Shown here: positions 1-64,000 of the stretch, in pieces | Layout of the letters: the number at the start of each line of letters is the position of its first letter | How positions within the stretch are numbered: position 1 is the first letter of the stretch | DNA from: Klebsormidium nitens | Lineage: Eukaryota > Plantae > Klebsormidiophyceae | Reading direction: 5' to 3' | Assembly (NCBI GenBank): GCA_000708835.1 | Contig: DF237046.1 | Span: 70,079 to 134,078 of the forward strand | Length of the DNA: 64,000 nucleotides | Program-made: the position numbers and the translations under genes | Notes under the pieces: generated by a model | What the model was told of the DNA's origin: nothing | What the model saw: only the letters and a program-made list of their open reading frames with translations | The model's database searches: none

Positions 1-197
1 ATTGCCACTAGATCGAAAACATTCGACCAGATTTAGCTTCGCCTAGTTTCCTGTATCCGCTCAGACCGTTTTGGCTGGTCGGCCGATTATCAAAGCCTGG
101 TTTATACTCAGCCTGGCGAAAGCTGGAGATATGCAACTCTGCGCCGTCTCAGCCATTCGTCGACAGCCACTGGTTGTGACAGTAGCTGGCCTCTAGG

Positions 198-1986
198 ATG
201 GCAGTCGTGCCGTTCATCAAGCTGCCTTCCAGATTCGAATCAAAGATCTGCCCTCTTTCTGATCCGTTCTGTGGTACAAGGCTGCATCTCAATGTCAAAG
301 CGGCTCGTTGTATCGACCTTCAACGTGTTGAAGCGCACTACACATCTTCAAGAGGCAGCTGGCAACCCTCCAAGTCCGTGGTCACTTCGGCTGTCAGCCC
401 ACGTGCACCTAGCTGGGTCAAAGAGGCTTTGTGTCTTGAGCAAACAACGCACTTCCATTGCCGCAAAAGTGCTGCTGGGAGGCTAGGACAGAGGGTGTTC
501 TCATCAAGCAGCCACGAGGTGAGAAATGGCGGCCTGCAGTGTTCATTCAAAGTCGTATGTCCGACTTTCTGATCTAGTATAGAATCGCACACGGCGCACA
601 TGATGGTACAACGGATTGAACCGGGCAGATCACTGACAAGCAGATATGCTGACATAATGTTCTGAAGGGCAGGGCTTGACGGCAGCTCAGGCTGGCAGTT
701 TGTCCCATTTGTTTGTGATTTTGTCTCTGTCGAATGCTGCTTCAGCATCATTGAGAAGGAGAGGGCTTGGGCCAGCTGACATCGCTTAAAAGCATGTCTT
801 CTGTAGGCGCCGTCAGACGGCCCCAACTGGGACCCGGAGCTTGAACAACCGGCGCTGATTGTGGATCGGGTAGACGAACCCATCAAGCTACCCGAAGAGC
901 GGATGCCTGGCCATGTCACGTGCAATGGGTTCCTGGTTGACTGCTATGAAGGCTTAGAAGCTGGGCGCACAGAAGCTCACTTCGCAGCAACGTATGAAGA
1001 GTTGCTATCAAAGGATGCAGAGCGAGGCCATGCCAGGTCTGAAAACAGACCGACAGTTTTGGCAAGTTTCTACAAAGACCAGCTGACTCAGCTGGCCGAG
1101 GTGAGGCACTGGCACTCTGACATCTTGTAGCACGGCAGCCTACTTGATCGATATGATCCAGGCAGTCTCCCGTAGGATGTGTCAACCATACAAAAGTAAA
1201 ACCACATTTCTAAGGTGGTCAAGATCCATGAGATTTGCGCTGGGACGATGTAAAGATTCCCATGCACGTCGACTGAGACCACTAAGGTGGTCTTAATTTA
1301 GATCTTCCTCTGACTCTGCAAACTTCTCCATTGTATGGTTCTGTGTGTTCATATGGTGCTCCTTGCTACGAGACTCTCTTCATGTGCTTGAAGCAAGCGG
1401 TCTTGGACCTGCATGTAATTCAGTAGCTATTGAGGTCTCGGCTTTGTAGACAGCCCAGGATTGTAAATAGATAACACGGGTGCTGAAGTCTCTGAATAAC
1501 CTGCAACGCTTGTGAATACCCAAACCATGAATTGTTGCGTTCAAATTAGCGAAAGCCTTCTAGAGGTCGGCAAGTGAACAAAGAGGAGTCCGATTCCTCG
1601 AAGTGTCCTTTCTACCCTCTTGGCAAACTCAAAAGCAACGATTCGAGAACGAGGTCCAATGACTCCTTGGGTCCTATGGGCGTTTTGCAAGTGACGAGTG
1701 TCTTTCTTTTCAGGTCGAAACATTGACGCTGCTCGCCAAATATGTTCCCGGATTCCCAGCCCCGCTGTGTTACGGCGAAGCGCAGAATGAGCGACTTCCT
1801 TACTTCGTAATCAAGCGGGCCTTAAAGAGGACGGTTGGTTCTTTCCGGCTTCTGTCAGATGCAGATAGTGTTCTCTGGGGTGCTCGTCTGGAAGCTCGAG
1901 AGCGGGGAATTGAAGACTTCGACGAACGCTTCCACACCATGCGGGGACTGGCACTATCGTATATCTCTCTTGCTTGCCGAATCTAG
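198..1986 (+). CDS. Orphan gene A: 3 exons (198-518, 807-1100, 1714-1986), ~295 aa; transit-peptide-like N-terminus followed by a degenerate protein-kinase-like N-lobe
   Basis: The ATG at 198 is open to a GAG|GTGAGA donor at 518/519. Acceptors TGTAG|807 and TTTTCAG|1714 and donor GAG|GTGAGG at 1100 are all phase 0, giving one continuous frame. The sequence VLASFYKDQLTQLAE|VETLTLLAKYVPGFPAPLCYGEAQNERLPYFVIK resembles the beta3-alphaC-beta4/5 region of kinase-like folds. There is no HRD or DFG motif. Confidence 0.65.
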
Positions 1987-3724
1987 CGCAGCGCAGGTGG
2001 ACTGAATCTAGCGCAGGCGCAATTTCGATTGCTTCACAAATGGTGCTGGCCGGACCTTCAACGATCAGAAGAAGGGAACTGATGCAGTGAACAAGGTTGG
2101 AGTGATCCTACTCACACAAGATTGCAAGTCGGGCCTCGCTGGATTATAGAATTAGCCACGATATTGGCACGGTCTGTGTAAGCAGGCTTACGTAAGGGAC
2201 AAAGATTGTCTCGCGGCGTTGTCTGCCGTGGTAGCTCACATGCAAGAAACCCAGCATCTTTCGATAACGTGTACTTCAGCAAAGTGGGAAGAACGCCTGC
2301 ACCATCTGATTGCGTACTGTAATCCACGGTCGTCATCACTCCGCTCTCGGCCGCGCGCAATGTAGTCGCGCAGGAGCTGGCCGAAGTTGGTAGACTGTAT
2401 CATGTCGCTTTTGTTTGCCCCGAGCTGTAAAGAACCAAACCGTACGTACTTCAACCTGATAACCTACACACTGGCGCACAGGACCATCCGTTAAGGCAAC
2501 AAGCATGCAGGCTGGGCTGCTGCATAGACATCGGTGTCGTTAGTTGCGGCCATTACATGTAATCATGAGAATCAGTGAAATGATCGTAGGTCGATCTCGA
2601 TACTGATGATACATCTCTGCTTTTATTGCAAAGTTTTACTGGAGCAATGGTAGTACTGTATATACGCAAGCGTGTGGCCGACAGATTCTTCATGAGTAGA
2701 CTATATAATACGTAGCCACCAAAAATGAGGCATCTCTCACATGATTGTCGGTTGACGAACCCCTTCTCACTTTAGGTGCAGGGTCATGTTATGACGAGAA
2801 CGTCATAGGTGGAGTAAAGTCGTGAGGTGCAAATGCCGCAACGTACTATACATGTCATAATCTGCGGAGAATCTGATGCTAGATCGACTTCGTCGTAATG
2901 ATCAGCAACATTCGGAATCACAGGAGGACGTGCCTCCTCTGAATCTGGCCAAATCAGAGCCGACTCGTTCTCACTCGTTGTCACTTGTTGTCGTTGAAGC
3001 ATTATTTGAGCTGATGTGGCACTTTGTGATTGGTCGAGTCGCCGGAGAAATGCGACACCGGCCACTGTGCTGCCAACACAGCAAGTGACGGTCATTCAGG
3101 ATGTTTACTATGACGATTGACATACTGAGAGGCAAGTTCAGACCTCCAGTTGTGCATGCCTCTGGACTACAATCAGCCTCCAGACTTGACTGTAGCTTTT
3201 GCTGGCGACTAATAAATCTCCATGTTTGCAAGGGTCACTCCGTGTGTGTCCAAATTTTATCATGACGCACGCGGACGGCTCAGGAGACCCACAATACCCA
3301 TGTAATATGAAAATCCAGAGAACCACGCCCACCTCGCGCATTCTAGGAGAAAGATGTTTAATCGGGTTGCTATAAACAGATTAGGAGTAATCATGGGCGG
3401 GAAGAATAGTCAGGTTCACGAACATGCTGAGAGTAATTCCAGGCGCAGGGTCAAATGAGGGAGGTGATTCGACTCTTTGGCGACTAGCGTCGTTTCAGCT
3501 TTGGCAACTTGAAATTGTCATTATGTCCGTCTCGTTTCGGCCAGGGTTGCATAGACACTTCTTTGTTGTCAATTCCTTCTGTACAGCAAGAAGAGGGCTG
3601 CAATCAGCAAAGATGATGGTACTTCCATTGGGAACTTCAAGCCCCGTTCAAACGATTGAAGATACACAGGTAACGTGAGTCGTCTAGTGTGGTATTCATG
3701 CACGGGAAGGGCCCCAGCTATTGT

Positions 3725-6601
3725 TCACTCCTTGTCAGGGATACGCTGCAGCTTTGTCAAAGCCAGAAAGATTGCTCGTGACCTTATCGCCGCTCCTCCA
3801 ACGACGAGATAGTTCGGAAAGGGTGCAGACGGCCAAGCCTCCGACGCCTTCAGACTTGATCTTAGTTCACCACCGGGCCAGTGGACGAGGTTGTCAATCT
3901 GCAGATTCGCAATGGTTTGTGTTGTCAATTTGGGATATGGTCGAAGAACTAGATGGGCACCAGGCAGTAGCGTGTTTCTGCTCCTTATCTGCGGCCGACT
4001 CTTCAAGGTCGCAGCCCTGATCGAGGATCAAGTGAAGGAATCCGCTTTTGGTTTCTTCTGTTGGAAAGATGAGGGAATCTGCCGCAACATTCAAGGGCAG
4101 TATGAAGCAAGATTGACCTTCCTAAATACTGACTCTGAGAAATTTACTGTCGCAGTTTTCTGAGACTAAGTCAACGTTTGTCTTGAATATCTAAATCTAT
4201 TACTGTTACCCCTCAAGTTCGACCAATCAGAGAGTCTTTCTCACCGCTTCATTTCGAAGGCTCTCGCTCGCGTAAAAGGCGACGAACACCTCCTGGTCCT
4301 TCCCGGAACCCTCGCCTGTCTTGCTGCCTCCCGGAGCTTCTCTCCCTACTTGTTTGCCCTTGAAGATACAATAGCCCGACACTTTACTCCAGGCCAGATG
4401 GTCGGAGTCTGTTATCGTTGTAACCGAATCCCTCAGCTCCATACACCTCGGCCACTCGACGTATCCCAGAACGTAAGTCGGTAGATACAGCACCTCCCAG
4501 AGCAGTCGGAGCGCCAAGTTGTCTTCCTCAAACTTATCCAGATCCAGGGGGAGGCTGAACAACAACTGATTGCTGTTCCCATGGAGCGACCTTTCCATCC
4601 GCCAGATGTCAACCCGATGCTCATCCGCGATAACCGAGACGGCGAAATTTCTCTCGGGCTGTTCGTCGAGCACCCGACCCATACTCTCACGCGCTTGCGC
4701 AAGGGCAACGCTGTAACCCTCCCGGTCCAGCCGGGCAATGAACACCAAAGGGGAGACGACGCCCTCGTATCCGGACCCTGACTCTCCTGTGTTAATGACG
4801 GTAGCTGCATCTCGTTGGTATTGTAAATTACCGCGCCACACCAACCGGCTTCGAGGTATGAGCTGGGTTTTCGGAGGGGCCCAGTACATTGAGTAGAGCA
4901 GACCGAACAAGATGGCCTGCGTTCTCTTTTCTCCTTCCAGATCAGTAACATACGGAGCTTTTTCGGGTGCCTTCCCCCGCTTTATCTTGGCGGCTGCCCG
5001 GTATGCGTGATCCGCGTAGCGCATGAGTAACTCTTCGAGTGAACAATCCTCTTCCCTCAGAAAATGTTCGATCTCGTTGAGCCACACTCGAAAGCCAGCC
5101 TCCAAACTCCGCTCTAGCTCTGTCTGGGCGCGCGGATCATAATATGGAAGGCCTGCAGTCAAGATACAAAGCAATAACTATAAGGGTCTCCCAAATAAGG
5201 GAGAAGATGGAAACCCTCGAAAGTCTTTTATTATACCCGCACATTATTGCTGCCGTTCAGCGTGGAGAAGACTGGTCGAGCACTTACAATGGAATCGGAT
5301 GCTCTGCTGAAAAGATATGGACTAAAGAGAGGTATCACGACAACGTTTTTAAATTACGTGTTAGCCTCTTTTCTCCAGGTCATGCATCCCTTCATTAGCA
5401 CTGGCAATCATCAGTCCATCCTTTCCTGTAAGCCTTAGAAAAGACATGCTTCATTAGCGGCCCCTTGTGCAAAGAGTCTGGATGAATCATGGAGCTGGTA
5501 AACCGGCTCCCTCCTTTGCCCACACAAGGAGAAGTGCTCGATTGGGGCCGCTACCAAGGGAAGGAGGCTTTCTGGATGCCTGCCCTCAAATCCGTTGAAG
5601 ATGTTTGAAATAAACGGAGTAGAACTTCTGCAGCTTTTAACACGCGTTACCGTGTTGCACCCATACAGAACCGATGCCGAAGAAGGAAACACTGAAGCCA
5701 AATACGCTGTGCTCTGAAATCTTGGCTGCTTTTAAGGCAAAAGGAATCGGAGAAACGGTCTGTTTTGTGGGCGCTACTTTTTCACACGTAAAGGCTAGCT
5801 TTTAAACATCAGAGTCATTCTTAAGGTGGACGAAACTCTTCCTCGTCAAGCCCATCAAGAAACTTTTGGAGAAACACTTGCAAACTGTCGTGCCGTGGAC
5901 CTTGTTGTGACAGGGAGGCCATTCGGTGTAAACCTTCAGATCTGGTCGCATGTAGGTCCAGCTTCTCGGTGCTCACCGGCTTCTTCTAGCCACTTAGAAA
6001 GCTCCACAGCCAGAGACCAGCCAGGTACGCTCCTGGCCAAGTCAGGCTCTTCGATGCCTTCATTCTTGCCCTGCGCTGCCGCTCGAAAGAGTCGTCCTGC
6101 TCTCAGCGCTATCTCTCCACTAAAGCTTCCACGGAAGACCTGCCAACAACAAAAACGTCGTTGCTTGAAATGGTTAGAATCATTCCGCCCAGATTTTAAG
6201 ATGATTCAGAGCTGATTGAGAGATGTTGAGAATTGATTGACATAGAGTGATACGAGTGCATGTTACAAATTCAGTAGTCTTTGGGTCCGTTCAGTTATGT
6301 CTGGTAAGCTGCAGAGCTACAAATTGCACTTAACTGAATGCCCCAAGTCAACCAGTCGTCAATATGACCGTACCTTTGTGAGACTCATCCTTGCGCTGTT
6401 GTCTGCGAAGCTGGTCCCGGCCCGAGCTTGACCCGGCAAGGAGACCTTCCTTGCTGGAATAAGGCCTGTCCTGGACCGCAACTTGAGCGAGGCAATCTCA
6501 CCGGTGAAGCCGGAGCCGTTCAATTTTGTTAAGTGTGGCCCTTTCAACGCCGTGCAGGCCATGACAGTTCGACCACCATGCAGAGCGAGGCAGGTCTCCA
6601 T
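3725..6601 (-). CDS. Orphan gene B: 4 exons (6601-6374, 6139-5977, 5152-4245, 3898-3725), ~490 aa; transit-peptide-like leader + degenerate REase-fold domain + truncated kinase N-lobe
   Basis: Canonical GT-AG sites with phases 0/1/0 give one open frame of 1473 nt. Exon structure and phases are identical in paralog C. Shared motifs include EAGFRVWL, LEGExRTQAILxGLLYSM, RDAxTVI, EQPxRxxxVSxIxDExRxxxW, PLDLDxFEEDNxALRLLWxVL and IDNLxxWPGGELR. Confidence 0.8.
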
Positions 6602-8339
6602 GACAAGACCTGTGAAGCCTGCGGAAGTTGCTTGGCTTTCTTAGAGGGTGTGCAACGAACTGTCTTTCCAGAAGGCCAATCTTGGGTGCAGGAGAGGTTT
6701 CGAAAGCTTCTGCAGTCACCCAGCTGAGCCCATTTCCACCACAAGCCCCCTCTTCTAGCACTTCCTTGAAGTCCAAAGAAGTGGGGCACCCGGTCTTCCT
6801 ACTTGAGGAAAAGCGTTTCCGCCCAGCACCTGATTAGTCCGAGTCCTGTTATGTGATGCAGCGGAAATGAGAGAGCAGAGATGGCAGCTTCCGAATACAT
6901 CCGAAGCTACCAAGGAAGCGTGCGCCAGCTTGTCTTCGCTGATCTCTCTACTAGGGTCTGCCCTCCTTAATTTCTCGACCTCCTTGTCTGCCACTTGAGT
7001 GCTATATGCCTGCAAGACGTGACTAGCTGGAAGAGGCACTCTCGACCTCCTTCGCGCTTGACCTTCGACTAATCACGGAAGGCACCCGCATGCATGGTCC
7101 CATTGAATCCTTAGACATGACCATTTCCCGTGGTTCTAGGAAATAGCATTGGCTGTGCCGTTGGATGACCGGGATTCGCTGCCTCATTCCAGGATCGAGT
7201 AGCGAGTACGTCTCTCCCAGTCCTTCTGATGTACTCACCAAGATACAAAATGACGCTTTCCCGTGTAAAGAGCAGATGCTGACCCAACACGTACCTTACC
7301 TGCCGTTCAACCAGATTCCTGTGCTTCTTTTCGCCAGAGGGACAAGAGCTCGCTATGAAAGCAAGGCGGCACGGGGCATCGGGCGTGAACTGTAAGGATT
7401 GGTTCCAGCTATCTTACCAGCGATGTCAAACGGCCATGAACAAATCCTTCGATAGAACTCATTCCCAAAGAGGTTCTGACGTGTTTAGAATGGGTTCAGA
7501 TGAGTCGTTTTCCTTGAGCAGCATCATGCCTCGGGGCTAGGAACAACAGGACATGCTGGACGGTTATTCGTGCCTGGCTTCCTTCATGAGCATATTATCA
7601 GAATCCGGTCATACACGTCGGGTCTCGTTGGGTTGAACTTGCTTCCGTCCCTCGACGACGGGCTGTCAACTATTTGCAGACGCTTCACTTTCGTACTTCA
7701 TAACGTTCGGTTTGGTATCTCGCAGTCGCGCTGGGAATGGACCGTTACTTTGAAAGCTTGTCCGTAAGTGATTCGCACATTGCTTGCTTTAAAAACTATG
7801 TCGTAGCCCATGGCCCGCTTTTTGGCAAAGCAGTGCATATCCACCATATTTGCGTCGTCATTGATACATTTTAGCTTTATGCATCAGAAAAGTGCACCGA
7901 CGAACTTCTAGCTCCGTGAGCTAAGCAGATCTGCATAGCCAGTACGGATGTACACAAAAGCGCGGAACTCAATCAATGTTCGAAGAATGGTACTGTACAA
8001 TGAAGCATCTATCAAACATCATGGTCATGTGGGTCCGTATCACCACTCACGCAAGCATTTCTGGGTCGGGTAAGACTTCAACATCAGTCGATCAGTCGTG
8101 AGTCAAAAGGAACATATAGCCATCAAAGGCTTATTTCTACCTGACTTCCGTCCTGTTGAGAACCACAACTCTTATCTACAGTCGGATCGAATCAGACTTC
8201 GAGTTGGAAACAATTCGACCTGGAATTGATTCTCCGTCCAAAATCACCCTAGAGCTACACACAGAAACAGGTTTCTAGGAAATTGGCACCGACCACACAA
8301 TCGGGTCTACTGACTTACATTAACGTACCAGCTGAAGAT

Positions 8340-10562
8340 CTAGTCTTTATCAGTATCAGGGGTGGGCTGAGTCAGCATCGTCAAGGCCGCCAAGGTTGCA
8401 GATGATGCCATTGCCGCTTCTCCAACGACGAGGTAGTACGGAAGGGGTGTAGACCCCCAAGTGCCCTTCGTCTTGAGAGTCGTTCTCAGTTCGCCACCGG
8501 GCCAGGACAGTAGGTTGTCAATCTGAATATTGCGATGGATTGACATGTCAGACTCAGAACGTTTGGTATACAAGCCTTTTGAGAGGAGAAAGGGGCTCTA
8601 AAGTCACATTCGTTTATAGGGACGAGCAAGAATGACTACGTTCAACTGAGTCAAGAAACAGAAGTAGAAAGAACCAGACGGTAGGGACTCTCTGATTTGC
8701 CCATCAGAGAGTCTCTCTCACCGCCATTTTCCGAAGGGGCTTGCTCTCGTAAAAGGCGACGTACACCTCCTCTTCCGTTCCGGATGCCTCGCCCGTCTCG
8801 CTGCCTCCCGGAACGGACTGCGGACTGACTTTCGGGGCTGCTTTTTTGCCTTTGAAGACACAGTAGCCCAAGCTGCCCCAGCCCACATGGGCAGTAATCG
8901 TGATAATTGAATCATCAACCTCCATCTGCTTTGGCCAGTCGACGCAACCCCAATCTTTAGGCGAGGAACAGAGCACCTTCCAGAGCAGTCGGAGCGCCCA
9001 GTTGTCTTCCTCGAAGTAATCCAGATCTAGTGGGACCCCGTATAGAAGCCGATCGCTGTACTCATCGGGCGACTTTGTCGTCTGCCAGAACTCAATCCGC
9101 TGCTCATCCCCAATTATTGAGACAACAGATCTCCTCCCAGGCTGTTCGCCAAACACCTGAGCCTTTCTGTCTTGCTCTAACTTGATCGTATCAACACTTT
9201 CATAATCACGGTCCAGCCGAGCTGTGCAACCCAAAAGCAAAACGACACCGCCGTATCCGTCCCTTGGATCTCTCTCAGCGATAACAGTCACTGCGTCTCT
9301 ATGATTTCGTACAAGACCGTGACGGGGTGGGAGGGTATGGGGTCTGAGCTGATGGCTCGTAGCAGGAGCGCGGGACATCGAATAGAGCAGACCAACTAAG
9401 ATGGCCTGTGTTCTTCTCTCCCCTTCGAGATTGACCAGATGCGCGGCCTCTTTAGGCGCTTTCCCCGGCCCCATTCTGCCGGAAATCTGAAACTCGTTAT
9501 AGAAGCGCATGAGCAATTCGCTTATTGAGCACTTCTCTTCTCTCGACCAAAGTTGTAACTCGTGGAGCCACACCCGGAAACCAGCCTCTTCAATCCGCTG
9601 TAGCTTTTCCTGGGCGGGCGATGAACGATCGGGAGAGCCTGCAGGAACCAAGCAATGGGGCTTTCGAAAGTGAAGATATATAGCAAGCCTCGAACAATCC
9701 GTATTCAGCCCCAACACAGTGATGCCGTTTCGATTTGAGTGAAGCTGTTCAAGCAATCACACTTGGGTCAGATTATGTGCAAAAGACGACTGAGGACTGT
9801 GAGTGCTGAATAGCTTTCTCTCATCTGGGTCATTTCATTAGTGGATGATATGCCCTCAAAAGCTGCTGACAGGTCTGTAGTGGGAGTTAGCAATCATCAA
9901 CTTTGTCCTGCTACAAAACTCGCTGCAACAGCTAGGCGGTTTACAGAGGTTGAATTCGAATCTTGTCACATCTTAGATCCAAAGGTTTTCAGACGTGCTC
10001 ACCTTCTTCTTCGGCGGATACCCACTGATCAGAAAGATCCCCAAATAAAGACCAGTCCGATTCACTTCCGGCCATGTCGGGTTCTGGGATGCCTTCATTG
10101 TTGCCCTGCGCTGCGGGTCGAAGATGTCGTCCTGCTCTCAGCGCCTCTCCTCCAGGCCTCTCAGGATTGACCTGCCAGATAGAGAACGTCTTTGATGTCT
10201 TTGAAACCTTCTGAGACAATGTTCGGACGTGGTGTCAGTGCTTGTCCAGCATCACTAGCTCTTGCGATACTATTCCCCGGTTTCACCAAGTATGTTTGAA
10301 GCCGATGAGAGCTAAAGGTGACGCCCTTTCTGCATGTTTGTAAACGCCTCACCTCTGCAAAAGTCGTCCTTGCTGCGCTGAAGTGGGAGAAGCTGGTCTC
10401 AGCCCGAATTTGACACGACAAGGGGCCTTCTCTTGTTGACATAGGGTCTCTCCTGGACTTCAACTTTAAGGGAAGCTTTCTAAAGGAGCATTGTGAGTGT
10501 TGCCCACTCAACCCCGTGCAGGGCCTAAGTGCTTGAACCCCACGCAGTGTGAAGGCCTCCAT
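8340..10562 (-). CDS. Orphan gene C, tandem paralog of B: 4 exons (10562-10353, 10171-10003, 9638-8722, 8522-8340), ~492 aa
   Basis: Same four-exon layout and intron phases as B, with an open frame of 1479 nt. Roughly half the residues in exon 3 are identical to B by eye. Confidence 0.8.
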
Positions 10563-11825
10563 GATGAGACCCGGTAAAAGCTTCGGAAGTTTGCTTGGCT
10601 GGCCACTAATTCATGATCATGAACTCAAGGGTGTGCTAGAACCAGTCCTGAAAAGGCCAATATCTTAGTCTTGGGTGCGTTCCTGTCCTCAAACGCTACT
10701 GCAAAAATAACCCAGCTGAGATGCGTCTCAGCACAAGGCCCCTCTTCTAGCTCCTTATTCAGGTCCAGAGAACTTGGGACGCCCGGGTGGTTCTCTACCT
10801 ATCCGAGTAACTGGAGCGTTTCCGCCCAGCAACCAAACCCGAGCCCGGTCATACGCTGCAGCGAAAAGGTGACGGTCTTGCTTCAGACGCCTCCCAAGCT
10901 AGATAGAAAGGGTGCGCCAGCAAGTCTCTGCGGAAAATCCTACGCGCGTCTGGCCACCTCTCTCAGTTTCTCTGCTATTGTTTGCCACTCGAAGGGCAAG
11001 GCTTGCACAAGACGTGACTACATGGGGGAAAGTTCTCTCCTTCGCGCCTTTGACTTGCACGGAGAACACCGCTTTGTGGTCACTCTGAAAGTTTAGACAT
11101 GACATTTCCCGTAATATCAGGGGGATCCAATGGCGGAGGCGCTGGATCATAGATCGGATCCGTTGATTCGCAGCCATGCGAATCGCTTACGTGTCTCCAA
11201 GTCCTGCTTGATGTATCACCAACGATACGCGATGACGCATCCACGTGTACAGAGCAGATGCCGAACCCAAAACGCCAAACCTGCCATACCAAATTCTTGT
11301 CGATTCTTATCCAATAGAGAAACAACAGCTTTTTTTGAAAGCAAAGTACGTAGGGCTTGATCCCATGTTGCAGATCTGTGTTGGGGTAGACTGTAAGAAG
11401 GATTACAGCTGTCTAGTACCAGCGATCTCGAAGGCCATTGAATCAAGTAACAAGAATTCAACCCTAGAAAGATCTTGACGTATTTGATCGGGGTTGAATG
11501 AGAGTCAACTCTGCTTCCTCTGAGCTGCATCAGGCGTCAGGAGGACGAACTCTCCTTGCTCCTCCAGAGGACCCGCAAGAGGCGCTCCGTCGGTAAGCGC
11601 GTGGGCGCCTCCGAGTTGCGCATCGCACACGCGAACGCAACGTGCACCTACCTTCTGGATTGGCGCACGTATTGGCTCATCCGAAAGAAGAACAGTTCTA
11701 AGCTGCCAAAACGGTCGCCTAAGTATGCTTTACGTTTAACATGGGCGGTCGACAGGACTGCCCCTCATGTCCATTTACCAATAAGGAAGCGTCAAGCGGA
11801 GGCCGTGCACGGTTCAATGCAGTGG

Positions 11826-13790
11826 GACACCTGTGTATAGCTGCCTTCTGGTAAAGCAGTTTCGCTGTTTGGGAAGATGGCCGTAAGTTTGAGGCGCGAA
11901 GCTTTCAAGGCCCATTCCAGGGCACCTTCAATCGGACGGAACGGTTCGGATGCATCTGAACGGATGGTCTCAACAACGCTGTTGGCAACAGGGGACATGC
12001 AGGAAGGGCAGCCCGGAAGCTTTGTCTTATCTTATCTCATCTCGGTTGCACTGTGACAGGTGCAATGGCTTCCCTCCTTGTCGGTCGTTTCGCTGGCAAT
12101 AAAATATGAACCTGGTTGTACGGTGGGAAATAACAGCTGCCGCGTCTTGTCAGAACGATGAAAGGACTGGTGATCTGACACCCATCTGAGTCGCAGCTTT
12201 GCCTAGCCCCACTGCTATAAGCGGCTTTACTTAACCCAGCCAGCTGTCCGACTCTTGTCTTCCTCCAAGCAGCCATAAGCGCGGGAAGCGAGAAGTCAGA
12301 CGTGGCAACACCAGAGGAGTAACACGTGTCGCCCCACCCTGGAGGGATCCCCTTGAAGCGTATAAGGTTCCCCCCCGCTCGACCACGCCAACCACGCTGA
12401 CAAGGAAGACACATCTTGAAAAGCCGGGTAAAGGACCTGGCCGCCGGCCTGCATGCGCCAGGGGCCCTGGCGGAAAGTATTGAGGACCGTTTTGAAAGGA
12501 CCATTATATCTTCTTGTGTGCTGGAATCCATTCTCCAGGGTGATTGATCTCGCCCTTGGAGACGAAGCCATCTTTTGCGAGCCTGAAAGCTTGCCGCTTT
12601 GCATCTGAGTCTGGTCTTGTGAGAGAGAAATGCTCCAAAGATCAGTGAGAGTACTTTACCCGATGCCTTTAGAGGACATGCGGTCCGCTCTCTGGCCAGG
12701 CCCTATCTTCCAACCAGCCTGATCATGAAGAGCAACTTGGTTCTGATTTGATTGTTGGATTTAATACCACAACAAACAATTGATACGTGCTTCAGAAAGC
12801 TCAAAGACGCCCGAAAGTATGTTCAACCGACTTCGTGAGTCGGCTGCACCTGGAAGGCCGCCGTGACTTGAATCCGCAAAAGATACCAGGCACAGTAATT
12901 TGAGAGCATCATCTCGAAGCGTCCCCAGCTGCTTTCTGCAAATGGTAAATCTGGGCGGTGCATACCGGTCGATGTCCGCCCACTTAAGCATCCAATTCAA
13001 GTCCCGTAGCTTCTTTGGAAGAGGGAGGCGGTCTGTTGTCCCACAGGCTTCATATTTGATCACAAGATATTCGAATTTCTGCACTTGCTTTCGAGTTCGA
13101 TCCGGAATCCGTGAGGCAGAGTACCAAAAACCTCCGGGAAATGCGATCCTTCCGTCTGAGCATTTTGGAGGAATCTCCAGCATATGTGCTCGAAGGCTTG
13201 GCCAGCTACTAGCGGTTTCTGCATACACGGATTCTTACTTCGGTTCTGATGACTACCGTGGATTCCGAGGGCGCCGGCCGCCTCCGATACAACATCCCTC
13301 GGACTTAGTATTCCATGTATTTGAGCTAAGACCCTTTCAAGAGGCAGTATTCCATGTATTTGAGCTAGACCCTTCCAAGAGGCAGATCATTTGTGTAAGT
13401 ATGGCGTTGAAGTTCGAGTATGCTTTTGTTCAAGAAAAAATGGCGAAGCTCGCCTTCCGGGGGCTCTGACCCACAAAAAGAGAAAGTGTAGCAACGGTGA
13501 CATGTTGTTCCGTCTGTGCTTCAACGTCATCTACGCCATCGAGATCATCATCATGGGGCTTCTCGGAGGCTTGTTCAGTGCGGATCATTGGCACCAAGTA
13601 GAGCTGGTCAGAATCATCTCGAGCATGAGACTCCGAAATGCTCGTTCGACCATCCACTTTTACGCTGCTCGATCGAACGGTGCGACGTTTACCACCGAAG
13701 TGACCTGTTCATCGTCGATCAAGATATCCGCTAATCGAACGGTGGATTGCTGGCGAAGTGCACACCTAAAATTTCAACTTATGTTCTCAG
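11826..13790 (-). CDS. Probable multi-exon orphan gene D (start, end and some exons unresolved)
   Basis: A phase-consistent chain reads ...RLADILIDDEQVTSV | LYLVPMIRTEQASEKPHDDDLDGVDDVEAQTEQHVTVATLSLFVG | ETASSWPSLRAHMLEIPPK... (the last part is ORF 12761-13228). There is a further exon-like block at ~11970-11826 (VVETIRSDASEPFRPIEGALEWALK...). No family recognised. Confidence 0.35.
13307..13383. repeat. Two-copy ~39-bp tandem repeat (AGTATTCCATGTATTTGAGCTA(A)GACCCTT(T/C)CAAGAGGC), inside a predicted intron of gene D
   Basis: Read directly from the sequence; the copies differ by one indel and one substitution. Confidence 0.9.
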
Positions 13791-14127
13791 TGCATGCAGA
13801 CACTGTGCAGCAGGATGAGCTGCGAAAATCGACCGAGGTCTAGCATTGTTTGAACTGTTCGAAGTGTCGAGGGAAGGCGCTGGACAGCGGAGGGACAAGA
13901 AGGGATTGCTTTTACGCAGAAGCGGCTTTGGTTGGCTAGATTCTGCGCATGGTTGTCCTTAATCCAACGCGCTTTGATATGCGCCCTGGCGCTGCGGTTA
14001 GTTGCGCCCATCTGCTTTCACCAGTTTTGAGCTTCTTGATCACTCTATGTTCGAAGAACCCCGCTAGGGGGGTGGTGGTATGTGTCAGTAAGGGGTGAAA
14101 AGTGGAGTAGCAGCGGCCAACAAGAGA

Positions 14128-16050
14128 ATGACATTCTCCAAACAGATCACATGTCGCATATTCACAATCCCATTGGAACACACCGGAAGGAGGTGGGCCT
14201 TTCAGGTGCAGAGTGTTCCTGAGAGTGTGACTGAAGCTGCTGGCCAGACAAGTCTGTCCGAGCTGGCAACCAAGATTCAGGGCAAAGAGAAATTCAATGA
14301 CCGCCTTCAATTGCTGAGCGCATGGGGCACTGCAAAGGTAGGCTGCAATGGAAGCACATGGTGACCAAATGTCCATCAGATTGAGGTGCCATTGGAGCTG
14401 GGCTATCAATGCTGAAGAAGTCTAGCTGCCAGTACTTTTGCAGCATTTATTAGTGTTGGGTGCATGTCCTGTGATAGACAGTTGTGCAGACTTGGAAAGC
14501 CACTGCTTGTTGTGGGGTTCATGGCAATGCTGATATTTGTAAGATTCGCAAGCCGCAACTCAGCCTGGGGAGTTGATTTATGACTCGGGAACTTTTGACA
14601 ACAGATCTCATTGGAACCACCATCTATAAAGAGCAGTTATACCACCCTGATCTTGCAGGCTAAGGCACAGTGGGCCGACCTGGAAGGAGCTCCCCCAAAG
14701 AGCCTCAAGAAGCGCCTTGCAAACCTTGGAAACTACCTTCTCAGCAAGATTCATCCTGCGGAAAACTTTTTGAAGAGCATACCGCCTGAGTTCACCACAC
14801 TCCATGTTGTCCACCCTGCTGATGTGCACTCAACTCTGGTACGGCGACGGATCAGGCTCATCGCCAAAAGGTGAGGTGACAGCCAGATGTGATGGATCTA
14901 TCTGGAAAGAGGATATGGCAGGGCCGTTGCCAACCTTTTCGAACACTAGGCACTGCGAGTTGGAGTCAGTTCAGCAAATTAGTCTCTGGATGTAAGCTTG
15001 ACTTTTCTGGAAGGTGCGGCAACACCAATCTGTGCAGACATATGAAGCTGGCTGACAGTGCGTGAACTCGTATATTCAAAGGATTGGGGTTCTTGTACAG
15101 TAAAGTTTGCAATAGATCAGGAAGCCAGGTTTCGCTTATTTAGCCTAGACTGCATTGGTAGCCATCAAAGGTGTCAGAAGCTACTCCCGACGGTTGAACC
15201 GGGTGTGCTCATTCACATTACTTGGCATCAAACTTTGGCCTGCACATGTCTATTGTCTTCTGCGCAGACCCTTCTTTACTTCTTTATGCAGAGGCCCCAA
15301 CATCCACCGATGGTGGACGTACGCATCCATAAGCGCGTTGCCCGTGACTTTCTTGCTGCCAAGCCCTGTCTTCTTCTACAATCTCTTCCGTGTACATGCA
15401 AACTGGTCCAGCTGGAAGGTGAGTGCTCTTCTTCGCATCTTCTCCTGCCGTCACCTAGCAGTTCTCTTGGATGGAGCGTGGAAGTATCGCTCAAAGCAAT
15501 CAACAGGCAGTCAGCAAGAGGGTGTGACGTACCTACGAGTTTTCTTATAAGCAGCCATCTAGAGGCGCAGACTTTCAACAAACTCGTCTCGTATCAGACC
15601 ACTTGTTTGGGCTCGTGCCTTTTCAATTGGCAGACACTTGAAAGAATGGTGAGTGCTTTCAAAATGTGCCTACTTTCTAGCAGTCTCTGCAGCCCTTCCA
15701 TGATGTGTCAAATTTGTCTGCAGGGCGGAAGCCGACTGTTAGCTCACCTAGAACAGTCTTCTGCAATTTTGCGAACTTCGTCACAGATAAAAGCAAAAGA
15801 GTTGAAAGGTCTTTCCCATCCAGAGAAGGAGAAAGGGAACGCTGGGCAGACTAGTATGCCCGTGCTTCGGTTTGAATCTTCGAAAGAGCTTTCTTCCAAA
15901 ATTATCGCGTCCAAAGAGAAGAAAAGGAAAGCCGGAGACAAGGTTCCGAGTAAACAAATCATTGATGAGCAGCTCGAGATCATATGCAAGAGACACGGGT
16001 TGGATCTGCCTAGCATACTAAGGTGGAGAAACATTTCCGTTCAGGCATAA
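14128..16050 (+). CDS. Mitochondrial K+/H+ exchange-related (Mit_KHE1, PF10173-type) protein: 4 exons (14128-14337, 14659-14870, 15292-15418, 15724-16050), ~291 aa
   Basis: Phases 0/2/0 are consistent. Motifs RIFTIPL..GRRWAF, WADLEGAP..SLKKRL..LGNYLLSKIHPAENFLKSIP..TTLHVVHP and HRWWTYASISALP...PVFFYNLFRVHANW..KGGSRL match this family as I recall it. Confidence 0.8.
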
Positions 16051-16822
16051 GCGTGCAGCGATACAGCGCAACTGGAGCAGATGCTCGATTCATTACAATT
16101 ATGCAGGATTACAATCATGTCAAATCTGTGAAATCATAATCCCCACCTATTAAGCGCGTTATGGGTAGGATTATGCCGCCGCGGCTGCGCAGTAAGCTAG
16201 CTAGGGACTTACGGTCATCCTGGCAGGAGGAGCCTGGATTTTGAATGTTACTAACACGTATACCTACTCGTATATTCATGCACATGCACCTTACTGAGTG
16301 CAACTCAATCGCTCCATATATATGTAAGACGTAATCTGGCGCTGAATCCGATTAGCCTGCGCATGTTGGAACGAAAATTTTGAGATGGAATATGTATATG
16401 CGCACATTTCAACCATGCACGTTTATACGTGGGAAGCGGGGGTTACTGAATTCTCATATGATTTTGGCGGCATGCGCGCGTTTATCATGATGATTGATCA
16501 TTCTGCGAACATATTTAGAGTTGCCGACACACGTCTGTCTTATGAAGAGCGACGGTTCAAGCTGGAGCTAGCGAATTGTTGAATCGGAACAAGAATCCAG
16601 AATCAGTCTCTTGCAAGGATTGGGTTTCGATGCTATACGATATCCGTCTCGTGATGATGAATTGGCGGCTGACCACAGGAAGCTGCGCCGCTTGACAAAC
16701 TTGATATCAATCCTACTAATGTTCGGCATATGCAGGCCCCTGGACAGGGTACCAATATAGCACGCAGATTGGCGGTCGTCATATCCTTAAAACTGGTGTC
16801 ATTTGCACGTACGTAGAGATTG

Positions 16823-19800
16823 TCAGTGGCCAGACGGTCTGAGGACGGTGCCCGTCCAAGGCTCCAAACTCGTTCGAGAACTGTCACCCTCCTTTCTTCC
16901 CATCAGCGACTTGTGCGGCGTCCCTCTGATCGCTGCCGAGGCTGCAGGTGTGCCGGCCTGCCATGAGCACATGATACCCACTCAGCATTGGTCGACCGAT
17001 ATCCGACGCCGTACTTTAGCGATGTGCACAGATATGTCAGGAACTTAGTTCCAACATCCCGTCTATTCCTTACTTCCTCAAAGTCTCGAGTTCGCCGCAT
17101 CGGAGAGAATGCAGACGACGAAGCTCTTGCCTCTTGGAGAACGGGTGATCTACAAATCAACTGGTCAATCAAGCAACTTGCAGGGCATGTTCTTCAGATC
17201 CTGACCGGAGCTCAGCGGAGCACGATTTGCAACGCACTGTCCGGTTTGCTGCGAGATGCCGGTCTTACCTTTGCGATGTATACCGGGATGCCCTTGGCTG
17301 CAATTTCTGCGGCCTCTTCAATCTTGGTGGCCATTCCGCCCGTCGTGTCGTGTGCAGCAGCCGCCATTTGTACGCCTGAAAGGGAAAATTAGACAGCATC
17401 GCTGCACCGGTCAACGTATGGGAGTAGAGGAGACGAGATCCGGTGCGCTAAGCCTTCAGATGTTGAGACGTTACGAGAAGAGGTTCCGACTTAACTGGAG
17501 CGGATGAGCTGTTAACCAGAACAAATGAAGTCAGAAGCATGTCAAAGAGCAGGGTTTCGGCATGGCACTCAATTAAGGAAGATTACGGCTTTACAAGAAA
17601 GAGCTGTAGGAGACATGGGATCCGAACGCGAAAGGCATTCAAACGTTTCGCTTCGGCTACGTGCCTTTACGGACGGCGGATTCTTGTGCGAAGGGCACCC
17701 GCACAACTGGAACTTTCCGAACATAACATCTCCTGATTTCACAGCTCGAAAGAACGAAGCGCCAACCTTGAGCCAGGTCGTTCGGGTCAGTTATCGTCCA
17801 CGTCCCGTCGCCCGCAACAGCTGCCGGATCAGATCGGGTAGGAACAGTTTGGGTCAGCGAGGTGCAAGCACGAAGCTACGACCGTGGAGGTGGCTGACTC
17901 TAGCACAACCAGCCTTCGACCAGCCTTCCATCGCTCTTCTAAAGTACTTTTCTCGGCTTCATCGATGCCTCCCGCAACACAGAGCAGTGTCAAAAGCATT
18001 CCTGTTGCCGCCTGCCAAGACAATTTAAAGTCCGCAGAAATGCATGTTTTGCTTAGGGAAGGGAGATTGATTCGCACCTATTTCTCGTATCAAGCGTGCT
18101 CCGTCCTCCGACGGCGGCTTGTCGTAAACGCCAGCAACGTTAGTCTGGCTTTGTCAAAGAAACGCCCGCTAAAGGTCAGGCAAAGCGAGCACCAGAGAGA
18201 GAGCAGTCTGGCATCGTGCTCAGATAGTCATATCAGGTTGCCAAGACCAGAGTTGTCGTCCAGACCTCCTAGTATAATTTCACAAGACTTATGTACAGGG
18301 CTCAAAGAAGCCAGCAATTAGGGCAGCTTTGCGCGAATCTGACTCCCTGGAGTGGATGCGAGAGGATACAAGGAAGACCACAAAGTCTGGCCGGAGGTCT
18401 GCGGCAAGCTTTCGGACAATGACATCACCACTAAGAATCGTACAACCCTGCGGAGGAGAAAGCTCTGTCAGTCTGACGCGAGAAGGCACGTTTTGCTTTT
18501 GAAAGGTCCGTTTCATGCTTGGCGACAAAACATAGACTTGACAACAGGTGGCTGAGGAATGTCAAAGCTTTGAGTGTCAGAAATAGTCGCGAGCGAGTTA
18601 CGCTGGCGAAAAGGCCTTCCTACAAACAAGCGGCTTGAATGAAGGTGGTTTCGTACCTGCCCACTGTCCAAGACTGCGTCGCCATGTAGTACCTGCAGTT
18701 TTGCAGATAACGTCAGCAAGTACTGTAAGAGAAAACGAATTCAGAAGCTATCCTGGCGCGAAAATGACTCCAAGCAGTCCACGCACAAGTGCAAGGCGAA
18801 GATGCATCAGCAGACTTTCTATGGTGGGCTGAAGATAAGAGACTGTGAGACTGACCGGCAGGAGCCCCGCTTCGAGAGTTTTGCGAACGCTGGCAACATC
18901 GGAAGTGGCCAGCTGCAAAGAGCCAAGCAGTCAAATCACAGTCAGAACGGACGGAACGTAAACATGGCTTCCCAGCCACTCAATATGAGCCCGTTGGGCT
19001 GTACTTGACATTCAACGAAGAAACCTTTCTTGAACCGTTTATTTAAGAGGCAGTAGTTGAGGGGGGTCCTCGAAAGCTGGCCGGGAGTCCACGTTTTCCT
19101 TCCATCCATCCTGTCAACATGCTATTTCATGATTTCCAAAGATTGCAAGGAGCTGACAGTGGACCCACTTCCAAGGAGCCCCCTGGAAATAATGTAAACT
19201 CTCGAGACATATAAAGTATCTCATTTTCCAGATTGCCGGCATTTAAGCTGTGGACACCAACAAGGTCTTCCTGTACACGAGCTTATTAGCCTCTCACCTT
19301 TCTGTTATGAGTGGTCCATCCGCCAGCAAATGGGGATAGTCCACAAGCTGCAACCCCTCCTGGAGTCAGACACAGGGGGCACCATGAGCTTGAAGAAGAG
19401 GATGACAAGGAGCAATCTAGATATCCTCTTGATGGACAGCATTGCACACTCAAGAGTCTCGCTCACAATTTTCCAACTTCTCTTCAATGAATCCTGATTG
19501 ACCATTACTTGAGAGCGATTGTGATCAGGGATGCGCGTCAGCAAGAACTCCAACCACTACTACGTAGACCATACAAGAAAGGAGGCGTACCCTCACATAG
19601 CCTTCTGACGACCTCGTGGTTCAATTTTGTGACAGACACTCTGGTCTCCGCAAAGCCTTGAAGAATGTGTGCTGTCGAACCAAGGCCCCCTTTTGAGACA
19701 CCATACTTGCTGGCTTGGAAATGTCCAAAGGAACCTGCCAGCACAAGAGGGCGCATCAGTGCTCTGTTCTTCAGCCGAACTCACCACCTGAAAGGTATGT

Positions 19801-20334
19801 GCCGACTTAGTTACGTACTCAAGTTTATAGCCATCCACAGACGCTCTTGAGGACGAAGTTGGCTCCCGCTCTTTGAATGTGCGTACTTAAGTTGCAAAAG
19901 AGGGATCAGCGAGCAAAATAGGATGTGCACCTGTTGTTTTCGAGCTGACGCCAAATCTGGATCAGGCTGACAACTCCAGGATTGGCCCTTAAAAACTGTC
20001 GACCATCAATGCCTTGCTGAGGCCCATCGTATAGTGCTGCATATCTGCTGTCAGCGATCCGTCTGCCAAGACTTGGATCACAAAGCTTCATTGAGGATGC
20101 ACAAATTGCCACCCCATTGCCACGCGTTGTCTTACCTGCCCCATGAACGATCACAATGTGGTCTGCCTCCTTGTCATTGCCCCCAGCCCGAAGGCTGTCT
20201 ACAATGTGCTGTATCGTGGCTGTGAGCACAGTTTCATGCAGCGTTTCAAACTCATTCTTTTTGGTTATTGCTGCACCTCCCAACTTTAGAATGCAGCGCA
20301 CCCGGGGCCCTGCTTGGTCAGAGCCTCCAGCCAT
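16823..20334 (-). CDS. IPK: Isopentenyl phosphate kinase (amino-acid-kinase family): 10 exons (20334-20136, 19734-19591, 19359-19298, 18912-18856, 18692-18657, 18447-18370, 18144-18078, 17820-17767, 17375-17269, 16957-16823), ~312 aa
   Basis: Motifs ILKLGGAAITKK, IVHGAGSFGHFQA (with the IPK-type His), PVLHGDAVLD, GCTILSGDVI, TNVAGVYDKPP, HDTTGGMATKIEEA and the C-terminal WTGTVL. All intron phases are continuous. Confidence 0.93.
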
Positions 20335-21057
20335 AAGCGCTCTCGGATCTCAAAGCTGTACACTAATTGTTCATGCTGTTTGAGCTCCAGACGGATCAAT
20401 GCGCATTTCGTGGGCCGAGATCCACAATAGCTAAAGGTTGCTATTGTGTTTCAGAAGCTTCAGAGCAGCCTTCTGTGGCTTCAATAGGTCAGTACAAAGC
20501 TTCAGGCCCTATGCAGCGTGCTTGCAAAATGCTTTGTGACGCCAAATTGCGCATTGCATTCGCTCCCTGCATGCTAGCTATGTTAGCTTTATCGGACTTG
20601 GTCTAGCTTTAAAAATTCAACCAGGGCTTCAAGCCTGGCCCTGATCATTTTTCAGAACTCGTCTTGAATACTGTGAGAACCGGCACTTTTATCCCAAGAA
20701 CCGGCTGATACTCACAGGCAATTGTGTGCCGTTCCCTTTGCAGTCAAAGACAACGTTAGGAAGCTCTTGAGATTATTTCCATTAAACCATTCCCAAGCAC
20801 TTTCAATCCAGCAGCCTGAGAGGAGCCTTCGCTGGCCTTGAAGTTGATGTACAGATAGGCATGTCAAGCTTGCTCCCAGAAGGCAGGTGTAAGCATGAAG
20901 GTGCACTCTGAACGCCTACAATCCTCTGCAAACGAGCTTCACTGAATTTTGGGTGAACAGCTTCTTTGATGAGACCGGTATGCTCAGACGGCACCCCTTT
21001 TTGGATGAGGCCTAGGAAGAACCATTCCTTGTGACCCCGGTCCCTTCGCAAGCTGCC

Positions 21058-24000
21058 ATGGCGGTTCTTTCGAACGGCCCCGAGGAGGGCGGCGGCGACA
21101 GCCTGGACCGGGATGTCCCCGAGAAGCTGATGAATCTGTCCCGCCCCCATATCGAGTCATATGACTACTTCATTGAGAAGGGCATGCACGAGGCCGTGGC
21201 GCGGCTGGACAACATGGAGATTACGCATCCTGTGGACAAGAAGACGCTGGAGATGTGGGTCGATAACCTGGTGGTGCACCAGCCAGAGAAAGAGTACACG
21301 GACGTGTCAGAGAAGCGGCTGTTTCCCAATGAGGTGAGTTTGCCCGATGGAGGGTCGCAAAAGGGTGGTGGGCGAGTGACCGCCAGAGAGAAGGGGGCAA
21401 GTTAATGAGATGTGCCGTCCTGACCGGAGACTTGAACTTTTTCTTGGAAATTTTCAAAGAAAAAGTGCAGAGAAGGGATGCTATGGTATTCCGCAGCTAT
21501 TTCTTCCTGGGCGTCAGCTTGCTGCAGCTGACGGCTTGATTTTAGACAAGATGCAGTGCATCTGCGCCCTTGCTGCAGCATACGGCAGTGGCGACCACTT
21601 TTTCACACTGCTTTAAAGTGTCCTCACACCCTCATCCTTCATCTCGTTGCGATTGCTTATGAATGTCTCTTCAGTCCTGTTCCCCTCTCATAGTGGTGGT
21701 GAAAGTCTCAAATCATGATGTCCAGGCAAGGGATTTTTGGTGGTCTGCTTTGTGGCGAAAGAAAAATAGAGTGAGCGACGGAGCTTTAAATGTAATGCAA
21801 CCTCTGTCAACAACCCCATGCAGTGCCGGGAGGGTGGCTTGACGTATCGGGGCAAGCTGACGGCAGACATCTGCTACCGGGTGGGAGATGGGCCGGTCCA
21901 AAAGTTCGATCAGAAGACGTGAGCACGGGAAATGGGGACTGTCCTGTCAAGGTTTACTTTTTACGGTCCGGTCGTTTGAAGCAAGCTGGCTTGATACCAG
22001 AACTGATTGCGTTCCGTAGAAGAATGTGAAGACTCTAACGGAGGGCTCGAAGTCACCCCTTACTTAGATACCTCTTGCGTCTGTTGTTATGCGAGAAGTA
22101 TTCGTGGACCCGTATCTGCGGAAACCAGAGTGGGTGTCATTGTTAATCTTGCGTCAATAAGTGCAGAATCCGAAACCATGCCACATCAGTGTATGTGGTA
22201 GGAAGATTGAGCGCCTGTGATGCCGTTTTTCACATTGTGAGCGATTTTTGCGAGCGCCAACCAAACATTCCAAAGTCAGAGACTCTCACAAAGTCGAAGG
22301 CAGTGGACGGACAAAAGTCTCCAATAACGGACGCCGACAAGCTAAACCATTTCCGTCTTATGGCCCCTCCGAACTCGTATCGCAGAGATATCTCTGTTCC
22401 GTCCAATCTTTGAGCTCCGAAATTTTGCCACACCCTGCGGATTTCACTCTTAAAACAATCATAAGAGACTGAACTTTTGATGAGACGAAGCTGACAAAAA
22501 TAAAATGACAAAAAATAAACTTCCTAGACGGAAAAGTTACCCCGCTCCGCACCTGTGCCCACCCTAATTCTCCGATGCCTACCGCATCCGTCCCGGAGAA
22601 GGCGTCCGATTCTTTTACACCCATGATGATCAACGAGCTAGTGATCACGTGCAGCATTGGGTCCGTCCCGATCATGGTCCGCTCGAGCCGGTGCCACCTG
22701 CAGCACCTGACGCAGCGCCATTTGGTGGCGCGCCACGAGGAGGCGCTCGAGTTCGGGGGCTACTTCATCGTGAACGGCATCGAGAAGCTGATTCGCATGC
22801 TCATCGTGCCGCGCCGCAACTACGTCATGGCCCTCAAGCGCTCCGCGTACCTCAACCGCGGGCCCATGTACTCCGACAAGGCCACCGTCATCAGGTGAGG
22901 GGCGACCGGGAGGGGCCCATGCGGTCAACCGCGCTGTGGATTCTTTAGATTTGAGCTTTCATCAGAAATAAGAAGAGCGACGAATTACAGGAGGCAAACA
23001 GTAGGTGGTCGTCTGTGATCTACGGAGTTCGCAGACATTTTGAGATTGCAGCGTTGTTCGAAGTTTAGCTGGCTTATAAGTTGCTGCGTAAGTTCGGCGG
23101 TAGCCTACTCGATATTCACCCAGACAATATCAAGTCCCATGTTCTGACGATGGATTTGCCGTCTCACACCAGCCGTGTCGACTTGCAGGTCTGCACGCCC
23201 CGACCAGACGACGATGACCACCCGGGTGCATTACCTGGTGGACGGCAATGCGAACGTGGCCTTCACACTGCGCCGCCAGGAGTTCTTCATCCCAGTGGGC
23301 ATCGTGCTGAAAGTGAGTTTCGAGTGGCGATTTGCGACTTTATTTGCGGTTCCGAGGGGGAGATTTCGCATGTTCGGGGAGACATGCTCGTGATCTGGTA
23401 TCTGATCACGGTGTAGCACGCTAAAGGGATCAAGTGAAAAGAGCCTAATCCCATCGCTCGTAACATATTGGTTAGCGATTGGGGTCTGCACAAGGTCGGG
23501 TTTGACGGCTTAAGAGCAGAACAGCGCGTCGACCTGACTCGTATGTTGCAGCGTGAGCTCCCTAAAAAGAACTAAGAATCTGAGACTTTCATCGACGGTT
23601 GCAAAGGCTTGTGACTCTGTCCGGTCAGTGGTTTGACGATTTGCCAGAGCGAATGAGCTCATGGGACCGGTGAACTTGAAAGATAAGAAGGATCAAATCA
23701 GATTTGGACACCTGGATTCTTGCTTACAAAGTCGACATCCTTTGCTGGAAAGGTGTGCTGAAGAAGTGCATCGTTCTGCTGGATTTCGATCTTTTGCGAC
23801 GGTTCGTGCCATCTTGTTTGCCGCAGAGTCTGGTGGAGGCGAGCGACAAGGAGATTTACGAGCGGCTGATTGCGGGGGGCGGCAGCCACTTCGTGGCGCA
23901 GAGAGCGGAGCTGGTGCTGCGGGAAGTGCACCGCTACGCGCTGCGCACCAGGGCCGAGTGCCTCGCCTTCCTGGGTGAGCCGCTTTTATCGTACTCTTTT

Positions 24001-27000
24001 GGTATTTTTGCAGGAGTCCGAGAAGCCCTCCTGCTTCTGGCCTCTTCAATACTTATCGTGTGTGCTCTATACTGAATACTTAGTTCGGCTGGGTATTGAC
24101 ACCCTGTCTTCGGGATTGGGCTCTTCTAAAGGCACGTTCCCCTATTTGTTCTATCCAAGTGCTACAAATTTAGCGTCCCTTAGGAGGAGCAAGTTTCTCA
24201 CCAGAGTTAAACCAAAGAAGAAAAGGTTCGACTCAATCGCGGGGTGCTTCGTCGGTCTCTCAATATCCCTAACGGTGCCACGTGCTTGCCAGGCGAGCGG
24301 TTCCGCGCGCTGCTGGACTACCCCGCACGGATGTCGGACCGCGCCGCAGGGCAGAAGCTGCTGGACGACAACGTGCTGGTGCACCTGGAGCGGCCGCAGG
24401 ACAAGTTCAACCTGCTCGTGTGAGCCGTCAAAAGAAAATTCCGCTTTCGGTCTGCAAGACTTTGAGGCCCAACACCATGAATCTCAACTTCTGGCTTCTT
24501 GGATGGACCCGCCTCCTTCTCCTTACACAGCCCATCCAGTAGAAGGTTGTTCGTGGTGCCTACCAAGACAATGTTGACCTGTTCGAGCGAGCCGCCACAT
24601 TAAGGGCTCCCCAGCCTGACACTTGTCCAAATCGCTGTAGTGCACTTACACGGTATACAGTAGCTCAGTGTCCGAACGGAATTACATCCTCCTGTTGCGC
24701 GATGCAATCAAGAGAAAAGAAGAACGCTGCTTTCGTGTTGCTGAGGGGTGACAATTTTGGAGCTTGGTTCCAGCTTGTATTGGTTTGTTGTATATAGCGA
24801 AACGAACGGAAGGGCCGGTGCGTAATCTTGCTCTTGCTAGCTGATATTGAATCTTCTGTCATGTCGCCTTGATATCGGCTTGTTATCAAACTGCAAGAGA
24901 GTCTCTCCCGCCAATAGTTTAGCAACTTCCGATCACTGGACCGTCCCCGCGGCGCAGAAACTCCTCGTCAAAGTCTTCTGAATGGCGGCCCTGTTCTCAG
25001 CGAATCCTGACTGCTCGCGCGCGCTCGGTACACAGGTTCATGGTGCACAAGCTGTACGCGCTGGTGGACGGCGGGTGCTGCGACGACAATGCGGACGCGC
25101 TGGTGCACCACGAGCTGCTGCTGCCGGGCCACCTGCTCACCATGTTCCTCAAGGTGCGCGCGCAGTCACTCTCCGCAGGGGTTGCTCTGGGTTCAGTCTC
25201 AAGCGATGTAGGGTGCGAATCTTAGGGGTGAAGCGACCTGGCTTAGCCTGTGCACGCAACGAGTTGGTCTGAGTGGCAAACAGATCGAAGAATGAAGCTT
25301 GCTGGTTGGAGTTGCGTTGAAGATTTAGGGCCTTGGTGCTACGATAGCGGCTGCTGCTACGACTTCCCGCTCTCACAAGTTGATCCCGTGTTTTAACAGC
25401 TTGTACCGCTGGGCTCAGAAGTGAATCTGAATCGATTTGATTTTCCCCGGAGATTATCTATACGGTTCAAGGTGGACACATCGCTGCTCCTGCCATTTTA
25501 CGAAACCACCGTCTCGTCATGAGCCAAAAGGGGCTGGAGCTGGGACCATCATTCCGAAACTTGCTCGAATGTCTACTGTCCTGACACTCCTTGTCCCGCT
25601 GGTTTCCAGGAGCGGCTGCAGGAGTATTTGCAGCGCACCAAGGCTGTCATCGAGAAGGACCTCCGCGAGAACAAGGCGAAAGTCGACTTCTCCGACTCTA
25701 CCTACCTCAAAAAGGCGCTCGACAAGAACGGCGTGGACATCGGCAAAAAGATGGGCTACTTTTTGGCAACGGGCAACCTGGTGTCGCAGTCGGGGCTCGA
25801 TCTGCAGCAGACGAGCGGCTTCACCATTGTCGCGGAGCGGCTCAACTATCTGCGCTACGTGTCGCACTTCCGCTCCGTGCATCGCGGGGCCTACTTTGCG
25901 CAGCTGCGGACCACCACCGTGCGCAAGCTCCTTCCAGAGTGAGTGGGTCGCGTTGTCTTTGATCTGGAAGCAAGAGATCGAGATCCTAGCGTTCTGAGTC
26001 GTTCAAAGATCTTCTCACTTTCTACGAAATCAAGGGAAGCTCTTAAGTGAAGTGATTCTGACGGGCATACTCAAAGCCCGCTGACTGGGGCGGTCAAAAG
26101 TTGGGCTGGTCTGTTGTCGGCGGTAAGTCCAGGTGTATGTTTTGTGTTCTTTGGAGATCTCTCGGTGAGCTCGTTTTCAAAGCGTCGCCCAGAAGGAAGC
26201 GAGCGCAGACGACTTGGTTGTTCATCGCAGGTTCGTGGCGAAACGCCTCCTTAGTCGCTGTCTCCGAGGAGAAGATTCTGTTCACAAGTTCGCAGCTTGC
26301 GCAGAAGACTGACTCTGTGGTTGCACCAAAGCTTTGGTTGACCTGAGCAAGAATTCGCTTTCGTTCCCCCCTCCAAGAGTTTCCCGCCACTGCCCGCCAG
26401 TCGGTTCGTAACCCCGCCCTCTCCCGCCCGCAGGTCGTGGGGCTTCAAATGTAGGAGTTGTAAGCCTTAAGGTCTAGTAAGCTCCAAACTTAAGATCGAA
26501 ACCATGACCCTCAAAAATACCTGCGCCGCATTCTTACTGAATTTAAGTGTCCAAAGTAGGCCCACCCGTTCCAGGCTGGTAGTCATTTTGTTTTTTTGAC
26601 GCTTAGTTTCCTAAAAGCCAAACTTTACCCCTACAGGTCGTGGGGCTTCATGTGCCCGGTGCACACCCCCGACGGCGCCCCCTGCGGCCTGCTCATGCAC
26701 CTCACCATGCACTGCCGCGTCGTTACCACCGATCGCGCGCGCGAAGCGGACACCATCGCGGCGAATCTGAACAACACGCTGCTCGAGATGGGCATGCTCC
26801 CGGCGGCCACGGGGCTCGTTCTGCCGAGCCCTCCCAGCCACGTGGCGGTCATGCAGGACGGGAGGGTAATTGGAGCTTTGCGAGCAAGCGCGGCGCCCGG
26901 TGTGGTGGCGCGCATGCGGGCGCTCAAGACGCAGGGAGAGCTGCCCGCCGATCTAGAGGTGGGAAAGTGAAGAACTTAAGGGTATCAGGCAATCTAGGGT

Positions 27001-30000
27001 ATAAGGGTTCCAGCTTTCAGCTTGATGACGTGCTTCGACAGCGTGGAAGCAAGACCTGCGTCCAAGGCAATGTGGTTAGACAGCCTTGGGTAATCTGCAG
27101 GCTGCCAAAACAAATCGATGCACCAGTGCTGGCGTAACTTTCTGCGCGGTTGCGAAATTGTCCTGTCGATAAACGTCGACGAGTCCTTCATCAATTTGGT
27201 TCCCATGCCTGTGGTTGTTTCCGGGCTTTACAATGCATCCAGGGGATTGCCAGCCTCAGTCTTTTTCGCTGCCTTCACTGCAGATTGCTCACATCCCGTT
27301 CGAGGAGGGCGGTCCCTTCCCCGGGGTGTTCCTGGCCACCAGCCCCGCCCGGATGATCCGGCCGGTGCGGCAACTAGACAGCGGCGAGGTCGAAATGATT
27401 GGCCCGCTGGAGCAGGTATGTAGCCTTTGAACTCTGGAGAAGGAAAGATGTGTGAGCCCACCGCCTTTTGACGTTGATTTACATACCCGAATGCTTTGAG
27501 ATGATTGGATCGCGATCTGCGCTGTTACTAATTCACTGTCAGACAACAAAAACTGTAACGAGATTCCTGGAACTTTTCATGAGTTGCTCTCTATCGATTT
27601 AGCTACTGATTCCGAAGTCCGAAGCATGGTCACAGGCTCCAAAGGTCAACAGCATCATTTCAAGGCACTTCTCCCTTCCGTTCCTCCGAGTCCGAAACTC
27701 TGTTCCTCGCCTGTGTCTGGATGCGAATAGACGTGCCGTGACCGGACTGCTTTGCTAGAGCTCTGCTCATTCGATTGTAAGACCTGTTCACTTGTTTCCC
27801 TTGCCTCTGTCCAGATGTACATGGACGTGCGGTGTCCGGACGGCACGACGGGCGGCGGCGCGGACGTCCGGTTCACGCACGAGGAGCTGCACCCGACGGG
27901 CATGCTGAGCATGGTGGCCAACCTGACGCCCTGGAGCGACTACAACCAGAGCCCGCGAAACATGTACCAGTGCCAGGCAAGCGCAACCCACGAGGCGCCC
28001 GGGATCCTCCGCGCATGTTGACTGTTTTCTAGAACTGGTCATAGCTGAGAGGGGCTGGACGGTGCTGTCAAGGTTCACGTTTGGGCAAGCAAGGACGTTA
28101 TGTTGCTTTGAACCTCGTGGGCGTTCCAAGAGTCAGCATTTGCACAAATTTGCCGAGCGTGTCCACGGATATGTATAATTCTTTTCTTTGAAGAGTCAAT
28201 CAAGAGACACTAGGTGGTTCAGGCGAGATGTGCTTCTTAAGAGCTTCAAACCCGGTGCGCTCTGTTTCTGGGCACCCAGACTTTCAAGGAGCTTCTTTTC
28301 ATTGTCAGCTTCGTGTCCCTTGAGTACCAACGCCCCCAACTCCTGGCTGATAAGCACTGTCTCGTGCCTTGAATGGGCACGGGCTGATGTGAGAAGCGCG
28401 CATCACAGTTGATTGACTCGCCCCCCCAAATTCCTGCGCAGATGGGCAAGCAGACGATGGGCGTCCCGTACCACGCCAACACGCACCGGCCCGACACCAA
28501 GACGTACCGCCTGCAGACACCGCAGAAGCCCATCGCCCGGACGGGGACTTACGGCGACTACTGCGTGGACGATTACCCCCTCGGGACAAACGCGGTGGTC
28601 GCCGTGCTCGCGTACACGGGGTGAGCAGGCTGTTGCATTTGTACCCCAGCAGTCCAAAAGCGACTGCCTACGAAGACTTGCTGCTTAGAGGCGGGTGTTT
28701 TGAGTGCACCTTGAGCCGGCGGCGGCGTGCGGTTCTTTCTGATAAACGTAGCTTGAGTGTCAGTATCATCACTTGACGGCTTTGCCACGGCTGACGAAGT
28801 ACGGAGACTCGCTGCTTGTACATGTGTCGTCCTCAACCAACACACGGACAGGACATTCAGTAGAACCTTTCCATTGCCATACTGGCAACTCCCCTGTCTC
28901 CTAAGATTCAGAAGCCCCAGGCACCAAAATTGAAAACTTTACCCCAAAAAGTACCCGCTGCGCACCCCTACACGCCTACCCACCCACCAACCCTACCCAT
29001 CCCCCGGCCTATGACCCTCACGAGACAAGCCCCTTACAAGGCAGGGGAGTTATTACTATCCCATTGTCTTCTCCGTCTCGCTGCTTTCCACTATTTCAGG
29101 GGTTATACTCACTGCAGGCCAGCCTCTGGTGCGCTCAGCTGGATTTTGCAAGCTGACCTGGGCCGTTCGTCCCAGGTACGACATGGAGGACGCGATGATC
29201 ATCAACAAGTCCGCGATGGAGCGCGGGCTGTGCCACGGCACCATGTTCAAAACGGAGACCATCGACCTAAAGCCGCTGCGCGCGCGCGGGGACGCCATCA
29301 CCACAGAGTTCCGCAGGGGGTCAAAGAAGGCGCGGCCCTCGGCCCCCGGCAAGAGCGGGGACCCCATCGAAAAGTTCATCGACGTCGACGGGCTGCCGCA
29401 CGTGGGGCAGGTGAGCCGTTCCTTGAGGAGATTGGAAGGCATACGGAGCCTCGTTGCCGTGTACAGATCCGATGAGGATTGGTATTGCTGTACTGCCGCT
29501 TTTAATCGCAAGGGATGGGGCGGAAGGAGGGGGGCGGGTCGAGGAGAGTAGATGGTTTTGAAGCATCGCTCTCAGACGGGTAGAAGGAGCATCGCCCCGC
29601 TCCGCCTTTCGAGGATTTCAACCCTGTAGCGCGCAGGTCCAGACTGCTACAACTTCTTTTAATGTCAGCATTCGATTTCGGCGCTGTCCTTATGAAGACT
29701 TGACCCCCGTGTGTTTGCTACGTACAGCCGCTGCAGTCGGACGACCCGTACGTGAGCGCGGTGAACAAGGTGACGGGGCAGGAGAAGCTGACCAAGCTCA
29801 AGGGGAGCGAGAACGCGGTGGTGGACCAGGTGAGGAGCAGCCACCGCCAATGTTGCTGCAACCTTCAGCTTCTTGCTGCCTTGAAAAAATGGCCCTTGCC
29901 TTTGGCTTGGAAGGAGTTTATCACCTTTCAGTGTCAGAAAGGAGAATATTGAGCGCCTGCAGCTTTGCAATAGCTCCTATCTCGTTTAAGCCTCGTTTCC

Positions 30001-32396
30001 CCAGGATTACAAGCCAGCGCTAAAGCTGCCTTTGCGAGGAGCTTCTGGACCGTCCTTACTTCGCAGCTTGTGCCGGAAACTTCAAGCTGCTGTGTCCGAT
30101 GCTGCCCTACTCTCGCCTTGTTAGCAATAGCGGCCCTCGGTTGTAGATTACTCCGGTGCGAGTCCCTTTCCCGCCGTCTTCGTGCTGTTCTCTTAAAAAA
30201 CTCTCGACCAGCTATTTGTATCGGTGAAACATGGTGGCATTCTGCATACACTTGGCCAGCCTTCTCGCCACGACCGCTGACAACATTCCCCCGCAGGTGA
30301 CGCTGCTCGGCGGCGCTGCGGACGAGCCGGCGCAGGCGGTGTCTGTGAAGCTGCGGTACAACCGCAACCCGGTGATTGGGGACAAGTTCAGCAGCCGGCA
30401 CGGGCAGAAGGGCGTCCTCTCGCAGCTCTGGCCCGACATCGACATGCCCTTCGCAGCAAACACCGGCATGCGGCCAGACATCATCATTAACCCGCACGCC
30501 TTCCCCTCCAGGTGACGACTTGTTCTAAGTCCTTCTTAGCCGTTTGAAAGAAGATTTGAAGACTAGTAATTGTAGTCCTGACGCGGTTTTGATGGACCTG
30601 TCTCTGTCCCTATGCTGTTTCCAAGACCTTGCTTGGTGACGAAGGTACTGGGTGCAGCTGAAACCTTATGAAAAGGTACTAGGAAGGATAGTTTTCTCGA
30701 GCAAAAACGCTCTCTACGGGGCCGATTTCCAATCACGCGAGCCACCTCTCACTTTGCAAAGGCGAACTTGCAGCCACAACCCACACTTCACTGTGTTCGT
30801 TATGCAATGTACTAGCGATACCACAACACCGCCCACAACTTTTCACGGACAAGCGACACCACAGCCACAAGAATGTAACCAATATGCTTACGTCTCAGAA
30901 GCAGCTTTTTCGATGAACCAGTCTCTAAGCTCGCCTGTTTTGTTGGTACAGAATGACAATCGGTATGCTGGTGGAGAGCATGGCGGCCAAGGCAGGCGCG
31001 CTCCGCGGCGAGTTCGTGGACGCGACGCCGTTCCGGTCGTCAGTTGCCCGCCAGGACAAGTCGATAGTGGACCACTTTGGGGAGCAGCTCGCAGCGGCGG
31101 GCTTCAACTACTATGGCAACGAGGTGCGCACAAATCACGCTACTCCTCTGCCGGCAGAAGATTCGGAACTTTGGCGCCAGGGTTGCCTCTGCAAACCCCT
31201 CTTTCCTATCTTGCGAACCAGCAAGCTGTTTTCGTGTTGTAGAAGCGTGCCATTGCTCACAATGATTGTCGCCAGAACAAAGAGAGAGTCAAACTTGCGA
31301 GACCGACGAGCAGAGACCGTTGCCTTGTGTGTTCGGTACTGACCGCTCGTCCTGCTAGTCAAGGAGCCGTATGTTTAAGACATGTAGGCGTAATATCTCC
31401 TTCACCCTCAATCGAATTTACGTCAGCAAAACGAAGGTTCTCCATTCCGCCTGCCATACTCCTTGCGTCGCTGTCCGATCACCTCTGTTTTTCCGCCCGT
31501 CTGCAGACGATGTACAGCGGCGTGCTGGGGACGGAGCTGACGGCCCAGATCTACATGGGCGTCGTGTACTACCAGCGGCTGCGCCACATGGTGTCCGACA
31601 AGTTCCAGGTCGGTCCGCGCGCTCGGGATCGCCCTTGAAAAGACAATGCAGAAAGCAGGCAGTATGCATGTTGAATGCGGCGGGTGATTGTTCCAGCGTT
31701 TGGGGCGTCTGATCTTTTCAGAATCCTCCACTGCTTCTTCGCAGGAACTTCATCAAGGGGGCTTTGTGGTAATCACAAACGTTCGGCTTTATGTTCTTCG
31801 AGAGAACAGCTGGGTGGCGTTTTGTCCTTGCAAAGCGATCTGCGGTCGAGTTGGGCTCGGGGCCTTCTACAGGATGCTCTTCCTGGAATGCCGCGCCATA
31901 CCTTCTTACCCGACTGTGGCCCACCTTACGAATCAATGCACTGTTCTTAATGAGCCGGTCCTTACCTCTGGCCCGCCATGTGCTTTGTTCCCTCGTGCAG
32001 GTGCGGTCCGTGGGCCCCGTCAACAACCTGACCCACCAGCCCGTCAAGGGCCGCAAGGCCGGTGGCGGCATCCGGTTTGGCGAAATGGAGCGCGACTCGC
32101 TGCTCGCGCACGGCGCCGCCTTTCTGCTTCACGACCGGTTACACGCGTCGTCGGATTACCACACCACGGACGTCTGCTCCACGTGCGGGAGCCTGCTGTC
32201 GACGCAGTTAAATGCAGGCGGTGTGAATGGCCACCCGGGGGGGCCGCGAGGGCCGGGCGAGAAACGGAAGGTGGAGTGCCGGGTGTGCGGGACGAGCCGG
32301 GGGGTAGAGCGCGTGGCCATGCCGTATGTGTTCAAGTTCTTGGCCGCGGAGCTGGCGGCGATGAACATTAAAGTGAAATTGACGCTCTCGAAATGA
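21058..32396 (+). CDS. NRPA2: DNA-directed RNA polymerase I second-largest subunit, 18 exons
   Basis: Motifs [121 protein letters not shown] and a C-terminal CxxC...CxxC zinc ribbon. The Pol I-type variants (YQCQM, SDKFQVR) distinguish it from RPB2 and RPC2. Confidence 0.97.
26431..26650 (+). repeat. 17-bp direct repeat CAGGTCGTGGGGCTTCA (26431-26447 and 26634-26650) flanking a 186-bp AT-richer segment at the RPA2 intron 8 / exon 9 boundary
   Basis: Exact 17-nt match. The repeat contains the splice-acceptor AG and the first exon codons. Confidence 0.9.
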
Positions 32397-33115
32397 ATGA
32401 TGACGAAGTTCGTGCGCATGCAACCACTGCTTGATCATTCCATTTTTTACTTAGCGATCCCTGAAAGGTTGATGTTTAAGAAGTGCATCAAGTGAGGTGT
32501 AGTCGGGCAACGGTTGATTGCTCCATGCATGCACAGAGTGAACTGCCAGAGCTGGATGGGGGCCCTTTGCAGTGCTTGAAGCATGCCCGCAGTGACGTTT
32601 CCATGTAAGTTGGATCCGATCAGGCACCCTCGGCGGTCAGCAAGGTTTGAGAGTACCGTCTTGTCCTGAAACATACGAACCACATGCACGTCTCATGCAA
32701 GTTTATCTGCCGCAGTGCTATGGCTCATTGCATGCCACCAGGTAGCTTTTACCCATGTAGCCAAAACAGGCACATGATCGAGCATGGTCTAGCATTTGCG
32801 TCGACAACATTTACAAGGTCTTTCTATGGAAGTAAACAATAGCAATTGTGACCACAATGGAGTACACAGTACGCCATACTATGATGTTGCTCATGCATCC
32901 GAAGTCTGCCACTGAGGACCACAGCTTCGCAACGGGTTCGCAACCCCAGCAGCGCTCGGTACACAATTTTGTGATTAACACTTTGAGACGTTCCGACGTT
33001 AAATTATCGGTACACAACTGCTCTCTGCTGTGAGCTCAAGATTGAGCCATTCCGTCACTTCCTCGGGAGCCTGCAAACCAAAAGTTCAATGCAACGCATG
33101 CCAGCAGCCCAGCCA

Positions 33116-33290
33116 CTAGGGGCGCACTGGCAGGGGCCGCCGCCGCCCTGGCGGCGGCTATGTACGTACCAGTGCATACCTGAGGCGGCCCCGCGCCATG
33201 GGCCGCGCCGCACCGCAACGCGCACACCCCCCATACGGGCCCCCGGGTGCCTGACGCAGAGACGCCTCCACAAACGTTGATGCGTGGCAA
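33116..33290. other. GC-rich hairpin-forming segment upstream of TPC; possibly a small non-autonomous element end (Helitron-like on the minus strand)
   Basis: Stem GCCGCCGCC-CT-GGCGGCGGC (33139-33158) inside an outer stem GCACTGG/CCAGTGC (33124-33130/33169-33175). On the minus strand a CTAG|T lies 19 nt past the hairpin. Confidence 0.3.
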
Positions 33291-33634
33291 TTGCCAATTA
33301 TGAATGATTTATTGGAAGCACTGCGTACCGGTCACAGCTTCCGCTTGCTACTGCCAGTATCTATGCTCGATCTGTTCAGTGCATGATGGATTTGTACCTG
33401 CCCGGGTGGAGGTTTGACATGCAGTGCATAAGCTATGTAGTTTTCCGTAATTGAAAGTCTTGCTTTGACCAGTATCTACTCTCCGCATCTGCCTTGAACT
33501 CGTTGAAGTGGATATTGCCGGAGTGTTGAAACAGTTGCAGAAAGCACGGAGGCGCTCTGAATGTCAAGCTGCAGCCGCTCTCCTGTAGCCAGTGTAGGTG
33601 GTGGTGAGTGACAGGCTCGTGGCAGGGTGCGGCG

Positions 33635-36600
33635 ATGACTCGCGTCGAGGAGCCTCTCTTGGGGTCCAGCTCCAGAGCTGCGCCTGATCACGGATCAGAT
33701 GAAATTCGTGACTACAATGGAGCAAGGAACAAGCTCGGGAGCCAGACCACTGCATCTGGGGTGAGTGAAGAGAAGGGGCTATTGTAACATGGTGGCACTG
33801 CTCTTGTGATTCAAGATGTTTTCAGGGGTGTGGGCATGTCTTCAATTGGCGGAACAAGCAATGGTGCACAATGTGGAAGACAATAGATGATCAATTTCAG
33901 GAGCTGGCAGCCCTAGATGCAAAACATCCCTGCTGGCACTGCGCACTAGCTCAGCACAGTGGGCCACCATTGCACGAAGATTAATTCTCAGGAAATCCAA
34001 TGGTGGATTTCAGTTTGCTGAGGAAGCTTGGGGCTTCAAGATAGACATTCATGAAGAGTCCAGCCATGGGCTCAAATGTTTGCTAAAGATGGGGGAAGAT
34101 GCACATCCTCCTGCTGAATGATGAAGTTATCTGGTGATCAACCGGAGCAAGCTATAGAGCAGCTTCAGATGTCCCACGTGTCCCACTATGTGATATATAG
34201 CTAACACTCTGCCAAAAAGATGGGCAGACATTCGCCAGATGCTCATTTCTTGGCAACCATCAGTACCTCGACTTGTTGTACCAATGCAAGCCTGCTGATA
34301 GAAGAAAGACACCTCCTTTCGCCACAGTACTTTTGCAGCCATTGCTTTTCCTTATGCCCCACTTGGGAATCAACAAAGCACCCCTTCTGTGCAGGCATCG
34401 GTCAGCCGCGCACAGGCCCTAGCCTCCGGCAGCACCATCGAGCGTGCAGCGGCCCTGGTTGACCTGGCAGAAGACGGCATCGGCCTGCCGCTGGACCTCA
34501 TACACAGTGCAGACTTTGGCGAGCGGACGCGCCTCTACTTTCTATACAACACCTTTGACCCCCTCTGGACGCTCAACATCATTCTTCTCCTGGTGCTCAA
34601 CTTCATCGAGGTTCCGTCCTGGTGTTCTAATGCCTGGCCGCATCCGTGCGGGGGCGACAACACGGATGCTTACCACCTGGGCGACGTGCCTTACCTCCAC
34701 CCAAAGGTGTTCAACATAGTGGAGCTGGTGTCGCTAGCACTGCTGATTGCACAGGTAAGGCCAATGGGAGTGTGGGGTGGGTTTCTGAAGTCCTCACCGC
34801 ATAGTATGGGCCGCCAACCAACTTCCTCAAGGAAGATTCTCTACAAAAAAGGGCGCCTCCTTTTGTGGCTCATCATTCATCTCTCCTAGCATTGCCCTGG
34901 CATTTGCTCCAATGTTGCTCCTGCCAGGAGCTGGTTGAGATGGGCCCCTTTCTTATTGTTCATGTTGGATTGATAGATTGCTTGGCTTTTCCTTGAGTAA
35001 TATCGCTTCTCCGTTTCTGCTGGCAGGTGCTCTTGCCTCTGACATTTGAAGGCCCAGAACACTTCTGGAAAGACCGGCTAAACAGGACCTTTGTGTTCCT
35101 GAGCGCCCTGCTTGCCGCTGATGTCATCCTCTACAGCATCGGGCTCTGGGCAGGATTCTGGAGTCTGCCTGCGGTCCTCTCATTCCGATTGGCTCCATAT
35201 CTAAGGTGAGAAGTGCAGCAAGAACGTACTGAAATTGAAAGCAGACTCGAAGGGACCACACTTTCTGCTTGGATCGCTTGACTGTCGGAACATCTTTTGC
35301 AATGTGTTTATTGTTGTGGAGTTGATGCCCTTCTCTACAAAGTGTTTGGTTTTTGAATATTCGCAGGGTGGTCACGGTGTGTTGCTCCGAGTCTGAGATC
35401 CGCAAGGGCCTGCGCATCCTGTTTGGCATCATCCCAGGGTTCCTGGACATGATGACCCTCGTTGGCATCTGGCTTCTCTTCTCCGCGTGGCTTATGTACC
35501 TCCTTTTCGAGGATTCCCTCCAGGTATGCACCCTCTTCGCTTGCAAGGGCGGAAGTGCTCATTCTGCGTGCCTCGCAGAGACATACCCTTAATGGACGGT
35601 TGCCTGTTCAGATTTCGTCCTGAAGTGATTGTCCAGCTGAGCTGCCCCAGGTCGCCTGACGAATCAAGATTCCTGCACCAGAGTTGTTCGTAGATGGAGC
35701 GGATCAGACCCGCTTGTGGTGCGACCTTGACACTTGCTGCAGACACCACAAAAGCTTACAATAAGAATTGCAGTCCCCTAAGTATATTGACGCAACAAAC
35801 TAGCCTGAGGGGAATCGCCTCAAACGTCTCTCGGATTGCTTCCACATTTGTGCAAGTTATGGACTCATTTTCCAACAAAAACCGGGAGGTCAGAGGTTCG
35901 GTCCCTCTATCAGGAGCACATGTTTTCGAGCACTTGTTTTCGAGCACTTGCTGTCGGAAACGGTGGACGGATCGTTTGAAAACAAGTGAGGCTGGAAACC
36001 CAGTCGCTCCATGCTGGCCGCAGGGCGAGCTGACGTTCACGAGCTACCGCGCCACGCTGAACGAGGCCATCATCGCTATGTTCACGGGCAGCAACGTGCC
36101 CGACTTCTGGATGCCCGCCTTCAACCAGAACCGCATCGCCTGCCTTGTTTTCATGGGTGAGCGCCACCTTTTGCCCCGCTCCAGAAGGCCGCTTTTGTAA
36201 AGCGTTTTTGGCGTGGATGATGTAAGCAAAAGTCTAGCTGTCAATAGCACAAGCGGATACAAACCGGCGCAAGAGCTTCGTGCAGAACGAACGCGCTTTA
36301 TTGTCGGTGTCGAGGTTGAGGAAGCCCCTCGCATTCGGACCACCTGCGTCCCCTTCTGACTGGCGCTTTCTGGCCTGTTTCGGTGCAGCGTTCCTGTTCA
36401 TCTCGACCAACTTCTTCATGAGCCTGATCCTGGCGGTTGTGTACAACGGGTGAGTTGACGTCAGTCAGGCACCCTTCGGGGACGTTGAACCGATGCACGG
36501 ATTCCGTGATCCGACTCTGAGGAAGCTGAGGTGCGGGAAGAATTGTTCCGTGCAGGCATCTTGAGCCCTTGTCGTTTGGACCTCCGAGCACCTCGAAGCA

Positions 36601-39600
36601 AGAAGCCCTATCAGCAACGCATTGAAGCCCGGCAGCGGAGGAGGTCGGGAAATGATTCTGATTGCGCTTCTGGCCAGGTACAAGGACCAGCTGACAAGCG
36701 AGTACAAACAGAGCTACATGCAGCGCCACTCGATTCTGTCAGCCGCGTTCGGCCTGCTCGACGAAGAGAACAAGGGCCACCTGGATATTGGACAGGCACG
36801 TACCGACCGTCCCGTCTGTACGGCGTCCGTTTGAACAAACTTCAGGGGACTGCTTCATGTTGCCTCATAAAGGGGCAACCTTTGTTCTGCCGTATCAAGG
36901 CAGACGCAGAATACCAATCTGCACCTGAAAGGCACCAGTTTCGTGTGCGAAGAACGGAGTCGGACCGGTCAGCAAGTGTTGCTTTCCTCACAAGCTTCTC
37001 GACGATTGCCCAGCTTTCTCTGGGCTCCGTTCCGGGCCTCTCCGACACGTTCTTTCCGTATGAATCATCGGCGGCTGTCCGTGTGCAGGTCAGCAGCCTG
37101 CTGCAAGCCCTCAACAAGTACCGCAACATGCCCGATATTTCCAAAAAGGTACTCCTTACCTTTCTCCTTGCTACGCCTACCGACCCGACTTATGCTGCGC
37201 CTCGATTCTTCCGGATCGTACCCTCATCTAACGTACTTCTTGCCTGCTCTCAGTCTGCATGAGTCCTTCTGCATCAATTGCCTTTCTATGCTGTCCTGGT
37301 TCTTGGTCCTGATCTGTACAGACTCCCTGGCGGCTGGCAGGAAATGGAGCACATCTTCCTGGCGTTGGACGACTCCGGCGACAACCTCATTTCGGAGGAC
37401 GAGTTCTCGGACCTGTGCGTCGCCATCCGGCTGCGATTCGTCAAGACGGACGAGCCCACGCTCCTCGAGAAGTACCTCCCCCGTGAGCCGCCTGCTTCGC
37501 TGCATCCTTGCGTTTCCGTTCTGCTTCTGTGCCCCGAACGAAAGCAGAGGCTACCCGGAACATGTGACCGCTGAACCGATAAGCGAGCCAAGAGTCGAGG
37601 TGTGAATTTCCAGATTGCCTCAAGAGTTCTCGAGTTGCCACGCTTCGGATGGCGGAACCGAAGATACTGCTTTGCCGAGAGGCCCATCCCTGCATTCTAA
37701 GCATTTGATTTCCCACATACTCTGAGTCGGACCTAACTTCGACATCAGCAACCAATATCAGCAAATCGCACGTTCTATTCCGACGCTCCTTCCAGGTGTT
37801 GCCGCCTCCCGCTCGTACGCCGGCTTCAAGGCGCTTGTGCAGAGCGCGCGCTTCGGGCAGCTGGTGCAGGGCGTGCTTTTGGTCCAGGCGGTCATCATCG
37901 CCATCGAGTCCGCCTTCGACGTGCAGGACAACACCAAGTGAGCACCGCTCATGCTCTTGTTGCGGCGCTCCTAGAAACCATGCGAAACATTGTTTATATT
38001 GACTCGGAGGACAACCGGATGTGCTGGATGGAATATTGGACCCTTTACCTGGCCACAAATGGAGGACAAGGCCCCTTTCAGTTGAGGCGTGGCAGCTCCA
38101 GTGCGCAGCGAGTTCGCCATGTTCGCGCTTCAGGACGCAAAAACCTATTTTGGCCTTATGGGTGTGCACGTTCTTGAGTGTCTCGCAACCGCAAACGAAC
38201 GAACAGTCTATCTCGCAAGCGAAAACCAATCGCTCTGCCCTGACCGCGGGCGGTGCACGGTATCTCGCCAGGCTGCAGGCGGTGTGGCTGAACATCGAGA
38301 TGGCGTTCGGGTGGCTGTTTTTGGTGGAGCTGGCAGCCAAGCTGCTCGCGCACGGTACCGCCAACTACTGGCGCAAGGGCTCCAACCGCTTCGACATGCT
38401 CGTCACCCTGGGAGTGGTCGCCACTCAGGTCCGGCCGGCAGCGCGCAAGCTCATTGTCAGCCTTTCAGTGGTTTGGATGCGCAAAGTTGCTTTTCCTGAC
38501 TTCAAAAAGGAATGGGTGATGGCAACACGTGGTCTGCCATATCATTCAGATACCTGGTCTTCCTGGCTTGTGGCGCCAGAGAGAGCCGTTAAGGTTCTCC
38601 AACCAAAGTTACTCACTTCTCGTCAGGCTGTAAGTGGGAATGACAACGGTATCTGCTGACTTCTCTGACTGCGTCCAGCCCACACCTCGCCAAGAGATTG
38701 CCTTTCTTTCGTTCCCTGGTCTTACAAATGGTGACTCCAAAAGCCGTCTTTCGCTTCTCCCCAGACCTGCTTCAAACGAATCCGTTATCAGCGGCAGCAA
38801 ACATGCTGTTTCATTCGTTGACGTTTACTTGCCACGTGGCGCAGCTGCTGATCCTGAGCGACGTCCTCCCGGCGGAGAGCATCCGGTACGCGCTGATCCT
38901 GTGCGTGCTGCGGCTGGGCCGCGTGCTGACGTCCGTCGAGCGCTACTCCGTCATCATGTCCGCCTTCTTCAGCCTCTGGCAGGTCGTCTTCCCGGTGAGA
39001 CGCCCCGGGGGGCTTCTTTTGAATCACAACCTCAGCTGCTCTGCGCTACTGAGGAGACCGGTCGCAAAGTGCCGGGTGGGCCTAAGGAATGTTGGTTTAC
39101 CTCAGACCGCTGTCCCGACTACTTTGAGTCATCAAGCGTCAAAAAATATCAGGGCCCCGGAGTGTTCAAAGATTGGATCAGAGGGGCTGAGCCCTGCCTT
39201 GACGTGGCGGCCAATAGAGCCAGCGCTTCCAACGAAGCCGGCCGAACAGCTGCCTGACACAGCGGGTGTGCTGTGTGCTTCTGGCAGGTGATTGGCGTCA
39301 CGTACTGCTTCAGCTCCATCTTCTGCAGCATCGGCATCGAGCTGTTCGGAGGCAAGGTGTTCGACGGCTCGCCAAGCATCCGAGGTGAGGAGCATCAGCC
39401 GCTACCTCCTGCAATACTTGACACAAAGCCCAATGAAGGAAGAGCAACCGTTTGGAGAGAACTAGCGGTTTCTTGTTTGAAGTAGTGACTGTGGTCCGTG
39501 GGGCTGCAACCCTTCTCAGCCCAGTTTATAGTTCAGTGTCTATAATAGCTTCCTCTTTTGACTAGATAGACTACGAGCCGCGGACAGGTTCGACGTGGTC

Positions 39601-41564
39601 GTTTTTGTACTCGTTCAAACGAGGCTGAATAAAGTGCTGTTGAAACATTGAGAGTCCGGAGGGGCCCGATTCGATGTGGCTCACGGGCGCAGCTTTTGTT
39701 CTCATACCGCCTCCGTCTTCGCTTGACAGGCACGTCTTACGAGCACAGCAGCTACATGGCCATGAACTTCAACGACTTCGCCTCAGGAATGGTGAGCATC
39801 GATCCTGGCGAGTCCTTGTGTTTCGCAGTCCCCCTCAGAAGCACAGGATCGGGGAACTCGATCAGAGAGCAAAGACCTGTGTTCTTGCTCGCACCATTTC
39901 AAAAACATCGCAGGTCGGGTCCCAAGCCACCTTCTCCGCGATGCGACGTCCTGTTTCACAGTCTTTTGACGCCGTTCTGTGTTTTGCAGGTGCTAATTTT
40001 CCAGTGGCTCAACGGCACGCTCTACTCGGACTGGCAGTCCATCGCGTCCAACATCTACCCCTCCCCCTGGATCCGCGCCTACTTCGTCGCCTTCCTCGTG
40101 CTCGGGTAAGCACACGCCGCGCACAGAATATCGAAGCCCGATTCTTCCTCTACCATCTTACGTTATTCTCTTCCGTCTTGAGTACGAAAGGGTCGTTCGT
40201 GTGTTTACGAGTTTGGCTGGTCTTCATGCGTTGCTGAAAGTCGGACAATCGGCAACGTGGTTGGAAGTGGCGACTGGGAACACCCCCGAGGCAACGAGCT
40301 GGGCGGCTGTGCTTTATATCAGCATGCTTTCATTCCGGAAGTCGTGATCCGACCTGCTGATGCCGTCCTCTTGATATTCTTAGCGGAATCTGGACACGCA
40401 ACGGGCAGAAGAAAACTGCTGCGTCAGTGCAGATTGAGCGACGCCAAGCTTGCATATTGATGCTGCGTGCTCGAGCCCGAAAGAGTCGATGGGGTCTAGG
40501 ATTCAGCGGGCAATCCAAGCTGAGCAATGGCACTGCTCCTGAAGTATGTGGCCTTTTGGATGGGCGTTCCCGCAGTCTCATACTTTCGTCTGCCTCCCGG
40601 AGCACACGTCGGCGCCCCCAACCGCGCCGCTTGCCTGCGGGGCACGTTGCACCTCATCTGCCCGCTTTCTACGTTCCTCAAGAGTCGCTCGCTACGGCGC
40701 TGTCCGCTCCTGCTTTATACCAGTGACTGTGCAATTTGTCGCTGACTGTGCGCTTCCCTTATTGTGCAGGACCATCTTCATCATGAACGTTTTCATCGGC
40801 TTCGTAAGTGGACACGCCTTCCCGATCCGGCTGTCGCCGCCTGTTGTTGATCCAACGTGCCTTGATGTCTTCAATCACTCACCGACCAACCGGAAGCTTG
40901 ACCGAGTTTGCTACCTAGCACTCTGGCCGGAATCAAGCACGGCCTGTGCTCACTGTCCGGAACACGTTGCAGTTCATTCCCGTGTTCTTGCTGAGACGAA
41001 TCGCGGGTCAAGCCGCACTTGTTCCTAGCTGGGTGACCGGCAATTCACCCTGCGTTTGTGCCCTTCCAGGTGTTTGACGCGTACTACACGCAACAAGAGA
41101 TCATGGCCAACAAGGGCGGCAACGAGCGGAGCGCGCTGCGGCTGGAGGGCGTGCACGGGGCGAACGTGGAGGTCGAGCTCAGCGACCGCTTCCAGCAGGT
41201 GCGCAAGCACTTTTGGGCTGCTCCTCTGTCTTCCGGTGCAAGTCTTGAAGGAACTTGTTTAAGAGAGCATTCTGCATCGTTTTTGCGCTGGGCCCCTCAT
41301 GCGTGAAAATAGGCCCTGGCTTGTCGAGGACAATATTCATGTTGATCATGCAACGTCTGTTGACGCATTGCACATGCTGTAACGCTGGAAGGAGGAATAA
41401 GATTGGGAACTGAGGACAAACAGTTGGTTTGATGCGGCAGACGAACCACTCCCTCTTGTCGTAAGGTTTTATCATCGCTTTTACAGGTTATGGACCGGAT
41501 GCTTGGTGGCGAGGAGCTGAAAAAACTAACCTCTCAGAAGGGCATGGCACAGGAGGGAACTTAA
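33635..41564 (+). CDS. TPC1: Two-pore cation channel (plant TPC1-like, divergent), 18 exons
   Basis: N-terminal MTRVEEPLL dileucine-type motif, RAAALVDLAEDGIGLP, LNFIEVPSWC, FRLAPYLR, pore 1 FTGSNVPDFWMPAF, a central EF-hand pair, NRFDMLVT, S10 IRYALILCVLRLGRVL, ELFGG and NFNDFASGM. Phases are continuous. Confidence 0.93.
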
Positions 41565-42675
41565 CGGCTCCCACTGTGATGCAACATTGCTTCTCACTTC
41601 TTCGTACCTTGATGAGCCCAAACTTTCTTCTCCAGACTGTGATGCCAGAAGCAGACTGGCGATACGAATTAAGGTTGTACTACCTGCTCAATTGTCTCGC
41701 TATCGAGCTCGCAGAGAATCATGAATGATGTTGTAGAAGCTTTATGGATGCACAAGAGGCCTTTTGATCAGACGTGTTTGTGATTGCACGGCAAAGACGA
41801 CGACTCGTTTTACTTTAGTGTCTCGACCACATTTCGACGCCGGCCTGCTTCCTTACGTGTGATTCTCCTGAACGTAACAGTTCGGCAGACCATCCGGATC
41901 TAGCACATGCTTTTGCACATGCCGATCACTTCAACAACTCATATTTTGCACGGGAATGGAAGAATGCACAGGGTAGTACTCTTGAATCTTGGGCAGATCT
42001 CATGCATATACACGAATGCAATAATTGGTGCAGCCGTACAGTGACATATGATGCATGATCCAGTATATGGTACAGAGCTTCCATCTAAACTCAAATGCTG
42101 AACAATCATACATCTTCACTCCGTCATCCTCATACTCACCATCTCGCAAGGTCCTTAGTAGGTCATCGATCTGATATGGATTGATCTGCACCGTGTACCA
42201 TATGGCTTGATGGAAGGCAAGTTGTGCATCCACAAGTAGCTGGCTACCTACTTGTTTTGCATCTATAGCCATGTGCACAATGTGCAATGCTTTGGCCGAC
42301 GAACTTCCTTAAGCACTCAGCGACGTGTAGCTAAAAGAATTTGGCAACCCACCAAATCAGTAGATCAGTCTACGGTACCCAGGGCTCTTGTGATCAATCA
42401 CGATCCTTGTCGAAAGCACGCCATGAGAGGCCATCGCATAGAGCTGAAAGCAGCAGCTGGTCCGACACGCCTACAGCACGAATGCTGTATCGTAGTGTTG
42501 GCGGCCCGCTGGCGGCCGCCCAGGAATCCAGAACGAGTGCGACCCTTCTTATATATCTTCAGCACTCCGACTCGGACGTGGACTCTGCTAGGACCAGGGC
42601 CCAGGGGATTGACAGTGTCAGCTGGACGCTTGCCATACGTGCAGAAGCTTCCGCCTAAACCTACAGTTTGAACGC

Positions 42676-44226
42676 GTACTTTAAACGCCGCCAATGATGG
42701 AGCTCGAAGACTGGTACGGTAGCAGGTAGCTAGCCTCTAGGTACCGTATCCAGAGAAAGTCGGAACGTAGCGTACTATCTTTGGCATGTGACATGTACGG
42801 TCTGCCAATCGGCAGACCGTACGGAACTAATACCTACGAGGGACCGAGGGTTCAAACTTCAAACTTGAACGCCGGCGGCCGGACTCCGGAGGCCAGGGTA
42901 ACCGCATGGTGAATTGTACTAACTCAATCCACCGGGATGAATGATGTGAATGGTGTACCATTCGATTCGAACGGTTACTGAGTTGACCCGAGTTGGTAGC
43001 CTGAATGACTGCTGATCATATGGCTGTTTCTCAGTTAACCCTTGACACTTGCCGATATTCCCAGGGCGGGAGGTTTGATCTGAAGAGATTCTCACTTTTC
43101 CAGTGCTCTCATATGTTGATAGCTCGCTACTCATACGAGCATGACTCAAGAGCATTTGCGGGAATCGCGGTTTTGAGAATTTTCATCTACCGGGCATTAG
43201 TTAAGGCCCTCAAAGCCCAGAGGCTGCCCGGTGGCTACCATTCTTGTACCATTCACACACCATTCAATCAAAACGTGTTGATTGGTATGCATTGATATCA
43301 TCCCAAGAGCCACAAAACACCATGCGGTTACCCTGCCGGCGGAGGCCCGGAGGCTGGAGCCCATGGGCCGCGACCCGTAACGTACCGATAACCAAGACCG
43401 TACAAATGTTGGTACGTGACCTGGGTCCTTGAAAGTTGAGGTGCCTGGTCAGGTCAAACTACCTCACCTACTACCGGCAGTACAAGAGGTACCAGGGTCC
43501 GGTACCTTTACCGGTATACGGTACCTAGTTTCAATGATCATAATGGACGGTAGTACCGGTAGGTACCAGGGTCCAGGTACCTGGCAGGTAGTCACTAGTG
43601 TAGTGTTCTGCTGTTATACGCGATGCATGCGGGCGGCATAGGTATGAGATCGCACTCATGAACACCGCCATCTGTACGTGGTCATTGTAAAGTCGAATCC
43701 GTCGCAATATGTGACGTATCGGATCCTGCATTTAACGCAGATCGATAATCGTGATTACTCGCATATACCTACTTCCATATCGAACGTACGCATATATGCC
43801 ATATATGCCGTTTGATGCTTCACCGGCCGCCGTCGGAAGGCCTTCGTTCCTCGCCGGCTGCAGAATATCAAAGGGTATGCAACAGCCATAGCTCACGTAC
43901 CAGGTGAGCTATGGCTAGAATAGGCTTGACACTTATGATCGAGAAGCTGAGAACCGGGTGCTGCTGGAGTATACGTCGACATCCGGGTTTTGTAAGTTAC
44001 GCCGCCACGGAAGGCAGACATCGGGGCTCTGCTACGGTACCGTACCGCAGCCGGGGGTTCCGTTATACGTTTTCAACTAATATCAGTGCATTTTTATCGT
44101 ATTTGGTAAAAATCCCGGATTCTAAGAGATTTGCCGGCAACCGACGTCATACTAGTGACGTAGGTGCATCGCCGGCGGCTAATGCGGTATACAACCGGTG
44201 GTTAGGACGCGTCGTACGGCCCGTAC
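42676..44226. promoter_or_regulatory. GTAC- and palindrome-dense region upstream of the MYB gene
   Basis: About 26 GTAC tetramers by hand count in ~1550 bp, versus ~6 expected at uniform composition. Perfect hairpins at 42795-42822 (12-bp stem) and 43884-43916 (13-bp stem), and a 12-bp palindrome at 44033-44044. A regulatory role is inference only. Confidence 0.35.
42895..43334. repeat. Perfect 17-bp inverted repeat (AGGGTAACCGCATGGTG / CACCATGCGGTTACCCT) around a 406-bp spacer, with weaker inner arms; MITE- or foldback-like
   Basis: Arms at 42895-42911 and 43318-43334. Inner complementarity GTGAATGGT/ACCATTCAC at ~42946 and ~43248. No target-site duplication identified. Confidence 0.55.
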
Positions 44227-44602
44227 CCCACTTACATGAAACGTTGCACACGTCATGTTGAATAAATGACCACTTTCTGGATCTGCCAATTTGCTGATTC
44301 CTGATTTCTGCAACCTGATACGGGGTCTGTTGAACTGGAAAGTGCGACGAGCCTCGGGGCGGTCAATCCCAGTCCTCAGGCTCCTATGAGGCTGTATGAA
44401 AGTTGCCAGATGCATGTAAAATGCTGATCATCTGCCCTGGCAGCGGTGGCGCTCGATGTGATCCTGCAACTGGAATGAGTCAGGCAGAGAGGAAGGGAGG
44501 TTGTCCAATGCCAGCTTGGGTCCCCCTGGCATAGTCTAGACGGATAATGCCGCGAGGGGCACGTCGATAGTTCAGCTGTGCACCATGCAGTTTCCTCCAA
44601 GG

Positions 44603-47600
44603 ATGGAGGAGATTGCACCCACCGGAGATGATGGCCTGCACCGGGGCCCATGGGCCGAGTGGGAGGATGAGCTGCTAGTCAAGTATGTGGCCAAGTACGG
44701 GGAAGGAAACTGGGCCAGCGTCAAGGAGAAGCCAGACATTGGGCTGAAGAGATGCGGGAAGAGTTGCCGGCTGAGGTTTTTGAACCACCTCAAGCCCGGT
44801 TTGAAGAAAGGAGCGTTTAGGTACGGCGGAGGCATTGGTGTTGCTTTTGTGTTAAAAGTAGAGCTGACTTGCTGAGGAAGGTATTATGATAGATGCATGC
44901 ATGGAGCGAGCTCGCTTGAATGTTATGCTTTCAATTGCATTTCAGCTTGTTTTCTTTTTTTGCCATGTTGCTTGTAGATTCTTGGCTAGCAAGATATCTC
45001 TTGCAGCAATGAAAGTTTTGTATTCCTTGCTATTATTGAAACATGCTTTACAGCGGCAAGTCCAGTCTATTGAAGATGAAGGATAAGGTGATTGAAATGC
45101 CTAGAAAGCTTGAACTATTTTGAAAGCAGAGCTGGTTTGCCACAGGGCATGGGGTCTGCATTTGATCGCGAAGCGCCTTAGTGTTGGACACCATCTATCT
45201 GACGCATTATCGGTCACATCAAGGCCTGATGCAGTTGTAATGTACACCGATCCGCTGACAATGACAGGGAATCCTGTCTCGTGGCTCCATTTCAAACCAC
45301 CAAGATGTGGCAGCAGTCGCTGTCGCTTCATATCTGGGCTTTAAGGCTTGCGGTATCAATGCCCTGATGACTGGTTCTCACAGCAGCCTGCCTTTCATCT
45401 GCAGTGAGGATGAGGAGGACCTTATTTTCACCCTCCACACCTACTATGGAAACAAGTAAGGGCAGATTGCGCTCCATACAGCACCCAGCTTGCTTTGAGA
45501 GTGCGAATTGTTCCCCTTGATGCATTGACACCTGTGATACCTGTGAGACAGTCCTCTGTGTGAATCCCTCGCCCCACCTTCGTGACTCTTCTGATGAACC
45601 TTTCTCTCTCCATATATTTTGATTATTATGAGGTCAAAAAGTTTCTTGGTTCTTATTCATGCCAAGCCGTGTCACATCCTCTCAGTGCTCCCGCTTCTGT
45701 CCACCCTCAGATGGTCAAGAATCGCGCTGGAGCTCCCCGGACGCACAGACAATGAGATCAAGAACTTTTACCACTACAAGTGTAAGAAGCTGGAGAATGC
45801 CAGGCTGTCGGTGCCGGGCCAGTCCGCGCAAGACAAGGTTCGGGCGCACGAGTTTGTGCATAGCAGGATGTCGACCGAGGAGCTCTCCATCAACCTCGCC
45901 CCGCGCGAGCCCCCTCCTGCGAGCCTGCTTGGCAAGCGGGACCGGGCAGATACCCCCGATCGTGACGTCAAGTTCCAGAAGACCGACTCCGCCCGGCCTG
46001 TTCCGATGCCGCCACTCCCGCCCCAACAAGGGAACAGCAACATAACGTTGCGCGTGCCCATCATTGGGCCTTCCAAGCCCTTGCAGTTGGGGGACCATCC
46101 CCCGATTGAGAAGCCCCTTCCGGTGCAAAGAATCACTTCAAACAAGAACCTCGAGTCTGCTGGCAAGCTCGCCCAGACTGCAATCGACGCCGCGCGCGCC
46201 TCTGCGTCTGCGGGGGGGAGAGTGGACGAAGCAGCCCTCATGGCGGCGGCGGCCTTGCATAGGAACAGCACAATGGACACAAAGCCTTCAGATGCTGTAA
46301 CAAACATGATGACGGGGGTAGCTCGCCTGGCGGCCGAAGCGGTGCTCCCACGGGCAAGCAGCACAGGGTTCGACCTGGGAGGGGGGGGTGGGCAGTTCCC
46401 GCTGCAGTTGCCGGCGGGATACCTGCAGCAGCAGCAGCGGCTCGAGCTGCTGTCGCAGCTGTACAACACCTCAGAGCAGCAGGGGATGAAAGTGCAGCAG
46501 CAGGTGGCGGCGCTGTTTCCCGCGAGCCCCGTCTCGATCCTGGACGTGGCGCAGCTGGACCAGCACCAGAGGCAGCTTCTTGAAACACGGGTGCGTGCGC
46601 TGTTGGCGGCGAGGCGGGGGGGGGACGTCCTGAACCGCCAGGCGAGCGAGCCTGCGCGGCTGGACCTGTTGCGGCGTGCCATGGAGATTGAGGCGGCAGG
46701 GCGGGGTGCTATTGGGGCAGCGCGGCCGGTGGACCAGGTGGAACAGACTCTAGAAAGGGCGGAGGCGTTTCTGCGGCCAAAGCAAGAATTGGGGGCAGGG
46801 GGGGTGGGAGCCCCGGAGCACGGTCTTGACAGGCAGGAAGAGATGAGGCCAGGCGGGTGGAGCGATGAGCCATTGCGCCAGGGGGGTGCCGGTCCTATGG
46901 CCGAAGTCGGGCCCAGAGCAAAGAGCAGCGAGATAGCGCCAAGCCAGACGACGGAGGGGGCTTCCCCCTTGTCCCACATAGAGAGTGTTGAGAAGGAGGC
47001 AGCAAACCCCAAGGGGCGGGAAGACGGGGGCTCCATTGGGTCAGAGGAGGTCAGGGCACAAGACTCGAGTGGCAGCTTGCTGGGTCCCAAGATGAAGGCC
47101 TTCAAGGAGCTGCGGCGGCCGCAACTGGACATACTGGGCCAGGGAGAGGATCCGGAGCCCGGCCCGCTGACCGCTGCGGTCGGGCGCCACATCAGCCCCT
47201 CGGAAAGCACGGCGCGCACGCCGGCGTGGCTGTGGTCCCCCCGGCTGAGCGCGGGGCGCAAGAAGTGGGCAGGCCCAATCTGGAAGACGGTGAACGGACA
47301 CTCGGTGGACATCAGCGAGCTGAGCCCGGACTACGTCAGCGAGCTGTGGGGCCTGGACGCCGAGACGTTTGCGTGCAAAACGCCCACGCTGTCACTGTTC
47401 CCGGGGGCGGTCAGCGACGATGAGGTGAGCAAGCAGAGGCGTCTGGCAAAGTCCCCACTGCACGGCCTGAAGTGGGCAGCAGCAGGCCCCTTGAGCGTTT
47501 TAGGAGTGGTGACATGTTATGCTGTACCGAGTTTTACGACGAACTTTGTGCACAGCAGTTAGTGTGCACAGGGCTCTGCCGCAGTGCCAGTCTCCCTGCT

Positions 47601-48420
47601 CTTCAGTGTGTCGTCTCTTTCTTTGTTTTCACAAGAATGTGGCACGGCATCCGAGCCCTTCGCCTGTCAACTTCGCCGTCCGACCCTGACCCTTTTTTTC
47701 CAGGCCTTCAGCCTGACCGACCGGGGACCCAGTACGGCGCGCTCCCCGTCCACCAGCGACGGCCCCCCCTGGCTCCCGTGGCTGCCACTGGACGGCAAGG
47801 TGGTTACTCGGGATGAGGTGTCGGGCAAGCTAGTGTCCCCTCGCACCGTTATGGAAGCCATCGAGAGCGGGCCCCTCAGTCCGTGGTCCCCGCGGGACTT
47901 GTTGGAGTCGCCCTCGGATGGGCAGCTCACCAGCCTGGGGAGCAGCAGGGGCAGCGGGCGGGCCCACCAGTGGTGGCTCTCGCTCATCGGCACCCCCCGC
48001 GAGCAGCCGGCGGAAGAGAAGCAGGACAGGGCAGGCCCGGGGGGGGGGTTCCGGGAGGGACCAGCTAGTGAAGCGGCACAAGGGCAGGAGGGAGGGGTGA
48101 AAAGTGGGGGTTTGGTTCGGGAGGCGAGCCTGAGAATTGAGGGCAAGGTCGGGGAGTCCAAAGAAGGGGGCCTTGTTGCTGAGGGGACTTGGCCGTCGCT
48201 GGAGGACAAACGTCGGCCCACCAGTTCGTTCACCTTCGCCACGTTCGCTTCCCAAGGGGACCAGACTGGGGCTGGGGACGACCAACGAAAGGACGAAACA
48301 CCCGCAGAGTCTGCGCCTGAGTCAGGGTTGAGAGGTGGCAGCCCCAAGTCGGCCTCTATGCTGGAGCAGGTACGCAGCCTGTTCACCAGACCCAGCGGGC
48401 CGCGACTCGACTCAAAGTAG
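44603..48420 (+). CDS. R2R3-MYB transcription factor with a long low-complexity C-terminus: 4 exons (44603-44820, 45405-45455, 45711-47424, 47704-48420), ~900 aa; alternative ATG at 44585
   Basis: R2 (RGPWAEWEDELLVKYVAKYGEGNW...RCGKSCRLRFLNHLKP) and R3 ([43 protein letters not shown]) assembled across phase-2 introns. The NHLKP motif is GAMYB-like. Confidence 0.92.
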
Positions 48421-50008
48421 CGCTGCTCCCGAGTCCGGCATTAACGTGCACGCGCAGGGGCGAGCAGCTTGCGATACGAGCAGTGACTACAATGTCCAAG
48501 GGGTGTCAAAGTTCTTATGGGAGAATGTTTTCTAGGACGACCGGAGTTGGACTGCATGGTGCTGACAGCTGTACAGAGCAGGTTCGTTGGCTGTTCGTAT
48601 CGAAGTGTCTGCAATCAGGACGTTCAAAATTGCTCGAGTTGCCAGCCGCAAGATTGACCTCCAGGAAGCTTAATTTAGCTGTTGGTTTTGTATCTAGTCA
48701 AATGCTCGCAAGAGACAGGAAGCGTCAATTTTCACTAGTGTATGCGGTAGGTAACCTGTGAGGTATGGCAGGCCATCTTGCGGGACGGGCTGACCGTGTA
48801 AGGAATAAACGTTAGAGCGCTTTTTTGAAGGTAACGCGAGTGGCCTAGCTGCTGTCGCGTCGATTCTTGCAACGGTAGGTGTGTACCTTAGCTTTCAGCA
48901 CAGTAGTCCGTATTGCAGTGTAGGGGATTGACAGCCTTAGTCAATCACAGGTCCCACACCAAAACTTACAGGCATGTCACAAACTGCATATTCCACATGT
49001 ACGTTTTGCATTCCGGCATTGAGATATCCCAACAAGCTTAGTTCTCACAAACAATTCATGAGAGCACAGAGCTCGATCTGTGCAAGTCTATGAATCTAAT
49101 CATGTGCACGCTCTCGATCACAAAGTACGTCATAATTCCACTTGTGCATGGCGGCCCGGTGAAATTGGACTCCCTTAATTGTCTGGAAATGACGGTTCAA
49201 GTGCAGCCCCATGCAACTACCTGCTTAAGCTTGGATGTTGTCTGGTATACATAGTTACATTTATGCTCATGTCCAGCTTGATTATCAATCTTCACGACTC
49301 CATCATTGCTCTACTGAGAGCTTAAGGGTGTACTTACATGAGCGGAGTCACCCAAGTGCAGCATGCACCGTCGAAATTCTAATCATATTGACCGCGGTTG
49401 CATTTCTTGCAACTTAGATGTAAACATATCATAAGGTTCAGGCTGGCTGGATTCGAGCGGCTGTCGATCATGTGCATGCGGTCATTAATTGATCAAGGGA
49501 CCGGTCTAGCCAGGCCTGACATGCGCGTCTGCTAATGGCCTCTTGAAGCTTACGTTTAACGGGATTGCTTCTTGGTACCGAAAGTTGCTGACAAGGGCAG
49601 CGTGTATGTATTTAAAGTACTGGACCAATGATCACAGACAAGAGCCCTGATCTCACGCGGCGTAGCATTCAAGGGCAGATTCTGTGTCGCCCAAAAACTA
49701 GACTCCCAGTGTTGAGTCCATGGCTGTCCTGCAGCCTTTTAACCGGATTATCAAGGAGTTCTTTCCTTCGCCTAATATGCAAAATGGAAGTCATTGTCTT
49801 AGACAAGTGGCAGGAAACGCACGGCACTTGCGAACCCTGCCTGACTGGAACGTTGGAGGGGTACCGGCTCGAATCAAGCAATCGAAAAGCGCTTTTAGCC
49901 CTCATCGTCTTCCGCACTCCCAATCTTTGTGCCCAAAGGTTTGCGTCGCGCCCTGCAAAAGGCAAGCTCATTGTCATTGGGTGCTCGGCCCGCTCGCTGC
50001 CTACCGCA

Positions 50009-52083
50009 CTATCGAGCTCCTCGCGGTTGCCTGCTCCTAACCTGAAACCACCATTTGTTTCAACGGTGCATAAGTCTCATGCCTGATCAAGCATCACAAA
50101 AAAGAGGCGACACAATCTACAGCTCCAAGAACGAGAACATCGATTATCGTGGGAAGGTTCATTCGGCATATTTCACCTCTTTGGCATTGGCCGTCCTCCT
50201 TTTTTGACTGTAGGAGCTGTCGCCGCTGGGGCGGGTGAGGTAGAAGCAACTGCACGGAGCAAATGCACAAACTTCGCCAAGTTCGACGGTCTGACAATCT
50301 CAACGATTTCGTCGCAACTAGTTCTTGACTTCAGGGTTGCAAGCAGGCCGGGCAAGATGTTCTTTTGTTTTGTGAATCGTTGCACACTGACTGAGGAAGA
50401 GAACAAAGCTGCCTCCTGACGCCACTCTCACGACGAAATAAAATAAAGCATAAAAGGAACCTATGGGGCTCAGACGAACGAGTCTGGACAGAAAGCCGAC
50501 TATCAAGTCCCTATATTACGTCAAAACGTCAAGCTGATTTTCCTCCTGTAGAGTAAATGCAAATCAACTCTGTTAAGCACTGGTATTGACAGCCTGAGAT
50601 CTGGCTGGAACTTTTTACATTCGACGATCACATACCCCCTGTCGTGACAAAGGGCATCTCCTGCTTTAGTGTCTTACCAGGCGGGGGACTGCGGGGCTGT
50701 GAACCAAGAGGTTGCGATCCTTGAGTCTGGGACTGTGTAGCAGGGAATGGTTCCTGAGTTCTGGCTGTAGCTGTCATTGTGGGGGCCATGCTAGCGCTGA
50801 CAGGCTCCAGGGGAGAGGCATCACCCCTGCGGGAGCGACTAGAATGTCGGCCCCCCAGGATTCGGGCCTGCATTTGTTCAGCACGAGCCTTCTCTCGAGC
50901 AAGCTCCTGCTCCAGCTGAGAGGTGTGCGATTGCTCTGCAGGGGCCCGGGAATGACTGAGAAGAAGCACTTGAGAACATGCTCAAGGAGCCACAAATCAA
51001 GGCTGCCAGAGAAATTTGTGGTCCTCGTGAATTGCTGGCCCGCAAACTGAGAAGAAATTTGTCAGAGGTGCGAGACCGCCAGGTCAGGTTGTAGCTTGAA
51101 CGAAGGTAGATCACTTCCTGCAGCTTCATGCTGTGCAGGATCCCTTTGCCTCCAACAGCACCTCACTTGGAGTCACTAACATGGCAAGTTGAACTTTCTC
51201 TGAGAACACAAAGCTGCTCACCAAGAAGACTCTGGATGAAAGGAGATAAACATATCTTTCAAATTTCGAGGATGAAAGGTCACCTTTTCTAGCTAGCTAG
51301 TTGGTTGGATGCCTGGGCTTACCTTGCTGAAACTTGCCCTGCAGATCCTGGAATGCTGAATGCAAATTGATTGCCACAGCACTCTTCAGATCATCCCGCT
51401 GGCCAACAGCAACTGGAGATAGTTCAAGGTCCACCTTCAGTCCTGTCGCTTGCTTGCGTCCAACAAGCCAGGCGGAGGTGGCACCTGCAAACAGCATTGC
51501 GGTTAATGACATAGCATTCATGCAGGGGTCGTCACAACAGGATTGACTTCATTTCCAACTTACTACCAGCATGTGATATGATCATGCATCTCCAGACACC
51601 TTCTTCAAGCGAATCAGGTACATGCGATTCTAGGAAGAGGCATCCAGTGCATCAGTCACAGAAGGCAAATGGTGGTGACCCCTGCAATGCTAGGCTGTCC
51701 AGGTCCGGCTGGTCATCGCTGTCCCAATGCTGCGCCAATGCTTCTCTACCTTCTCCTCCAATCGCAGACGCTGGCCCTCCCAATTGGACCACCACATGCT
51801 CCGATGTAAAGGCTTGGCGCAGAAACTGAAGAAAGTCCTCCCAAGTCCCCCCCACCCCGATGTCGTCTCGGAGGTCCAACAACTGTTTGGGGCTCAGCTC
51901 TGTGGTCCAGCTGTGGCTATGGAAATCTGTGACCCTGGCTTGCAAAGCGCTGCCATCGGGAGTCAGCTTAAGCGTGAACAGGAAGTCAAACAGCACCGCA
52001 ATTTCATAGTTGGGGGAGGAAGGGCTCAGCCGACCTTTGGCACGATTGAACACTGGCAAGAAGGACGCCAACGACTCCGCCAT
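50009..52083 (-). CDS. PAXX: Plant PAXX-like / XRCC4-superfamily NHEJ accessory protein (At5g64010-like): exons 52083-51750, 51484-51323, 50935-50678, 50249-50177 and a probable 50036-50009; ~284 aa
   Basis: Head domain LQARVTDFHSHSW...QLLDLRDDIGVGGTWEDFLQFLRQAFTSEHV...GPASAIGGEGATSA matches the plant family I recall as At5g64010. It is followed by a coiled coil (LEQELAREKARAEQMQ) and a basic tail. The last exon is uncertain; read-through would stop at 50173. Confidence 0.65.
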
Positions 52084-52875
52084 CGTCCTGTAGCAGCTGG
52101 CATGCAAGGAGAGACGAAGATTCTCCAATTGCTAACTTGCTGGCAGCGTTGCCATCATGAGCTGATTGCAAGTCGTGCACATGCTAGAGAGTGACCGAGA
52201 AGAGCAGAATTAAGGAGCATTCATTCATTCATTCATGATCTTGAATTTGCAGCATTCTTTTGAAGCTCCCTAGCTCTACAGTCTACTGCGCCACTGAATC
52301 AGATACCTGGCTTCAGCTTCAGATTGGCTCGCTGTGACCGCATAGCCGTCCGATCAAGACTAGCTTCGTCCCGGAATCAAGCATGGACTGCGAAGCCGTA
52401 CGCACCGGCGCCTGGAGTCCGCCGGATTAGGCCCGCAACTAGAGAACATACCAAGTCGTCCACGTAGAAAGCTTTGACTGGCGAAACCCTAGATTTCTTG
52501 ACTCCTGCTTTGCGCTCTATGCACTATCCGCGAACCAGGAAAAAGAGCTTTTCCTACCCGATGTTCCTTTCCGTCCTGCTGTTCAATCTTGGAGTCGCTT
52601 TCTTATATTAACAGCGTCAGCATTTTGACGTACATATTGTGGACGCAAGTCCAGGTCCGATGCTACCTACAATTCTGGTCAAGACAACGTGAACGGATTC
52701 CAGACAAGGACGAACAGGCCCACTGCTTATTGCGGCTTACAAGGAGGACACGCTTGTGACGTTCCTGCCTCCAGCATTCGCCAGTGGTCAAAGGGCCAAG
52801 GCCTTTTCAATTGAAAGATATTTGAAATAGACCGCGGACTGCAAGGTGTCTCTGCAGTATCCACGAAAATCTTCA

Positions 52876-55800
52876 ATGGCTCCTGGCAGTCCAAAGCCGG
52901 TGGAGGACCTGGAGGATGTAGGCCCAGGAGACATGGCCAATTATGGGCTTGCTCTTGACGGCGACCAGCAGGCGGAGTTTGAGATTGAGGAAGAGCAGGT
53001 GCGTATGCTCCAGCCCCATCACAACTTGAGTTCAGATGGTGATACTAGGCAGTCAATTGAAACACCCTCTGCCATCGTTACAGTCCATGCCAACCTTCTT
53101 AATGCGAGCACCTGTTTGTTGTGATGGGAAAGGCGCATGCGAAGAACAGTGGACATGCATACAATTTCCTTGTCTCTGAAATGTTATACTGATGTATTCT
53201 AGTGGTATGTTTATGAGTTTCTTGGGTTCTGGCCGCCAGATTGATAGTAGAAGGAAAGCAACGACCCCAATATCTGAATTTGTTTGCACTATCCATAAGC
53301 AGGTGTTTCGATACTGAAGTCGCTTAATACAATCGATGCCAAACCAGCAACGCCTGCATGAAGCTTTATCCTGTCTTTAGACTGTGGGTACATGTCATTT
53401 ATCACCATTCCGGCACGCTCAGCGGTAGAGTGTACATCAGTTGCAACAAACGAGAAAATTGATTGAGTCTGCTGCTTGATCCGCAGGTTCTTCAAGGCCT
53501 GGCCCTGCTGTTCACAGAGAAGGTGCAGGAGAGTGAGCAGTTCTTTGAGGAGCTCAAGACAGGCAACGCCCGCCTTACGCTGCATCATGCCGAAGTGTCC
53601 GCTCTGAAAGCTTTGGTTGGCTTCGAACAAGAGGTGAGCGGTTGAATGAACTGCGATGTGATAGTCCTTCTCCAAGCGATTAAGTATCAAAGGTACACAA
53701 CACAATTTGCGCCTTGCAATTGTACAGAGGGAAGGCTGCAGTATCTCGTTTGCTGTGAGCAATCGCATCCCTTGACGACACTCCCTTTTGGCAATCTTGA
53801 TGGTCATCAGAATGCATTATGAAAGGAGCTTGGTCAAGATGTAGAGTCTGGACCGATTGAAGGAGGGATGACCAGCTATTGCACTCGTCTTCGATATCAC
53901 ATGCTGTTCCTTCGACCTCGTTTCAGGACATCGAACGAGCCATCAGCCTGCTCAGTGAAGCCTACAACTTGGCAACACAGGCAGAAAAGCAGAAGCGCAC
54001 TCACAGCAAAGTGGCCAAGGTGAGACATCTTGGCCGTCATGCGATTTTGGGCGTGCTTCGTCAGTTCATGTATGCAAAACTTGAATCCCGAAACATTACT
54101 CTGCCTGCTAAACCGAGGTCTCCTGACGACCGTGCAGAGCTTTCATTGGTAGGTCGAAACATCTTCGGTTTATATCCTACAGGTGAAAGGCTTCTTCCAG
54201 TGGGCCACGGGCCAGCGCGGCCGGGCCGGCAGTGAGGCGGAGGCGCGCATGGAGGGCACCGAGAAGGCCGGGGACACGGCAGCCCGGCTGCAGCGGCAGC
54301 GGCGCCAGCGGCTGCGCGCACTGACCGTGCAGGCTGAAGCCGACCTGGTACTGGGGCTGCTGCACCTGGTTGGGGGGGGCGAACTGTCCTCGCAACCCAT
54401 CAAGGCCGGCTTCTACCTCCGCAGGTATGAGGAAAAACCGACTCGTGGTCATCTGATGGCAGGCGCTTGGAGGATTTTGAACGGGTTGCGTTGAGCTGAG
54501 TTGTGTTCCAACTCCGCTCACACAATCTTTGCTCAAGACGTCGATTGGTCCTTGTTCTACTGTTTCGGCGTCTCTTCAGTCTTTCGGCCTGCGAGTGCTG
54601 CCAGGCATAGTCTCAACTACGACAGCCAGCCTCGTCAACCTCTTGTGTTAACCCCTTGGTTCAGTATTGTTCGGAGATAGTTATCTGAGCACAGTTTGGC
54701 CATTGAATGGGTTTCCTCTCGTCGATTCCGGCTGCAGGGCCTGGAGCGAGTACGCGCACTGTCAGTCCAAGCTGGAGCAGGTGCTGCGAGACTACGCAGT
54801 CATGAAGGGGCTGCAGGCCGGCCCGGACATGGACGACGAGAGGCTGGCCGAGAAGGAGAGGGAGATCGGCGGGGACTGGAGCGATGAGGAGGGGGAGCCG
54901 GCAGATAGCAAGAAGACGGGGGCCAAGGCCAGCGCAACAGTGGTGCCGATTGAGGCGGCACCCAAGGGGACGGACGGAGAGGAGGCACAGGACGACTTCG
55001 GCGACTTTGCAGGTAGAGACGGAGGCCAAAAGGCACACTCAAACGAGGCTGAAGCAAGAGGGATCGCTAGAGTGGACAGCCTGAATGAATAGTACTCAGA
55101 CTCGGTGTGCAAATTCTATTGTTCTTGGGCTGACTCGTCTTGCACTGCGCCCCCTCAATCATGCCAAGATAGGCAGACGAGGTAGAACGAGACGGCAAGC
55201 CAATCCTGACATGTCCTCTTGCTGCAGCTGCCGCCCCCAGCGCACAGACCGTCGCAGCAGGGCTGGCCCGCCTGGACCTCAGGAACGGCGGGGCTGGCAG
55301 CAGCGAGGACCCTGAGCTGGTGTCACTGCGGGCAGGGATCCAGTTTGGAGTGGGCATGCTGCACTGCGTCATGTCCATGGTGAGCAGAGGTTATAAGACA
55401 AAGAAACCAGAATATGTCGAAGACGCATAACTTAAGGAAGAGGCCTTGCAAACTACGGCATGGTTCTGACAGTACGGAAGAGCCAACCTTTTTCAGTGTT
55501 CCCATTCGAAAACACTGAAGAAATCAAGAAGAATGGTGATAATTCGAAGAATAGACTTCTTTCGATCAAGGCAGTGAGCGGCTGCTGCTTGTGCGCAGCT
55601 GCCCCCGGCCGTGCTGCGGTCGCTGGAGTGGGTGGGCGTGGCGGGCATCGACCGCAAGCTGGGCCTCAAGCTGCTGCAACAGTGCGCCGCCACCCACACC
55701 GGGCACGCCACCCTCGCTGCCTACGCCCAGCTGCACTGTGAGCACCTGCGTGACAAATCATCATGTTACTCTGACGGGAAAGCATGACTCAACTTGCATC

Positions 55801-58800
55801 ATACCTGTCGATCAGGCAACTTGCTAGATCTGGCAACTCACAGCTTCTCTCATTGGACCACTGGCAGCTCGCAGGGTGCCTTCCCGACCCGGACATACCC
55901 GTGAGATTCGCAAGGGTCTCCTCGTTGAATTCCACTTCCAGGCCAGAAATGTGTTTCTATCGGCGGGGTCTTGTCTTGACTTTCTTCCTGCCAATTATCT
56001 CCAGACCGGAGTGTGATCATGGGCTTCCTGCCACGCTCGGAGGCCCACAGCAGCGTCGCTGCCGCCACCCTGACAGAATTGGCCGCACCGTTCCGTGAGT
56101 CCACTCTGTTTGGCATGGCACAGGTGAGGCCCGGACATGGTGTTAACATGTGAGATCCTAGGAAATTGTCAGCGGAGCTTTTCAGATGCTCAAGGACTGA
56201 CACTTCTCTGTTGCTGCCTAGCCACATTCCCTGGCTGCATACCTCGAAAGTTAGAGGCTCAAGCTTTCAGTGCGACAGGAGACGGTCTTTTCGCGTTCTA
56301 AGCTGCTCTGTTTCTCCGCTGCCAGGTGCGCGCTCTCCGGTACTCGGCCCAGCTAGCCGCGGCGACCGCCCTGGCGCAGCAAGAGCCGCGCCGCGCGCCC
56401 ATCGAATGCCTGCACCTCCGCCGGCACCGTCTCCACGAGCAGGCAAGCACCGCCATCTCCTCCTTCACAGACAAGTTTTAGCAATGATGGCGCAGGCATC
56501 CGATTGGATTGAACGTTCTGAATGAAGCTCGCAAGATAAAAGCTGATTGACCAAGGCGCTGAGCACGAATATCCCGGCTGTTCCGTCTCATTCGTTGAAA
56601 ACGTCTTGCGAAAATCTCCCGCTGCGGGGCGTGCACTGTCGTCATCACTCGACATTGGGCTTACACGGAGAGCTCGCACGCCCTTACCCCGGAAACGAGC
56701 ACCCATTTGAGGGCCAACGGAGGCTTTGCTGCTTGGGTCCAGGCGTGGTGTACCCTGCTGCGCGGCGACATGGAGACGGCCGCCACCATGTTCGGGGGCC
56801 TGGCCACGGCCACCAAGAGCGGCTACCGCAAGACCTTCTACACAGCCTTCCAGGTCAGCATACCCCCAGACGCAATACTCCACGATTTGCTGTCACGCGT
56901 CAGAGGTCGGTCCTAAATCTACGGCGGGCCGCAGACATGTTGTCCACGTCCCGCAAACATAAATTTCAAAGGCGGGACACTCCGAAGAATACTTTTCAAT
57001 TGTGAATGCTTTTCCCTTTGCGAGCTCTGCGTCAAAAAGGATTCCCCCTTTCCCATTTGAAAGCGGGCAGACCTTCGCAACATAGCCTTCAAGGCACTAT
57101 GAGCCGGATTAGCAAGTTGCGCCCTTAGCCAAGTCTTACGTGATTCTTCTTCCCTCCGACCCGACTGGGTCTTATTGTGCTCGTCTCGTTTGTGCTGTAC
57201 CCTTCAGATCTCGTGCCTGTGGGAGTCGGGCCCGCGTCACTACGCTGCCGCGGCCGGCCTGCTGCGCGACAGCGTGCCCTTCATGAAGGCGACCAGCACG
57301 CCCATCGAGGCTTACGTCATCAACATGGCCGCCCAACTCAACGCAACAGACAGGTGAGGGACCGACGTACGGATATGCTCATCCGGCGACCCAAGGGTTG
57401 CCCGGAGCTATCCATCTCTTCTTACGAATGAGTGGTCAAGTGTTTTTTCCCTCAAAATTCACTCTAGAGCCGCTTTGCGACCTTGCTGCAGCAGCACGTC
57501 TTGGTCACTCTCGCCTCGAACAGTCGGCTACCTGCCCGGTGGTTTGATGTGCGGTCCGCCTGGGGCGTTTCGGAAAAGCTACTCGACTCCCATCCTTGCA
57601 TAGATCCACCCTGTTTCAGATCCCTGCCTTCCCCTCTGGAGGTCATCTTGTACTTGCGTCTATTGTGCAGCCGCCCGCTCTTCCCCGCGCGCGAGCTGCT
57701 CGCGTACTGGAACGGTTTCCAGGCCATGGACGCGGCGGCCCTGGAGGCGCACATCCGGGTCGTCGAAGAGGCGCTGCACACGCGCTGCCAGGTCAGGCCG
57801 CGCATGAGATTGTTTATCACTGCGCTGAAAGCAAGACACTTCGTGCCAAGCGAAGACCTTTTGCATGATCAGATGAGCGCTTCTCTCGACTTTGTTTGTC
57901 TTTTGAAGTGCTGATGTGATGAATCAAACTCGAGTACAGGTCTTTGCATCCAACCTGCCTCACTGAAGGCCGATCTCTCCCCGAGTACGCAATTTGTCAC
58001 TGTACGATCGACTACAGTAATCTAACGGTCCAAGATTCGGTACCGGAAGTCAAGCCTCGAGGGTGAGGGTGGCAAATCTGACGCAGACAGCTGTTGATTC
58101 TCCGTTTCTGCAGGACGTTGGCGCGGCCGCACCCGGGGACGACGAGCCAGCCGACGAGGCGGTAGCGTCCGGCATCCTGGCGGCAGCCAACGGACGCCCC
58201 ACGGCGTCCGTCCCCGGCGCCGCCCCGCAAAAGAAGACCAAGGTGCGTCCAGAAGCTTCATAGCGGGACTTACATAAGACCTTCCGTCCGCGTAGCGGAA
58301 CGGGCCGTGTGCGCGAGAATGTCTGGTCCCCGCTTGAAAACTGAACTCAATCAAAGAGTTGTCTCGTCAAGCATAAAAATGAGGATTTTGATGCTGCGAG
58401 CAAGTGCAGCTGTGCGAGGTCACTTTCTTTCACCGGCGTGTCAACGACTAAAGAAGCTGGCCTGCAATTTCGTACGGAAGCAGGGTTTTAAAACGTCCCT
58501 CGTAATCGGTGCGCAGGCTGGGTTCGGGCACGTGTGGAGTGAGCGCAGCAAGATGCTGTGCCGCTTCCTGCTGGGCGTCCTCCAGCGGCACGCGGGCCAG
58601 GCGCAGCGCGCGGAGGACGGCCTCAGATACGTCGTGGCGGCAGGCAACGTCGAGCAGCTGCCGTGAGTTGCAGACCATCTGATTTAGACATCAGCCTTTC
58701 TCGCATTTGTTTGGTGCGCGGAAGCCTGACAATGAGTGAAGCGGCAAGATTGGTGCCTGGTCATTCCGCCAGGCTGCACCTTTCGAGAGCAAAAGCAGCA

Positions 58801-59195
58801 GGGTCTCACATCATCTCAATCGATCATAGCGTTACAAGAAACTTTTTGGTTACTTACGTAGCTGTTATCTACGTGCTCCGCGGGTCGAATACACTGTTTG
58901 AGTCAGGTGTCCCGCTCCGCAATGGCTTTTGTTAGTGCGCACTTCAATCACAGAAGAGCTGCTTCTCCGTTGGTCCCATTCTGCCCACTCACACGGCGAC
59001 GTGTCTCGTTGCAGCAACATCTTGCCGTATGCGGCATACGAGCTGGGCAGCCTGCTCATGACGCAGCCCGCAACGGCCGGCGAGGGCGTCAAGCTGCTGG
59101 AGAAGGCGGTCGCCTTCCCGCCCCACGACTTCCAGGGCCGCCTCAAGTTTGTCGTTGCAGAGCGGGTCAACGCCTACTTTGAGCGCAAAGAGTAG
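52876..59195 (+). CDS. TTC39/Iml2-family tetratricopeptide-repeat protein, ~15 exons
   Basis: Motifs GFYLRRAWSEY, GIQFGVGMLHCVMSMLPPAVLRSLEWVG..GIDRKLGLKLL, FPARELLAYWNGF and PYAAYELG...HDFQGRLKF. Phases are continuous. Confidence 0.85.
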
Positions 59196-60862
59196 CCGTT
59201 GAACGACGAGAAAGACTGGCACTCGCTGCGCTTGATTTGGAGTATAACTAACTAACTTGAGTTGTCAGAGCACAAAGCTATCTACTGTAGTGCAGCTGGC
59301 TTCGTAGTAAACTCATTGATCCATCTAGTAGGCAGTAGTATATGATGCCTTTGCTGCATGTTAGATCGATCGTGAGCAACACAGATGCCCCTCCAAAGCA
59401 ATCTGCCAAGCTTTTACCAATTTTGCCTAGCTAGCGTCTCCCCCGGTCCCCATCATGCAGCTGTTGGACGTACAGGATTTCATCTGTAAATGCAATGCGG
59501 TTTGATGTTAAGCTCTCAAGCAGGATTGATGAGTTCTAAAGTCTGACACTAGAATTACTGACTCAAGAACGCAAAAGCAGTGGAATCCGATGATTCAACC
59601 TTACAAACAAGCATGACGTCTAAGTACCTGCTAAGCACTGCAAACGTTAACACCCGATCGTTCATGCAAGGTTGTGTTACTTCATCTGTTCATTAAGAAC
59701 AATCGGTATGATCATCTCTTTGCCGTATACCTACCGAACGTTGGTGTTTTCAAGAAAAGCTGTCGCTTGTACGCGTCATGTGCATATACCACGTCGGCCG
59801 CGGCCGGCAAAGTCCAACACAGCGCGGTGCACCGCCAAAGTATTTTTTTGACACCTTATTATCATCTCGAGTACGCCCGGTAATGACACATTTTATTCGT
59901 TCCCTGATTGGTCGAAACCCTTTACCATTGACTTCGTTGACCACGAAGTCACTTGAATCAAAGCGCACCCCACCCTAGATCGAAAATCCAAAAGATCGAC
60001 ACCGTCCAACTTCCAATCCAACGGCATAGAAGTACACCAATTGTATACCTATATCGATATGAGTCCTCTTGGCTACGCTAATCAGAAGTCGTGTCGGCCG
60101 GTCTCCTCTAACCCACAAAGGTTCATCTTGAAACCCCAGAAAGAAGTGTCAGTTTGGGCACAAAAATCGTCCCCACTTTAGTTTGACACTAGGGCCAAAA
60201 ATCGGAGCTGGTTAGCCACGTGACCCGGCACCTTAACTTGGCATGAAACCCGAGTAAGGGGGGAGTAAGGTGGCCATTCTCTTTCTTCAATACTACGGTA
60301 TGCATAGTTGACATCCGCATTATGTGAGAGAATTTGATCCGGCCGTCTGTCCAATCCAATGGATTGCACTGACCAGAACGCATGATAATCACACAAAATG
60401 AATGAAGTGTTAGGTATCAACCAATCGAATGTAACGAAACAAAGGCCAGATGATAAAAAGACGGGGGGCCTACGGGTGGCGGCATATCCTTGCTCTGTTT
60501 ACCCGTGCCATGAACGAGGAGAGAGCCCAGACGGTGCGCATGAACTAGGAGCAACGATTAACGGAGAAGATATCGAGATGAATTCGTTTTCCTGTGCAGA
60601 CTTTTGCGGCTGGTTCGTATGTGAATGCATGTATTTGAATGCATTTGAACATGTTCAGACTTACGACTGTTTTGCTTTTGCAGTTGCAGGCAGGGCATAT
60701 TTGCCACTCAGCTTGTCCAAAAAAGACTAGATCGGTCATCCGCTGGTTTCAATCAAACCGGTGTTTTCTCCTACATAAGCAATTTGTTTCATGGTCAGTT
60801 GAATTGTGTTTCTTTCTAAAAATCCCAATCCTGCAACCAGCAAGCGGCCTTCCCGCGCTCCC

Positions 60863-63254
60863 CTACTCTTCCTTGAGCTGGCTGTACAGTGGCTCGACGT
60901 CCTTCTTCCAGCAGCTAGTGACGCGCAGGCGCCTAGCCTGCAGCTCTTGCCGCTCCTTTTCGATGCGGTAGAACAAAGAACCTGGCAAGAAGCGAGACTA
61001 CTTCCTTTACAAGCATGTTGCACGCGCAGTTACAGCAGCCATTTCAAATGCAGAATAGTGAGAGAATGACCAGGAATGAATCCAAGCCGTAGCTAATATT
61101 ATAATCCAACGGAAATGCGACAGAAGAATCGGATGTCTCGCGCAAAAAGTCTCGCCCCTTTAATATGACCGGATGCCTCCACCGGGTACTAAACGAGCAC
61201 TTTGCTACTGGGGCGGAGGGCTCTGCGAGAGCTCACCGTCGAGGCACTGGCGGACGTTCTCTTTGTACATGAGGCCCCGGTGGTCCGCCAGCATCCAATA
61301 CGTCAGCGCCCACTCCAGCTTCTCAGCGAGCCTGCACAGCGAAGAAGAGTATAAGGTGAGCTTTATCATGGTCGGCAGAATCAACTCGATGCGTCGTCGA
61401 GATAGTTCACGCCAGAGTGAATCAAGTAGAGTTGGAAACAAGATAAAGCCGTGCAACAGAGAGGGCCTTGAATCAAGTATTCCTGGGAATGTACACATAA
61501 CGTTTTGAACAATGTGCCTGCGTTTGGTAGGATCAGCCACGACGACGGAACCACTCAGAACCGTGACTCCTCGAGGGCGATGATGCGGCTCACCAGCCGA
61601 AGAGGTCGTAGACGACCGCGTTGCCCTGCGTCATCTCGAAGAGTTGCGAGACGGTGAGCGCGCCCTTGTTGTCCCGGTCGTACTTGGACCAGATCTCTTC
61701 GAACTTTTCGGGCACGAACCTGGCAGGCACGCAAGGCAGGCGACCATGACCACAAGCAAACGAATGCAGGAAACAAAAGTGCGCTACGTACAGCTCAACG
61801 TCTGATGCTTGAAAGCATCCAATGAATTGGAGATGTTGACAACTGCCACCAAGGAACCAATCGAACTCTGCGTAAGCAAAGGATGGCACAATGACGAGCA
61901 CGTAGTCAATTGAACAACGAAGACATACTCACAACATAGCAGCCTAGTAACGTTCCGATTTCCAACCAAAAGACGTCACATTCACATATGGTGCTCTGCC
62001 GTAACAGAACATTTCGTAGGTCACCGCAAAAGGTTGGATTACGCCGCAATCTCACCGGCCCTCTGTGTCGTACACCCCCGAGTCTCCGCCGTGCTTGAAG
62101 CGGTGGATGTTTTTGATCTTGATGCCCCACAACGGGTCAGGAAGCCAACCCTGCAATACGAACGAAGAAAAGTCCTTTGATCCACCTGCTGATGGCCTCA
62201 AAAGGCGGAAAAAGTGCTTCAACGAGATACTGAGCGCAGATAGGCGTGTTTGTCCGACTGCAACTACGAGGTTCTCCCTGATGAGGTCGTCCGACCAGAT
62301 TTACAAAAAGCGGCTGCAGAGTATGTCACTTCTGTTGAATTTTCGGCAGGGCAAGCTTACGTCCTGAGTTGGGTAGCTCTGGGCTCCATTGATGAGGATG
62401 GGCGCCAGCAGCGAGAAAAACAGGTTGACACCGAGGGCGCGAAAGCCTGCAGCACGGGACCCGGCAATCGCATGTTCGATATCTACGAAGTTTGGAGACT
62501 CCAAGTAACTGCGCTTTCCAGAACACTGCCAGGTCAGCTCAGCGGGACTTACACTTCGAGCTTCGGAAGCCAAGGATAAACAATCAAGAAGACGGCTCCG
62601 ACCAAGCAATGGCCCCATGCCATGAGCTCCAACCGTGACTTATATCGTGGATTGTGCTACTTGCGACCTTGATAATCGGTTCAACCTTCATTACATGTAC
62701 GTCACTTCTGAGTCACCAAGTCACCAAACTTCTTACGGGGTAGGCGAAGCTTTACTCAAAATACAAGAACGATCGAAGCAAGTGTAATAGCCTCCAAGGA
62801 GAGCGTCTTTAGATAAATATTTCAGCTGCTGTAGAAGGCCTTCAGAAGATAAAACCGATCCGGCATACTAAGCATTGCAGACCGTATTACCTGCAAACGT
62901 CTCCCACGGCATAATGACCCCATCCTTGTTCCTGAAAGCAAACATATTCGCGGCTTCAGTGAGTAAGAAAAAGCAAGATAAGTTGAAATTTGCATCTGAA
63001 GCTCGATCAAGCCAGAGGCACTTCAACGCTTCCAAGTCCAGCTCACAAACAACACCTTGACCGTTGAAGGCTCATGAACAGACACACGTCCAAGCAAACA
63101 GGCAAATTCGAATATATCTGACTACTGAAGCGGTCGCAGCACCTGTCAAAGAACTCGACGTGCTGCTGCATCACGCTAAGCCCCTTGGGGTCGTAGTAGT
63201 CAGTGGAACCATGAGGCTGCTCGCGGCTGGCCGCTATTTGGGCTTGGGGCGCAC
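60863..63254 (-). CDS. Caleosin/peroxygenase; 5' exon(s) not found, so the gene probably starts beyond the window edge
   Basis: [25 protein letters not shown] (His plus EF-hand), hydrophobic hairpin and proline knot ([14 protein letters not shown]), [55 protein letters not shown]; stop at 60865-60863. Confidence 0.92.
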
Positions 63255-64000
63255 CTGTACCACAGAAGTCGGTATTGAGTCGGAACTGCACACATTTCTG
63301 TGATGGCAGACGTTCAAAGAGGGCACACAGGATGCAAATGCAGGGAAGCTGGTGTTGAAAGAATGTGTAAGTGTTTACAGTCACAAATGCAAGGAGCAGC
63401 ATGTGATCAGTGACTTGGAACTAGCTATGGACCATGGAGAAGGCGGGCAATAAAGTGAGCCAGCAGCTGAAAAAGCCATTCGACTGCCTCAGAACCACTT
63501 TTTGGGTAGTTGAGATTTTGAAACGGTACACTAAGAGGAAGAAGGAGGCAATGAAGCGCCTTGCATTGTCTTATGGGAGCTGACTAGCAGATCAGCAAGT
63601 CCTCTTGACACGTTACAAAAACATTGGGAAGTCGGTTGTGAGCATCGATTCCAAAAGTAACGCTTCAACAGATGTACCCCCTTGCAATCAATCACCGTTC
63701 CTGTTTGCCTCCGATACTGGCAACCTAATAGCCTCAGATCCCCGCATCCAGCCAGCAGAACCACTTTGAGATGGGTGCCACAAGACTAGGGGGTTGATGC
63801 CATTTTTGACTCATCGATAACCATACTCAATGGATCGAGCTGTCATTTATCCACCAGGTGAAGTGGTGGGCCAAAAAAGCACATCAAGCTGCTCACATAA
63901 GCCCTGCATGTAACACCATTTGCCATGTGGAAACTGCGCAAAATTTTAGCCTGTAATCATGGATTTTTCCAGTCCAGCTCAGCTGCCGGGTTACTAATTA

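Follow-up and report, generated by a model that had tools for sequence, protein, structure and literature searches.

What do two neighboring algal genes encode that resemble a nuclease fused to a kinase and appear to have lost the catalytic parts of both? The genes, B and C, lie on the minus strand of a 64,000-nucleotide stretch of Klebsormidium nitens DNA (contig DF237046.1, positions 70,079 to 134,078; referred to here as the window, in whose numbering all coordinates are given). The original prediction described them as a tandem pair encoding a doubly dead effector module, a pseudo-restriction endonuclease followed by a truncated pseudokinase.

B and C are tandem protein-coding paralogs

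Gene B (3725-6601, minus strand) has four exons and 490 codons (490 aa), and gene C (8340-10562, minus strand) has four exons and 492 codons (492 aa). B exon 1 (6374..6601) contributes 76 codons from the ATG at 6601 and ends in phase 0 at the donor AAG/GTACGG. Exon 2 (5977..6139, 163 nt) lies between the acceptor ggcag/GTC and the donor G/GTGAGC, in phase 1; exon 3 (4245..5152, 908 nt, 302 full codons) ends at the donor GCG/GTGAGA; and exon 4 (3725..3898) follows the acceptor cag/ATTGACAAC with 57 codons and a stop at 3725-3727. The corresponding exons of C are 10353..10562 (70 codons, ATG at 10562, donor GAG/GTGAGG, phase 0), 10003..10171 (169 nt, phase 1), 8722..9638 (917 nt, 305 full codons), and 8340..8522 (60 codons and a stop at 8340-8342). 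All three introns of each gene are GT-AG, with phases 0/1/0 in both and no internal stops, in line with the predicted pair of intact four-exon genes of matching phase. B exon 3 sits in an open reading frame at 4227-5174, with its donor five codons ahead of the in-frame stop of that frame, and encodes, from N to C terminus, a helical part, a nuclease-fold core, and a β unit resembling a kinase N-lobe. B exon 4 carries the conserved motifs WPGGEL and PFPxYLVVGGAA.

Exon 3 is open for more than 300 codons in each gene, in DNA of about 50% GC. The two exon-3 proteins, expected to be about half identical, share 47% of their residues (E 3e-91; 49% identity over all aligned codons), and their alignment has six gaps, all in-frame, and no frame-shifting differences. 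At the DNA level, the two genes resemble each other only in the four exons and approximately 0.6 to 1 kb upstream; a DNA comparison of the introns of B with those of C found no alignment. The window contains two genes of this type, and every motif quoted in the original prediction was found in the sequence. B and C are genuine protein-coding genes, paralogs arranged in tandem on the minus strand.

The central domain has a nuclease fold and an incomplete catalytic motif

The nuclease-fold core spans 9022..9300 in C (minus strand; exon-3 residues 113-205) and 4515..4814 in B (minus strand), the latter placed by alignment with the C core and its relatives. An AlphaFold2 model of C exon 3 only, built from a 10-row alignment (pLDDT 71.2, pTM 0.68), contains a helix (72-88), three strands (97-101, 115-120, and 131-137), a helix (147-164), and a strand (170-176), which is the core α-β-β-β-α-β fold of the PD-(D/E)xK superfamily. 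VIA-align comparison of this model with 48,161 chains gave the nuclease domain of BpuSI as the best match (PDB 3s1s; residues 6-172 on model residues 23-230, Z 8.7, rmsd 3.6 Å over 146 residues), with unrelated models reaching only slightly lower scores. DrdV (PDB 7lo5; residues 2-144 on model residues 20-226, Z 7.5), a putative REase domain (5.8), HsdR (5.7), McrC (5.5), EcoRI (5.3), and SgrAI (5.0) also matched. Restriction-endonuclease folds dominate the list, with more than 20 such chains beyond BpuSI and DrdV. Foldseek found no match below E 0.03 in the PDB.

Within the B/C subfamily (n = 5: B, C, their orthologs B' and C' from another species, and a copy on contig L004), RDAxTVI preserves the PD-motif Asp (RDAVTVI at 9280-9300 in C, RDAATVI at 4794-4814 in B). 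The ExK position, which reads VIELKAS or VELKAS in active relatives, is occupied by VVLLLGCTARLD in C (9211-9246) and by VVSPLVFIARLD in B (4725-4760), where Glu is replaced by Val and Lys by Ile. The residues at this position are V-F-I in B, G-C-T in C, A-F-T in B', E-F-T in C', and V-T-T in L004, whereas the relatives P0003 and P0004 have an intact E-L-K. The Lys has become Ile or Thr in all five members and the Glu is lost in four, leaving only the Asp of the D…(D/E)xK signature. The QxxxY-type helix motif is degraded as well, its place being taken in C by TIKLEQDRK (9163-9189), so the alignments agree with the earlier claim that the ExK and QxxxY equivalents are gone. The core also includes EQPGRRS in C (9127-9147), a motif in common with FunK1, and ALAQARESM (4680-4706) and EQPERNF (4644-4664) in B.

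From these residues, we infer that B and C are catalytically dead as nucleases. A competing view, which we regard as unlikely, is that the nuclease was remodelled: B and C would retain the ability to cleave nucleic acid, and the kinase stub would serve in regulation or dimerisation. B, C, B', and C' all have an Arg two residues past the lost Lys (TARLD or IARLD), a position taken by Ser in active relatives (ELKASL); this Arg could lie on the same strand face and supply positive charge. The invariant PD Asp, the retained Glu of the first core helix, and purifying selection on the core (dN/dS 0.35-0.50) fit this view, and the truncated layout is compatible with an active nuclease because P0003 combines it with the full catalytic motif. 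The loss of the ExK Glu in four of five members and the degraded QxxxY-type helix speak against it.

Distant relatives connect the core to FunK1-type genes

FunK1 (PF17667, Pkinase_fungal) is a group of fungal kinases whose Pfam model runs from a nuclease-fold region through the kinase domain. B matches this model at 10.5 bits (E 0.25) over profile positions 34-83 only, below the gathering cut-off of 24.1 bits, and C, B', and C' do not match it. An exhaustive HMMER search with a profile of B, C, and their orthologs found five proteins among 1.84 billion representative proteins, consistent with the prediction that no described family has this form. One of them, P0004 (E 7.5e-5), belongs to a FunK1-type nuclease-kinase gene on contig L003 that encodes ELK, VAIK, and HRDVSVGN. 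This gene matches PF17667 in three collinear pieces (positions 8-83, 135-206, and 272-361), one of which scores 28.2 bits, above the cut-off. Conversely, tblastn from L003 found B (E 2e-7), B' (1.9e-6), and C' (4e-5). Both the P0004 match and the tblastn result indicate homology to the nuclease-fold part of bona fide FunK1-type genes. A second protein, P0003 (E 4e-8; contig L002), has an exon 3/exon 4 layout like that of B and C, with PD…ELK intact and then a homologous exon 4 containing AFPYYVVI. A tblastn search with the C-lobe of L003 found nothing in the window or in L001, L002, or L004.

Among ESM Atlas feature neighbors of B exon 3, PF17667 clusters are nearest (0.95; 55 of 100 matches), and 8 of the 10 rows listed by shape carry PF17667, a kinase family, or DUF6826. 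A SPOK2_N cluster also appears among the language-model neighbors, at 0.78, below the lead threshold of the tool. If the resemblance to nucleases and kinases were due to chance, B and C would form an unrelated orphan family, as the nonsignificant Pfam matches of B and C themselves (E 0.25) and the empty Foldseek search might suggest. We consider this very improbable: the exhaustive profile search reached a FunK1-like gene, the pairwise tblastn match is strong, PF17667 or kinase families make up nearly all of the language-model and shape neighbors, and restriction-endonuclease folds dominate the VIA-align list. It is well supported that the central domain has the PD-(D/E)xK fold of the type fused to FunK1 and Crinkler kinases, as the original prediction proposed and as both the profile match to P0004 and the BpuSI superposition indicate.

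The proteins end shortly after a kinase-N-lobe-like β unit

Downstream of the core, C has a β unit resembling a kinase N-lobe at 8722..8928 (minus strand; exon-3 residues 237-305), with its counterpart in B at 4245..4445 (minus strand). In the C model, the order is β1, loop, β2, insert, β3, helix. The Gly-rich loop GWGSLG (8863-8889) continues from β1, β2 is YCVFKGKK, a 23-residue low-confidence insert precedes β3 (VYVAFY, 8749-8766), and the helix that begins after β3 extends into exon 4. The corresponding β3 of B is VFVAFY (4272-4289). Both loops had been described as degenerate; this holds for B (HLAWSKVSGY, 4371-4400), in which GxGxxG is lost, but not for C, which like C' has the literal motif. 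The β3 Lys is absent as predicted, with Tyr at the position of the VAIK Lys in all copies.

Several comparisons weakly support a kinase ancestry of the β unit. The N-lobes of YabT, Sky1p, GAK, Mps1, HIPK3, CLK3, and TTK match residues 231-305 in VIA-align (Z 3.8 to 4.7, rmsd 2.1 to 2.9 Å over approximately 50 residues), scores that small unrelated β folds also obtain. An hhalign comparison of the β unit with the N-lobe of L003 is collinear (E 0.012), with a score of 23.9 versus 10.1±2.4 for shuffled sequences, reached by 1 of 300 shuffles. Language-model neighbors of the unit reach 0.86. Searches of the β unit against Pfam and PDB sequences gave no match, nor did exon 4 when compared with known families or, by profile, with the hinge and αE region of L003.

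In all four copies, the protein ends 57 to 60 residues past exon 3. The catalytic loop (HRD…N), DFG, and C-lobe are absent from the genes, as anticipated, because the proteins end approximately 60 residues past β3, and a similarity search of the rest of the window found no HRD or DFG sequence. Of the predicted truncated pseudokinase, the truncation is clear and the identification of the N-lobe is weakly backed by the hhalign and VIA-align results.

Both copies have been kept by selection

Contig L001, from a related species, is syntenic with the locus and bears B' and C', and the duplication is therefore older than the species split. The four-exon structure recurs in both orthologs, B' shares the canonical splice sites and identical phases of B and C, and each of these three genes preserves approximately 490 open codons and six splice sites. 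The start ATG is open at the homologous position in all four copies; in the upstream alignment, B has an in-frame stop 13 codons 5' of its ATG. Two of the five subfamily copies, C' and L004, contain one frameshift each.

Pooled dN/dS, a check proposed with the original prediction, is 0.60 for B-C (bootstrap 0.47-0.77), 0.41 for B-B' (0.31-0.53), and 0.44 for C-C' (0.34-0.59), and all three intervals lie below 1. By region, the helical part, nuclease core, and β unit each fall within 0.16-0.53; exons 1, 2, and 4 have values of 0.5-1.0, not clearly below 1. On the evidence of these substitution ratios, purifying selection has kept both copies.

Alignment of the four copies identified a conserved non-coding region upstream of B (6602..7364, minus strand) with a counterpart upstream of C (10563..11344, minus strand). 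The upstream regions of B, C, B', and C' are 65 to 70% alignable and contain invariant blocks; they keep no common reading frame, do not recur elsewhere in the window, and have no Rfam match. The region at 6602-7364 is probably the promoter and 5' UTR of B.

RNA support for the locus was not found among the listed RNA runs, four of which gave no matching contig, and searches of two very large protein databases yielded no spliced product or annotated protein of B or C. These results, the frameshifts in C' and L004, and the only moderately low dN/dS (0.4-0.6) would suit silent, recently dead pseudogenes whose constraint signal dates from an earlier functional past. We think this improbable, given that the reading frames and splice sites of B, C, and B' are intact despite approximately 50% protein divergence, that indels are in-frame, and that the upstream region is conserved. 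Further, dN for B-C' (0.358) equals that for B-C (0.361), indicating no extra decay in the frameshifted copy.

Comparison with known nuclease-kinase systems

B and C resemble FunK1 in the C-terminal half of the nuclease fold (QPxR…F…D/E…R…W strand pair) and in the order of an L..L…LG linker followed by the β1-loop-β2 unit. They differ in scoring at most 10.5 bits, in lacking the VAIK Lys, HRD, DFG, C-lobe, and nuclease Lys, and in their host, a streptophyte alga rather than a fungus. Among solved structures, the closest folds are the N-terminal PD-(D/E)xK nuclease domains of BpuSI and DrdV, bacterial restriction enzymes with active sites and 7 to 14% identity to the model.

Crinklers likewise couple a restriction-endonuclease-superfamily domain to a protein kinase. 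The CRN8-type C-termini of Phytophthora infestans consist of REase and kinase (Zhang et al. 2016, as summarised in PMC5289972), and the same summary gives the proposal that toxicity comes from the nuclease and is regulated by the kinase. PMC12957317 notes reports of CRN homologues in lineages that are free-living, chlorophyte algae and land plants among them. In B and C, however, only a stub of the kinase remains and the nuclease motif is lost. Nor is a Crinkler header (Ubl domain, LxLFLAK motif) visible in the translated exons; exons 1-2 contain no secretion signal or domain that we could find, and a Pfam search with them gave nothing at E ≤ 10. The term effector used in the original prediction is therefore unsupported.

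The exon 1 peptides allow a different reading, in which exon 1 is a transit peptide, the inactive nuclease fold binds organellar RNA or DNA, and the link to conflict is gone. Inactive nuclease folds of the RAP type bind organellar RNA or DNA, and VIA-align matches include the FASTKD4 RAP module and mitoribosomal proteins. Acidic residues are scarce in these peptides, which are basic and rich in hydroxylated residues (S/T/A/R-rich in B, with 11 K/R versus 3 D/E in 76 residues), and exon 1 has a dN/dS of approximately 1 between B and C. The RAP match is weak (Z 4.2), and in sequence B and C are related to FunK1-type modules rather than RAP; we give this reading a low probability.

Spok proteins of Podospora carry a PD-(D/E)xK nuclease and then a kinase on one polypeptide. 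Killing depends on the catalytic Lys of the nuclease (K240) and resistance on the kinase; killing-dead yet resistant alleles exist (PMC6660238). The layout resembles that of the presumed source module of B and C. Neither B nor C matches Spok significantly in sequence, and the part that serves Spok as antidote, the kinase, is the truncated one.

A proposed non-catalytic role for B and C

The account we favor, and consider fairly probable, is that B and C are paralogs derived from a restriction endonuclease-kinase module that are truncated, catalytically dead, and act by binding. The ancestor would have been a restriction-endonuclease-fold and protein-kinase module such as that of FunK1 and Crinkler C-termini, with a layout similar to Spok. 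The gene would have been shortened to end just past the β unit, which would account for the missing catalytic loop, DFG, and C-lobe. The truncated layout may have arisen while nuclease motifs were still present, as in P0003; later, in the B/C subfamily, the ExK Lys and usually the Glu would have been lost, with Tyr in place of the β3 Lys. With these nuclease and kinase residues and the lobe lost, B and C are most probably unable to cleave nucleic acid or to transfer phosphate.

We infer that B and C are a cut-down variant of a known nuclease-kinase module with a non-catalytic role. More speculatively, this role may be one of binding or regulation, in which nucleic acid or a partner protein would be bound through the nuclease fold and the kinase stub. 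The likeliest partner would be a full-length nuclease-kinase protein, of which B and C would thereby be regulators or neutralisers.

Structure of the B and C gene pair

B (3725-6601) and C (8340-10562) lie in tandem on the minus strand. Exon models were built by locating splice motifs common to both copies, and each gene has four exons: 6601-6374, 6139-5977, 5152-4245, and 3898-3725 in B (490 aa) and 10562-10353, 10171-10003, 9638-8722, and 8522-8340 in C (492 aa). Every intron is of the GT-AG type, with phases 0, 1, 0 in both genes. DNA alignment of the two copies on the minus strand gives 65-75% identity in four blocks and a long upstream block: B 7364-6392 with C 11344-10374 (upstream region and exon 1), B 6118-5969 with C 10150-9995, B 5134-4223 with C 9620-8700, and B 3927-3735 with C 8550-8356. 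The introns have lost all similarity and cannot be aligned, and the length differences in exon 3 are all in frame. The long open reading frames at 4227-5174 (B) and 8704-9756 (C) share 47% protein identity (E = 3e-91).

All motifs quoted in the original prediction are present in the window, and its assumption that exon 3 ends at a donor (GCG/GTGAGA) a few codons ahead of the open reading frame's stop is borne out in the gene models. The motifs and four-exon models therefore confirm that the tandem gene pair is real. A tblastn search for a third copy found none within the 64-kb window. No Pfam family was found among the neighboring open reading frames, so the genomic context is uninformative.

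Orthologs and coding constraint

A word-index protein search returned one relative only, P0001. Its contig from a related species (L001; Logan, SRR23617307) aligns collinearly with ~20 kb of the window and has the two genes in unchanged order, indicating that the B/C duplication is older than the species split. The ortholog of B (B') is intact, with splice sites and phases as in B. The ortholog of C (C') keeps every splice site and has a single-base deletion in exon 3 (L001 ~9938-9941), in a segment that the fold model predicts to be disordered; we handled it as two separate pieces and made no repaired version. Another copy, on a 913-bp contig from a third sample (L004), has the same exon 3 donor and one frameshift in exon 3 (~235-242). 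The frames on both sides of the two frameshifts are open and conserved, and the frameshifts are either recent pseudogenization or assembly errors. The dN between B and C' (0.358) is about equal to that between B and C (0.361), indicating either that C' was broken recently or that its assembly is faulty.

By the Nei-Gojobori method with counts pooled over exons, a simple counting approach at fairly high divergence, dN/dS is 0.60 for B-C (bootstrap 95% interval, 0.47-0.77), 0.41 for B-B' (0.31-0.53), and 0.44 for C-C' (0.34-0.59). The selection on the pair suggested in the original prediction agrees with the B-C interval, which lies below 1. Exon 3 by itself gives 0.31-0.49, and within it the helical part, the nuclease core, and the C-terminal β unit are each constrained (0.16-0.53); the short exons 1, 2, and 4 give 0.5-1.0. 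Between C and C', the intron alignment is partial, at ~70%. Together, the dN/dS values, in-frame indels, and unalignable introns show coding constraint through most of the history of B and C.

Expression of B and C finds no support among the runs and protein databases searched. The 24 RNA runs listed under the same species label each contain almost none of the words sampled from the stretch, and no contig from 4 of those runs was placed on 3650-9640, which is absence of evidence and no proof of silence. The spliced B/C product was not found in either protein database. These results and the frameshifts in C' and L004 would fit a pair of recently dead relics, a reading that, set beside the coding constraint, we consider improbable.

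B' (L001 15117-17880) forms a long branch at synonymous sites. The dS of 0.88 between B and B' is above the paralog value of 0.66 between B and C, suggesting that B' has evolved faster or that some gene conversion has occurred between B and C in the genome of the window.

Distant relatives link B and C to FunK1-type proteins

Searching Pfam with whole exons gave a single insignificant match, of B to positions 34-83 of PF17667 (Pkinase_fungal; E = 0.25), the profile of the fungal FunK1 kinases, which starts in the nuclease-fold region. An exhaustive HMMER search of 1.84 billion representatives with the exon 3 alignment returned five proteins: the two orthologs, the L004 fragment, and two distant relatives, P0003 (E = 4e-8) and P0004 (E = 7.5e-5). 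P0004 lies on a short genomic contig with two short introns (L003; Logan SRR20309488, 1-1603). Successive open reading frames of L003 match PF17667 positions 8-83, 135-206, and 272-361, the last piece above the family cut-off, and carry ELK, VAIK, and HRDVSVGN, showing that this is a genuine, complete-looking nuclease+kinase of the FunK1 type. Its nuclease part matches B (E = 2e-7), B' (1.9e-6), and C' (4e-5), and L003 is the sequence bridge from the B/C family to PF17667.

P0003, on contig L002 (JGI metagenome 3300060284, 6001-7848), retains PD…ELK and the Q-rich helix. The end of exon 3 is alike (CTG/GTGAGC) and is followed by an exon that contains AFPYYVVI and corresponds to exon 4; the N terminus is different and longer, and the last exon is longer than in B and C. 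P0003 is the sole sequence found that combines the truncated exon 3/exon 4 layout with intact nuclease motifs, indicating that the truncation predates loss of the nuclease motif.

An ESM Atlas language-model search with B exon 3 ranked PF17667 clusters first (0.95; 55 of 100 matches). In an ESM Atlas shape search with the first fold model (pLDDT 57.8), 8 of 10 rows were annotated as PF17667, Pkinase, or DUF6826 or bore a kinase name; Streptophyta is the source of two of these eight clusters. When the L003 N-lobe and P0003 were used as queries in word-index protein searches, each retrieved only itself, and a metagenome scan for further family members found no relative. The tandem-conserved truncated form without the nuclease lysine has very few relatives among the 1.84 billion representative proteins and appears to match no described family, as originally proposed.

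Predicted fold of exon 3

Folding and searches were carried out exon by exon with shallow alignments, and the fold model is that of C exon 3. From 5 rows, AlphaFold2 produced the poor first model; ten rows gave a pLDDT of 71.2 and a pTM of 0.68. The model starts with two long N-terminal helices, followed by a core (helix 72-88, strands 97-101, 115-120, and 131-137, helix 147-164, and strands 170-202) and a linker helix with the LRLLW motif. In the β unit that comes next, the GWGSLG loop connects β1 to β2, an insert of 23 residues modelled with low confidence separates β2 from β3 (VYVAFY), and a final helix runs into exon 4.

Foldseek searches of the PDB gave no significant match for either model, and a PDB sequence profile search gave chance uS11 matches only. 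An exhaustive VIA-align search placed first the nuclease domain of BpuSI (Z 8.7; 146 residues; rmsd, 3.6 Å), followed by that of DrdV (Z 7.5) and then HsdR, McrC, EcoRI, SgrAI, Cas4, NucC, and other restriction-endonuclease folds. Residues 231-305 matched seven kinases (YabT, Sky1p, GAK, Mps1, HIPK3, CLK3, and TTK) at Z 3.8-4.7, with an rmsd of 2.1-2.9 Å over ~50 residues, and small unrelated β folds score similarly. In a profile comparison, the linker and β1-β2 of the family are collinear with the linker and N-lobe of L003 (E = 0.012); the N-lobe match scored 23.9 versus 10.1±2.4 for shuffled sequences and was reached by 1 of 300 shuffles. The nearest language-model neighbors of the C-terminal 100 residues are PF17667 clusters (0.86), a lead only. 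Of the two folds originally predicted, the restriction-endonuclease part of B and C is well supported; descent of the β unit from a kinase N-lobe is probable, not proven.

Catalytic residues are lost and the C-lobe is missing

The Asp of the PD motif (PD in P0003, ID in P0004) is kept in B, C, B', and C' as part of RDAxTVI; the L004 fragment does not cover the site. Where P0003 and P0004 both have ELK at the ExK position, the subfamily has VFI (B), GCT (C), AFT (B'), EFT (C'), and VTT (L004). The QxxxY helix reads QQAVD in P0003 and SQLYE in P0004, and at most the Gln is present in the subfamily, in B and B'. The kinase β3 Lys, found in VAIK on L003, is replaced by Tyr in B, C, B', C', and L004 and by Cys in P0003 (VIFC). 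A degenerate glycine-rich loop, proposed for both copies, holds only in part: GWGSLG in C is a literal GxGxxG.

An invariant Arg lies two residues past the lost ExK Lys, at a position where active relatives have Ser. This residue could belong to a remodelled active site, and B and C would then still be active nucleases, a reading that we regard as unlikely.

Exon 4, the rest of the window, L001, L002, and L004 yielded no sequence resembling HRD/DFG or a C-lobe, in agreement with the proposed truncation after the N-lobe. An exon 4 profile did not match the hinge region of L003. The stop positions of all four copies fall within a few codons of each other. A search of the window for a downstream C-lobe exon found none.

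Upstream region, exon 4, and exon 1

The 0.6-1 kb ahead of the start codons (window 6602-7364 and 10563-11344, minus strand; L001 14522-15116 and 8217-8753) are 65-70% alignable across all four copies. Blocks invariant in the four copies include TAGTCACGTCTTG, with an ACGT core, and GGTCATGTCTAA. This region stays alignable, in contrast to the introns of the B/C paralogs, and has the appearance of a promoter or 5' UTR under constraint. No further copy of it was found in the window, and an Rfam search of 3000-12000 gave no match. Coding exons upstream of B and C are excluded: no reading frame is kept, and an in-frame stop lies 13 codons ahead of B's ATG.

In exon 4 (3725-3898 and 8340-8522), dS is unusually low (0.24-0.45, versus 0.45-0.9 in exon 3) and dN/dS is 0.67-0.96, suggesting that some of the conservation may reflect constraint on the nucleotide sequence or the RNA. 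An antisense open reading frame in exon 4 is open in B, B', and C' and not open in C.

The exon 1 peptides (6374-6601 and 10353-10562) show near-neutral sequence evolution. They are basic and rich in S/T/A/R with few acidic residues (11 K/R versus 3 D/E among 76 residues in B), a composition that resembles either an organelle targeting peptide or a nuclear localization region. The first of these resemblances would accommodate an organelle-targeted nucleic-acid binder, a role that we consider unlikely.

Possible role of B and C

Nuclease+kinase modules recur in eukaryotic conflict systems, namely, Crinkler effectors, Spok drivers, and large FunK1 expansions, and the module itself is already known. 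For Crinkler (CRN) proteins of the nuclease-kinase type, it has been proposed that toxicity resides in the nuclease and is regulated by the kinase; dimerization has been suggested for CRN8, and its kinase-dead form is dominant-negative (PMC5289972). Spok requires the nuclease lysine for killing and the kinase for resistance, and killing-dead, resistant alleles exist (PMC6660238). CRN homologues have been reported from free-living lineages, green algae included (PMC12957317).

The most likely reading is that B and C would be a non-catalytic derivative of a nuclease-kinase module, acting by binding. Nucleic acid is one possible target of such a dead, truncated paralog; alternatively, it might associate with active relatives and dampen them. 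We assign a low probability to the more specific proposal that they derive from a nuclease-kinase toxin-antidote gene as "immunity-only" forms, which, after losing both catalytic activities, would persist by binding and neutralizing any active nuclease+kinase proteins of the same genome, or invading copies of these. If it were true, the streptophyte alga would have domesticated B and C as a defense against selfish elements or toxins, and the conserved upstream region would provide regulated, possibly stress- or stage-specific, expression.

A naturally truncated form lacking both catalytic lysines, retained as a pair since before two species diverged, amounts to a natural experiment that points to a selectable non-enzymatic activity in a nuclease fold plus the first kinase strands. 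P0003, with its B/C-like layout and intact nuclease motif, would complete a graded series, from the full module through the truncated form to the dead one, testable at the bench. The pair also extends the module into a streptophyte alga, a member of the lineage that includes land plants.
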